Source: Curvularia clavata (taxonomy: Eukaryota). From it: 64,000 bases of DNA. Both the position numbers and the translations under genes were made by a program. The stretch spans positions 1,922,001 through 1,986,000 of the forward strand of contig CP089275.1 in the NCBI GenBank assembly GCA_023920165.1, in the 5' to 3' direction. Shown here piece after piece: positions 1-64,000 of the stretch; positions within the stretch are counted from its first letter, which is position 1; every line of letters begins with the position of its first letter. The notes beneath the pieces were generated by a model that saw only the letters and a list, made by a program, of their open reading frames with translations, had not been told where the DNA came from and ran no database searches.

Positions 1-29
1 AACAGGGTGGGGACAGGAAAACCAGCTTT

Positions 30-848
30 ATGGATTTGCGGAGTTCATACCCAGCTATTGATCAACGGAAGCTTCTTGAGCTTGTGAAAGGTGGCTTTCG
101 CGACTGCGACTACTTCGAGATCAAGAATTGTGACGATAGCGCCCTGGCTGCGGAGATTATTGAAGCAGTGTCCAAAGGCCTATCTATGAGCCTGGACACT
201 TTCCGTTCTCACCTGGAAAGCCACGCTCGCCACGCCGAAGCCTCTTTTAAATCAGGGGACATCACAGAATGCGCCAACCTCTGTGCTGCAGGCATCGAAC
301 TGGTTCAGCGCGTCCGTTCCAACGGTTCGCTCATGCCCAAGCTGCGTGATGAAGGGCTGCGAGATTGTGTCGATGTGAGCAAAGCAAATTACGAGCTGCA
401 TCATCTTTTAGCACAATGTATATTCGCATACCTTCCTACACTAATGGACGGGTCGGCCGAGGCTGGTAAGGAAGGGCGCATCTCCAATATTGCCCAATAT
501 CTCAGGGGCCTATTCCAATGGTATGACTCAAGGGCGTATGGCTTCCTACCGCGATACCGTCTTTCAGGTGACGACCAAGCGGCAGCTTGTTATATGAGAG
601 CAAAAGTCCATCGGCTTGGTCTCGAGTACTGTGGATCATCGTTTGACCCCGAATTTATAGAACACATCCAGAAGGCTCTGAGGCTTGAGCCCGAAAACGT
701 TGATTATAAGCAAGAGCAGGAGAAAGCAATTATATGGCATCAGGACAACGCGAGATATCTTGATTGGTTGCGTGAGACCGACTGTCGGGAGTTTCGTACT
801 ATGCCGCGATGGAGGGAAGAGATTGATCATTCGAAATATCTACTTTGA
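30..848 (+). CDS. Hypothetical helical protein with a possible TPR-like C-terminal segment (may be 5'-partial)
   Basis: 272-aa ORF at the window edge. AACYMRAKVHRLG...IQKALRLEPENVDYKQEQEK resembles a TPR-type helix pair. No family recognised. Confidence 0.5.
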   Translation: MDLRSSYPAIDQRKLLELVKGGFRDCDYFEIKNCDDSALAAEIIEAVSKGLSMSLDTFRSHLESHARHAEASFKSGDITECANLCAAGIELVQRVRSNGSLMPKLRDEGLRDCVDVSKANYELHHLLAQCIFAYLPTLMDGSAEAGKEGRISNIAQYLRGLFQWYDSRAYGFLPRYRLSGDDQAAACYMRAKVHRLGLEYCGSSFDPEFIEHIQKALRLEPENVDYKQEQEKAIIWHQDNARYLDWLRETDCREFRTMPRWREEIDHSKYLL

Positions 849-1199
849 GATGCAGCAGCACAAGACTAGTTGATGGCTCATCAGGGCGTTGTACAGCGAC
901 AAAGGTTGTTGTCAGTCGAGTTTGTACCTGGTTGCTAGACTAAGATTCCTTGAAGAAATTCTAATAATGAGCTCACGATCATTATGCTTTTTCTTAAGGT
1001 ACGCAGGGTGAAGTGCATTCAATTTTGACCAGTTTATTCAGGCGTATGTTTATACGGGGAGACTGCATGAGCACTGCGTGGTGCTGTTAAATAAGAGAGC
1101 CTACTTGATTGTCAAGCACCAGTTGCTGCATTGGATCAGGTATCCAACCTCTAGCAGAGTCAAGATTCTATCCTGTTGTTGGCGAAAATTTAAGATTGA

Positions 1200-1760
1200 A
1201 ATCAAAGGGCTACAGAGCAAGACATCAGGGTAAAGAGCGTAATGATAGGATCACAGTACGAAGATTGAACACGCTCGATGACTTGTAAAGCGCGAAGGTT
1301 ATTTGTCCCCCAGATAAGGAGAAGCCCCTATCTAGTGCGCTTAGTAGAAACATTAGCAGTGATATTTGTATCTTATAATTATATAGGCCTGCGCTAGTAA
1401 CTGCCAAATTTCTAGACACCCAGTATACAAGTCTAAGGATAGTAGTGCTAGGCCATCCAGTCTATGGCACCAGAACTCTAATATATAGTCTACTATACTA
1501 AAACTCCGATATATCATCAATGCGATAAGGTTTTAATAGGGTAGATGCTAAGGCCCTAATACAGACGCCTGTTTATCAGAGGAACAAATAACTTTTGTTG
1601 TTGTAAAGCCTACAACGCAAATCCAGGCCCATAGGTACATAAGGCTAAGATATCGCAGTCCGCCCAGTTCTCGACGGCTTTAAGAGGTCTGATTGCCAGA
1701 AGAATGCATTGTCAGAAAACCATTTACCTAATCAAGGTAATTTATACAAGTCTAGCTCGC
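1200..1760. mobile_element. AT/TpA-rich degenerate tract, probable RIP-mutated repeat relic
   Basis: Dense TA/TAG (e.g. ctaaggatagtagtgctagg, ctaatatatagtctactatacta), no convincing ORF, and an internal degenerate inverted repeat at 1293-1317/1573-1597. Boundaries approximate. Confidence 0.4.
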
Positions 1761-3492
1761 CGCAATTGTCGGCCCAAGCGACTTGCGTTGTTAGGTAGGC
1801 GACGATACTAGATAGTGTCTTGGCGGTTCCGAGGAATCTAAATCAGGAGAAAGTGTCAAATCTTGGCAGAATGCCAGACTCAACAACAAGCCGTCCAACT
1901 GGAAATCGGGATTTCCGCTGGAGTGCTAGATGGAGCAGGAATAGCTGAGTCCGAGTCTCCAATATGAAAATATCGTATGTTATGGAAAATCCACGCCCCA
2001 ATGCAGTCCCGACTTCAGGATCATATACATACTCGGTCGAACATCTCGGGTATACTTGACTCTGCGAGCATATGTAGCGCCTTCAATAAGCCAAGCACCC
2101 ACCATTCCCCACCTCTAGGCGACGGCGCTCGAGCAAATTACGCTCATATTGATGAAAATAGAACTGAGTCGCGGAAGTTGTTGAGCGATACTGTCCAAAT
2201 TGCTAAGTGTCATTGTGAGTTGCAGAAAGCAAGTCTCTCAATCCCAAACGCGATATGGTCACAGAAGATGTATTCGGCGCATATTCTGTTCGGCATGGAT
2301 TGAGGATTTTCTGTACATGCTCGCTGATTTTCACTATAGACACCCATGTCCATCGCGACCGCTTTCCGCCGCCCCCAACACCGTCCCTTTGCGCCACAGC
2401 CATGTGCCTGGCTCGCTCCCGTTCCAATGCTTTGGTTGACCAATTATTTTCTCCATGCGAAACCATTTGTGGAAAGGCGCACACGCCATTTGGAGACTAG
2501 TCATATGGCGCTTCGCTAGTCAGGGCATCGAATACGGCAACACCTCGGTCTCGCGAAGTCAAGATAGGCGAACACAATAGCACTACGACTACGAGAGCGT
2601 TCGGCGGGCTCGGACGTTCTTTTGCAGACATGGGCTTTTTGCACGGAGCCGGTAAGCCACCAATAAGAAGCTAATCGTATGCTTTTTCCTAACTAAATAG
2701 GTACCATGTTCCCGAGAATATCGCCCATGTCCGCAAATCTCCACCAGACACCAGTCTCTCCTAATATGCCATGGCTAGAATTTCCATATCGGCTAGCTGA
2801 ACAATTTTGATATCCATGTATTACTGAATTAGGGGTTCTTTTTGCTTATGTTTAGTCCGTCGTAAGTCAGCTTTGTGGTTAGCATCATGTTTGTATCCAC
2901 TCCTACCACTGCGCGAGTTCTGTCCCCGGTCAATTTGCTCGCTTGAGTGCGCTCGAGGCATACACACCACCTGTTCTAGCTCAGTGACGAACCCTAAAAA
3001 GGTTCGTTCGCCAAGGGGCATAGTCTTGGCAAAGGGTGGAAGTAGTGTCTTTTCGGTGTCAAGCGATGAGACTGTCGTAGGTTAGCACTCTACAGAGGGC
3101 AGTTATGCAAGACAAACGGCTAAGAGCTGGTTCCAGCCCCTAAGGTCTAGAATCCGCAGCTTTCTTGCGCAAGGCTAGCTTAACCGCCTTCCCTCGGCAT
3201 AGTAAGCTCTCAGTCCTCGCTCAGTTCACCAGTGCGTCCTCGAGTCACTACCCACATACTACTTCTGGCGGCTGAGCTGAAAGAATCTGGCGGCGAGGCT
3301 CATCGGAATCAGTTCACGACATTTGGAGGCGGACGCCACACATCCAGTTTTTCGGCAGCTCCGTTGGAATGTCTTTGCTCTGCTTATACGTGATTAACTA
3401 TAAAGCTCGTCAGTGATCCAAGACAAAAGAATCATCCAGCACCATTCGGTTCTCTCATCTCCTCGGCCTGGTTCTATCTCTTACCATTCATC

Positions 3493-5599
3493 ATGCATCC
3501 AGTTCAAGCTTTCGCGGCCTTGGCCATGACAGGCTGCGCAGCAGCTCTACCTCAATTACTCCCCCTTGAAGAAGTTGCAGCAATCCCTGGAGCCCCAATT
3601 GAGAAAGCCCCGCTTGGTGAGGGTGCTGGTACTCAAGTTATCCCGTATACACCTGATCCAGTGGTTTCTGGCACATATGCCTCTGTCCTTGCGGATCCCG
3701 CCTCTGCAAGCAAGAAAGTTGAGCGCAGGGGCTGGGACTGTTCAGATCAGCCTCTGGGAAAGGGCCCTGTCCCCACTCCTGATACCCCAGAAGCTTTCTT
3801 GGCCATGGATGAGATCTCCGATGCCGCCAACAATGCGCCTACACCTTCCGGCTATGCGCTCAAGTTCAAGAACCTGAAGGCCAGCAACAACGCCATTGGT
3901 TACCTTGGCTACAACACCCTCGACACCTATGACACTCAAGCCTGTGCGGACTTCTGTACTGCCAAGGAGGGCTGCTCCTCTTTCAACATCTGTATGTGTT
4001 ATCCATCATAGTATTAATATCCACTAACGTCATCCATAGACTTTGAGAGAGATCCCTCTGTAGTCCCCGCTGATGCCTGCCCCAATCCTGCCAGTACCAC
4101 TGTTATCAAATGTGTAATGTGGGGCAGCTATATCGGTGCCAGCACAGCTGTCAATGATGGACAGTGGCGTAATGATTTCCATGTCGTTATCGCTGGATCC
4201 AATGGTATGCATACACTCGTCAAGAAACGAGTAAAGTGTATTGACTAACGATGTTTAGGCTACGTCGATGAACGGGTGCCAACTGTTCCCGGCTACAGCG
4301 GCGAGTACCTGAACAATGTCGCAATTAACGCCCCAAGCGACTGCAATGGCGACGACACTGTACGTACTAAACACTGCCTTCTCATGTAGCGTGCTAACTT
4401 CATTTAAGTACATGGGATACAAGCTATTCAACGATGGCAAGCCGTTTGATGCCCAGCGTTGCGCTGCCGCATGCGAAGCCGAGAGCCAGTACAATATCGA
4501 CCATCTCAACTCTCGCATGCTTTGCAAGTTTTTCAACACCTATGTCCTGAACAAGAATGGTGAGCCACAAGGCCAGTACTGCTCCATGTATACCCAGAAG
4601 TGGGACAAGACTTATGCGGTCAACGACGGCCAGTGGAGGGGTGACGACCACTACACGATTGAGTACAGCTACTCGTTCTCCAACACCGCCGATCCCGGCA
4701 AGCCTAAACTCCCTTGCGATGTCGCCGCTGCAAAGACTGCTATTATTTCCTCGTCTCTGCAGCCCTTCTGCTCGACCCTTCTTGGATACACTACTCCAGT
4801 TTCGACCGTTGTCCAGACCCAGTTTACTACTGTGCCTGCTTCTACTCAGGTCAGCACCCTCACGCCTGTAACAACCACTACCACGACAACCACTCTGGCT
4901 CCCAAGAAGCGCGATGTCAGTCCCGAAACACCAGCGGCACTCGCCACCTTTGCACCCACTGCTATCTCTGCGGCTTGCAGTCTTCAAGCTACACCGGTTA
5001 CTGAGACCGCCACCACGTCCACTACCACCATCGCTACTGTCTCGTCTGGAACTACTACAACTACCACCACTCTGGCTACCTCAACCATGACTGTTACTTC
5101 AACGGCCACCCCAGCACCTACCTGCACTGCTAGCGGTGTTAATCTGATCCAGAACAGCGGCTTCGAAAACGGCATGTCTTCCTGGAATCAGGCCATCTAC
5201 GGCGCCAACACTGCTCCAACTAAGTGGGGCACCGTCGGCGGTGGCTTCAACAGCGGCGCCTGCTACCTGCTCTCCTCCGGCAGCGCAGGCACGGGCACCA
5301 CTTTGACCCAGTCAATCTCCGGCCTGACTCCCGGTGTCACCTACACCTTTACGTACATGTACCACCACACCAGCTCCCCAGCCAGCTCCATAAACTGTGG
5401 CTTCCCTGACCAGAGCTTCTCTTCGCAGTCTATCACGGGTGACTCGAGCACAGTGGGTAGGTGGACCGGCGGTCCTTCGGTGTATGGGAATGTTAGGAAT
5501 ACGTTTGTGGCTAAGTCGTCCTCGACGACGCTCCACTGCACCCTTATTTCTAGAGGAGCCGTGGATATCCGCATTGATGATTTCAGGCTCGCTTGTTAG
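3493..5599 (+). CDS. Secreted modular protein: two Cys-rich Apple/PAN-like repeats, Thr-rich linker, C-terminal CBM-like domain
   Basis: Signal peptide MHPVQAFAALAMTGCAAA. Exons 3493-3991, 4040-4204, 4259-4359 and 4409-5599 join in frame via GT-AG introns with CTAAC branch sites. Spliced motif FNIYFERDPS...CPNP...IKCVMWG...NDGQWRNDFHVVIAGSNGY is typical of a fungal secreted family. NLIQNSGFENG begins a CBM_4_9-like domain. Confidence 0.8.
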
Positions 5600-6451
5600 A
5601 TGAGATCGGAACTATGGAGGCAGAGATGTCCTCTAACAAACAATCAGTAGTTAATGCGTAATTCTAATATATGAGCTCTTTCTTCCAAAGTTACCTTCCT
5701 GCTATACGTGAAGCCTTGATAGCTTCTTGCGACATAGGTCTCCCTGTTCAGAGAGAAAAGCACGCAAAGACCGGCTTTAAACAGAAATTCTGCAACAGCA
5801 CGACGGCGTGAAGTTTATTATCACGTGATGTGCAAGGAAGAGGGCGTAAGGTTAGCACGACTGCCATATTGCATTAGTGGCGCTGTCTGTCACGACACAA
5901 AAACTTTGTACAACGTAAGACATTATTATTTCAATCTTATCACTGCTCGCAGCGTCGAGTCCTTGGGTGCAATACATGTGAATATGCAAGTGATGTGGCG
6001 GCTTGCAAATCACAATGTCTTGGGTAGTGTTTTAGTTGGTAAAATAGTTGCCATGGCCCATTCTCTCTTCATGTGCTCTATGGTACATGGTTTCAGGCTT
6101 ATATGATGTGAGCTAGCATGTGCCAAGCAAATGACACTGTACTGGGAGCCGCAGAAAGCCTTCATTTTGCGCTAGCAAAAGAGCTTGTGCTTGACATAGT
6201 AATTACGGATGAGCTCTGATAGTCATTGATGGTTGGCGAATGCTGAAGTGATGCATCGGCCTTTCCAAGTTGTATTTATGCACCAGCTGGAATGGAGAGC
6301 ATCTAGTGTGGTAGCTGGTATTAAGCTGCGTAGCACGTCCCATGGGGAAAGTCCTTAAGATGACCATGGAAGTCCGTGAGACTATTCGGCTTTCCGCTGG
6401 TGCTGGTGACAGTTGTACGGTTATTTGAAGAAGTAGCGCACGCAACCTGCT

Positions 6452-7054
6452 TCAGGTCTCATTCTTCTTCCGTTCTCCCTGCGCATCAAAACCAAGGGTA
6501 TCCAGTTGACGGATCAGCTCGTTGATTTTGATGACTTTCTCAAACTGCTCCGGAAGCAGTTTATCACCTTTCTCCTTCTTATCCTTGAGCTCACGAGCCT
6601 GTCTTAACTTCTTAGCAAGCTTTTTGGCTTCCTTCTCTTTCTCGACCTCCGGATCAACAACCTTTTCGGGCTCAGGATTTGCGCTTGCCTGGTCCTTGTT
6701 TTCAGCAGGCTTGTCCGCGGGCTCTTCTTTGTTGTCGACTACAGAAGCAGCGGCCTTCTTCCTGGCTTCTCTGCGCTTGGCGTTCTTGTTTGCAGCCGGG
6801 CTTGGTTTGGTGGTGTTGTCCTCTTTGCTTAGACCCTCAGCACCCGGTACACCACCTTTACCGCGGTTCCGGAATCCCTCAGCCGTGCGGTTTTTGTAGA
6901 GTTCAACGTCTTCGGGCGGGCGGTAGCCTGGGCGCACTCGGATTTCTTTGCGTATGGAGCCATCCGACCGGACAGAAGCAGGAATATGGCGCTCACCGGT
7001 AGCCGATGTGGTAATGCCGGCCTTAGAGACGGCGGGGGTGGCTGTCGAAGGCAT
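6452..7054 (-). CDS. PYM1: WIBG/PYM family Mago-Y14-binding exon-junction-complex disassembly factor
   Basis: N-terminal Mago-binding motif GERHIPASVRSDGSIRKEIRVRPGYRPPEDVELYKNR and C-terminal KKLAKKLRQARELK...LLPEQFEKVIKINELIRQL coiled coil. Confidence 0.9.
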   Translation of the reverse strand: MPSTATPAVSKAGITTSATGERHIPASVRSDGSIRKEIRVRPGYRPPEDVELYKNRTAEGFRNRGKGGVPGAEGLSKEDNTTKPSPAANKNAKRREARKKAAASVVDNKEEPADKPAENKDQASANPEPEKVVDPEVEKEKEAKKLAKKLRQARELKDKKEKGDKLLPEQFEKVIKINELIRQLDTLGFDAQGERKKNET

Positions 7055-7389
7055 GGCGTCGGCGTTTGTAACTCAGGGCGTAGGACAGTCGCGACCGTTT
7101 AGAGTGTGTCAATTGTTCGAATGAAGCCTGTTCGAATTCTTTCCAGCCCGTGGCCGTGCACCTGGATACTGTCGGGGTAGGCTGCCGGCAGGCAATGTGA
7201 TGATGGTAGTGGTGGGGGTGAAAGGAAAGTGAAGGCCAAGCGGTAGCCGCGAACAGCCAATCAGCGTAGCGTAAATCCCCGTGACGCGAGAGCTTCAATC
7301 TTGTCGACGAACCTCGCCCTTTGACACCGACAGTAAAGTACCACCACATCCCGCCACACAGCCTACCAAGCCCTCTCGACACACCCAAA

Positions 7390-7808
7390 ATGTCTGGCGT
7401 AAGTTAATTGATGCAACAATGGTCTTAGGTGCCCGCTAACAGCCCCGTACAGATGCTCGGCACTGTCTACAAGCAAGTCTTCGCGCATATCCTTCAACCG
7501 ACTACAACTGACCATTGACTACAGCGCGGTCCTCCGCAGCAACACTACCATGCTGTTCACCGTCTTCGGTGCCGCTTTCGGCCTTCAACTGTACGTCGCA
7601 AGGACCCGGGTATCTGATTGCGGAAGGGACGGAAGCTGATGGGAGACAATAGGGCGTTCGACACCACCTCCGACAAGATCTGGGACAGCGTCAACCGCGG
7701 CGTATGTAATATTTGCTGATCGAGGGTGATATGGGCTAACGCAGTCGACAGCGACAATGGAAAGACATCAAGCACCGATACATGGAGGCCGCCGAGGACG
7801 ACGAGTAG
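7390..7808 (+). CDS. QCR9: Cytochrome b-c1 complex subunit 9
   Basis: Manual splicing of exons 7390-7398, 7453-7472, 7525-7590, 7653-7701 and 7752-7808 gives MSGMLGTVYNAVLRSNTTMLFTVFGAAFGLQLAFDTTSDKIWDSVNRGRQWKDIKHRYMEAAEDDE. The W..N.G+QWKDIK signature is that of QCR9/UQCR10. Intron 2 is GC-AG. Confidence 0.92.
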
Positions 7809-8497
7809 GAAAAGCGACTAGACCACGACTCCTGCACGACATAGATTTCTCTTTGCGGTTCTTGGGGACGGCCACAATTTATGGCAGTGTATTGTACAGC
7901 ATGCGAAATACAAATTCGAGGTGGTGATCCTCAATTCGTTATGTGCAGTTGCGCTGAGGAGCCCTGGCTCTGCAAGGCCGAGATTGATACGTGCTTGAAT
8001 CTCCGTGATTTGCTAGTTGTCGGGAATGGTGCCGTCATGTTGTGCAGGGTTGTCTGGTAATGTAGAAGAAGTCATGCATACCCAAGCGGAGTCTAGTAGC
8101 GAAGACACAAATAGATAGTGCCCTTGTTTGAAACTATTGACCAGAGTGACGCACCCGTCTGCTGTAGGAGTGCACATGATGCAACCTACCCGTCTTTTGC
8201 TCTTAGTGAAGCGATAGCGTGTACTCGAAGGCAAGCGCTCCTGGTGGTGGTGGCGGTGGGCGAGGCTCGGGGGTCCGCCCTACGCAGACCTCACCTCCAA
8301 ACTTATGACATAGCGTTCGCATCCAAGTCGTCTGCCTTACCACAGAGACCCAAGCAATCACGCAACCCTCACTCACGTGGCAGGTCCACACCAACCACTG
8401 CCAACACGCACCTTGCTTTTGCCATCCTTGATATCGGTTCCCATCGCGTTCACGGGCCATCTGACAACCCCGCCATCCCGCCTGCGGGAGCTGCAAC

Positions 8498-11400
8498 ATG
8501 TACATGTCGTTACACGAACAAGAACTATGCCGACAGCTGCGCGAACTGCCAAGACGACACAACTATCGCTTCGAACTCGCTGCTGATCGTGAGCTGCGCG
8601 AGATACTCTTCCGATCACTAGCCGGCCGAGACGACTTCCTACCTCTCTTCTTTCCAAATGGGCCGCAAACCGACAGCGAGAAGCCATGGAGCCTGCGCGA
8701 TGCACAGGGCGCAGTAGAGGGCGCAGAATACACGGCGGCGGCGAGGGGGAAGCCATGTGGTCATATCTTCAAAAACGGCGAGGCTACATACCGGTGTAAG
8801 ACATGCACTGCCGACGATACGTGTGTTCTATGCGCCCGCTGCTTCGATGCATCAGACCATGAGGGCCACCAGGTGTTTGTTAGTGTCTCGCCTGGAAACT
8901 CTGGCTGCTGCGACTGTGGAGACGACGAGGCGTGGGTGCGGCCTGTACACTGCAACATACACTCGGCCGACCCAGGCCACGAGTCTAAGGCGGCTGGCAA
9001 GGCTCGGGAGGGCACCATGCTACCCGATGAACTCGTCGAGACAATACGCATTACCATTGCCCGAACTATAGACTACCTCATCGATGTCTTCTCCTGTTCC
9101 CCTGAACAACTGCGCCTGCCCAAAAGCGAAGAGTCGATCAGACAGGACGAGCGCAACTCGCGCCTCACTTCGAGATGGTATGGCTCTGAAGCACAGTCTG
9201 AAGAGTGTGATGAATACTGTTTGGTACTATGGAACGATGAGAAGCATACGGTCAATGATGTCAGAGACCAAGTCGCACGCGCATGCAAACAGAAACTGGC
9301 TTTTGGCCTTGCAAAGGCTTATGAGATAAACGACGTGGGGCGCAGTGCGATCGTATATCGAACAGATATCAGAGATCTTCTCAGGATGGCCAAAGTAATT
9401 GAAGAGATCAAGCTGACAGTCACAATCCGATCTGCTCGAGACACGTTCAGGGAACAGATGGGTGGTGCCATTATCGAGTGGATTTCGGATATTGCGGGGT
9501 GCAGCGTCGGCGAAGATAGCCAAATACTGAGACGCACTGTTTGTGAGGAGCTGCTGAAGCCATGGCGGGTTGGTAGCGAGGCATCAAACCAGGGCATTGG
9601 CAAGAACGGTCTTGACGATCATGAGATGGAGGACAAGGAAGCTGAGATGGACGGCTTCTTCAGCGGCCTGTTGCCCATACAACGACGCGCCCGAATTATC
9701 CGCGTCCAGCGACAACGAACTGCAGATGCTACTGACGACACCACTGGCTCAGACGATGACGACGAGGATGATGAGGGCGAGCCTGCAGCCGATGCCCAAG
9801 ATGATATGGACATCGACGAGGTTGGCGCTCAGGATGAAGATGGCGATGTCGAAATGGAGGCGTACGAAAGTGCAGACGAGACGCTTGACGCAGCTGAAGC
9901 GCCCATGGCAGGCTATCCTGCTCCACCACCGCCTCCACCTCCACCTCAGCAAACCCAGCGCGGGCAGCTCGAACAGAGTGTGACACCCGCAGAGTCTGAT
10001 AGTGAACCAATGGTTGGCGCACCGTCACTTAGCCATGTCGAGCCCATGTTGCCAGTCCCCGAGACACCACACACTCGGACGTTAACACTGCGGCCTGCTC
10101 GGCCTGCCAAGTACTGGTTGGAGAAGCCTGAAAATTACGGAAAGAAACCTGGGACTCCTCCTCACGAAGATCTGTGGCAGCGCCTGCGGCTTGACTACCT
10201 CATACTGTACGACTTGCGGATGTGGAAACAATTGCGCATTGGCATACGCGATGTTTTCATTAGCACGGTTGTCACGATTCCAGAGTTCAAGCGCTTGCTA
10301 GGTCTCCGTTTTGCGGGCGTCTACACTGCTCTTGCCCAACTATATCTCATCGCGGATCGCGAGCCGGACCACTCTATCATCAACCTGTCTCTCCAGATGC
10401 TCACGACTCCATCAATCACATCAGAGGTTGTCGAACGAGGCAACTTTCTCACAAATCTCATGGCCATTCTCTACACCTTTCTGACTACACGTCAAGTCGG
10501 CTACCCCTCGAACGTCGACCCAAAAGCAACATTGGCTTTTGAGCAAGGAGCTGTGACCAACCGACGCATGTACCACTTTTTCCTGGACATGAAGTATCTT
10601 CTAGGGTCAGAATTTGTCCAGGAGAGAATTCGTGAAGAGCCACGGTACCTTTTACAATTCCTTGATCTTGTCAAGCTTCACCAAGGTATCTGTCCCAATG
10701 TTCGACAGGTGGGCGAGCACCTGGAGTTTGAGTCCGAAGCCTGGATCAGTGCGTCCCTGATCACCCGGGAAATCAACAAGCTGTGTAGACATTTTGCAGA
10801 ATCTTTTGCCTGGAATCGCGACGAAGATCCGTCCAATATCCAGCGTGCAATACGCGCAGCCGCAAAAGTGGCGATTGTTAATTCACTGGGTGCCGAACGC
10901 AAACGTTTCGACCAGACTGAACTGAAAGATGAGACCAAATTCAAGCCCCTCGATATTCTTGAATTTCATTCCGAGCCAAATTCACCAAGGCAGTCATACA
11001 AGATCGTCGACTACGTTGTTGCCACTCAACCGATGAGCTTTCACCATGCGCTTCATTATACTGTGTCATGGCTCATTGATCGAGCCCGGAGCATGGATCG
11101 TGAAGACATTTTGCGATTACTTCTATTTTCTCACAGCGAATTACAGATGGAGGCTGGTCCAGCTGTCGCGCCTATCCCTATCCATGAGCCTGAGGACTAC
11201 CTACTCGCCATGTTCGACTTCCCACTTCGAGTGTGTTCGTGGTTGGCTCAGATGCGCGCAGGAATATGGGTGAGGAATGGCATCACATTGCGACACCAGA
11301 TGACTCAATACCGGAGTGTGTCGCAACGAGACGTTTCCCATCAGCGAGATATCTTCCTCTTACAGTCTGCTCTTGTGTTGTGTGACCCATCGGTCTTCCT

Positions 11401-14400
11401 AGCTTCAATGGTCGACCGCTTCGGACTCGTTGGCTGGATGACCGGAAGATACGAAGCTAGCTATCATGGATTCGAGGACAGCCAAGCTATCGATGTGGTA
11501 GAAGACTTCGTACATCTGCTTATTATCATTCTCAGCGAGCGTACTTCATTGATACCTACAGAAGTTAACGACGAGTCTCAATTGGCCGCAATGCGCAAGG
11601 ACATCGCGCATGTTTTGTGTTTCAAGCCACTCTCGTTTTCCGACATGACAGCACGACTATCGGACAGGATTCAAAACATGGACGAATTCCCTGAAGTTCT
11701 TTCAGAAATGACGAGGTTCCGGCCTCCAGAGGGTTTGTCCGACAGTGGAACTTTTGAGTTGAAGGAGCAATACATTGAACTGATTGACCCATACCTTCAC
11801 CAATACAACAGAAACCAAAGGGAAGAGGCAGAGAACATCTACAAGGCCTATATTGCCAAGCAAACCGGGAAGCAAGCGAGTGACATTGTTTACGAGCCAA
11901 AACTCCGTACGATTCCCTCTGGTCTGTTCCAAGATCTTCCAGCTTTCACAAGAACTCCTTTCTTCACCCAGATCATCTACTATCTGTTGGCATACGGCTT
12001 GAAGGCAGCCACAGTTACACCGAGCATACCAGCAACTCGTGTGGAGACCTATATTCAATTCGTTCTACAGCTCCTTCTTGTAGCAGTCCTCGAAGACAAG
12101 ACTACGGAGCACGGATGGTCTGAAAAAGCACCGGACTCTTTTGTCACGTCAGTATTGACTCAGAATGCTAGCATTGGTGTACATGGTCACCCTACTGTTC
12201 TTTCAATCTTGAAGTCTCTTCAAGAGAACGAAGCCTTCAAGGCTTGCGAGCCAAAGATCAGTTTGATACTTCATCGACTCAAGCAGCGCCAACAAGATTC
12301 ATTCATTATCGCTGCTGCTGCAATCAACATGCCAGCCGACCGAATGGACACGGCCTCGCCTGCGCCTCAAGACAAGGAGTACAAGGAGCTGAAGAAGAAG
12401 CAAGCTCTCGAGCGACAGGCAAAGGTCATGGCAGCATTCAAAGAGCAGCAAGGAAAGTTTATGGCCAACCAGGACTTCGACTGGGGTGAGGATGACTTCA
12501 GTGACCTTGAGGACGAAACCGGAGGACTTGTTGAACAAGAAAAGACCCTCAAATTCCCCTCTGGCACATGCATACTATGTCAAGAGGATTGCAACGAGCA
12601 GAGGCTGTACGGCTCCTTTGGATACATTTCGGAGAGCAGGATACTCCGACAGACACCTCTAGAAGATCCAGAGTGGGTAGACGAAGTTGTTCAAACGCCG
12701 AGTAGTCTTGACCGATCCGCTGAGAACCTGCGGCCGTTTGGCGTTGCGGGCAAAAACCGACGCATGATTGAGAAGGTGACTGCTACGGGTGAGCGGGTAA
12801 CAAGCGAAAGGCAGGAACTTGGGAAGGGTTTCCCTCCAGCATCTGTCTCACCCGGTCCGGTCACTACTGGCTGTGGCCACATTATGCACTTTTATTGCTT
12901 CGAAGTGTATCTTAATGCCACCCAGAGGCGCCATGTCAGCCAGATTGCCAGGAATCACCCCGAGAGGCCCGAATTGAAGGAGTTCATGTGTCCACTTTGC
13001 AAAGCTCTTGGCAATCTGTTCCTCCCAATCATCTGGAAAGCAAAGAAAGTCTCTAGCACTGGCGTGTTGGAGACTGAGGCGGCATTCGACGACTGGCTCG
13101 AGTCACAGCTAGTCACGACCTGCAAGAGTCTAGAAAAAGGCCTAAAAGCCCCTGCAGACATGTCACACGACCAGAAACTGCTTTTCGAATATGCAGAGAA
13201 GAACTTTATTCAACCTGTATCGAGTCGGCTGCCTGAACTCCTCAAGCCACCGTTGCCAATTGAGGTTGCTCGTGCACAACAACAGGCACAAATTGCTGCA
13301 GCACGATTCCAGGTTCCCGCATTCCTAGGAGTGCAGCCTCTAGAGGCGGCTGAACCAGGGTTGGGTCCGTCCCAAACCAGCCCAACTATGAATCGAGATG
13401 TCTCTATGGGGGAGTTACTCCGGATATATTGGAGGGTTAAAGACACCCTGAAGGTCAACGGTATCCAGTCTTCCTTCGCATACCCACACACACCAGCGAT
13501 CTCAGACGACTTTACACACGTGGATACCCTCGCACAAGCCCTTGGATATTCGATTGCCGCAGCAGAGATTGCTCAGCGAGGCGTGCAGTCTGAGGCGGTG
13601 CGCGGTACTCTGATTGACAGAATCTCCCCACAGGTGATCACACACCTACGGGTCTTTTCAGAGAGCGTTTCTTCATACATCGCAATCGGAGCCTTCCGAG
13701 GTCAGAGTCCAAGCAAGACGATGATCGAGTTCTCTGAAATGCAACATCGTCAATTCCGTCAATTGTTTGTCGGACACCCCGGTATATACGACCCAGACGT
13801 GTTGAGCTTCGACCTCAAGGGCATTGTTCCTTTACTTTGTCAAGATCCGTTCATCTTCCTTTCCCAGTGTGCTGTCGTTATGACTTCGACGACAAACCTC
13901 GATATCCATCATATTCTACGGCTGTGCTACCTTGCCGAAATCGTTCGTGTGGTATTTGTCTTCGCTCTTGGTAAGAAGCACCAGTCGACTGAAGACATGT
14001 CCCTGGACTCTGATCCCCTCTTTTCAAACCCCGAACAGTTCATCAACCCCGAAAAGGTCAACAACAACTTTGGATCACCAGACCAGATGCATAATCTGCT
14101 TTTCTTTGTTTGCGTTATCTATAATGTGATCGACGTAGGTGACTCGCCTTCCTCGCTCGACATTGACAATATGCCGGTCCCTCCACGATTCAAGGATCCA
14201 AACTTCCTCTACTTTATTCATACCATGGTGTCGACATATGCACTACCCTTTCTTCGCAAGGCCGCAATATTGATGCACGTTCGTTATGGTATTGACTTAC
14301 CACACGTTTCCATGGAGCGCGCCGATGAGCCGGAACTCGCGCGGTTGTCCACCATCCTTCGGCTACCATCACTCGACGAGATTTTCGCCTCCTTCAGCAA

Positions 14401-15049
14401 ACGCACAACTGCAGCAAACACCACGAGAACCATCGTTGGTGGTTGGCTGCGTCACTTGCTCTGGGCTCAAGCAGGCAACAATCCCCTCAGACCTACGATA
14501 ATGCTTTCACATCCCGCAATCTTTGAGCTTGTAGGCCTGCCCAAGAACTACGACACGCTCACCGACGAAGCGATACGGCGCCGCTGCCCAACAACAGGCA
14601 AAGAATTGACAGACCCAGCATTATGTCTCTTCTGTGGAGAAATCATGTGCAGCCAAGCCGTATGTTGCATGACGAATAAGAATCGTGGAGGCTGTAATCA
14701 GCATCTAGCAAAGTATGTAACTTTTTCCTTTCTGCCTTGGACAAAAAAAAGACCCTTTTTATTAACGATACTACCTTACAGATGCGGCGGCCAAATCGGG
14801 CTCTTCATTCACATTCGCAAATGCATGGTCCTGTTCCTGAATCTTGACCATGGCACATGGCATGTCGCCCCTTACCTCGACAAACACGGCGAAGTGGACC
14901 CAGCTTTGCGCCGTCACCACCAGCTCTTCCTGAACCAGAAGCGATACGATGCGCTGCTAAGGAAAGTGTGGCTCGAGGGCGGAGTGCAGAGCCTCATTGC
15001 AAGGAGATTGGAGGGCGACGTAAACAATGGAGGCTGGGAGAGTTTGTAG
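8498..15049 (+). CDS. UBR1: N-end rule E3 ubiquitin ligase (UBR box, ClpS-like N-domain, RING-H2, C-terminal Cys-rich domain)
   Basis: UBR box CGHIFKNGEATYRCKTC...CVLC..CF...HEGH...GCCDCGD; ClpS-like LVLWNDEKHT; RING CILCQE...GCGHIMHFYCF...EFMCPLCK; C-terminal PYLDKHGEVD. Probable 69-nt in-frame intron at 14713-14781. Confidence 0.96.
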   Translation: MYMSLHEQELCRQLRELPRRHNYRFELAADRELREILFRSLAGRDDFLPLFFPNGPQTDSEKPWSLRDAQGAVEGAEYTAAARGKPCGHIFKNGEATYRCKTCTADDTCVLCARCFDASDHEGHQVFVSVSPGNSGCCDCGDDEAWVRPVHCNIHSADPGHESKAAGKAREGTMLPDELVETIRITIARTIDYLIDVFSCSPEQLRLPKSEESIRQDERNSRLTSRWYGSEAQSEECDEYCLVLWNDEKHTVNDVRDQVARACKQKLAFGLAKAYEINDVGRSAIVYRTDIRDLLRMAKVIEEIKLTVTIRSARDTFREQMGGAIIEWISDIAGCSVGEDSQILRRTVCEELLKPWRVGSEASNQGIGKNGLDDHEMEDKEAEMDGFFSGLLPIQRRARIIRVQRQRTADATDDTTGSDDDDEDDEGEPAADAQDDMDIDEVGAQDEDGDVEMEAYESADETLDAAEAPMAGYPAPPPPPPPPQQTQRGQLEQSVTPAESDSEPMVGAPSLSHVEPMLPVPETPHTRTLTLRPARPAKYWLEKPENYGKKPGTPPHEDLWQRLRLDYLILYDLRMWKQLRIGIRDVFISTVVTIPEFKRLLGLRFAGVYTALAQLYLIADREPDHSIINLSLQMLTTPSITSEVVERGNFLTNLMAILYTFLTTRQVGYPSNVDPKATLAFEQGAVTNRRMYHFFLDMKYLLGSEFVQERIREEPRYLLQFLDLVKLHQGICPNVRQVGEHLEFESEAWISASLITREINKLCRHFAESFAWNRDEDPSNIQRAIRAAAKVAIVNSLGAERKRFDQTELKDETKFKPLDILEFHSEPNSPRQSYKIVDYVVATQPMSFHHALHYTVSWLIDRARSMDREDILRLLLFSHSELQMEAGPAVAPIPIHEPEDYLLAMFDFPLRVCSWLAQMRAGIWVRNGITLRHQMTQYRSVSQRDVSHQRDIFLLQSALVLCDPSVFLASMVDRFGLVGWMTGRYEASYHGFEDSQAIDVVEDFVHLLIIILSERTSLIPTEVNDESQLAAMRKDIAHVLCFKPLSFSDMTARLSDRIQNMDEFPEVLSEMTRFRPPEGLSDSGTFELKEQYIELIDPYLHQYNRNQREEAENIYKAYIAKQTGKQASDIVYEPKLRTIPSGLFQDLPAFTRTPFFTQIIYYLLAYGLKAATVTPSIPATRVETYIQFVLQLLLVAVLEDKTTEHGWSEKAPDSFVTSVLTQNASIGVHGHPTVLSILKSLQENEAFKACEPKISLILHRLKQRQQDSFIIAAAAINMPADRMDTASPAPQDKEYKELKKKQALERQAKVMAAFKEQQGKFMANQDFDWGEDDFSDLEDETGGLVEQEKTLKFPSGTCILCQEDCNEQRLYGSFGYISESRILRQTPLEDPEWVDEVVQTPSSLDRSAENLRPFGVAGKNRRMIEKVTATGERVTSERQELGKGFPPASVSPGPVTTGCGHIMHFYCFEVYLNATQRRHVSQIARNHPERPELKEFMCPLCKALGNLFLPIIWKAKKVSSTGVLETEAAFDDWLESQLVTTCKSLEKGLKAPADMSHDQKLLFEYAEKNFIQPVSSRLPELLKPPLPIEVARAQQQAQIAAARFQVPAFLGVQPLEAAEPGLGPSQTSPTMNRDVSMGELLRIYWRVKDTLKVNGIQSSFAYPHTPAISDDFTHVDTLAQALGYSIAAAEIAQRGVQSEAVRGTLIDRISPQVITHLRVFSESVSSYIAIGAFRGQSPSKTMIEFSEMQHRQFRQLFVGHPGIYDPDVLSFDLKGIVPLLCQDPFIFLSQCAVVMTSTTNLDIHHILRLCYLAEIVRVVFVFALGKKHQSTEDMSLDSDPLFSNPEQFINPEKVNNNFGSPDQMHNLLFFVCVIYNVIDVGDSPSSLDIDNMPVPPRFKDPNFLYFIHTMVSTYALPFLRKAAILMHVRYGIDLPHVSMERADEPELARLSTILRLPSLDEIFASFSKRTTAANTTRTIVGGWLRHLLWAQAGNNPLRPTIMLSHPAIFELVGLPKNYDTLTDEAIRRRCPTTGKELTDPALCLFCGEIMCSQAVCCMTNKNRGGCNQHLAKYVTFSFLPWTKKRPFLLTILPYRCGGQIGLFIHIRKCMVLFLNLDHGTWHVAPYLDKHGEVDPALRRHHQLFLNQKRYDALLRKVWLEGGVQSLIARRLEGDVNNGGWESL

Positions 15050-15236
15050 CCTAATGGAAACGGTGTGATGTGTTCCGTTGTACAGATATGACTTCGGCGT
15101 TCGGGGGACGGCCTATTACGTTATCGATATGTCTCTCATTATTTTTGTCATCTACAACTTTCGGTCACTGGTCAAGTTTGAAGGTGTTACATGGAAATGA
15201 GTCTTTGCCAGTATAGGTTTACATTATGGTACATAT

Positions 15237-16847
15237 TTACAACATGACCTTGGCGGGGGCGTTGGAACCGTGGTGATGCTCGTCGTCTTGTCTTTGCTCG
15301 TTGGATGCTTCAGCTGCCGTGTTGTTCTTTTCTTGGCCCTCAATCTCTGTGACTGCATGACCCTCAGCAAATGGAATTGCTTCACTAGTTTCGGGCTTGA
15401 ATAAACCAGTACCCTCAGCAAACGGGCTGTCATCCCGGCTACTATCATTCACCTCTGAGCTGTGTCCGTTTGCGCTGAGAGCATCCTGTTTCTCCCTGTT
15501 CTGAGAATCGACGCTGTTTCTGGGCACTGTAGGGACCCTCTTGACCCCTCGTGACTGTGGAACTGCTCTTGGAATCGTGCTACCGGGCCTATTCCCGTCA
15601 CCTCTCAGTCCCAATCTCTCCATCAAAACCTTCCTCCAACCATGGATCTTGCCAATATCATCAGCATGCATCTCCATGCTATAGACTAACTGTGCATCAC
15701 GCCCTAAAAGTCCACTCCTCGCCTGGTTGTGTTCCCTGATGATGGCGTTCAATAGCTCAAGGATATCAGGGTCAAACTCGATAGCGTTGTTATCCATTTC
15801 CGTCAATAGAGTATCTATGGTGGCGTAGGAGCATTTCTGGACCCATGCTGTACGTATCAAGTACTTGTAGAGCGTAGTTGTGGCACCGAGGACGTGGGAG
15901 GAGCGACCGAGACTCTTGATCATGGGGAGGATAGAAAGAGGAAGCGGCGAGGAGGGGAACTCTGAGCGGAGAGTGGCGACGGCAGTGATAAGATGATGTG
16001 GGTAGTTTTGAAACAAAACACGCTGCTCAGGAGAGGGTGGACCGGGTTTGGCGATAGACTTGGGCTGAATAGCATTCTTCGTTGTGACGGTATCCTTGGG
16101 TTCTGTGCCTGGGACTCTGCTTCCACTGGTATTGATGTTGTCAAGGTCGAGCTCACGCACTTTGGTGAGAACCTCACGATCGAGAATCTGCCACAAGTCG
16201 CGGTCGGTGGAGGCATTGCGAATAAGCTTGTCAACCCGCTCTCGTTCTACTCGACGCATCTCCCTAAGCTGTATTGTGTCCAAGCCTACGCCCTTCCTCC
16301 TGCTACCCCGTGCTTTGCCGGACTCTGCTCCTGTCGTGGTTTCCTTTGCAGGCTCAAGACTTACTTTCTGTCGTTGGGCAAATGTAGGCATTGCCCGTAA
16401 TCGCGATTCGCCTTTCATGGCTTCGTCGAAAATCTCGTCCAGAGATGGCTTCGAGTTCTCTTCATCGTCCTCGTAGTACTCATCCGCTATTTGATCCAGT
16501 TCCACAACATGATCCTTCTCCTTTTTTTGCCGTCCCTCCGTGTTGAACTTCTTGTATAGTTTCTCGAACGCGGCACGCTCAGAGCCTGTTATGGTCGTCT
16601 TTCGGGCAGGTCCTTGGTTGACGGGAGGAGGCAGATTTTCATCCACAAAGGGAATCTCATCTCCGTTGCTCAGGCGTGATCGTGAGGCAATACTGCGGCG
16701 AGTAATTGGTTGCGTGGCGGATCGACACTGCTGGATCGTGGTTGTTTGGTAGAGGAACGGGAGCAGCGTTTTCAGTGGCGGAACGCGTGAGCGTGAAACG
16801 GCTCGGACTGTGCCCGAGCACGCAGACATCGACCGTGAGAGGCTCAA
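15237..16847 (-). CDS. Mtf2-like mitochondrial protein
   Basis: Arg/Ser-rich presequence, LLPFLYQTTTI, TITGSERAAFEKLY, and C-terminal YPHHLITAVATLRSEFPSSPLPLSILPMIKSLGRSSHVLGATTTLY matching the fungal Mtf2-like C-terminal domain. Confidence 0.75.
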   Translation of the reverse strand: MSLSRSMSACSGTVRAVSRSRVPPLKTLLPFLYQTTTIQQCRSATQPITRRSIASRSRLSNGDEIPFVDENLPPPVNQGPARKTTITGSERAAFEKLYKKFNTEGRQKKEKDHVVELDQIADEYYEDDEENSKPSLDEIFDEAMKGESRLRAMPTFAQRQKVSLEPAKETTTGAESGKARGSRRKGVGLDTIQLREMRRVERERVDKLIRNASTDRDLWQILDREVLTKVRELDLDNINTSGSRVPGTEPKDTVTTKNAIQPKSIAKPGPPSPEQRVLFQNYPHHLITAVATLRSEFPSSPLPLSILPMIKSLGRSSHVLGATTTLYKYLIRTAWVQKCSYATIDTLLTEMDNNAIEFDPDILELLNAIIREHNQARSGLLGRDAQLVYSMEMHADDIGKIHGWRKVLMERLGLRGDGNRPGSTIPRAVPQSRGVKRVPTVPRNSVDSQNREKQDALSANGHSSEVNDSSRDDSPFAEGTGLFKPETSEAIPFAEGHAVTEIEGQEKNNTAAEASNEQRQDDEHHHGSNAPAKVML

Positions 16848-18594
16848 GACGATTACAATGCAGCAAGAATGTACAAAAAGTCAACGACAGGCGAGAAGTG
16901 TGAATTGCGGTGATGCGTCGGCACTACATACAATCCTAAAACTTTTGGAGATGGTTAGTGGTGGTCCAAGCTCAACATACCCTATTGGGTAGTTTTAGAA
17001 AGCCATTGATGATGGTCCCAATGCAGCTCAAAGAAAAAGAGATTGTGCGCTCAGCAAAAGAACGCGTAGATTGGTCAGCCTAACATACTGCTTTGGGCAA
17101 GAAATTGGCAAAGCCATCGAATGCAGTGATTACTGGAAACTTATGAAATAAATGGCGTGACGGTTGGCTGAAGGTGAACATGCCGCATGGGGCAGGAGGA
17201 GTATAAGTATCGAAGAATGTTAGTAATTACTAAATAGTAATGCCGACCTACATAGGTTTAGCGTGCGGTAAGCTAACTGACCCGTTCATGCCCTGGCGAC
17301 TCGACATCAGACCTTCTTACAGACTGGGCTTAGTTTCATGCATCCGATATGTTGGAAATCACCATTAGAGGCAATATGAATAGAAAGGGATTGTAGCAAA
17401 AGGTGTTTATAAATGGAAAGATAGTTCAGTACCTCATGGGCGGTGGGTCCTGTAAGCATCTTCGAGTGTTCTTACGACATCTCTGTACCCTTCAGACGAG
17501 GAACAGAAGGGGAAGAAGCGACATCAAGAGATCACCAGTATAAAACATTCACAAAAAAAACTCGTCAATCGTCGATGGCTAAAAAATAATCTTTTCAACT
17601 ATTTGTGTACAAATATGCAATGTCACGATAATTTGCCATCTAACGATGAAACTTTGTTTGCGTAACAGACATATTCCTATTCCAGAACTCTAGTAGAATA
17701 ACTAGGGACCTGCCTGCCTCGAATACAAAGGGCAGCCTAACGGATACTACGTATACATTAGAAAAGATAATAGTACTCTCCAAGCTTTGGTCTGGAAACA
17801 TCTGTCAGCGAAATGGTGTAAAGACGACTGGAAGTACCAGTTCGCAAGCAAAGAAGACTCTATGAGGCTGAATTGATGCATCGTACGTTTGAGGTGGGGC
17901 TAGTGATGATAGTATAATGATTAAAAATTATCAAGCGTGTTCATGTACTGCCCATGCTGAGCGTCCGGCAATAAGTACAACACGCACCATCCCATAACAA
18001 GGCTGCTGGTTCCATGACTTGAGCTGTAGCCTCCCACAACAAGAACACCTTTACTGGGAATAAAGGATAGAGGGTGATTTGGGTCGCATCATGCGAGATG
18101 CAGCTCATATCATACCAAGACCCTTGGCTCATCTATTTCGGGTGCGCTTATCGCATGCCGTAGTATACCCGGCTTAGGCCACATGCCGAGTGTTCCTTGG
18201 CCCGGAAGGAATATCGAAGTCTTGACCCGTTCTGCGTCCAGGAACGGGGAGCAGAAACCGGGGTCTGCGGGGGCGAGCTTCCGTGGTTTGGGGGCTGCTA
18301 GAACTTTTTCGATTTTAACTATAGCCGTTTGGGGACGAGTACTTGTACGTCCCGAGCCAGGTTGTCTGCGCAATAGCCTTGAAACACCACAGCCTTTTTT
18401 TGTTTTCGCTGTTCAATTGCTGATCGGTATAGCTGTTCGAGAACTTTTCGGTTTGGTGTCGAAGGTCGTGTCGATTTTGCGCAAATGAAGCCTATGAAAT
18501 CCAATCAAGGGACCACGGCAGTATTTCGAAAGTACATTAGTTCAGTTAGAATATTCATTCATAATAGTCCGAATGTGTTCAATCTTGTGCGTCG

Positions 18595-19348
18595 TCAAGT
18601 GTGTTGCGAGCGGGACGTTCTCGACTCATCGTCGGCCCTTATTATTTCTGTACCCTCAAGCTCGGCAGCGGGCTGCTCAACTTCCACTGCCGCATTTCTT
18701 TTGTACACCACTGTGCCTGGTCCCATCTCGTGTAATTGCTTTGATTGAACCTCGGAGGGCCCGGAGGCCATATGTTCGGCAACTTCTGGACTCTCTCGTG
18801 TCCGTCTTCGTTTTCTCAACACGAAAAACACGATTAGCCCAACGATGATGGCGAGTCCCGCGACTCCGCCTAGTGTAGCTCCAACAATCGCGCCAGCAGA
18901 CAAGCCTGAGGAAGATGAGTTGCCAGTGGAGCCGGATGAAGAAGACGGTTGGGTGTTGGCGCCTCCATCACAGAAGTCAATACTATAGTATACGAAGGTC
19001 GAGTTGTAACAATCGATGGGCTGAATCTCCTCTTGGTAGCCCGAGCATGGGTCTTCAGTGGTGTCCTTTGCATAGATGGTGACTAGAACGCGTCTGTATC
19101 AGTATGCGTGTTTTCTTATCCACAATTGAAGGCTCCTACTTGCCTGTGCATCCGGGATCTAGGCCCACGACCTGAAAGCTGCCGTATGGTCCATTACGTC
19201 GTAAATCCGTACAAGTGCCATTTGGATAGCCGTTTGGACCCTCAAGACCTCGCAGCGAGTCCTGGCAGTGCTCATCCGTGAAGAGCGCTATTTGACTAAC
19301 AGCAAACACGGGAGCAGCGTATAGGGCCGCAAGGATGAAGCGCTTCAT
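18595..19348 (-). CDS. Type I membrane protein with a small Cys-containing ectodomain, Ser-rich stalk, TM helix and short cytosolic tail
   Basis: Signal peptide MKRFILAALYAAPVFA. Exons 19348-19144 and 19082-18595 are joined by a GC-AG intron. TM AIVGATLGGVAGLAIIVGLIVFFVL is followed by the RKRRR stop-transfer. Confidence 0.8.
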
Positions 19349-20500
19349 TTTCGGGACGGTGAGCGAGGTGCTCACAAGAATGGAGCTCAAGCGAAATCAA
19401 GAGCGCGAAAGAAACCGGTCCGGGCCGCAGCCATTAAGACGCAAGAGTGGGCGTGTCAATTCAGGAAGCGCTAGTTTTTTGTACCACCCCAGGCTACCGC
19501 CCAGCATGTGCAAAGCCACATTCAGCGTAGGGGTGGAGGCCTCGCCTTATGTTTATCGCTTGGCGTTCAGGGTGTCGGCTGATTTCCACTAATTAAAGGC
19601 GGGCTCCTAAATTGCCTGAAACGACCCCCTTTAGCGTCCCACAATGCGGCTGTCAAGGGACTCATGCTTTTTGGGAAAAGTAACAGCGGATTGGCCGGGG
19701 AGTCATGGGACGCATGGATAATGCCCGACTCTGTGTGTAACGGCGAGCATTTCCTTGTCACGTACGTGGCTGGAGCTGTCAGATGCAAGCACTACTCTGG
19801 GCCAGTCTATCTGTCGCCTGTAGTAGCTTGAGAGACTCTTTGTTTGTGCTCCAGCTCTAATTGGGCCAAACTAGAGAAAATAAGTGGAGAAGACTGAAGC
19901 TGGAGCAGATGTCATGTTTGATTGGACAGCGCCAGTTGCACAATTGCATAGGTGTACACCTACTAGAGGTTCAGCTCGTCAGCACTGCTGCCACTACTAA
20001 AAGATTTATACAAAAACCTGCCTCGTACTGGCTCTCGCTCAGGATTACTTAAAGTAGCAGCCAAGGACTTCAGCTTGTAACTGTTGCTCTGGATCAAGCG
20101 CCGCAAACTGAAGCCATGTGCACCCACATCACTCTGTCAACGCTGCGCTGAGCTACTATCAGCCTGGCAAGACTGAACTGGGATTGAAATCACTACCACA
20201 AACAGCCCTCCAGCTTCACGATCAAACTCGATACTGCTTAACCCAGCACTAACAGCGCCACAACTGGCAACTGAACCGAAACCGAAACGAGGAGCCAAAC
20301 AGACCCATGGGCAGTACACCAACTACTCCAACTCGAGTGCATGATAACGTCAAGCGTTGATCGTCGCAGCTGGTGGATTACTCATGCTTTGTGGAAACTC
20401 AGCAGAGAGTGGGGGCATGCATTCGGCAACAGCCGCGGAGAGGCGCTAACATGTCTTTCTCCCTCGCCAGCTCGGACCAGCTCCTCGCTAACATCCTATC

Positions 20501-21469
20501 ATGTCGTCCGCAGCACAACCACGAATATTGCTTTTTGGAGCCGGCAGCGTCGGGACCGTCTACTTGTACCTCCTGAGCAAAGTGGCCTCCACGACAGCTG
20601 TCTGCCGCTCCAATTACGATGCTGTCAAGGAACGGGGTTTTCTCATCAACTCGTCTATTTTCGGAAACGACATACACTTCAAGCCTCATGTTGTCCGTGA
20701 CTGCGGGGAAGCAGCATCCCAGTTGGCAGAGCCATATGACTACGTCGTCGTTTGTAGCAAAGCCATTCCTGGCACGGTACCTGAGCTGATAGCTTCCGCT
20801 GTGACACCTGGGCACACAGCTATTGTTCTTATTCAGAATGGTGTGGGCATTGAAGATGAATATGTCCAGGCGTACCCAAACAATCCTATTGTGAGCGCAG
20901 TCGTCTATCTTCCCGCAACACAGCGACCAGCAGGCGTCATCAAGCATGGCGAAGTAGAACAGCTTCAGTTGGGAGCCTATCCAGCTTCCGCATCCAACAA
21001 CCATGCCAAGGCCTTTGCCGACCTTATAACCCTGGCAGGTGGTACCGCAGAGCTCTACGATGACATTCAAACCAAACGCTGGTTCAAGCTTCTTGTCAAC
21101 GCATCCTGGAACCCGATATGCGCCCTCACACTTAGCAAAGACACTGAGGTTCTGACTGCCTCGAAAGAAGCTACCGAAGTGATACTCGCTGTTATGCTCG
21201 AGATCCGGGATATTGCCGCTGCATATGGGCACGAAATTACACAAGAACAAGTCGATCTTCAGCTCGGACGAGCGCAAGCTAGGATCCCAAAGAATGCTGG
21301 TATTGAGCCCAGTATGCTGCAAGACGTGCAGGCTGGTCGAAGGATAGAAGTGGAAGCAATTGTAGGTAATCCGGTTAGGATGGGAAAAGAACGGGGTGTT
21401 GCGTGTGTGAGACTCGAGATGCTGTATGTGCTAGCAAAAGCACTGGACCTGCAGATTGAAAGAAGATGA
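20501..21469 (+). CDS. 2-dehydropantoate 2-reductase (ketopantoate reductase, PanE/ApbA family)
   Basis: Rossmann ILLFGAGSVG, YDYVVVCSKA, IVLIQNGVGIE, catalytic RWFKLLVNASWNPICAL, PSMLQDVQAGRRIEVEAIVGNPV. Confidence 0.93.
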   Translation: MSSAAQPRILLFGAGSVGTVYLYLLSKVASTTAVCRSNYDAVKERGFLINSSIFGNDIHFKPHVVRDCGEAASQLAEPYDYVVVCSKAIPGTVPELIASAVTPGHTAIVLIQNGVGIEDEYVQAYPNNPIVSAVVYLPATQRPAGVIKHGEVEQLQLGAYPASASNNHAKAFADLITLAGGTAELYDDIQTKRWFKLLVNASWNPICALTLSKDTEVLTASKEATEVILAVMLEIRDIAAAYGHEITQEQVDLQLGRAQARIPKNAGIEPSMLQDVQAGRRIEVEAIVGNPVRMGKERGVACVRLEMLYVLAKALDLQIERR

Positions 21470-21924
21470 GGGCGCAAACGTTGTTTGGTGCTTCAAGATT
21501 TAGGTCTAATTGGCAAACAATGCTAGGCCACATGACGAAAATTCGAAGACGCTTCAGAGCTTCAATACGCCCTAGCCGCTTTACTATATCATTAATATTT
21601 CCATTTCCTATTGTCCTATTCATATGTTCGGAACATTACTCTGACTAAGTTAGTTCGGCTTGTTACCCACTAATTTACTCACACACCTGGAGCATATCAC
21701 ACCAAGCCTTCCGTTTGTTTGCACTTGAGCACAATAACAACAACAATAATTATGGAATTTCATACAGCGACCGTCACTTTGGCAGTCATGTGTCTGCCGC
21801 TCTCACAGTCGCTATCCTCACTATATGCTTCTCAACCACGCACTGTCTCCATCCTTCTCTCAAGTACTCTCCAGTTATAGTAACTCGCGCACAAAGCACC
21901 ACATCAAGCTCTTTACAAAGCGTA

Positions 21925-21947
21925 CCCCCCCCCCCCCCCCCCCCCCC
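21925..21947. repeat. Poly-C homopolymer (C23)
   Basis: 23 consecutive C residues counted directly. Confidence 0.95.
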
Positions 21948-22004
21948 ACTTCTTCCATATATCGAACCCTCTTCCTACTACACACACCAACGCTAATCAA
22001 CGAG

Positions 22005-23861
22005 ATGTGGGCCCTCATTTCCTTCTTCTGCAACGTCTGCCTGGAGGTGGCAGATACGTGCAGCGAGGTGATTGACTTCCTGTTGTGGGAAGCTGACGAC
22101 GACATCCGTTTCGATCTCCAAGTAGATCTTTCTACGATTCTTTTCTCCCTCTTCGTCTGGGTCTCGCTCTTGTTGGTTGTCCTTTTCGCTCTTGGTATAC
22201 ACTTCAATTTCGATATTGAAGCGTTCAAGAAGTGGCTATTCGGCGATGAATACCATCATCATATCGAAGACGCCACTGAACAAGGGCAATCGGTTGAGCT
22301 CACCACACCATCACCACCACCACCACCATACTCAGGGCCAGCGACGCCCCTCATGTATCCGCCCGTCGAGTTCCCCTTCGAGCACTTTCGAGCGACTGGC
22401 GAATCTTTCGCGCCCTCACGCCGCTACTTCCACGAAGAGCGACCGCGATACAGTCCTCCAATTCTCTACGAACCCTTGTCCAGCTGCTCGGCAGAGGTCA
22501 AACCCTCCGAGTCTGCCGACTCTGCTCCCCTCCAAGAGCACCACTTCGTCCCGGAGCCCAGAATCGAAAAAGATTCTGGGGAGTTTCAAGTCCCTACTCC
22601 GATTACACGAGACGCCATGAAGATGTCTGCTCAACCACAACCCTCTTCTCCTCCAGCTCCTCACACCAATATCATCATGGGATCGCCCCCCTCCCATGTC
22701 TCAATTCCCTCGCCCTCACCCACACCACTGAGCCCCGAGAGCATTCTGAGGAATGCATTGGACCTTGTTGCGCAGGAAGAGCACAAGATCCAGGAGCAGA
22801 TGGACATCTTCCTAAGCACCATCACCACTGGTGCAGGGTACGAGGTCGCTGCAGCCTTGATACTGAACTTCATGCAGGAAGCAATTCAGTATCTTGAGCC
22901 ACTCTTCCCAGCGGGACTGGGCTTGATTCCCCTGGAGCATCGCCCTTGGACGCGGTCGATCGTCATGTTCTGGAAGGCACTCTCCCCATACGGCTGGGAC
23001 TTCCTCCATCATCCAGATGGTCGAGTCCCTGAGTTCTTTAGGAGATTTCGCTGCGCAGCCACTTGGTTTGGCCTAGATGAACTGCTCGTGGAATTCCGGT
23101 ACGAGGCCCCTCCTCTCCCCGAGCCTGTTCCAACGCCAACAGTAGTCGAGCCTCAATTGCAAGAGCAACCGAGTGTCTCTTCCATGTTGACGCCAGTCCC
23201 CACTTCTTTCAGCCTGGAAAAGGGGAACAGGGCCTCGAGGTTGCCATCACGGACATCAAGAACTTCAAAGACTCCCACAAAGCCCAAACTCGCTCAACCC
23301 GAACAATCCAATCCCAACCTCCTCAAATTCGACGACCCCGAACTGCACAATCTGCCGACCGAAAAGCTTAAAGAGCTCACTTGGTCTTCCTTTGCCTGGT
23401 CGAGTCCATCTCAAGCCGCCATCAAGATCTGGTCGTACTCTACAGTCGGTCGTCTAGTCCTCCCCGAAAAGAAGGACTGCGACCTCAGCCCCAACTACGT
23501 AAAGTCGTGCCTTGAAGACGTCGCCGCCGACTTCAAGCGTGCCTCCATTGTCCTGCGCCTACAAGCCAGAGACTGCAAGAGGCCATGCGAGGACGATGTC
23601 CCAATGGCACCGCTCTTTGGCGAGGTCTTGCGGCTAATCAAGCAGGCTGTGGATTTCACAGAGAGGTGCGACAACCTTGCTGTTTGGGATACGCAAGATC
23701 AGTGGTTCAATGCCTGCCTATATTTCCGAGATGCGGTTAGGCTGGATAAAGACATTTGGGAGACGCTGTGTGCGTGGTATGGGCCTGAGAAGTACCGGCC
23801 GCTGAGGAAGGCTTGGAAGCAAGGTAGTACAGACTGGTTGCTTCTGGATGAGCAGATGTAG
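22005..23861 (+). CDS. Hypothetical Pro/Ser-rich protein with an N-terminal TM segment
   Basis: Long ORF, open from 21825 with a more likely ATG at 22005. TM STILFSLFVWVSLLLVVLFALGIHF, PPPPPPY motif and Trp-rich helical regions. No family recognised. Confidence 0.7.
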   Translation: MWALISFFCNVCLEVADTCSEVIDFLLWEADDDIRFDLQVDLSTILFSLFVWVSLLLVVLFALGIHFNFDIEAFKKWLFGDEYHHHIEDATEQGQSVELTTPSPPPPPYSGPATPLMYPPVEFPFEHFRATGESFAPSRRYFHEERPRYSPPILYEPLSSCSAEVKPSESADSAPLQEHHFVPEPRIEKDSGEFQVPTPITRDAMKMSAQPQPSSPPAPHTNIIMGSPPSHVSIPSPSPTPLSPESILRNALDLVAQEEHKIQEQMDIFLSTITTGAGYEVAAALILNFMQEAIQYLEPLFPAGLGLIPLEHRPWTRSIVMFWKALSPYGWDFLHHPDGRVPEFFRRFRCAATWFGLDELLVEFRYEAPPLPEPVPTPTVVEPQLQEQPSVSSMLTPVPTSFSLEKGNRASRLPSRTSRTSKTPTKPKLAQPEQSNPNLLKFDDPELHNLPTEKLKELTWSSFAWSSPSQAAIKIWSYSTVGRLVLPEKKDCDLSPNYVKSCLEDVAADFKRASIVLRLQARDCKRPCEDDVPMAPLFGEVLRLIKQAVDFTERCDNLAVWDTQDQWFNACLYFRDAVRLDKDIWETLCAWYGPEKYRPLRKAWKQGSTDWLLLDEQM

Positions 23862-24447
23862 AGAACAAGCTCTTTTGTGATTGCTTGTCATCTCGCTTTC
23901 TTCATGTCCATGTTTGGTGTTTATAGATTTGCTATTTGTGTTTCTTTGTTTCGACTTTATGGCTGCATGTTTCATCGTTTGAAGATACCACTTTAGTTGC
24001 ATGATTGCGCATCGAATTTAGACTTCTGTTTCGATATTGAAAACTCCTGGTACATCTCACTGTGATTGTGATCCTTTGTTATCTGTTTCATAATTCATCT
24101 TAACCATGCCGACATAATCAGATGTACATATACTTAAGCTTCAACAACTACAGGTCACAAGCATATCATCAACATGTTGAAAGTAGGCATTGTTGAGCAG
24201 TACCATGAAACGCACGAAGAGAAACTCTCCAGTACATTCATTGAGTAGATGAAGCTCAAAGTACGTCACATCAGTTCAAAGCCAAGCGATTCCACGTTAA
24301 GTTTCTATTAAGAATCACTAACTGTTACCCTAATCAAAATAAAAATGAAATGTTGTACAAGTAGCACACTATCTGGCAACGGCCCGATAAGGTGTTACGC
24401 ATTACTCGAGCCATATCGTATACCGCCCGTTGCTAATAGCGATCTGC

Positions 24448-24790
24448 TTAAGTGGAGGCAGTGGGGTTGACATCGGAGCAGATGAGGGCCTGTCCGAGGA
24501 TGGGGAGCAGGCAGCACTTAGCCTGCTGGCCCTCAGCAGCGCAGGTGGAAATGAAGGTGTTGATGTCAAGGGGGGTGGTTGGTGCTGTGAAGTAGGTTAG
24601 CGACGATGTTGGGTTGAGAGAAAAGAGACAACATACGAGGAGCGCAGTCCAAGTTAGCGAGGTTCAGGACATCGGTAGCGCAGCAGACCGGAGTGCCGGA
24701 GTTGCAGAGACCAGCCTGGCGCTCCTCGAGAGGAGCAGCGAAGGCGGCGGTGGCGGCGAAAGCCAGGACGGTGGTGATGGCGAACTGCAT
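24448..24790 (-). CDS. Class II hydrophobin (cerato-ulmin family)
   Basis: Signal and pro-peptide MQFAITTVLAFAATAAFAAPLEERQ. Exons 24790-24637 and 24584-24448. Eight Cys spaced C-x6-CC-x11-C-x16-C-x8-CC-x10-C, the class II spacing except for a short first loop. Confidence 0.93.
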
Positions 24791-27700
24791 TTTGATAGAT
24801 ATTGTTTGTTGGTTTGGTTGATTAGAATTGAAGAGGAATTGTTGTGGTTGCTGTGGGTGAGAAGAGTGTGATGATGTCCAGTTGTCGAGGACTTTCTACT
24901 CTCTTTATATCTTTTTGCTACATCAATTCAATCAGGGTCCATTCCAGGTAACGCGCAGGACTCGAGGGCAACGTCCATCGTCATTAGACATTGCCACTCC
25001 CCAGACGAAGATCGTCATCGGCCAGGGGGGGAAACGGGCATCGCACGGCCACGATGAGGCGATAGTAAAGGTACAGGCCCACCTGCTACACCAAACTTGT
25101 ACATGGTAAATCTGATCCCAGTCAGGAGTGACGTCGATCTCAGATCATCCTGGCTCTACTGTTCCTGGCTCATCATGGTGACTGGCTGTTACTGAGAAGA
25201 GAGATCTTGTTGAGGCACCGAACGTTGAAAGGTACCGGCTAAAGTGTTCTCGTACTTAGAGAGTGTACAGTTATGGGGCGTTGATCTACATCGGACGTTT
25301 GGCTATTCACGGTATGGGTATAATATTCGGCATGGCATCTCTATACGCTGAACATATACGGCGGCGCCTAGGCGTGTATAGTTGCCACAGAATATACTTC
25401 CACTATGCGTGGCTGTATGTACAATAGGCGTTTTCCAGCCGCTTAGAGTAATTACGCTGCTCATAATGCTCTCTCATAGGACAGCAGGACACCATCCAGA
25501 CGTTGTGGCTCCGGCATTGGTGACGTCGACGCAGGTGGACAACCGGTTAATGGCCTCCATGACTACACAATCGCATAGTGCTCATCTCTGACAGCCTGAC
25601 CAAGTCAAACATGTGCAAAAAGCACTGTTTGAGAACCTCGGTCATCGCACACATGGCGCTTCGCAAAGCAGATGCACCAATTCGGCCTGACACATGCATG
25701 CACAAGTATATCGTGATCAGCCTTATCCATGAATCGAGTAATTCAGTCTGTGGAGGCGGAGCTCCAGAGGCAATCCACATCATAGGCCTAACGTGAATTT
25801 TCTTTCTTTAGCAACTGTAGATCTCTGGAAGATGGTTATTGACAACGGGCAACAGTGGCGACAGCAGTGCTCTCCAGGACTTCGAAACCCCATTGAACCA
25901 TGCAAGTGGCGGTGATAGGGGTGCGTCCAGGACACAATGGGAAACATGAGCCTAGGGTGTTACCGCTCGGCAACGAATAAGATCATGGAAGTGGCTTCCA
26001 AGGACAATGCAGGACATCCACAAACCTGGCGGTAATGCGGTTAGCCAATGATCTAGCAAGGATGAGGTATTATAGGTACCGGCATATATAATACTGAATC
26101 TTTGGATGTTGTGAAGCGTTCTGAGCAATGAGTTATGTATTTTGTCAATGTGTGCTTACATTATGGAAGTTGTTCGGCACCTAAAGCCTGTAAGCTCATT
26201 CCCTGACACGGGCAGCATGGTTAGCACTGTCTCAGGGGCCGTTGAAAGAAGAGGGAGACCGGGCGGAGCGTTGCATGCCCAGCCGGACGTTGCGCCCCAC
26301 TTGACCACGGCAGCCCGTTTTAGGTCTGACAGCCCACACTCGCTTGCATCCATCTACGTCACCCCTTGCTCTCGTTCCTGGACGGCGCAGCAGGATCTCA
26401 GCGATTTACATCATTATTCCCAAGCTAGCCAATTGCAATGGCTCATTGAGCAGCTTAAAAGTCTTTTTTATTCTGGGCGGACACGCCACAAACGCATCTG
26501 AAGGCGAGTAGCAATCGTCCACGTGACCCTGGCTGTGCGAAGACAGGATCCTACCCTACAGTGGCGTAAGGTTTGAGGAGGCAATGCGCAGCCGTCGACC
26601 GGAAGGTGGAAACAGTAAGCGTAGAGGCTTTTGCGACGTGGCGCCGTCTGCAGTGAAGGGCGCGAACACTTTCCCTTTGCCCAGCACAGCCTGGGAATAG
26701 CCTTCTTTCTCTATGACCTTACCATTTGAGGATGCCTCGTCATCAATCACCAAGCGGCTTCTATTGCGATCGTCTTGTGCCAGATCATTCAAATGAAGGT
26801 GCTGCACAGGCAGATTGCTACTTTTCACTACACCCGTAGTCAATGATTTCCGCCAGTGTCCGGTCTGTTTCAGTAATACAAACAGTATCGGCCGTTAGAT
26901 CATTCGATGGAGACCAGCTAGTACAAAGGTAGCCATAAGCTGACATGGCAATGTGCCAAACACGACAGGGTGTTTGCCAACTATCACCAGACCGGCTTCG
27001 GGATATACCCATCCGCAACAAACAGATCGTGTACGTAGGCTCAAACTCCGACTATTGAGTATGACGGATAGAGTACCACCTTTTGTTGGGGCTCATCAAT
27101 ATTTCAGCTTACACTACCATCGGACTGACGTCGGAGCGACGTTTTTCGTCACTTTGGCGTCTTGGGCTCCTAGTTCCACCAAGTAACGCGCCGGGAATGC
27201 CGTGTCCAGAACCGAGACCAACCCAGCAGCATTGAGTGATTTGATCCAATTTTCATTTCGTGCTCTCGCCAACCAGGGATGCGGAAGCTCCCGGTTAATA
27301 AGGATAGGATGTATGGTACGATCCCCCAGATTTGCAACTTTTTGATTCTTGTCACCAAAAGATGTGTGTGACTCTCAGGTGATGCGCAATCCAGAACTTT
27401 CCATGCAATGAGTTTGTGTAGTTTGATCGACGGGAAACAGGATGAACTTCATCAGTGCTTCGTCCAGGCAATCTCCTTTTGTTCGATGATGTCTGCACAG
27501 CCGGATTCGGAGAGATGGCATCTAAACATGAATGGGATGGTTGTGCTAGCTTTCTGACATTACTGTCGCCAAGCTTGCGTACCACCCATGGCTAACTTTA
27601 CTATTTTCTCAGGAGCATGTAATATGATGTTACGTGTTTGCAGGCGCATATGCTGGTTGAATACCCAACTCGGGCCCCAGAGTGGACACTGCTATGAGCC

Positions 27701-29183
27701 CATACATTTGAATTTGGGTATGCGGAGGTAAAAGTTGTCCAACCAGTGTTCTTGAGTAAATAGGTTCTGCAAGGTCTGCCTAGTGATACTAATAGTTGTG
27801 CCACACCTCAGCTAGCCAGCTGCCGGACATAGAGGGCTGACGATGTCGATTTTGGAAAAAAATATTGAGATGGGATAAGTGTTAATGTAATTGAAGGATA
27901 TGGTCGAGAGCATGTTGAAGGAACATGGCGATAGTAGGGATGACTTAGACGCGAAGGCGAGTTAGCTAGGAGAGCTAATGCACAAACCCCAGATCACTCC
28001 ATATCGCTTGAAAATACTAAGAATTCCCCAGATTACGCCCTGACAGGTTCGGCCGGTGCGGCAAGCTTTCGGCTACGAATCAGTGCACCAGTCGCACCAC
28101 ATCTTTTGGAGTGGATAGGGTCCATACAGTCTGGGGCCTAGTCTACACCATGGTCAATGCGTGACTGGAAGAAACCGTTTTCTCCAGATTTCAGGATAGT
28201 AAAAGCCAAACGTGACCATCGTCAACGGGTGTAGTCAGACTAGTGTTTGGGCGTGAAGGGGACAGCCTTGAGAACAATTCCTTCAACCTTTATATGCAGC
28301 ATGCTCTGAACAATTAACTCAGGAACTCTTTGAGGGAGATCCAGAGGCACTTCATCGGTCTAATGACCACAACTTCAGTATTTTTCGATACTAGTCATCG
28401 TTCGCGATCTTCAACACAAGTGTGAGTTCTTACGTCACCTGACCGTCTCCATGTTGCATCGGATACGACCGAGAGTTACATGAAAAATGTACACGAAGTG
28501 CGGATACTGATAAAGCCACGGATCCTGAAGTGTGTCAATTAAATTGCAAAGCATACCCCCAAATTGTTGTGACAGAGTCAAAAACATGTTTGGTTGGAGT
28601 AGGACCTGATTCGCGCCACGCCAAGTCTGCCATCCGACGATGGCCCGGCCCTCACGCTAAACCCGAAGGCATCGTGCCGCCACCACATTCCCCAAAATTG
28701 ATACAGCTAAACTGCAGATTTTTTTTGCTAGGAGTCCTCGGAAGCTGGCCCAGATGCATTTCCGTTGTTAATCCCGCTGATAAGCAACGCACTGATGTGT
28801 TCGCGTCCAAGTTGAACGCGAAACAGGCGAAGCCGACCCGCTCATAGCCGGCTCGAAAATTTCGATCATGCTACTGTCACGGTTCAGCATCCGAATCCTG
28901 CACGAAAATGCAACCACGCCGCCCCCCAATGTGGATCTAGGATGAAAATTTGGACAATTGACTGGCTTTCCAGAGCGTGGAGTATGCCGTCGGTTAACGC
29001 GACGGCTCATGGAGGGTTGCACGATGACTCCACTGTTGGGGCTCTCAAATTTCATTGAAATATTGTCTCTGGTCCTGGCTTCTGCGCGCTTCATCCCCAT
29101 CGAATACGTTGCTATTCTCCCATCGTTGTTGTCTTTCCCACGTCAAGCCCAACCGTCGGGTCCACCGCTGACGCGCCAACAAC

Positions 29184-30806
29184 ATGGCTTCCGCTGCTGA
29201 TCAAATAACGCCCAAGATGGACCAACGGTCGGAGAAGTCGGTCCCCCATTCAGGGAGCGACGTCGAGAAGCAAGCCGCTCCGCCCAAAGAGGAGTTGCAG
29301 CGCAAGCTGTCATCTCGACACCTGCAGTTCGTCGCCATCGGTGGAACTGTAGGTACAGGTGTTTTCATTGCCAGTGGAGGCTCCATCGCTACCGCTGGCC
29401 CAGCTGGAGCACTTCTGGCCTATGTCTTCGTTGGTACTTTGGTCTACTCGGTCATGCTTAGCTTGGCTGAGATGGCTACCTACCTGCCCATCTCCGGTGC
29501 GTTTACGCAATACGCTGCTCGATTTGTCGATCCCTCACTCGGTTTCTCCATGGGATGGATCTACTGGTTTTCCTGGTCCATTACCTATGCGCTCGAACTT
29601 ACAGCCGCTGGCCTCATCATCAACTGGTGGAACTCAGAACTCAGCATTGGAATCTTCATTACCATTTTCTGGGTCCCGATCACTGCCGTTAACTTCCTGC
29701 CTGTTGACATCTTCGGAGAGTTCGAGTTTTGGTTTGCTCTGATCAAGGTCATTGCTCTGGTCGGCTTCTGGATTTACGCTATCTGCATGAACGCTGGTGT
29801 AGGCAACCAAGGCTACATTGGCTTCAAGTACTGGGACTCTCCTGGAGCTTTTGCCCCATACATTGCTGACGGACCTGTTGCCAAGTTTGTTGGTTTCTGG
29901 GCTGTTCTCATTCAGGCTGGTTTTGCTTACCAAGGTACTGAGCTCTGCGCCATCGGTGCTGGAGAATCAGCCAACCCGCGTGTGACCATGCCTCGAGCCA
30001 TTCGCAAGACTTTCTGGAGCATCTTCATCCTCTTTGTCTTCACCATATTCTTTGTTGGTATCCTGATCCCCTATGACAACGAGTCTCTCCAAATCGGTGA
30101 CACCAACGCTGGATCATCGCCAATGGTCATCGCCTTCCAGCTCGCTGGTGTATCTGCTCTTCCCGACATCTTCAACGCCGTCTTGCTCACTGTCGTCCTT
30201 TCCGCGGCTAGCTCCAATGTTTACTCTGGAAGCCGTATCCTCGTGGGTCTCGCCGAGGAGAAGTGTGCGCCCGCATTCCTCAAGGCCACTAGCAAGCGTG
30301 GAGTTCCGTACTGGGCAACCGCCGTAACAGCCGCCATGGGTCTGTTGGCCTACATGAATCTCAGCTCCAACGGCGAACAAGCCTTCAACTGGCTTCTCAA
30401 CATCGTCTCCGTCGCTGGTTTCATTGCATGGACATGTGTCTTGATTTGCCACTTGGCGTTCATGCGTGCCCTCAAGGCTCAGAACATTGACCGCGATACC
30501 CTTCCTTTCAAGTCCTGGGGAGGACGTGCTCTCGCCATCTACGGCGTTACCTTCTGTGCCATTATCACCATAACTCAAGGTTTCACCGCGTTCGTTCCAT
30601 GGAAGACCGAGGACTTCTTCATCGCATACATCAGTTTGATCCTTTTCACCGTCCTTTACACTGGACACAAGGTCATTACCCGAAGCAAGTTCATCAAGCC
30701 CGCGGAAGCCGATCTTCTGACCGGAAAGTTCGAAGATGAGATCTCCGAGACCTGGGAAGAGTCATCTGCTAGTGGATGGAAGAAGATGATGAACAAGTTT
30801 CTTTAG
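29184..30806 (+). CDS. Amino acid permease (APC superfamily, YAT family)
   Basis: LQRKLSSRHLQFVAIGGTVGTGVF, SLAEMATYLP, RFVDPSLGFSMGW, FGEFEFWFALIK, AGFAYQGTE and about 12 TM segments. Intronless. Confidence 0.95.
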   Translation: MASAADQITPKMDQRSEKSVPHSGSDVEKQAAPPKEELQRKLSSRHLQFVAIGGTVGTGVFIASGGSIATAGPAGALLAYVFVGTLVYSVMLSLAEMATYLPISGAFTQYAARFVDPSLGFSMGWIYWFSWSITYALELTAAGLIINWWNSELSIGIFITIFWVPITAVNFLPVDIFGEFEFWFALIKVIALVGFWIYAICMNAGVGNQGYIGFKYWDSPGAFAPYIADGPVAKFVGFWAVLIQAGFAYQGTELCAIGAGESANPRVTMPRAIRKTFWSIFILFVFTIFFVGILIPYDNESLQIGDTNAGSSPMVIAFQLAGVSALPDIFNAVLLTVVLSAASSNVYSGSRILVGLAEEKCAPAFLKATSKRGVPYWATAVTAAMGLLAYMNLSSNGEQAFNWLLNIVSVAGFIAWTCVLICHLAFMRALKAQNIDRDTLPFKSWGGRALAIYGVTFCAIITITQGFTAFVPWKTEDFFIAYISLILFTVLYTGHKVITRSKFIKPAEADLLTGKFEDEISETWEESSASGWKKMMNKFL

Positions 30807-31262
30807 TGTTGGGGATATACGCAATATTCGAACCTGTACCTGAACATCAAAAGTGTTTTTAAGGGGCTTTTATTCAAAACCGCATAGCGCTGCGTTTGTT
30901 GGGGGGGTGTATCATTGCATTGCAAGGCGTTCAGTATTGTTCTTTCTTTGGAAGGTTTGACGAGCAGATACCAATGTTAATGTTTTACCATGTCTTCATA
31001 TTATTTTCACCTCGCCTCATTCAAAGATTATCATATGACCGCAAAAAATGATCCGTACTATACGTTTTCTCATCAACTGATTTCTAAGATTATTTTTTTC
31101 ATAATCTGATAAGTAAACGTTGTGCCCATGACCAATCGTATTAAAGAGTCGTTAAGTGCAAACATGAAAGCCCCACCCCAACTCCCTGACCGTTGTCGTT
31201 CTTCCGTTGCCAAGCAACACCACGTCGTTGTGCGCTACCCTCTACACTCTCCCCACTTTTCT

Positions 31263-31574
31263 TTACCCCCACAACCGCACGATCTCAATTACGCCCACGC
31301 CCAGTGCACTGGCCTGCAATGCGCGACTCGGAGTAACAAACCCAACTGCAGCACTGTCTGTAAGGTTGGCAGAGCTACCAGACCCCTTCTTCTTCTTCTT
31401 TTTCTTCAGAGCGCGCGCGATGACATGAGGGTCCGGTGTTGTGAATAAATCGTGACACTCTGCAACGTCGTCGACAGCGTTGGGTCCTCTGATGGCTTTT
31501 GAGTTGGAAGCTGGCGCTGGATTTGCATGGACGAGAGCGGCGAGAAGGAGGACTGGTAAAACCCCAAACTTCAT
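31263..31574 (-). CDS. Small secreted, possibly GPI-anchored protein with a poly-Lys tract (103 aa)
   Basis: Signal peptide MKFGVLPVLLLAALVHA, then ARALKKKKKKKGSGSSANLTDSAA, and a moderately hydrophobic C-terminus ALQASALGVGVIEIVRLWG. Confidence 0.65.
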   Translation of the reverse strand: MKFGVLPVLLLAALVHANPAPASNSKAIRGPNAVDDVAECHDLFTTPDPHVIARALKKKKKKKGSGSSANLTDSAAVGFVTPSRALQASALGVGVIEIVRLWG

Positions 31575-32272
31575 CGTTGTGGAGAAGGTTTTGTTGTCGA
31601 TGAATGTGTCTGATCTCAAGAGTTTGTGCGCGTATAGAATAGCGCGATTGAGGAGCAGTCGAGCTGCTTTTTAGAGTCGCGGATATGAGTTTGGAATGCT
31701 TGGTGTTTTTCAAGAGGGAGAAGCTAAGGGCATTGTCTTAAATATGTCTCGATACCTACGGGCAGCGCGATGAAATTTGACTGCGGTCGATTACTGAACT
31801 GCTGCACAGCCTAGCACCTGCTGTAATGGTGTTTGACATCACTGCCTTCTTCAGGCGTACCATATTCTTGATTTCCTGGCGGTCTGTGACGTTGTAAGAC
31901 CTATACCGGTTACAGTAATTGAGGGTCAAACACAGCCAGCCACGAGATCTGGCCTGAAGGCTTGGCTTTCTTGGCTGAGCCAGCTGAAAGGTGTTCCGTC
32001 CCGTCGTTGGACATTAAGCGTATGCCCAGACAAGCTTCTCGGCTGTTCACATATCTGAACTAAGCTCACCGATATTGCATTGGCCCGGTTCGAAAGCTAG
32101 TTTCACTGTGTCCTTGTTGGGCGTTGCAATATGTCAACACCTCAAGAAATCTAACGCACAACCAAGAATAACTTGGGTTCAAGAATGCTCGATTGTCCAT
32201 TCTTGTTGGCCATGGTGCCTGTTTGACCTTCGGCAAGATGAATCCGCTATGTCGAATTGCTGAGCATGAAGC

Positions 32273-33718
32273 TTAGGACCGCCACGAGTCAGGAGGCTCC
32301 GAAAAGCCCGAGGTCTTCTCCGATTTAGTCTGCGCTCTGTCGTTGTGGGGTGTTACGCTTGAGAGACGGATGCGATTCGTTCGGGGTCGTGATGATGACG
32401 AAACGTGGCTTCGCATCGCAGCAGGAAAGAACTTCCGTAACATTGGTCGAAGAGCGGGAATGCTGACAGATATGATTCCCATGCTGCACTCGCTTAAGGA
32501 CAACATGAGACTCGGGACGCTCTGATCTGCAGATATATGTCAGTCATTTCTCTGATTACCAACTTGACCCACAGCTTTCTGCTTTGCGTTGTGCTGCAGT
32601 GCTCTGGGATTCATATCAGGAGGCACCAAGAAGCACCAAGGAGGCTTCTATGAATTGAATAATCAGATTCGCAAGGAGAGGAGGTTTCTTACAAGTGGTA
32701 TCGAAGACTTTCAATTGATGTAGAAAGCCAATGCGGATGATTCCTACTATGCATGCACTAACCACGATTAGTAAACGTTGGACCGAGATGCATGACTCCA
32801 CATACCTAGCACCGCCTGCCAATAGCACACACAGGATGGCCCGTTGCTTGACCGTCATATCTAATTTCCAGAAATAGGGCAACGGAAGAACGCAGAGGGC
32901 GATGTCCGTGATTACATTCACTGTAGAACTCGCGTATAGATAGCTGACATAGTCGATGCACGTCCGATTTATCGTGAAGTTCCAAGCCGCTTGCAAGGGT
33001 CGGCATTGAAACAAAGTGACAAATACTCCTGATGGATGTTCAGACATGAAAGGCTAATTCGATACTCGATATGCCTTACCTGTAATCCACAAGCCTACAA
33101 TAGGAAACAGAGTAATGTACATAGCTATGTGGAATGATTTGTTCGGGATAAAACGAAGGTAGGAGGCTATGATAGCAATCTTTGTCAACGCAATTGCAAA
33201 GGCGTATAGAACTTGACAGATGAAGAGATCCTGTGTCTAGTTAGTTGCCGTGAAACTATCTGGTGGAATCTCAGGGAGGGTCCAACGTACCAGAATGAAA
33301 CTTTTTAAAGTGTCAAAAAGTGTCGCGAGAGGAAGACGCCAAACGTGTTGACCGAGACCATGATTGGTCGCTGTAACAATGTTCAGCACTCTTCTTTTGC
33401 CTTAAAGGCGCTCTACTTACCCACTATAGACATCGCCCCCAAAGCTATTGTGAATACGGCAGCAAGCACGATAAGAACTACACTGCGTTAGCGAGGCCAT
33501 GGAATCTTATTCCATAACGTACCATCATCAACAAACACACGATGAACATATTTGACTCGCGCAAAAATACGCAGGGCTACAGTCAAGAACACCAAGCAAC
33601 AGAATACGATACTCCATGCCTTTACAGTGATTACCCTGGAGGAATGGTCTTGAAAATCGAATTGACTAATGTCAACCTGAAAGCCTCCAAAGGTCACGAG
33701 TTGACTGCCAGACGACAT
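32273..33718 (-). CDS. Pth11-like (fungal rhodopsin-domain) 7TM integral membrane protein, no CFEM domain
   Basis: Multi-exon. Fragments LTVALRIFARVKYVHRVFVDD, GLGQHVW, LTKIAIIASYLRF, LFQCRPLQAAWN...C, NVITDIALCVLPLP, IVGIIRI and ECSMGIISVSIPALRP are all hallmark motifs, separated by GT-AG introns. Confidence 0.88.
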
Positions 33719-35704
33719 CCTGTAAAGGCTCAGTGATGTGCCAAGTAGACCATATAGGTGGAGTCAAGGTGGAGCCTGTACTGGTGTTAGCGTGCAAATA
33801 CTCATGGGTGGCTAAGTCAGTGCAGCATTGAGAGTCTGTCTCACCTAAATGTTCAAATCAAAGTAGTGAGCAATGAGTACGAGCAAAAATTAAATTAAGT
33901 TGACTGCCTTGGCCGTTCGTCAGAAGATGTTGATTTCACTCAGTTTGTTGTCCTCCCCGTGGTATTGAGGTATTTGACCATGAAAGCAGAAATCGGCTAG
34001 AGTAGTGGATTGCGCGATACCGTAAGTGACTGATAAACTATTTCCCCTGACGGTGAACTATGACATGGCTGTGGCCGGCTGGCTAGTTATACGTAAGCGC
34101 CGCATGAGAGCTGCATGAGAAAGTTAATTGGTTTCCCCTGACATGGCACGGCAATCTCCATCTTCTAGAATGCAACCACTACCTTCGATGCACAATTGCT
34201 GTTGAGTTTGGAAACCGCGTTTTCGTAAAGTGTATTCATAGATGCTTTTGTGCCCAGCTGCAGACAAATTCAGGCACCACAAACCAACACTGCCATGAAC
34301 GCATTCAGTCACCCTATGTGATACTTCACAATACAGTGATTCATATGCCGAGGAGGAAAGCCCATCCAAAAGTTGTGACGTGAGGCTAAATAGATAGTGG
34401 CCGCACTACCTCCAAGAAACTCAGACGGTCGCGCGGACGGAGCAGCCTATCACACGCCGTCTTAATCTTATTGATGTCGGCGGTCGTAGCGTGCCCCCAG
34501 TGACATTGATCTAAATGGAACGTCGGAAATAAAAGCGGCTGGCAGAAACACGGTCAACAAGACGGCTAGATGCCGTCGCAGATGAGCAAAGTGGTCGACG
34601 AGATGTGTGGCTTACATAGGCACAGGAGGACAGCGGGAGAAGATGCTTCTACGTAAGTTCTCTCAGAGTCGAGACTCGGGTCGACATCTTACCCCCACGG
34701 TAAGGCCGTGCTAGTCCATCCCTCTAGAAGCGGACTACACTCTGCACTAACTAATACATAGGCGCAAGTTCCCCAGACTCTCCGAGGGGCGCATAACTCC
34801 GATGGAACTCCCGATCTGCTTCGGCATTCATGTTGTGCGATATTATGCGTTCATTCCTTTTCTCTTCAGTACAATTCGACTTGAACAACTGCACCTCAAC
34901 TGGTGCTAACGCATGTTTTGGGTAGAAATACTTGACTGCCATCGACCCCGACGTCATCATCTATCCGCCTCCTCCGCAAGATCATCAAGGGGCGCAACAA
35001 TACCGCCGATCCGTTGTCTATCAGTACTACTGAAAATAGCGTGGCCATCTCCACGGCGTTTCTTGCTGTCCCGTCCACAAACTCACATTCTTGTGACAGC
35101 TTGCTAGTCCCGTTAAATCGGAAAGAGGCATCGTCGCATGCTCAATCTCTAACGTGTGGCTGTTCATTGTTGCATGTTGCTGCCCATCCTTGGCTCTGCT
35201 GTACAGCCGCAAAGCCCTGGCCGCCGCGTAACCCCTTCGTACCTAGGCTCTTTAGCTACCAGGACCCAATCGCTCCGATATGCCGCTTCACGCTTACCGA
35301 AGCCGAGCACTCGGTCGCCAAGCTGAGTTGATTCGAATTGTTGGCGAGGAGCCGGTGGCTGTGTCTATGACAAGACAGGCTATGTCTGCCGAGTTCGAAT
35401 GAGCGATCGATGCCGCGCTGTCACCCGTGCTTGAGCACCAGGGTCAAGGAGTACAATTCAGCAAGATGTACATCGTACGTTGAAACATGCCGTTGTTGAC
35501 GTTGTGAGGTGGGGTAATGGCTATCTTCTTCTTAAAGAGGCCGATAAAGTTCTGCGCCTTCCTTGGCTACAAACGTTTAAACAGCAAGGAGATTGTCAGA
35601 TGACGACAGGGACATAGTGGTTTTATAATTCAGTTTACTCTCAAAGTTGTAGGCCTAGCTGCTTCTAACCGCTTTGCCTTTATGATCCCATTTTGACCGG
35701 CGCA

Positions 35705-36529
35705 ATGTCGAATATTCCAGACCGTATCGTCGCGTTTCGTATTGCGAGAGATCCGGACAAGGATGACAAGGATGATGATGAATATTCGTCTTCATCTGTA
35801 TCTGCGACAATGACACCAACTTCGCAGCCGAAGGCACCGGGACCACCGGGCCCACCACGACCAGGAACAGTCTCTTCGACTCTATCCACCATAACCCAGT
35901 ATTCGTCTCTACCCACTATTACCCAATCATCCGCCGGCACTTCAGGCCCAACAGCAGCATCAATTCAAGCGCAGCCCAGACCAGCGGACCATTTCGGCCC
36001 TGCAGAAAGCGCAGGTATAGGTGTTGGGGTCGCAGTCGCCGTTCTGCTCCTCGCCCTCGCGGCATGGCTCTTTGCACGACGCAGACGATCGAGCAAAATG
36101 CGAAAGACGTCGGTTAGTTCAACAGCCGATACAGAAGTTGGCAGCAGGCAACTGGATCCCGGATCCAAAGAATATGGTCCACCTGGTGTGAAAGAGCTGG
36201 AGGCTGGGAGGCGAGCTTCTGAGCTTGCGGCTCACATGGAACCAGCGGAAGTAGTGGGCGATCCTGAGTTTGTAGCAGAACTACAGGGATCAGACATGCC
36301 AGTGGCGGGTTGGAGGAAGCCAGATCGAGAACGCCTCTTTGCTGATGCGCCGATAAACGAAGAAGGCGACCATGACGAAAATGGCTTCAGCAAGTTTGAT
36401 AGCGAAGGGCAAGAACCCGGCGACTACAAAAAATCTTCTTTGAGCAATGTGTATAACAAAAAGCAAAAACCGGACGACCATGAGGAACCTGATTTTAGCA
36501 AGATGGACGTCAAAAAGCAGGGTTCCTAG
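35705..36529 (+). CDS. Single-pass membrane protein (Ser/Thr/Pro-rich N-region, TM, tail with EL-type repeats)
   Basis: TM AGIGVGVAVAVLLLALAAWLFA followed by RRRR; tail KELEAG..SELAA..AEVVG..AELQGS. No clear signal peptide, so the start is uncertain. Confidence 0.7.
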   Translation: MSNIPDRIVAFRIARDPDKDDKDDDEYSSSSVSATMTPTSQPKAPGPPGPPRPGTVSSTLSTITQYSSLPTITQSSAGTSGPTAASIQAQPRPADHFGPAESAGIGVGVAVAVLLLALAAWLFARRRRSSKMRKTSVSSTADTEVGSRQLDPGSKEYGPPGVKELEAGRRASELAAHMEPAEVVGDPEFVAELQGSDMPVAGWRKPDRERLFADAPINEEGDHDENGFSKFDSEGQEPGDYKKSSLSNVYNKKQKPDDHEEPDFSKMDVKKQGS

Positions 36530-36718
36530 GGACTTGGGTCGTACTCAAGTTCCATGATGATTCGTACGTAGATGCGACGATTCTGAATGTAACGAATTTC
36601 CTTTTACAGCTTCTGGACCCAATAGCTGCCTAGTCCGGAGGAATTTAGAGACTCTGGCCCGGCATGAATCAGCGTGCACTGTATGGCTGAGCTGTGTATG
36701 GCGCAGCTCACAGCATAC

Positions 36719-37420
36719 TCAAGGCGTATTTCCGTGGGGAAAGTGAGCATTCGCAGGTGGCGATATTGGCGAAGTGCCTAAGGAAGACATATCCCATGAT
36801 GACCGTAGCAACGGGGAGACATCACCACGAGCAGTCAGTGGCGGCGAGACCATCAACAGTGGTAGACTCCAACGCGTCACTTCAGCATTCGGTCTTGCTG
36901 GGTCTGTTTCAGAGACAGCGTTCCAGTCTTTCCACTGCTTCAGCTTCTGAACATACATCTCCTCCACTTCTTCTGGAGGATCCTGGCTCCTTCCGCTTCC
37001 GTCTACTTCTTGCGGACTTGTATCGCCATGGAGTTCCGGTGTTTGCCCTGCATCAAGCTCGTATATTATATGAGCATCTGCTTCGACAGGTGGTTGTTGA
37101 GGCGGTACGGTTGCTACCACTGGGGCAGGTGAGGGAGCATTCGGCCACCAAGCCTTCTCTTGCAACACCGGCTGCGCACTTGCATGGTCTGCTTCTTGCG
37201 TTTGAGGTTGCAGTCTTCGGGCGAGAATCCGGTTTCTTCGTCTGATAGCAAGGAAAGCGAGGAGGGCGATGAGAACGATTGAGACGGAGCACGCTACACC
37301 GATCGCGATACCACGCTTAATGCCAGGAAGTGATGTTTCCGTTTCCAGGATATTTTCTCTTTTGTTTGACGAGAATCGTGTCGATAGTAGGTTAGGCTTC
37401 GAGTTTGGCAGTGCAACCAT
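36719..37420 (-). CDS. Single-pass membrane protein with an EL-repeat cytosolic tail
   Basis: TM GIAIGVACSVSIVLIALLAFLAI followed by RRRNR; tail VEADA..YELDAG..PELHG..QEVDG. The start could alternatively be 37489. Confidence 0.7.
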   Translation of the reverse strand: MVALPNSKPNLLSTRFSSNKRENILETETSLPGIKRGIAIGVACSVSIVLIALLAFLAIRRRNRILARRLQPQTQEADHASAQPVLQEKAWWPNAPSPAPVVATVPPQQPPVEADAHIIYELDAGQTPELHGDTSPQEVDGSGRSQDPPEEVEEMYVQKLKQWKDWNAVSETDPARPNAEVTRWSLPLLMVSPPLTARGDVSPLLRSSWDMSSLGTSPISPPANAHFPHGNTP

Positions 37421-38344
37421 TGTTCCAACGTCAATAACAATAGTATGATGCAAGGTAGACAATGCAATGTAGAGAGGAACGTCGTGCATCTTTGTTAAAT
37501 GCAGCTAACGGAAGCATGCAGTGTGTGATCGGAAAGGTTTGTTGCGGCGCAGTCGCATCTGGCACAACCACTGCATCTTCCCCTGGTCTCCGAGCCGGGC
37601 GGGAGGTGGTTTCGGCGGCTACAGCACAGATGGGGGCGGAAATGCGCAGCTCTGGACCAAACAAGTGTTTATGGAGTGGGGCAGTGCTGCAGGCAGGCAA
37701 TGCAATGTGCAGTCGGCCTGCGCATCGTTTTTGCAACGATCTGCAATTAATCTAGAGGAGGAGAGCCTGTCGTGGTGCGGGAGGCGTGAAGTTGACGGGC
37801 TGCTAAGATGGGCGAGGCGGTGCAGCGACCATGGCCTCATGGCGGGCATCCAGGCACCTACTTATCCCGTATTACGGTCTACTCCTCAAATGTCTCTCGC
37901 GTTAGGCGTTCTCTTCACTGATCAGCCCATCCTTGACATGATATCTCGTTGTTCTTCAAGCTGCTATATTCAATATTTTCCATGTTCCTTGTCGAGGCTG
38001 CTGGTACCTGAGGATCTGCGGGTGTATCAGCCTCGCTGTGAGCCTACACCCACATTAACTTGTCATTTATGGTAAAGCGCTGTTGCAAACCTAGCGGCTC
38101 GTATAGGCTGCCGGGGAATTGATGGCATATATGGCAGGGATTCGCCTCCTATGGCTCATGATGCGGCCGTGATATCATACATCAACCCTGATACTCTGTT
38201 GCAAAGGCAGTATACCTATTCGCATCGAATGGCCATCAACGAAGTTGCATCTGTAGTCCGTAGGAGCATGCGTAAACAAAATCTAACATCTATGTCGTGT
38301 TTGCGAGGTTATGATGTGGACTCCATTGCCCCCCCGACAGCACG

Positions 38345-39416
38345 TTAATAACCTTTTCCTTGATGTACCGCCTCTCCGCCGCCATACCAGAGAGTGCCCG
38401 TGCCGCAATGCAGACCCTTCTCCTGACCTAGATTGAACTCGCCCCCATTTGGTATCTTCCCATCATTGTGTTCTGGCCAAAATTCCTTTTGGAGCCAGCT
38501 GTTGATCTCTTCAATCTTGTTGACCAGAGCTTTCAACTTCTCAGGGTCAAACGCGCCATTTTCATTTTCGAAATCCTTGGAATAGATGAACCGACCGATG
38601 GTAAGATGGCTTGAGGGCACGACGTATCGAGAGTCAACGTTCAAACCCACATCTTGGCAGAGAGAAAAGAGATCGCGACGAAGATGATGGTAGGTGAACT
38701 TATCATCCTCCACGGTGCGACCTGCATGCAATCCTTCTCCAGCTGCGGGCACAAAACTCAGAGCTAGTGCCGAGGCATCGTAGCCAATCAAAGGCTTGAT
38801 GAGGCGCGTACGGTGCGTAAACGTATAATCAGTGATGTCCGGGATCTTATCTCGCACTTCATCGACTAGCTTCTGGATCTCCGGCGCGGTCTTTGAGTGC
38901 GTTACTTCCAGGGCGGTGATATGGAGGTTATCACGCGGCATCAGCCAAAGGTCTCGTTATGTTAGCAAAACCCACACATCACTACCAAACATTACTCACT
39001 AGGCGCAACTGTGCGTATCTCTTGCTGTACTCGATGTATCAGATCCTTGATGCTCTGTGTTGGTCGCCCCCAGAAGACAAAGCAATGGCGAGGATCTTGA
39101 AACCCAGGTTCGATACTGGGATCGCACTTTCGCAGGAGAATCGAGTCTATATTGACACCTGGGAAATCTTCGTGGAGCATTTTGGCCTTTTGCTGAGAGT
39201 TTCTCGTAGTTCGGTGTAGCTGGTACTTTTCTTGGATCCGTACCTGTGGTAGCTGCTCAGTATGCCGATGACTCTACTTCAGCATGTTCTTACTGGATCA
39301 TCTTCGCACGCTGCAATTAATGCATCATACGGATTGCTGAAAGCTGCAGTCGAGATGCCAGTGAGGTCCTCAAAAGTGTTGGTCTGGTTACCCGGAGCTG
39401 GTACGTGGCTAGACAT
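38345..39416 (-). CDS. LigT-like 2H phosphoesterase (RNA ligase/cyclic phosphodiesterase fold)
   Basis: Three exons joined by GT-AG introns. Fungal family motifs NPYDALIAAC and DPRHCFVFWGRP, plus two HxT motifs (NLHITALE, SHLTIGRF). Confidence 0.8.
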
Positions 39417-39787
39417 GGTGTTTTTTTTTCACAGCTGTTCCCAAAGGTAGTACTGCATCAATGTCAATCAGCAGTACTAGTATTTATACTTTGTTTTTGC
39501 CCAGGTGTGTGGAATACGAGAAAAGTGACACGAAGGGCGTGCCAAAAGAAACGGGCTGAGGCTGTAAGTATCTGCCCCACTATGGTGACTTGACCGCTCC
39601 ATGAAGCTATACCTTCTCGGAGCGGCCCACTGCGTGTGTCTGCTACATCATTTTCTGTTCGCTCGATAATAGAGCTAAGGCTTCCAGCTTCATCACCAGC
39701 ATACATCTACCGAGGTGTTGGTGCGATGAGTCTACGGCGCGGAGTAGGTGCCATAGTGGGTCTCACTCACGTGCTTTCGCTCTGCAA

Positions 39788-39816
39788 ACGCGGATTCATG
39801 TGAACGCGCCCACGCG
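39788..39816. promoter_or_regulatory. Cluster of three ACGCG (MCB-like) cores upstream of the DNMT5-type gene
   Basis: ACGCG at 39788, 39804 and 39812, about 150-180 bp before the ATG at 39969. CACGTG at 39768. Confidence 0.45.
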
Positions 39817-39968
39817 ATAACCCGCAACACGTCATGGTTGTTTTACATGTTTGCTCGTAAATCTATCACTCTTAGCAGTTCGTGCTTGGAACTGGAGTCG
39901 CCTGATCGTACCATTTTCCAGGTGAGAGACTCAATTTCTTGATCTCGACTTCTCCCGACACCGACTTC

Positions 39969-42900
39969 ATGTCAATCAGCTTACGCAAGCGCAAGCGCTC
40001 GGTAGAGGCGTGTCCTATCCCCGGTTGGAAGGGCGATACTATTGAAGTCACCACAAGACGCCGGGTTCCGAATAGCCTGTCGACTGAACTGGCTCCATCA
40101 ACTCCAACACGGGCACATATCAGAGAAGGCAGTACGACACGTACACGCCTACATTCTAGCAGTATGCCGATCATTAAATACAGGTTACTCATTTGCTGGA
40201 GCAGAAGCTGAAAATAGGTCCAGAGAATGCATCTTCTTCACAAACTAACACGCGAGTCACTGCTCCACCAGTGAAAGCAGTCGACCGATCGATACCTGGT
40301 GACTGCTGTTATCATTGCCTTACTCGTGGAGGTAATGCCGCTTACGAATGCTTCACGGAAGAAAGTGGAGAACGTTGTACTCGTTGTATCAGAGACAAAA
40401 GGACCCATTGCAGATCGCCCACTAGCGAGGAGGCAGCAGTTATAGCTGCACGATGTCCGCGCTGTACGCAGAGAGGGTTCAAGAAATGTGATGGAGGCGA
40501 TCCGTGCGATACCTGCACACGCAACCAAACGCCACATCTGTGTCGCAAGGAGCCTACAAGGAAGTTCGACCACGAGCAGGCTTCAGAAACGGATTGTAAT
40601 CAGCTCTCCGACAGCGCCTCGCTAGTGAGATCTAGCAGAAGTCGAACAGCTAACCAGAGCGATGATCACAAGAACGGAGCAAATAAGCAGGCAATCACGA
40701 AGGAATCTGCACCTGCTGCTCAAAGCAGGTACGAAAGAGGGGAGCGCATGACACTTCGCAGCAGTTCGGGTAAACATGAATCCTCAAGAAATATTACAGA
40801 GACTTCTCTGCCCCTTTGTCATCATGGAACGACCAACGACCCAAACCCGAATTCTCCTGAATACTCGCGTATCTTAAAGGATATACCCTCACCTGATCGC
40901 ACTTGCTTTGCTAAGGAAGTAGTTAATGAAATCCCCCTCGATATTCACAAATCAAACCTCCAATCCGAGAAGCGCATCCTGCGAAGTCGCGCCAGAGTTT
41001 CGTATACTGAAAAGCTCGAGCTGGAGCTACCGAACGACGATTCCGAAGCTGGAAATGAGCCCAACATGACTGAGGAAAGCAAGGTCCAAGCCGAACTCAC
41101 TTCAGCGAACGACGTCTCATCTATCAACGACAATGGTCCAAAAGAATCAATGTTTCCCGAGAAGTTATTTGGGCTTCGAGGCGGCAGAGACCTCGAGAAA
41201 TCGAACAATACCAGAGTGTCGATACGTTCCAACAAGGGTATAGACTTAAGCCTCCCGCCACTCTCAAGTCTAGAAGACTGTATGCACCATATGGTTAGCA
41301 AAGCTGTGGACCTGGGCCTGCTCGAATCCTTGAAACGTCTCAAAGGGCGAACACTCAGGATAGCTACCATGTGTTCTGGCACAGAGTCACCTTTGCTGGC
41401 TTTGGAGGAAATATCGAGAGGTCAGTAACCCACTTTCCCAATTCTGGCTCCAACTAACGTATGTGTCCTCCAGCTCTTGAAAAACAGGGCCATCAACCAA
41501 TCCGATTCCAGCAAGAGTTCTCTGCCGAAATCGAGGTCTTTAAACAAGCTTTTATCGAGCGCAACTTCCGTCCCAAGATCCTGTTCAGGGATGTTAGAGA
41601 ATTCATCTGCGATTCTGCAACCACAGCTACAACTGCATATGGTGCAAAAGTAGATATACCTACTGATATAGATATCCTCGTAGTCGGATTCGTCTGCAAA
41701 GACCTATCGAGAATGAACAACAACGGAAAAACACTCGAAGGCGGTGGGGAGTCGGGTGATACATGGCTGGCTATATATACATATGCCAAACGTTTCCGTC
41801 CAAGCATCGTGCTGCTTGAGAATGTCAAGTCTGAAAAAGCAACGTGGGAGGACGTGGTGTCCAGATGGAACAATATTGAGTATGAAGCTTCCTGGGTATT
41901 CTGCGACACTAAGAGGTACTACCTCCCCCAGACGAGAGAGCGTATGTATATGGTGGCTATAGAGCGCAGCCACTTCGGCAAGGGAGCTGCTAATGCTGTG
42001 AATCTCTGGAAAAACACGATGCAGCACTTAGAGAGGCCTTGCAGCAGTCCATACGAAGCGTTCCTTCCAAGGTCGTCGGCAGAGTCGCATGGCTACAGTG
42101 CTCTCAGATCTGAGCCAGAATGGACATTGTGTAAACTCAGAAACGACCACATACGTTCAGAAAAAAGGCTTGGGATTCTGAGGCCTGTAAGCCGACGGAA
42201 TGATAACGGTACAGTCATGTAAGTTGATGCCTAGCCATTGATCTCAAAGTGTTGACTAATTTTGACTAGGCCGCCAGATTTCGCGGATCGGAAGTTTTAC
42301 AACTCTCAGTCAACGCGAGTTCATGATGCCATCGACATAGCTCATCTTGAAAGTGCACAAAAAGGATACGACTCATTGTACAAAATGGCGCTCTGGGATG
42401 TGTCCCAAAATGTCGATCGGTTTAGAGGAGACCTGGGTCTCAGCACTTGCATAACCCCGGCTGGACAGGTCTTTTCCAGCAATCGGCAATGCGCATTGAA
42501 CGGGAGTGAACTTCTTTTACTTCAAGACATGCCTCTTAGCAAACTCATACTCGCCAATGAAACCCAGAGAGACTTGCAGAATCTAGCAGGAAATGCCATG
42601 TCAACTACGGTCATTGGAGCTTCCATAATATCAGCTCTAATATGTGGTTCCAAAGCCTTTCTACCAAAGCCTTCAGGTGTCCATCATGAACCGCCTACAA
42701 TAGAGAGCTTCACTCCACAAATCCCTATTATCGTTCAGTCTGATTATATGCAGCAAACGCTGCTACAGCCACGGACATACCGAGAACTAGAATTGGACAC
42801 ACTGCAGCAAGATGCAAGGCTGAGCGAGCAGATGTGCAGTTGCGAAGGGAAACATATCACATCTAAGTCAGCAATCCGACTATGCTCAGCATGTGGACAT

Positions 42901-45900
42901 TCTGCTTGCATATCGTGTGCAGGTAACCCTAAGCACGTTTACGAAGAGACGATGCTAAGTAACTATCGGAAACAGGCACCACATGAGTTCATGAACAGGT
43001 GGCGCTCCGAGCTACCCCCGCGCCTAGAGCTTGAGATTTTCCCGGGAATCCGCCGTCTGGCTTGTGATATACCAGGATCCGATCCGATTTTGCGCTCATA
43101 TCTGGATCTAACGAGCAAGGTTCAGAACGATTCGCGGCATTTCTGCATTGGTGATCTTGTCCGAGAGCATCAATATTGGAAAATCACATACGATGCTTCT
43201 CATGCATGGCTGGAGCTGAAAGTTGGTCAAAAGATTGAATGGCTGGTCTTTCTCAAATGCCCATCTGAGCTCTGTGGAGACAACCTCTTGCGAAAATTCC
43301 TCGAGTCTCCAATAATGCATGGGACCGTTGGTGGGTCGCTGTTTGAAGTTGAATGGAAAATGCGCCTTCCAGACTTGAAATCTTATCCACTACGTATACG
43401 CGGTTTGGGTGACCGAGCGAGTTCGTGGAGAAACAGATTGGGTCTGCAAGACTACAAGGAAGAGACAGTACCAAGTATTCTCGAAATTAGCTGTAATGAC
43501 CAGGAGCTTATGGCAGTCTCGGGACAGTATGAATACCTCCCACATTGTGGGACGGCATCCAATAGCTTGTACAAGAAGCTGGCAAAAGACGAGCGCCTAT
43601 TCCTGTTTCTCGATCCAGATCCAATAGGCAACCCGGAATGCGACAGTTTCGTCTTCAGCAGAGATCAGAGCAAGAAAGGTTTTGGTGAGAGTCGCATTAT
43701 CACAGCCTATATCGATCCATCGTGGCGGCCATGGCACATCAAGCATGAGGGTGTCCACATTGTGAATGCAACTAGTTCCGACATTTGGGCTCCCATTACG
43801 GTTGGCTTAAGGTCCGCATGCATTCCTATAGATGTGAGGTTTCTCGATGAGCGGTTCTTAAGCAAGAGCTGCATCCCCAGGTGTTCAGAGGCTCTCACAT
43901 TCCTGGATGTTCTTGTGCACTCCACAATAACTGTTCAGACATATTCTGATTACTCTTGGGCTCTAGAGCTTCCCAGGTCGTTGCCATCATACATATCTTG
44001 GAAGCCAATAGATCTAAATTGTTCCAGCGAATGCCCTTGCGCACCGCCCTATCCAAAGCTGATTTGGAGCGTCGATGAGAAGGGTATTGCGACGGCACAT
44101 CAGGACCATAAAGCTGCAGCTATTTTTGAGCGCGCTACAAAAACCAGTCCTCCAATATTTCAGTTAAAGGCTTCAAATGAGGGGTCAAATACGCGCATTC
44201 GTGTTGCTCTCAATGTAAGGTCTCTAATTCACCGCGCTCGAAGAAGACTTTCTGTCCAGAAAGGAACGATGAAAGTTGCTTGGAGACTGGTCACGAACCA
44301 TGTAGATCTATCTCCTCAGCCCTTTGGAAGGTTCACATTGCAGAACAATGCAAGAGACCCTAATTACAACATCTCCGTCACACCAACCTACTTGCGCGGC
44401 ACCCAGCTGAAATCCCTACAATGGATGATTACTCAAGAACTGGGTAAGAGGATAACCATTGCAGAAACAGAAGAAGCAATACATTCAGGCCTAGGTTGGA
44501 AACTCGAGGCTCTGGCAGAAGTCGAACGATATGTTCGCGGAGGTGTGCTGGCTGACCGTCCCTCTTTCGGTAAAACAGTCACTACCATCGCGCTCATTCA
44601 AAACGAGTTCGAGACCAATACACCTGAAGCTATCCTTCAAAAGAATCAAGTCTCGGAAACGAAGCTCCCTGGGTTGATGAATTCAGTTGCAACGCTAGTC
44701 GTGTGCCCACCACATATTACGCGACAGTGGCAATCTGAAATCGAAAAGTTCCTACCAGCAAAGCAACTCCAGGCATACAATGTTCTGGTAGTAGAAGAGT
44801 TCGCACAGCTTCGATCTTTGAGCATTGAGGAAGTACTGGCGAGTAGAGTCATTGTTGTGTCGTGGGCGCTGTTTACACAGCAAGATTATGTATGTGACCT
44901 AGCGCGCATTGCTGCTTTACCGGAGCCAGCGATGAACAGTCGCCGAGGCATAGATGCTTGGATGTCACGAGCGATTCGTGAGCTACCAGGTCAACTCAAC
45001 ATATATGAGAAGTATGGCTATCAAGAATTTGAGAAGCGCACGAGAGGATTCGCAGAAGAGCGCCTCCGGCATCGAGAATTTACCGCGTCATTGCCTTTGA
45101 AGATCAAGCACGGCAGCGCCTATCAATCATTCAGCATTACGCAATCGGCTGCGAATGCTACAAAGGGGCCAAAAAAGGACATTCAGTCGTCCGTGACTCA
45201 GAAAAGGAAGACCGATAGAACCGCTTTATGCTTGCTGCCGTTGCTGCATTTGTTCCAGTTCAACAGAATTGTGATAGACGAATATCACTATCTGAACAAC
45301 ACAAGGAAATTGGAGAGTCATATGATTGCCACCGCAATCAGGCTCATTTCGGCACACAAACGCTGGGTTCTTTCTGGCACGCCGGCACTAACAAACTTTT
45401 CTGACGTCAACCAAATCGCATCTTTTTTTGGCATCAGCCTGGGCAGATATCATCCAGGTGACAGTGCAGTACCTACCGACATAGACCAGACTGATTTCGA
45501 GAGCTTCATCGGTCAAACGGAGGTTGTCTCTAGACATTGGCATGAGGAACGGCATTTGCGAGCCCAAAATTTCCTCGACAATTTTGTGAGGCAGAATGAA
45601 GCCGAAATCAAACATATCCCTTGTGCTGAAACCCTCGTTCCAGTGCGTCTGGATGCTGCGCATCATGCCGTATACATAGAACTTTCTCAGTACTTGGCCT
45701 CTCAACGAATGCAAATCAAGAAACTCAACAAGAAGTCGGACTCGGATCGAACGAAGCGACTGAACGAAAGCCTGGAGAATTCTTCAAGTGCCGAAGAAGC
45801 TCTTTTGAGATCGGCACTGCTTTTCAGAACTGAAGATGGTGTATCAGGCCTCGACCACCTAATGAAGAAAAGGTCACAACAGCTCGTTAGTACGGAGAAG

Positions 45901-47229
45901 GATCTTTCAGAGCTTTTATCTGGTTTTGAAGCCTTGATACTATGCAAAAAGAATAGGTCGGGTCCTGAAAGAAGTATTACAGATCTTTACAGCCACTTTG
46001 AAAATGACATCATGAACTACAACTGGTTGGGAGATGAAGAAGCTAGCAGTTGCGTTCGAGATTTGCTTCTCAAAGCAAAAGGATCGCCTACATCAGGATT
46101 TCCAGAAGTCAAAGGATCAGATGAGCAGCGCCTACGCTTGAGTAAGCAGCGGTTATCCCAATTACGCGACGTTTCTCTCGAGTTTGCCCAAAGGAAAAGA
46201 TCACAGCGTTTCATTCAGTCTATCCAGAACTACATGCGCGCTAGTAGTCAAAACAATCGTTGGATATGCAGTTCGCCTGATTGTCACGGTACTGCAGACA
46301 GAAGTCAGTTACACTCGATGCCTCATTGCGGTCACACTGCTTGTAAGGACTGTCTGGGAGCTAGATTGAATGACGAGCATTGCGTCCATCCTGGCTGCAC
46401 CTCTTACGTACATGATGGAAGTTTCATCCGCATGACAGACCTAGGCTCAAGCGAAGGCCAAACTACTAGCCACAGCTTCGGCAAGAAACTTGATGCTATT
46501 GTTGATGTCGTAGAGAAGATGCCGAAGACTGACCAGGGTATTGTGTTTGCGCCAAACGAAGAAGTCATCAGCATCCTTGAGGATGTTTTCAAGCACCACA
46601 ACATATCCTACATCTCACCCAGCCACAGCAGGCGCGCCGCATTAGCCAAGCTAATAGAGGAGTTCAAGAGCAATAACGCCAAGACAAACATCTCCAGGAC
46701 CAAGAAAAAGCTGCTCATATTGAACCTCGGGAGTGAGTCCGCAGCTGGCGTGTAAGTCTTTCCTATGCATTCATACAAGAGCTGCTCTAACTTGACTAAA
46801 TGCAGAAATCTCACAAATGCCAACCATGTCATCTTCGTATCGCCCTTGCTCGCAAGAACGCAGTACGACTACGATTCTGTAATGGCACAAGCCATTGCAC
46901 GGAGCCGTCGGTATGGTCAAGAAAAGAAAGTTCATGTTTACCACGTCATTGCTCGGCGCACGATTGACGTGGATATCTTGAAGCACCACCACAAGCGAAA
47001 CGATGCCATTTCCACCCTGAAGATGACAAACAAGATGCCTCCTGCATCTGGCACCAAGGAGAGAATTATGTTTGTCATGAACAGACAGAAAGAGGCAATC
47101 CTAGTGCCACGCTCTTGGTTGAAAGATCCTTCTAAGAAGGCGGTTCTGGATATCGATGAAACAACAGATACTTTTACGTCTCTGATCAGTTTCTCGACGA
47201 TGTTCGAGCCGGAAGGGGACAATTGTTGA
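39969..47229 (+). CDS. DNMT5: DNMT5-family C5 cytosine methyltransferase-SNF2 ATPase-RING protein with N-terminal tandem Zn2Cys6-like clusters (~2348 aa)
   Basis: Exons 39969-40161, 40218-41420, 41474-42218, 42270-46751 and 46806-47229 (7047 nt) splice in frame with GT-AG and branch sites. MTase motifs LRIATMCSGTESPLLAL, FSAEIE, VVGFVCKDLS, LLENV, YYLPQTRERMY, LAGNAMSTTVIG. SNF2 motifs GGVLADRPSFGKT, IVIDEYHY, WVLSGTP, GVNLTNANHVIF, QAIARSRRYGQ. RING C..C...CGH..C..C...C...C. Confidence 0.9.
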
Positions 47230-47715
47230 TGAACATCGCATGTGTGTGTATGTCTGATTGGCAACGAGAGAAGTTGTTTCTATATGGAGGGAGACAGCAT
47301 CCACACTGATATGTCTAGGGAACTAAGTGTCGCCTTCAACTCCTGTTAAACTTTTTTTTTCAAAAAATAAAATAAAATAAGCGTGTACAACAGCGTGTAC
47401 AACAATGACTGTTCGTTCATATAGAAAACCGTCTAGCATATTCAATATGATACCCACTAATTCCATCACAATTGTTCTTCTCATGATCAAATTTTCTTCA
47501 TAGTAGGTCGCCATTTTCTGGTTCCAGCAGTCGTTGGAGAGATGTTAGATCTATCAAGGAAATGGGATTGAGAAAATAACTAAGCTAAACGTAAAGTAGC
47601 CGTCCTGGATATCATTTGATAAAGTGCCGAAACTGAAAGGGCTTTCTGTGCAAAGACAATTTTCCTCTCCTCATAGATCCCCGAAGCATAAACGAGCGAA
47701 ATCCCATCCTCAACT

Positions 47716-49887
47716 TCACCCATGCATCGTCTGACCGCCCGGTCCCCTCTCCCAAAACTCGAGCGTAAGCGCACTCAGGAAGCACGGAATCTCCTTCCTA
47801 CCCTCCACCCAGTAGACAATCTGATCACGAATCTCATTCGCGAAGACGCTCTGCTCACCACCACTGACCTTCATGGTGCCGTTCTCGCCATCGAACACAA
47901 TGCTATTCTCGCCCTCATCATCAGCAGGCTTGAACATGCTGGTTACTTTGACGCGCCCGTTGGGCATAAAGTCTAGCTTCCAGCCTAGGATAGAAGCGAC
48001 TGCTTCGCGGAATTCGAGCGACTTTGCTGTCCAGATTTGTTTGAGACGCGTGATTTTCTTTGATGAAGAGGCGAGTTGCGACTTCAATTCTTCGAGCTCA
48101 TCTCTTGCTGCATCGAGAGTGGCTAGGGGGACGGTGGAGGGTGCTTGCTTGCCGTTTTCGAGCTGATCGAGGAGCTGTGCGTTGGCTTCGCGCAAGTTGC
48201 GGACGGTGCTGAGTTTAAGGGCTTCGGCATCCGCAGTGGGGTTGGATTTCAGCTCCAGTACGCGTGTGCGTGATGATTCCTTCAGCTTCTTAAGCTGAGA
48301 GTGTTGAGCTGTGTACTCGGCTTCAACAATCTTCATCCTCTTTTGTAGTGCGTGAAGATCATCCTGGAGTTGTCGGTTCTTTCGTCGTAGCTCGCCCACA
48401 CGTTCTTCATTCTCGTCAGTATCGAGGGTGCGCTTCTGGCCTACTACTGCAGCGGCTGCTGCAGCGGGCTTTTCAAGACTGTCAAACTCCTTTTGAAGGG
48501 TCTCAACTTCTTTGCGGTATTGATCTACGAGACCTTCAAGTTGCTTTATCCGCTCAGACTTTGCTGCATCATGTGTGTCAGGCTGCATCTCGCGTTCTTC
48601 GTCGTCAAAGGCTTTTACTTGAGCGCGCAGGAACTCAACCTCTTTAGTCGCCAATGCTTTCTGTCGCTCCAGACGCGCTCGAGCCTTTGCATCTGCGCTA
48701 TTCGCTATACTCGTACTTCCAACAGTCTTGAGTTGCTGAATCTCGGCTTGTAACTGAGCCTTCTCTTCCTCTAGTGCTTGTATCGTCGCCTCTTTGACTG
48801 AAAGTTCTGGCTTGATTTCACCTAACCTGTTAAGAAGGTCGGTTCTCTCGATTCGCTCTTGAATGAAGGCCCTTGCGAGGTCTTGGGGTGTCTCAAAGAG
48901 TACTTGGCCATGTGTCTCGGCTTCAGCTTCCAAGTAAGATGTCCAAGAGTCTCGCTCTTCCTCAAGAACCTGCTTCCGCAGCTCTGCTTCACCCAGCTGC
49001 CGCTGCAGGTCATCCATCATGCGTAGCTTGTTCTGCAGCGATCTCTTCTCCTCCTCTACGACTTCGATAGCTTTGTGTTGTTTGCGATATTGCTTGAGCT
49101 CAGCATTCTGCTCACGTGTCAACGTCTCCAGCTTCTTAATATGTGCCACTTGATCCGAGAGCTCCCTCTTGATGACTGCCAGGGTCTCTGCATCTCCTGT
49201 AATGGCCTTCAGACGTAAAATCTCCGCCTCCTTCTGTCCCACCACCTCCTCCTTTTCCGCGATTGCCCGCTGTGCATTTTGTAGTGCATTAACTTTGGAT
49301 TGTAGATCTGCTTGTACCTCCTCCATGTTCTCTTTGAGTTTTCTGTGTTCGGTCTGCAGGGTGTTGTACCTATGGTCGTTCTGCCGTTGCGAGGTTGACA
49401 ATTCCTCTTTGACCTCATCGAACTCCTCCTGTATCGCTTGCGCTTTTTCCTGACTCTCTCGCAACCGCCGTTCCAAAGTCAGTCGCTCATTGGCGGTGCG
49501 TGTTTGGAGCTCAGCCATTTCCTTTGACAGCGCCTCGTATTTCTTCGCAGTTTGAGTACTCGATGCCTCCACTTGCTGGGCTTTGCGAAAGTCGGTATCG
49601 GCGCGGTTCTGGGCGTCTCGCAGTTCTTGCGCGTGCTCCAATTTCATCATCTCCTTTTCCTGCTTCGCTGTCTCGAGCTCATATCGTAACGTATTAAGCT
49701 GGGCGCGGAGGTCTTCATTGATCGGATCGGAAGGCACAACCGTGTGCGGCGCATTCTGCGAGGCTCGCAATGTGGTTCGGAAGGTTTCCCGCAGAGGTTC
49801 TCTTTTCGCAACCGTCGATGCGGGCACAGGTTCCTCTTCGCCAGTCAAGAAGTTGAAAGACGGCTGATTTGTGTTGCGCACAGCCAT
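47716..49887 (-). CDS. MAD1: Spindle assembly checkpoint protein Mad1
   Basis: Long coiled coil, Mad2-binding motif TRVLELKSNP, RLKQIWTAKSLEFREAVASILGWKLDF, C-terminal IPCFLSALTLE. Likely ATG at 49887. Confidence 0.92.
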   Translation of the reverse strand: MAVRNTNQPSFNFLTGEEEPVPASTVAKREPLRETFRTTLRASQNAPHTVVPSDPINEDLRAQLNTLRYELETAKQEKEMMKLEHAQELRDAQNRADTDFRKAQQVEASSTQTAKKYEALSKEMAELQTRTANERLTLERRLRESQEKAQAIQEEFDEVKEELSTSQRQNDHRYNTLQTEHRKLKENMEEVQADLQSKVNALQNAQRAIAEKEEVVGQKEAEILRLKAITGDAETLAVIKRELSDQVAHIKKLETLTREQNAELKQYRKQHKAIEVVEEEKRSLQNKLRMMDDLQRQLGEAELRKQVLEEERDSWTSYLEAEAETHGQVLFETPQDLARAFIQERIERTDLLNRLGEIKPELSVKEATIQALEEEKAQLQAEIQQLKTVGSTSIANSADAKARARLERQKALATKEVEFLRAQVKAFDDEEREMQPDTHDAAKSERIKQLEGLVDQYRKEVETLQKEFDSLEKPAAAAAAVVGQKRTLDTDENEERVGELRRKNRQLQDDLHALQKRMKIVEAEYTAQHSQLKKLKESSRTRVLELKSNPTADAEALKLSTVRNLREANAQLLDQLENGKQAPSTVPLATLDAARDELEELKSQLASSSKKITRLKQIWTAKSLEFREAVASILGWKLDFMPNGRVKVTSMFKPADDEGENSIVFDGENGTMKVSGGEQSVFANEIRDQIVYWVEGRKEIPCFLSALTLEFWERGPGGQTMHG

Positions 49888-50253
49888 GGTAGGAGTGGCT
49901 TTGGTCTGTTTGTTTGTTGTGCTAGAATTGATGTCGGTAAACCTAGGGTAAGTAGAGATGCACAATCGCAGGTCGCGACTACACCATGACAGATATCCTG
50001 GAAGAGTTGCTCTGTCACACGGGCGGCTTGGGTTGAGGACAGATGAGAGATGAGCGGTTGTTGTTGTCGCAATGTCGGACTCAAGGGCCCAAAGCACCGC
50101 CGTCCAGACGGAGCCTAGCGCGTGAGGTGAGTCTGTCGCGCGGGCACGTGCCAGCCTTTATTCCACCACGATTACATTAGGTAGGGTGATTTATATTTAG
50201 ACTTTGTCCTCGAAATAAGCTACAAATACAAATGGCCAAGGCGACCACAAGTT

Positions 50254-51348
50254 TTATTCCTTTATGTCTTCCCAAGCCTTAGAAAATACATCACTTTGGC
50301 CGTCTCTCCATCCCCATGCAATACAATAATGCTGGAGTAGCATCTCCAGCTCTTCTAACTCGTCGAGGAACTCTAGACCCGCAATGCGCTCCTTTTCTTC
50401 ATCTTCTATCCATTTTCTCCAAATCATGAGTGTATCTGCAGCCTTTGCTCCAGCATTGAACCCATAACTCTGGAGACGTGCACGCTGATCGCCAAGTTCA
50501 GGATATGCTATCAATGTATGGAGATAGATATTGCGCGTCTGGAGGTTGCCAATCATGGTTTGACCAAAGGCATCTTGTGGCAGAATCGGTTCGTAGAGTA
50601 TTAGGGAAGCTGGAGTTGTTGATTGCAAGTAGTGCGTTAGAAGCGACGAGATTATTGATTGGACTATTGAAGGTTGCAAGTAAACCAGACACATCTCTGA
50701 CAGGATCAGGGTGGGTATGCTTGCGTCTAGGTTTGGTATCTGAGGTAGAGGCGTCTCATCCGATGGGTTGGCCAAACAACGCAGGTCGAGAGCATGAATG
50801 TTGTAGCTGTCTGAGTGGTACGAGTCTGAGTTCGAGGGCATGTGTTGTAGCTTTCGGTGAAGCAGCGGTTGCCTTTGTATGGCAGCTATCTTCGCAGATG
50901 TGTTCGCTGGGAAGTCAACTTCGTGATATACGAGCTTTATCTGGGGGTAACGGTCGAGGAGTCGAAAGAAGCGCGTGTCAGTGCCAGCACCGAGCGAGAT
51001 GATCTGCTTCGCTGCAGAGGGGTTCGTGTCGAGGAATCTGGCGACAAGAAGGTCGATGGCGCTTGTGCGCACATAGGTTCCTCTGTTCAACAAAGGTAGC
51101 TTTCTCGAAGCCGGCTGCGTTGCGAACAGTTTCGCATACGGGTCGTGAAGATATCCCAACTCTACACAGCTCACCCGACTCCCCGCTGCATCTTGATCGG
51201 TGCTCTTAACGGCGTTGTCCAATGCCTGTGCCCTCTCTTCATTCGAGTGCCCTAGACCACCTCTTCCAGGCCCTCTGCCTCTTGAAGGCCCACCGTGGCG
51301 TTGTCCGAGAAGAATCTTGAGGTTCGGAATTTCGTTTGACGGGGCCAT
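50254..51348 (-). CDS. PPM1: Leucine carboxyl methyltransferase 1 (PP2A methylase)
   Basis: AVKSTDQDAAGSRVSCVELGYLHDPY, PLLNRGTYVRT, QIISLGAGTDTRFF, YHEVDFP, LILSEMCLVYL, LDELEELEMLLQHYCIAW. Confidence 0.92.
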   Translation of the reverse strand: MAPSNEIPNLKILLGQRHGGPSRGRGPGRGGLGHSNEERAQALDNAVKSTDQDAAGSRVSCVELGYLHDPYAKLFATQPASRKLPLLNRGTYVRTSAIDLLVARFLDTNPSAAKQIISLGAGTDTRFFRLLDRYPQIKLVYHEVDFPANTSAKIAAIQRQPLLHRKLQHMPSNSDSYHSDSYNIHALDLRCLANPSDETPLPQIPNLDASIPTLILSEMCLVYLQPSIVQSIISSLLTHYLQSTTPASLILYEPILPQDAFGQTMIGNLQTRNIYLHTLIAYPELGDQRARLQSYGFNAGAKAADTLMIWRKWIEDEEKERIAGLEFLDELEELEMLLQHYCIAWGWRDGQSDVFSKAWEDIKE

Positions 51349-51558
51349 GCTCGGGATGCTTGAGATGCGCGCACTTGGTGGGGTCTGCTCCAAGGCGGCG
51401 CTAGGGCTTCTAGCGCACCTGCATGCCAAGGCTGAACCTTTGGAACTTCTGGAGATTTCTTTGACGCGACTCAACTACACTCACTCTCGCGCCGACCTTT
51501 CCCACGACATCCCTAATCGAACCTCTGAACCCCTCTACCGGCCATAGCGACTGTAAAA

Positions 51559-52360
51559 ATGGACGGTGAAAAGTACAGCGCGAGTTTGATCCGTCTCTGG
51601 AGGGTCTGGCGCACCACCAAGGAGATGATGAACGACCGGGTAGGTTGCGCATGAGCAATGCCTGACTGCGCGCTGACTCGACTAAAGGGCTACATGGTGG
51701 TTGAAGATGACATGACCATGTCGCTTGAGGAGTTCGCACGGCGATATGCGCGCGAAGACGGGGAGCCCGAGTAAGCAGTGCAGCATCCTCACCTCTAGGT
51801 AGTACTGACCCACTGTCAGCCGTTCACGCCTCAACTTTTCCTGTCAGCCATCTGAAGAAATGCTCGTAAAGTACACAGACGCTCCGACCAAGAAAAACCC
51901 CAATCCCGTCCCGAACATTGGTACCATCTGGGTTGAGTTCAACGCCGACGAGAACGTTGGAATGAAGCAACTGCGCGAGTACATGGCACATCTTGTCAAT
52001 GGCTCCTTCCACTCTGGAATCATGGTCACTGTCAAGACCATGACGGGCATGGCTCTTCGACTTCTTCGCGGTGCTACGAGCATCACCGACGGACCCAAAG
52101 GTGGCGTAGAGGTCTTTGTTGAGCAAGATCTGTTGGTCAACATTACAAAGCACGAGCTTGTGCCCAAGCACGTGCTGTTGAGTGACGAGGAGAAACAACA
52201 GCTGCTACAGCGATATCGGTTGAAGCAGACACAACTGCCTAGAATTCAGGCCTCCGACCCGGTTGCAAAGTACCTGGGGTTGAAGAGAGGTGCTGTTGTC
52301 AAGATCATCCGAAAGTCTGAGACGGCGGGTCGGTACGCTAGTTACCGATGGGTCATATAA
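51559..52360 (+). CDS. RPB5: RNA polymerase I/II/III shared subunit RPABC1
   Basis: Three exons. N-terminal RLWRVWRTTKEMMNDRGY; C-terminal LLVNITKHELVPKH...QLPRIQASDPVAKYLGLKRGAVVKIIRKSETAGRYASYRWVI. Confidence 0.96.
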
Positions 52361-53029
52361 AAGTGGTCACGAAGGCGCGAACAATCCACACGGGTGCTGC
52401 ATTCGGCGAGGCGTTTGGCGAAACAGAGGGAAATTGTTTTTTCTTGCTTCTTCTATTCACATCATCTGCAAAAGACCAAAGTTCATTGAAGAGAAACTTG
52501 ATGCGCAGCGCATCTGTGCACATTTTTGGATGAAGAACTCTTCTGACAGCCATACTGCTCACTTTGCCTCGCTGTATGTGTATCTGACCTCCAGGTCCAA
52601 CGTTCACATGCAGCACTCAACGCGTGCCCAGAGTTCGATTTCTAAATCTCCCACGTGGGAGATCCAGGGAGTAGAGTCACTGATATAACAATGTTACTAG
52701 AGCAGCCCTTTCAACTATACTCTTAGCAGTTTCGACTCTGTTCTTAAAAGGAGCGGTAGTTTTTTATTATGTCCGTGTTAATGGCTTGCCTTGGTAGGTG
52801 AGCCCAGTTTGATTTCCCAACTTTGCTGGTTGTGGGAGATACAATATCGCGCTGCTATCACTGGAAAGAGCCAAGGCTGCTAGACAAGCGATACCGGAAA
52901 GCACGCGTATGACCGTCACTTCCCTAAGCGCGACTACCCCGGGTCCTGGATATACTAGTAGTATCACTTTTATTCGCCCCACTGCACCAACTCATCTTGA
53001 CGACACTGGCCACAACCTCAACCTCCGCC

Positions 53030-54250
53030 ATGGAAGCATCCTCAGACTCATCTCTGTCACTACCACCTCACGGCCGAGACAGCAGCCCAGAGCTCGGCAG
53101 CTCATCAAGAGTAACAACTTACAACAAGTACACGGGCCGTCCTATCCGCAAGAGCGCGGGAAAGATCAAGAAGCCTGAGGGCTTTGTCGATCTGCCAGCC
53201 TCAGATGAGAGCGAGGGAGACGAAGATGACGACGACGACGACGATGAGGCACGCGGCCGAGCAACCAAACAAAAGAACGAGCGTTTGAAGAAGCGTAAAC
53301 GGGGACCTTCACCTCCCTCACCTTCCTTGAACCCTATCATCTATGAAGAAGAGCTGGAGGATATGACCGATCTTGAAGAGTTAGGTGCTTTCCGCCGCGA
53401 AACTCGGAGACCTTCACAACAAACGATGCTGCAGTTCAACGTTCCATTGGGCTTCCATGGTCCTCTGTTTGTCAAGCTCGAATCCAACTTCATGGAAAAC
53501 AACAAAGACGCCCTGCATGAGATGAAGCCCGGCAAGCCCAAGAAGGCCCGTACTGCTCTTGTCGAACCGGCCAGCACAGTACAATACCGGGGATTTACAG
53601 ACCTCCCCCCGGAGTTGCGCAATACCATTTATCGCCATCTTTTCGCACGGAAAGACCAGGATGACATACTCAAGATTCCAGTGATCCGCTATGGCCCATC
53701 CGGAGCACTGTCAAGGTCTGCCCAGTTTCTCAGGACATGTAAGCTAGTATACAGCGAGGGCTGCTCAGTCCTTTACGGCGAAAATACATTTTCATTCCAC
53801 CGCCATTACGCCACCCGCTGCACCTTTTGGGAGGCCGTACCCAAAGAGATTGGCTATCAAGATGTTTTGCACTTCCTCAAGATGATCGGCCCGGAGAATC
53901 TTCAATATCTCCGTGATATCAAGTGGTCATTTGACGACGCCTACCCTCGCGACACGCCTTACCTCAGCTGCAACGAAGAGCGTCGATATCTCAATGATGA
54001 GTATCTGATCAGTTGTCTTCGTATCCTCCGTAATGCTAAACTCCGCAAAATCACACTGTTTTTCGGTGGTCGCAGGCAACTACAGTGCACTGATTTTAGA
54101 TTTCTGCACTATCTGGAGCAGATCAAAGCTGATGAGGTAGTTCAGTCGACTGACAGGTTCTATTCATATCGTGACAAGGCACATCCGTTGGCATGGTCGG
54201 AGATCAAGGCGGCTATGACGCGCAAGAAGAAGCTTTATGACAGGGAATAG
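53030..54250 (+). CDS. F-box-like / DUF7730-type fungal protein with an acidic-basic disordered N-terminus
   Basis: GFTDLPPELRNTIYRHLF...FLRTCKLVYSEGCSVLYGENTFSF, a poly-Asp tract and an NLS-like KKRKR. Confidence 0.75.
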   Translation: MEASSDSSLSLPPHGRDSSPELGSSSRVTTYNKYTGRPIRKSAGKIKKPEGFVDLPASDESEGDEDDDDDDDEARGRATKQKNERLKKRKRGPSPPSPSLNPIIYEEELEDMTDLEELGAFRRETRRPSQQTMLQFNVPLGFHGPLFVKLESNFMENNKDALHEMKPGKPKKARTALVEPASTVQYRGFTDLPPELRNTIYRHLFARKDQDDILKIPVIRYGPSGALSRSAQFLRTCKLVYSEGCSVLYGENTFSFHRHYATRCTFWEAVPKEIGYQDVLHFLKMIGPENLQYLRDIKWSFDDAYPRDTPYLSCNEERRYLNDEYLISCLRILRNAKLRKITLFFGGRRQLQCTDFRFLHYLEQIKADEVVQSTDRFYSYRDKAHPLAWSEIKAAMTRKKKLYDRE

Positions 54251-55299
54251 TGAAGGAAAACTTAGGGGTGTGGAATACTTCTGTTTCATTTCTTTCATGC
54301 CATTAGTTAGTAGATTTACATGTAGATATTATGCAATGCCATGTTATCCAAAAGACCCTTTTCAGTTTTTTCGTATATTTGTGCTAAGAAGGTGTCTGTT
54401 AAGATGGAGTCTTCACTTTGTGACTAGTTAACTATATTTCTTAATATGTTTCTTCTCCACACTTATGTATAACTAGTTCTATCTATCGAATTTAATTTAG
54501 CTTGATTATCCAAGCAAAATGGTTATACATACTATTTTATATAATAAAGGCAAATTCAAAAGGTGAATTTACTTTTACTTGGGTTCGCCTAACAAACTCT
54601 ACTACAACGAGTGAAACTAGAAGACGACGGCCTACAAAAACCGCTGCTTTTGAAAAGTAGCCGTATCTGCCTTAGTCTTTTATTAAAAGTAGCTGTCATT
54701 GTCACAGTCATGTTTTACTAGCTGGACGCTCGGGTGTGGTGCAAAGAGAAAGCACAGGCCACATGAACAATCGATTTATGACGAGAAACAGCAGACAGCG
54801 GACAACAGAGGACAGTATTGCATTGAGATGCTACATACAAATGCACAAGCGTGGGCAGCAGCAAACAACCAAAGGGCACAGACACTGATGCCAGCAAGCT
54901 TCGTGTTTGTGCGATGCCACGACGCATCTACGCAACGTAGGCCGATCATAGAGATTTCGTCCCCCTAGGTGGTGGGTGCCGGGGCGTGTCAGCAGCTCCC
55001 ACGTCGACCAGCTTGCGCCAGCCGAGTGAGGATACAGCTGCAGCAAAGCATTCATATCATCTCGGGTTTAGTTACGTGAAGAGAAAAAGAAGAGAGCGAG
55101 GACGCGAGCCGAAAGCGCTGATATTTTCCGCCGGAGAAACGATTTCTCGGCGCCGACGCGCCCCAGTCCCGGACGTGCTTCCGTGATTAAGCGGAGCCCA
55201 TCGTTTGGTTGCCGCTTTGAGACTACGAGTCCCGCTACATCCCCCAAGACGTTTATAACATTGCGCGCCACGCTGCTCTGCGCACACCACAGAACAGCA

Positions 55300-57099
55300 A
55301 TGGCGTCCCTCAGATCCGCCTGCAGAGCGCCTTTGCGCCAGCTGCTTTCCCGCTCTCCAGCCTCAATTGCATCCAGAGCCCCACGTACGTCGCTGCGACA
55401 ATGGCGGGGCTACGCTACTACAACTTTGGATGCGCAGCAAAAGGTATGTTTTACCGTAGCAAAAAGTTGAGAGACCAAGTTAACTAAGGGACGCCAGATC
55501 CTCTCCCAAGATCTTGAGCAAGCTGATCCTACAGTCTTCGAAATCATCAACAAGGTTCGTCCTCACATACAGCCGCCAAAGTCAAGCCAACCCGACTAAA
55601 CTCACACCACCACTACTGCAGGAGAAGAATCGCCAGAAGCACTTTATAAACCTCATTCCCTCAGAGAACTTCACCTCACAAGCGGTTCTCGATGCTCTCG
55701 GCAGTGTTATGCAAAGTAAGGTCCACGCCACCATCACACCACCCTAAGCTTACACAATCGCACAGATAAGTACTCGGAAGGATACCCAGGCGCGCGATAC
55801 TACGGAGGAAACGAGCACATTGACGAGGCTGAACGCTTATGCCAGGAGAGAGCTCTCAAGGCCTTTGGTCTCAATCCTGCAGAATGGGGTGTCAATGTCC
55901 AAGGTGAGTCAATCGCGGCAATGAGAGGAATCATTTAGCTAAAACTGGTTTCAGCGCTTTCCGGATCCCCCGCCAACCTCTACGCCTACTCAGCCGTCCT
56001 CAACCCGCACGACCGTATCCTCAGTCTCGATCTCCCTCACGGCGGTCATTTGTCACACGGTTACCAGACCCCGACTAAGAAGATCTCCGCTGTCTCCAAG
56101 TACTTCGAAACCCTTCCATACAGACTAAACGAAAAGACGGGCCTCATCGATTACGAGAAGATGGCCGAATTGGCCCACCTATACAGACCCAAGGTTATTG
56201 TTGCCGGTACATCGGCATACAGTCGATTGATCGAATACGAGCGCATGCGAAAGCTAGCAGATGAAGTCGGCGCCTACCTGCTCTCAGATATGGCTCACAT
56301 TTCAGGTCTCGTTGCTGCCGGCGTCATCCCTTCCCCATTTCCTCACTCCGATATCGTCACCACCACAACCCACAAATCCCTGCGAGGCCCACGAGGTGCC
56401 ATGATCTTCTACCGCAAGGGCGTAAGGAAGGTTGACAAGAAGGGCAAAGAGGAAATGTATGACCTCGAGGGCCCCATCAATGCCTCAGTGTTTCCAGGCC
56501 ACCAGGGAGGTCCTCACAACCACACCATCACTGCTCTGGCTGTAGCCCTGCAACAGGCTTCAACCCCAGAGTTCAAAGATTACCAGCTGCAAGTGCTCGA
56601 GAACGCAAAGGCTCTTGCACAGCGCCTTGGTGACTCAAAGGAAAACGGCGGTCTTGGCTACAACATCGTCTCTGGCGGCACAGACAACCACCTTGTTCTC
56701 GTCGATCTCAAGGATCGCGGTGTTGACGGCGCACGAGTGGAGCGCATCCTTGAGCTCGTTGGCGTGGCATCTAACAAGAACACCGTCCCTGGCGACAAAT
56801 CGGCTATGAAGCCTGGTGGTCTGCGCCTTGGTACACCAGCCATGACGACCCGTGGCTTCCAAGCCTCTGATTTTAAGCGGGTAGCTGATGTCGTACACCG
56901 CGCAGTTGGCATTACTCAGAAGCTGGACAAGGAAGCCAAGAAGAAAGCTGAAGAGAGTGGACGCAAGAACCCCACTAGTGTTGCAGCATTCAAGGAATAT
57001 GTTGGTGAAGGTGAAGATATTACCGAAATCATTGAACTTAAGAAGGAGGTTGCAGACTGGGTGGCGACATTTGCGCTACCATGGGACAAAGCCCAATGA
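55300..57099 (+). CDS. SHM1: Serine hydroxymethyltransferase, mitochondrial
   Basis: Exons 55300-55443, 55498-55554, 55622-55715, 55766-55903 and 55955-57099. Arg-rich presequence, [28 protein letters not shown]-Lys motif [24 protein letters not shown]. Confidence 0.97.
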
Positions 57100-57480
57100 C
57101 GAGCTACGATATGACGAGAAAAAAAACGCACTGTAGCTGGACTTTTTAAGGAGTTTGTCAGGGAAAGCACAAATGTTTTTTTTTTGTGCGTATAGATGAG
57201 ATAACATTTTTCACTGCATGGTAGGACAATGGCACGTTTTCCACCTTCACCGAGTCTTTATTTTCTATACAATCAAACAGTATTGAGCACCACACTTACT
57301 ATTGTTCCATTAGCCACACCTAATCTTCTCCATACGATAGCCTTGTCAACTGCACTGTCGCCAACAACCTCACAGCTTCGCTGCTAAACTTGCTCATAGC
57401 CGCGCAGCTTTTCGCTCGTTACCAAGTATATCATCCATTCTTTACGAAATCTTACAAAACAACTCGCGACGCACAAACCA

Positions 57481-58038
57481 ATGTTCCTCTTTCACACGCT
57501 CCTTGCGCTCTGGCTTTACTTGAACTACGCCGCCACACTTGTGCTAGCGCAAGGAAACCTCACTACAATAACGATCACAGCCACGCTCATGATCTCGGTT
57601 TACGCGTTTGCTCCTACTTCGTCAATGATGGCGACACTCCCAGCAAACACCACTTTCCTCACACTCGCTGCGATACCCACAACAGCAACGGAAGGCATAC
57701 AGTCACATATTGCGCAATACCACGCGTTATACTCTTCAGCACCAACTATATCAACTAGCTCATCACCACCTCCCATCACCACTGATCCCCCGTATCTACA
57801 AACGGCTACAAATCCGGAATGGCTACTCTCCGTCTCCATGGCACTTCTCTGTTACGACTTCCTCGCCGCAACAGCATTCATTTGGTGCTGGGTCATGGGC
57901 TATCTCTGGTGGTGGAGGAGAACAAGTAGAAGTGCAGAGGTACGGGCACTGAGAGCAGGAAGGGAAGAGTCGTCGATACTGGGTATGCTCATGACTGAGA
58001 ATTTAGAGGGTGAGATGAGGAGTTTGGGTATGGTGTGA
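57481..58038 (+). CDS. Small membrane protein (signal peptide, Thr-rich ectodomain, one TM)
   Basis: Hydrophobic N-terminus, Thr/Ser/Pro-rich middle, TM WLLSVSMALLCYDFLAATAFIWCWVMGYLWWW followed by RR. Confidence 0.6.
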   Translation: MFLFHTLLALWLYLNYAATLVLAQGNLTTITITATLMISVYAFAPTSSMMATLPANTTFLTLAAIPTTATEGIQSHIAQYHALYSSAPTISTSSSPPPITTDPPYLQTATNPEWLLSVSMALLCYDFLAATAFIWCWVMGYLWWWRRTSRSAEVRALRAGREESSILGMLMTENLEGEMRSLGMV

Positions 58039-58258
58039 GAAGAAGAGAGAAGAGAAGATACAGAATAGGACATCACTTGTCTTGGCTCTTTCCAGCAACA
58101 GAAGCGTGATGGTGTCTTTGCCGCAACCAGTAAAATCGGAAACCCAAACCGAGCTTACCCACGCTGTCAACACAGTAACAAATTACTATGACTACTACAG
58201 CAACTTTAAAAATAGAGTTGCAAGTACTAAAGATTTGAGTAGTGAGTAAATGTGACAA

Positions 58259-58426
58259 CTACAGCGACTTGAAACAGTGGTAATGCAGCGTGATTTGTAG
58301 ACCACCATCTTCCGGTTTCACCAGCTGTGGGATCAGAGGGCCAAAGCCCGGCCAGTTAGGTGGTTGCTGTGCCGACTGCGAGGTTGGGTGGATGTGTCTG
58401 GCTGAGACTTTCTTCTTGGGAGCCAT
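58259..58426 (-). pseudogene. 55-codon ORF, probable truncated remnant of a 2OG-Fe(II) oxygenase-like gene N-terminus
   Basis: gccATG context. MAPKKKVSARHIHPTSQSAQQPPNWPGFGPLIP recalls the PPNWP.F.PL.P N-terminus of fungal prolyl-4-hydroxylase-like proteins (from memory), then diverges and stops. Confidence 0.35.
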
Positions 58427-60087
58427 GGCAGGACAGGGCTTAGGAAAGCCTCTTTGCCCACACCCACATGCCTAAACCTACATGCAAAAATTATTCACGA
58501 TTATACAAGAAATTATTCATAAGTCGCACTCTTATGATTGGCGCGAGATAAAAGAGAAATTATCTTTTCGCTGGTTCGTCTAGGCTGAACGCTCGTTCGC
58601 CGATCCGCGCGCAACGGGTGGACGGGTAAAAAGCAAGAAAAAGCAAGAAAAGAGATTAAGCCAACCGCTTTTTTATCACATTTATCCCCACTTTGCTGCA
58701 AAACCATTGGCTATCCCGACCCCGGTCTGGCTATATGTGCGCCGGCCGGCTTGAACAACCGTTTTCTGGTTACACAACCGGAGACACGGGTCACGGAACC
58801 ATGGGGGGAACTCTGGTCTGGGTACCTTGCATAAGCGAGCCGTAGTGTTCACGTTCGTGCCGTGCGGCAGAGGAGATTTGATGATGGTTGAGGGTGGTAC
58901 AGCAGATGCAGATAGTGGCGGCGCGTATGTACTAGGGAGCTGTCACAAGCGTCTTGGGAAGGTGGTTCAAGGTTGAGTGATGCGTGGAGATTTGTGGATA
59001 GTGGGGAAAAGGTTAGCGAGGGTAATGTATACTGTTGTACGTATGCATGTGTGTAGCTTTTCTGTACACGGGAAAAGAAGCTTTTCGTATTGCCTTGCTA
59101 ACTTGTTGCGTATACAACGCTGAGTACGTAGGTACAAGTATGTTGATAATTGTTTGTTGTTGTGTTAAGCAAAACAAGGTTATTCGATTTGGGGCATGCT
59201 TTCGCTTACCAGGCAGCAGTTGCACGTCTCAGAGAAACAGCCGTCAACAAAAAACTCTCTTTGGTTTAAGGTTCTCATCTATCTGTGATTCGCCGGCTGT
59301 ACTTATCCGAGCCCGAGCTAAGGCATGAAAAAGACGTTGTGGCTGGCTGGGCGGAAATGCTACTAACCTAGGTGTCTTGCTGCTTGCTGCAAGTTTGATG
59401 GGGCGTGGGATGCAGGGCTTGCGAGGCTACGAGTAGAAGGTTTAGAACGGTATGGAAGATACTTCATAGGTAAGTGGAGCGAAGGATGTAAGAGCCCCCT
59501 TTCTCTAGGGTATGTGGCGATTAGCGATGTGATATATGTATGCCCAATTATTACTCTTATCACCATTTATTATAAAGGATCTAGGATTGATTAATCTTTG
59601 GTGGACGATGGTAAGCGCTGCGATTGGTGGGGCTGGAGTGCCTGAGATGATTGTGAAAGAAGGGAGTGCGGAATGACGTGGCATGGCCAGATGTCGTTTC
59701 TCTTGTAAGAGCTGTGCGGGTTTTCCATGCGTTCGGCAAGCAAATTATTTACATGCAGAAGAAGATGCGCGTCATGTACATGTATGTATGCATGTATGGG
59801 CGGCCCGAGGCAGTCTTTTCAGGGGCAGGGAGAGCGGCAGCATTGTGGAGAGGCAGGTTGACTTGTCTTTGATTGCGTGATACATGATTACTGTCCATGC
59901 GCTGACTGTAGACGCGTCTTGGGAAACCCTTTTTTCGGGGATTCATATCGGCAAGATATTGCATCCGTGTTTCACGCGTCAGAATAGAGATCCGCGTTGT
60001 TATCGGGCCGTTCACGGCGGTGATTGCAAAACGAGGTGCTCTGGAAACGCCGTGGGCTATTCATAGCGGACTCCATCAACACGAACA

Positions 60088-61333
60088 TCACGCCGCCTTG
60101 CCTTTTCGCTTCTTGAACTCGTCGATCCAGCCTGCAGCCTTGTCTTTGGGTACCACACTGATGGATACGAGGCCGTCGACAACTTCTGGCTTCCCGCTTC
60201 CGAGAACCTTGCCCAGACTCATCTTCTTGCCGACCTTGATCAGTCCACCAGCTGCTGTCTCCATATAGGCCTCGACGTTATCGATTGTGTATTCGTGCTT
60301 CTGATCCCATGGCAAGGGGAAGATGTAGTCGAGGTGCTGGTCTAATTTCTCCTTCTCGGAGAATGCTTTGATAAAGTCTGATTGGGAATCCATGGGATAT
60401 AGTAGTATGACGGGAAATGTCAGCGTCGAAGAAGGATCCATGCTGTTCTCCAGCTTGACTGCAGCGTCTTCTAGATCTGGTGCCTTGTCCGTGGTCCGTG
60501 TGAGAATGTTCCTACTCTTCAGTGCGAGCTGCAGTGTAGCACGCTCCGAGGCGGCTTTGGCTTCACGTTCCTTACGGGCCCTTTCCACAGACTCTACGTA
60601 CTTTTTCCGAGTCTCGATTTTGGTCTGGAGAGTTTTCAGAGGGGTGTTGGTGGGATCTAGGGCCAGTCCGCGGTTGCAGGCCCATTCTGCTTCATCCAGC
60701 TTGTTCAGTTCCAGGCCAGCGGTAGCTGATCTATAGAACGCTTTGACGTTTGCCGGATTGATTTGAAGTGCTGCTACGCAGTCTTGGATGCATGAGCGAT
60801 AGTTTTCTACTCTACGTTAGTATGTTGTTTTTGTGCAAAACACCAACGTCACCCAACGGCGTGCACAACTTACTTTTCTCCAGATTGCATAATGCTCGGT
60901 TGACGTAGACAGCCTCTGCGATGGATTTCTCCTTGTTTGCTTCCTCTTGCTCGTCCACCTCGACGTCAATGACGTCTGGCCCTGCGGCATCTGGATCTCG
61001 GCTGGTCTGTGGGCCCTTTAGGGCCGCTATTGCTTTTGTATAGAATTCCTTCGCATCTGCCCATTGCTTTGCCCTTGCGCAGTCGTTGCCCTGCTGCCTG
61101 AAGTTTTCTGCAATCTCAGCACGGGTGCCTTCATAAGCCATGGCTTTGAGGGCCTCGAGGGCCATGTTTTCGCCACCCTCGCCGTCCGTTTCATCCAGGC
61201 TTGTCATGAAAAGTGGCATGCGGTTCATCTCTTTGATCAAATCATCCACGGCCTGCGACTTGACTTCGGCCATGGCGGGCGGCATATCCGCAGACGCCTG
61301 TGGCCGTGGCACACGCTGATCTTGTTCTGCCAT
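60088..61333 (-). CDS. CNS1: Hsp70/Hsp90 TPR co-chaperone Cns1/TTC4
   Basis: EMNRMPLFMTSLDE...LEALKAMAYEG..EIAENFRQQGND; TPR VNRALCNLEKKNYRSCIQDC across intron 60807-60873; wheel domain LTFPVILLYP...SDFI. Confidence 0.92.
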
Positions 61334-63903
61334 GATGTCCCTCTCTTTTCTTTCTTGGCCCTAAGGATTGTCGGACCTGGGTCAAGTTGCTCCCTCGCTG
61401 ATGACTGTCTTGTCGAATTTTTGGTGCATAGTCGCTTAGTAACGTCATTGGGAGTGGGGTTCGGGGATAACCCTGGCCTAATGCGCGCCGTTTATCCCTG
61501 ATTTAGCGGGAAAGGCCTTGCGACTAAGGACGACACTCGGTAATAGCACAGCAGAGCAACGGCCAGCAGAAAGGATGCACAGCAAACGAGAGGGGCGTGC
61601 TAGACGCCGGCACCATGCCATCCGCGCCTCATGCGATGCCGTCCTTCGGAGCCTATCGACAGTGCCATGGCCGAAGCAACCTGGCCGATTACGACGCAGA
61701 CGTCTCCTATCTGCCTGACTGGCCCAAATGTCTCCGACACGGCCGAGCAAACCCGGAATATCTGGCGCACAAGGAGAAGCAGAAGTCCACTCGACCAACT
61801 CGTCGCATTATTCTGCACTGCTGCGTCGACAGTTTGGCCGCATGTCATTGTGGCCGTCACGCAATGCCCTGCAGCGATTCTGCAGCCCTCCGTACATGGG
61901 GTCCACTCTCCGCACCTGCAGGTGGACCAGGACGATACACCTGCAGAAAAATCTACGCATGTTAACATGAACCCGGCGCAAGGCTCCATGAGTATTGATC
62001 GCCAGCTAGCTCCGCCGCTCTACACACTACTTGTACAAGGCTGACTGGCTGGCTGGCTGTTGAGAGCCATGCGTCCATTGTGTCGCGTTACCTGTCGACG
62101 TGATCCCTTGCCGTTTCGCCTAGCACCGGCCCAATCAACAGGTTCGCCAAAGGTCAGGAAATGTGATGTGACCATGACTGACCCGGCCATTGATTCAGGC
62201 TTGCTGTGGCGTCTCTTTCACGGTTCCGCTGGCGAAGAATATCGGGCCATGACTGAGTGCCACGCGGGGGTTCGCAATAGCATTGCTACCACTACCAGCA
62301 AGTTGGGCACCTGGCAGTTCGAAACTGGAGATTTACATTGCCGATCTGAGCGCCATGCTCGGCTCCTTTCCACTGGCTAGATGCGCACGGCTATCCCTTT
62401 TGTCTCAAATCAGAAAGCCGTATAGGGACTTGACTACATGGGGAGTCTTCGTAGGGATTAAGTGAGCCTGCACATTCATGCAACTAACTGCCTTGTCCAT
62501 CACCGACGCCATTCATAGCCACCTTTCTCAACAAGACAGAGAAACTGCAGTAGCGTGGAGGTAAGATTCGATCATGGTCTCAAGATGGAGTCTCTGATTG
62601 CAGGCTGAAACCTAACGGCATCGCGCCGGGTAGTTGGCCGCCATCGCGCGTCTACTTGCTCAGACCGCAGCCTGGACGCCGCTTTCTTGCTCGAGGCCTC
62701 GCCCGTGCGGGCCAGGTCTTCCTCGCCACACAGCAGAGCCTGAAACTCGAGCACACTTGCGGGGTGTATATACTGCTCCCCGATTCCTGCTATCGACCGA
62801 AGGCGGCGCTTTTGCCGGAGGCGGGCGTGTCGTAGTTGCTCGGCGACTGCACTTCTCATCCACTAGTGCACCTCCACGCACCGTCACATATCATCTTCCT
62901 CCTCCACTGTCATCACTGTTACACAGCTGCCTTGGCTCTGGCTGTCCATTCTCGGATCGTCATTTCGCTTTGACCTGCTCGGACATTGGCCGTCCTCACG
63001 GGACGCATGTAACGGAACGTTGGAACTGTCACCGCAGCCAATCGAGTCACGCCATCAAGTGCAGGGCGGGACGACTCGTGTACCAGGGAACCCCTGATGT
63101 GGGCGGTGCGTGCCTGCAGGGACACTTGTGCACGCTAGTGGGAAGGCCTGCATAAGCTCGCGGGCTCCGAGGTCGAAACAAATTTGACAGGCACAGATGG
63201 GGTTTGATTGAGTCTGTGATCTTCATTTGCTCCTTTGGTACCGGTCCCGTCTCCCCCAGAGGACTGTGCGGAGTTGTGTCTGCATTCCCGGACCCGGCTC
63301 GATGCATTGACGGCTAGTGCATGCGATGCTCAAGTTGTGCCTCGCCCCTCCCACTGACCCTCGTCCCCATTCTTCTTACGCGCCGTGCAGTTGATTACAC
63401 GGTTTCTCTTTGTCGTTTGTTCTGCTGCGCGCTGCCTGACTGTCCTTCTTCTTACTCTTAAAAGCGATTTGCTCTACGTCACTTTTCCCTCTCTTCTTGT
63501 TCTGTTAAAATTGCTCCTCGTCGCCGACTCCTTCCTAACGTAATACTTTCCAACGCCGCATACAACAATTGCAGAATTGCTCGCGCTTCTTGCCACCGTC
63601 AGAGCGACCAGCAGCAGGTCGTATCACAGAAAGTTCAACCGGTATGTCAACAGCAGTGTTGTCAGCATGCTATGTCGTGGATCTCTGCAGATCTCCCCAC
63701 CTTTGAAGATCATGTTGTATTGGTTTAGCAAGACACTTCCATCGTCCTGGATGGCTGACACTATACTCGTACCATCATGTTCGCATTCTGACGAGAACAC
63801 AGGCATGCGTTGAATCTTATCTACCCACAGCACCACTGGGTTGTGGTTCTGATCCCTCGACTAGACCACCATTCTTTTCCCCGATATATACGACCCAACC
63901 AAA

Positions 63904-64000
63904 ATGGCCGCAGAGTACTATTCAGATAATGAGGCTTTTGCCGCTAGCCGCTCCTTACCTACACCTGCCGGAACTCCATACGACTCGCTGTCAAGACGGA
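63904..64000 (+). CDS. 5' end of a gene running off the window (unknown product)
   Basis: Strong Kozak context caaaaATGgcc, open to the window end (MAAEYYSDNEAFAASRSLPTPAGTPYDSLSRR), preceded by a pyrimidine-rich leader and a putative 5'UTR intron. Confidence 0.5.
   Translation, partial: MAAEYYSDNEAFAASRSLPTPAGTPYDSLSRR

Follow-up and report, generated by a model that had tools for sequence, protein, structure and literature searches.

What could direct a maintenance DNA methyltransferase to its sites when no histone-reading domain can be recognized at its N terminus? DNMT5 is a maintenance methylase of fungi and protists, an ATP-dependent enzyme acting on hemimethylated CpG in which a C5-methyltransferase domain is combined with RING-like clusters and an SNF2 ATPase, and its targeting has so far been explained via H3K9me, HP1 and a Uhrf1-like protein. 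The question is raised by a gene on the + strand at 39969-47229 of the window (the whole stretch of DNA analysed, 64 kb in length), whose product of about 2346 aa is the Curvularia clavata orthologue of DNMT5. Two Cys-rich clusters lie ahead of its catalytic core. Our reading, to which we give a probability of roughly 55%, is that they form a divergent tandem Zn2Cys6 head through which the enzyme binds DNA and is anchored or steered.

The identity of the core can be established from several directions. Pfam searches of the exon products return PF00145 (DNA_methylase) at 1e-17 and, C-terminal in the same polypeptide, the SNF2-rel_dom ATPase (PF00176) at 1.4e-21. Cryptococcus DNMT5 (PDB 7r76) is the closest PDB relative of both the large exon (1.6e-147) and the methyltransferase exon (5.1e-47), and a C. 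clavata protein matches the large exon product (1493 aa) at 100% identity. Methyltransferase motifs I, IV (with its Cys), VI (ENV), VIII and X could all be located, as could Walker A, DEYH and motif VI of the ATPase. The DNMT5-type methyltransferase/SNF2 enzyme that had been proposed from the letters is thus borne out by Pfam, the 7r76 matches and the motifs. RING fingers are expected in a DNMT5 behind the methyltransferase domain and inside the ATPase. Cys/His-rich stretches at 42835-42918 and 46267-46398 are RING-like by inspection; the sole RING match in Pfam, zf-RING_UBOX (E 0.06), is sub-threshold, with 13.8 bits where the cut-off is 25.2. The Cryptococcus neoformans protein, deposited as 'DNA repair protein Rad8', has the same core organization: a methyltransferase whose motif I is of the CSGTES type, an SNF2 ATPase and, by inspection on the C. 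clavata side, RING-like clusters. A pre-methyltransferase L-P-P segment is common to both. The two proteins differ at the N terminus. In bioRxiv 10.1101/149385, an N-terminal chromodomain is given as a DNMT5 family character and that of Cryptococcus binds H3K9me, whereas the C. clavata protein carries a tandem Zn2Cys6-like module in an N-terminal extension. Its N-terminal exons gave no Pfam Chromo match at E≤1, in line with the chromodomain having been called unrecognizable; pieces of the module and 21 homologues were likewise without one, and PF00385 is absent from the precomputed Pfam column of all 120 orthologues among the matches listed. Since orthology of the core is clear despite the missing Chromo match, not every member of the DNMT5 family has a chromodomain.

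Contigs can be used to follow the Cys-rich region into the catalytic exons. They come from three runs (X1, X2 and X5) in two studies and are treated as RNA because five GT..AG joints are present, no source record labelling them as such. Together they bridge 39710-40840, 40823-42849 and 40224-41718, and across five GT..AG introns the Cys-rich region and the methyltransferase exons are joined in the same spliced transcript. The features of the gene are as follows.

39710-39921, + strand: 5' exon with short upstream ORFs; X2 record 7 covers 39710-39919 and joins 39994
39922-39995, + strand: intron, GT..AG, 74 nt; joint 39919 to 39994, cut +2, in one contig each of X1 and X2
39969-40161, + strand: first coding exon from the conserved start; RKRKR at 39984-39998, W-x-G-D-T-I-x-V at 40026-40064
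40162-40223, + strand: intron, GT..AG, 62 nt; joint 40161 to 40224 in X1, X2 and X5
40224-41420, + strand: exon with the putative zinc-cluster module, linker, pre-methyltransferase segment and motif I (41363-41392)
40307-40411, + strand: cluster A, C-x2-C-x10-C-x8-C-x2-C-x7-C, Zn2Cys6-like with an enlarged first loop
40412-40453, + strand: inter-cluster linker, 14 residues, conserved; T50 and R60 invariant, helix predicted at model residues 51-58
40454-40543, + strand: cluster B, C-x2-C-x7-C-x5-C-x2-C-x8-C, a candidate divergent Zn2Cys6 cluster
41421-41473, + strand: intron, GT..AG, 53 nt; joint in X1, X2 and X5
41474-42218, + strand: exon with methyltransferase motifs IV (41686-41703), VI (41812-41826) and VIII (41929-41943)
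42219-42269, + strand: intron, GT..AG, 51 nt; joint in X1, X2 and X5
42270-46751, + strand: large exon; motif X (42589-42603), RING-like cluster 1 (42835-42918), SNF2 ATPase with Walker A (44560-44577) and DEYH (45277-45288), RING-like cluster 2 (46267-46398)
46752-46805, + strand: intron, GT..AG, 54 nt; joint in X1, X2 and X5
46806-47229, + strand: last exon; helicase motif VI (46897-46920), stop codon 47227-47229

The sequence-only reading had described this gene as split over five ORFs in the ORF track, which it is, and had placed two tandem Cys clusters (40304-40543) in one uninterrupted frame with motif I; the stop-free frame 40178..41428 (+) does contain both Cys patterns and the motif. 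Of the two introns it named, 41421-41473 appears in the contigs exactly as predicted, and 40162-40217 is real and in frame but ends 6 nt later, at 40223. The exon at 40224-41420 is spanned into the following exon by two records of X2 (7 and 8) and one of X1 (record 1). Within it, the pre-methyltransferase segment is conserved, and the S/E/R-rich linker holds no Pfam domain and aligns poorly among homologues.

The start of the protein depends on how the 5' end is spliced. A start codon at 39969 is supported by homology, a basic patch and a D-T-I-x-V-x-P-R motif opening at least 10 orthologues. Intron 39922-39995 is probably alternative. In both contigs that cover the region, from X1 and X2 (run X5 does not reach this intron), its removal takes out the ATG at 39969 and the greater part of the RKRKR codons; the ATG then in frame with the downstream coding sequence lies in the 5' exon, at 39847. 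The basic patch that was said to open the protein is where it was placed and, like this start, is conserved in orthologues, but it is spliced out in the two covering contigs. Such variable splicing, along with the short upstream ORFs, is what might be expected if DNMT5 began near 40749, at the Met of the annotated model, and all upstream sequence were a 5' leader or a minor isoform, leaving the module outside the main protein. The public C. clavata model of the identical protein, at 2107 aa, does begin downstream of the module and omits it, and contigs can neither show transcript starts nor exclude a shorter isoform. We nevertheless consider this very improbable. Translation can run without a stop from 39969 (or 39847) across the module to motif I, the introns being removed in frame, and in many orthologues, models of 2300-2500 aa among them, conservation at the protein level extends to both the module and the N-terminal motif. 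A leader would not retain 12 Cys in nearly every copy of the module.

The case for the module (40307-40543) rests on that retention, each of its 12 Cys being kept in 41-44 of 44 distinct copies; an additional Cys lies at 40304, just before cluster A. Loss of the clusters from close orthologues had been named in advance as evidence against them, and what is found instead leads us to reject a chance Cys pattern. The six-Cys pattern alone is weak evidence, because its relaxed form has three matches in the six-frame translation of the 64-kb window: two are clusters A and B, and the third (49271-49384) is a stray, antisense to the MAD1 gene. A scan of the same 64 kb found no canonical Zn2Cys6 gene. 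When a profile of the module was searched against 1.84 billion proteins, only 21 were matched at E≤0.001, comprising 12 that run into methyltransferase motif I, eight short pieces and one unrelated repeat protein. Among the matches listed, the module occurs in 22 of 120 orthologues; where at least 400 residues precede motif I, it does so in 21 of 23. Every interpretable copy is the N terminus of a DNMT5 orthologue, for which reason a stand-alone module family was also rejected, and all the named ones belong to Pleosporales. Judged by these searches, the module is found only at the DNMT5 N terminus, in part of the Pleosporales.

Canonical Zn2Cys6 domains are spaced C-x2-C-x6-C-x5-12-C-x2-C-x6-8-C, and in Gal4-type domains the loop between Cys2 and Cys3 carries base contacts. 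Both clusters have the same six-Cys layout (C-x2-C ... C-x2-C ... C) as Gal4/HAP1/Pho7-type domains, but fall outside the canonical spacing (2-10-8-2-7 in A, 2-7-5-2-8 in B), deviating in the first loop only. This loop, 6 residues in Gal4/HAP1/Pho7-type domains, is lengthened to 10 in A and 7 in B; an invariant R-G is found there in both, followed in A by G-N-A-A-Y. Like those domains, cluster B has K-C-D/N-G..P-C and basic residues, and one homologue (P0037) has canonical spacing in both clusters. Unlike Gal4-type domains, the clusters have no Pfam match, stand in tandem in one chain and are fused to an enzyme rather than an activator. Membership of Zn_clus (PF00172) by HMM did not hold up: the exon has no match at E≤1, three module segments have none at E≤10, and 0 of 21 homologues match at E≤1. 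Profile searches of the PDB do point to the family, through matches that are individually weak. In one, the top five of ten were HAP1, CYP1 and GAL4 (E 0.026-0.14); in another, the top six of eight were Pho7, HAP1, PUT3 and Cep3 (E 0.077-0.43). All six Cys of cluster B are aligned in the top Zn2Cys6 matches. The portrayal of this cluster as nearly canonical Gal4-type stands in that Zn2Cys6 domains are its closest PDB matches, but not as to spacing, given the first loop of 7. Cluster A has no direct sequence match to any Zn2Cys6 chain and is linked to the family only through cluster B, with which it aligns Cys for Cys in register (hhalign score 22.6, P 3.3e-5); in 100 column shuffles of this comparison the mean score was 9.6 and the maximum 20.4, with none reaching 22.6.

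The predicted fold leads to the same family. An AlphaFold model of the module (pLDDT 81, pTM 0.66) was searched with Foldseek, and 15 of 17 rows among the matches listed are Zn2Cys6 entries, none at E≤0.001; for example, HAP1 superposes on cluster B with an rmsd of 1.2 Å over 34 columns, but at E 3.8. In a wide VIA structure search, five of 48,161 chains reached Z≥2 and all are Zn2Cys6, with a low best Z of 3.1: Pho7, Ppr1 and AlcR on cluster A, HAP1 on cluster B, and Leu3 spanning both at an rmsd of 10.7 Å. The best structural Z in any search was 3.4. The part of the model that holds cluster A, residues 1-59, is where Pho7, Ppr1, AlcR and GAL4 align. Folded alone (14-row alignment), cluster A gave an unusable model with a pLDDT of 55.6, and look-alikes in the ESM Atlas, with best scores of 0.79 and 0.77, were unnamed clusters that offered nothing usable. 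The AlphaFold check thus presents both clusters as Zn2Cys6-like in predicted fold, but with low Z values. Could the 12 Cys bind zinc in some other topology, such as a cross-braced PHD/RING-like finger across the halves, with the Zn2Cys6 likeness superficial? Weak profile matches to a PHD finger of CHD4 (profile positions 27-71, E 0.5) and to TRIM5 (E 2.7) straddle the halves, Pfam Zn_clus is negative, and AlphaFold may imitate known Cys-rich folds. Those two matches rank under six Zn2Cys6 matches, however, and this topology is very improbable when only Zn2Cys6 chains are found at Z≥2, the halves align in register and P0037 has canonical spacing in each half. That both units are divergent Zn2Cys6 binuclear clusters derived from a tandem duplication is well supported, though predicted; each cluster presumably holds two Zn(II).

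A genuine zinc-binding pair need not read DNA. Alternatively, the module could be a protein-protein or intramolecular regulatory element, docking on the methyltransferase or SNF2 core in an autoinhibitory or allosteric manner or recruiting a chromatin partner. Remodelling of the DNA-contacting first loop in both clusters would suit such a role, as would the modelling of the two clusters and their linker as one unit (pTM 0.66) when cluster A alone is not confident. Gal4-type factors have a linker and coiled coil and usually a fungal_trans domain, whereas here the 17 residues that follow cluster B in the model are predicted to be free of helix, and the last five residues of the model have pLDDT <50. 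For this reason no dimerisation coiled coil is evident after cluster B; nor did Pfam find a fungal_trans middle-homology domain, the S/E/R-rich stretch that follows holding no Pfam domain. Cryptococcus DNMT5 is moreover described as allosterically controlled in bioRxiv 10.1101/2021.10.01.462825. On the other side, all the solved relatives that were found are DNA-binding domains in complex with DNA, and most copies of the module are strongly basic, with a mean net charge of +8.2 over 44 copies (+4 in the window copy). A regulatory element is a possibility to be taken seriously, but we think it the less probable one.

On the preferred reading of a DNA-binding head, the positively charged module would bind DNA and anchor or steer DNMT5 on the genome, adding to or replacing recruitment via histone marks. 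Its preference may be for CGG-type sites containing CpG, like that of Zn2Cys6 factors, or its binding may be looser; the methyltransferase/SNF2 core would then maintain CpG methylation as in Cryptococcus. CGG half-sites are bound by Zn2Cys6 factors according to PMC10250231, and bioRxiv 10.1101/2020.03.27.012203 has another Dothideomycete keeping CG methylation without Dim2, presumably via Dnmt5. The sequence-only reading had gone further. Its architecture stands (a DNMT5 orthologue, one transcript, a conserved module), while Zn_clus membership and canonical spacing fell away. We infer DNA binding and targeting by the module, which might also prefer CGG, act as a built-in dimer or sense methylation state. 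The boldest version, that in part of the Pleosporales DNMT5 has swapped histone-mark reading for direct DNA reading, with a tandem head at CpG-containing sites that is possibly methylation-sensitive and provides built-in sequence targeting, we hold to be doubtful, at about one chance in four.

DNMT1 carries a CXXC domain. Diatom DNMT5b has, according to PMC9998398, N-terminal MBD, Tudor and HAND domains. The DNMT1 CXXC and the DNMT5b MBDs are precedents for an enzyme's own CpG-reading module placed N-terminal to its catalytic domain. Their folds are unrelated to that of the module here and no sequence likeness was found; only the logic is common. No description of a DNMT5 with a tandem Zn2Cys6-like architecture, the prior documentation of which had been named in advance as a refutation, was found in the literature searched; the domain survey of Bewick et al. 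2019 and the supplementary domain tables of PMC9998398 lay outside that scope and could bear on the point. Full-length proteins with the module are already in public databases, where it is unannotated. Because Pfam does not see the module, and many gene models, that of C. clavata among them, truncate or split it, surveys of DNMT domain architecture will have missed it.

In the C. clavata enzyme, a predicted divergent tandem Zn2Cys6-like module stands in place of the chromodomain. A lineage whose DNMT5 has a DNA-binding head of transcription-factor type would show a modular logic of recruitment and, if the reading is true, would provide a natural setting in which to test maintenance methylation guided by sequence. 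Were histone-mark reading indeed to have given way to direct DNA reading, fungi without a dedicated de novo partner at those sites would have a means of placing CpG methylation by sequence, perhaps in a self-seeding way.

The gene at 39969-47229 (+) is a DNMT5-type methyltransferase/SNF2 enzyme, as the sequence-only reading had proposed. Pfam finds DNA_methylase (1e-17) and SNF2-rel_dom (1.4e-21), and motifs I, IV, VI, VIII and X, Walker A, DEYH and helicase motif VI can all be located. The Cryptococcus DNMT5 structure, PDB 7r76, is matched by the methyltransferase exon (5.1e-47) and by the large exon (1.6e-147), for which it is the sole PDB match at E<=1e-5. Pfam finds no chromodomain match in the N-terminal exons (E<=1), in agreement with that reading. 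In Cryptococcus, the layout given for the family is chromodomain, methyltransferase, RING and SNF2, with the chromodomain binding H3K9me3 (bioRxiv 10.1101/149385). Ahead of the methyltransferase in Curvularia clavata (Pleosporales, Pleosporaceae) lies a 12-Cys module of two clusters, A and B, joined by a 14-residue linker.

Features of the Cys-rich region and of the gene downstream
40178..41428 (+), stop-free frame containing both six-Cys patterns and methyltransferase motif I
40304 (+), extra Cys preceding cluster A
40307-40411 (+), cluster A, Cys spacing 2-10-8-2-7
40454-40543 (+), cluster B, Cys spacing 2-7-5-2-8
41363-41392 (+), methyltransferase motif I
47716-50157 (-), MAD1-type mitotic checkpoint protein (Pfam MAD, 1.7e-63), convergent downstream neighbour

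Within this frame, 270 codons separate the Cys patterns from motif I. A six-Cys pattern alone is little proof, since a relaxed pattern matches three times when the full 64-kb window is translated in six frames, and one of these matches is a stray. This third match, at 49271-49384 (+), is antisense to the MAD1 gene and is read as chance. On the other side, the upstream ORF at 38345-38956 (-) has no Pfam match.

The proposal of tandem Zn(II)2Cys6-like modules holds in part. Formal membership of Zn_clus (PF00172) fails, because Pfam returns no match to the exon, to three segments of the module (E<=10) or to any of 21 homologues, and because the canonical first loop of 6 is found in neither cluster (10 in A, 7 in B). 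In favour of kinship are the ranking against PDB, the predicted fold and the likeness of the two clusters to each other. With a five-row profile of the module, HAP1, CYP1 and GAL4 make up the top 5 of 10 PDB matches, with weak E-values (0.026-0.14) and all six cluster B Cys aligned. With an 18-row profile, Pho7, HAP1, PUT3 and Cep3 make up the top 6 of 8 (again weak, E 0.077-0.43), ahead of a PHD finger (E 0.5) and TRIM5 (E 2.7). In P0037, a divergent homologue, both clusters are canonically spaced; searched alone, this protein again finds HAP1 and Cep3. An AlphaFold model built from the 18-row alignment reached pLDDT 81 and pTM 0.66. Searched with this model, Foldseek gave no match at E<=0.001; Zn2Cys6 entries fill 15 of its 17 listed rows, including two CBF3 kinetochore rows and 1cld, which we take to be such entries, and HAP1 superposes with an rmsd of 1.2 A over 34 columns. 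In a structural search independent of Foldseek, 5 of 48,161 chains reached Z>=2 (best 3.1) and all are Zn2Cys6 domains: Pho7, Ppr1 and AlcR lie on cluster A, HAP1 on cluster B, and Leu3 covers both with an rmsd of 10.7 A. Aligned with hhalign, clusters A and B match Cys for Cys (score 22.6, P 3.3e-5), a score reached by none of 100 column shuffles (mean 9.6, maximum 20.4). Cluster A folded alone gave an unusable model (pLDDT 55.6). In our reading, the module probably consists of two tandem, duplicated and divergent Zn2Cys6-type clusters, each score being weak individually and the fold a predicted one.

Contigs from runs X1, X2 and X5, which come from two studies and are ~99% like the window, can be used to examine the gene model. 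They are not recorded as RNA and are treated as spliced RNA because of five GT..AG joints.

Introns supported by contig joints
39922-39995 (+), joint in X1 and X2, outside X5 coverage
40162-40223 (+), GT..AG joint
41421-41473 (+), GT..AG joint
42219-42269 (+), GT..AG joint, followed by the large exon, 42270..46751 (+)
46752-46805 (+), GT..AG joint

The intron predicted at 41421-41473 agrees exactly with the joints, and that predicted at 40162-40217 is rightly located, with its end placed 6 nt later and the frame kept. The contigs span 39710 to 40840, 40823 to 42849 and 40224 to 41718, which places the Cys-rich region on one spliced transcript with the methyltransferase, and the possibility that transcripts start only after 40543 is countered by contigs that cover the upstream region joined to the methyltransferase. 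A start at 39969 gives a protein of 2346 residues. Both RNA contigs that reach across 39922-39995 have it spliced out, which deletes this ATG along with most of the RKRKR codons; an ATG at 39847 is then in frame (2362 residues). Short upstream ORFs begin at 39726 and 39834. The start at 39969 is regarded as the conserved one because a basic patch, then a D-T-I-x-V-x-P-R motif, opens at least 10 orthologues. The 5' end is thus taken as alternative and variably built, with the module present in both forms. In its fuller form, (W)-x-G/S-D-T-I-x-V-x-P-R-R, conserved in at least 10 orthologues, the motif lies behind the basic patch at 40026-40064. It is loosely similar to hydrophobic-x-V-x-hydrophobic, the HP1 chromoshadow-binding box.

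The ORF track divides the gene into five ORFs, as had been remarked. Over the large exon, identity to the C. clavata protein P0052 (2107 aa) is 100%. The public model of this protein begins at an internal Met near 40749, downstream of the module, so that the architecture is lost from the annotation of the species itself. Many orthologue models are truncated in a similar way at motif I or close to it, immediately ahead of the intron at 41421-41473. A profile of five copies, searched against 1.84 billion representative proteins, matched 21 at E<=0.001: 12 extend into motif I, 8 are short pieces (162-473 aa) that end earlier, and the remaining one is an unrelated repeat protein. Among the best 120 orthologues of the large exon, 22 carry the module (6 partially). 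Of the 23 orthologues in which motif I is preceded by at least 400 residues, 21 have it, against none of the 36 in which fewer than 300 precede it; most absences therefore seem to reflect truncated gene models. Among the named carriers are Alternaria panax, Pyrenophora, Plenodomus lingam, Parastagonospora nodorum, Didymella, Boeremia, Paraphaeosphaeria and Bimuria, the last of suborder Massarineae. The Cys clusters are conserved, each of the 12 Cys being kept in 41-44 of 44 distinct copies. In the Didymosphaeriaceae copies (P0139, P0145, P0149, P0153), 11-14 residues are inserted between Cys3 and Cys4 in cluster B, and the extra Cys ahead of cluster A is replaced by Thr or Ala. Most of the stretch from the module to the segment before the methyltransferase fails to align (homologues covered 14-39% of the exon). 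Within this poorly conserved linker, an R-x-R-V-S-Y-x-E motif at 40985-41011, followed by an acidic Ser-rich tract, is present in nearly all orthologues examined. Four long Pleosporales models lack the module: Byssothecium, one JGI protein, Dendryphion and Lophiostoma (P0119, P0120, P0150, P0151). Their N-terminal 330 residues share a different motif, [IV]-P-A-W-[KR]-[KR]-L-G-L (also given as P-A-W-K/R-x-L-G-L), which suggests that lineage-specific N-terminal modules may be exchanged on the same DNMT5 core.

As to function, we put the chance that the module binds DNA and helps to place the enzyme on the genome at slightly better than even (about 0.55). The module is basic: its net charge averages +8.2 over 44 copies (+4 in the window copy), with an invariant Arg ahead of cluster B and R-G in the cluster B first loop. 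CGG half-sites are targets of zinc-cluster factors (PMC10250231). A preference for CGG, sensing of methylation and a built-in dimer, as put forward in the sequence-only reading, are hypothetical properties of the module. A regulatory role that does not involve DNA is less likely but still a serious candidate, given that the recognition loops are lengthened, that no helix is predicted directly behind cluster B and that the two-cluster model is compact. If the module does bind DNA, it would help to position DNMT5, and the core would then work as the ATP-dependent CpG maintenance methylase already known. Enzymes of this class are probably active in Dothideomycetes, since Zymoseptoria without Dim2 keeps CG methylation, presumably via Dnmt5 (bioRxiv 10.1101/2020.03.27.012203).

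Reviews and surveys describe DNMT5 as methyltransferase, RING and SNF2, to which Cryptococcus adds a chromodomain and diatom DNMT5b adds MBD, Tudor or HAND domains. In the portions covered, no mention of a zinc cluster in DNMT5 was found, and a literature search linking DNMT5 with Zn2Cys6 gave only an unrelated match; that the architecture was already documented is thus not borne out in the literature covered. Public databases already contain full-length proteins with this architecture, labelled PF00145 and PF00176 only. The DNMT5 zinc-cluster architecture, with its putative role in targeting, is of real interest for fungal epigenetics.
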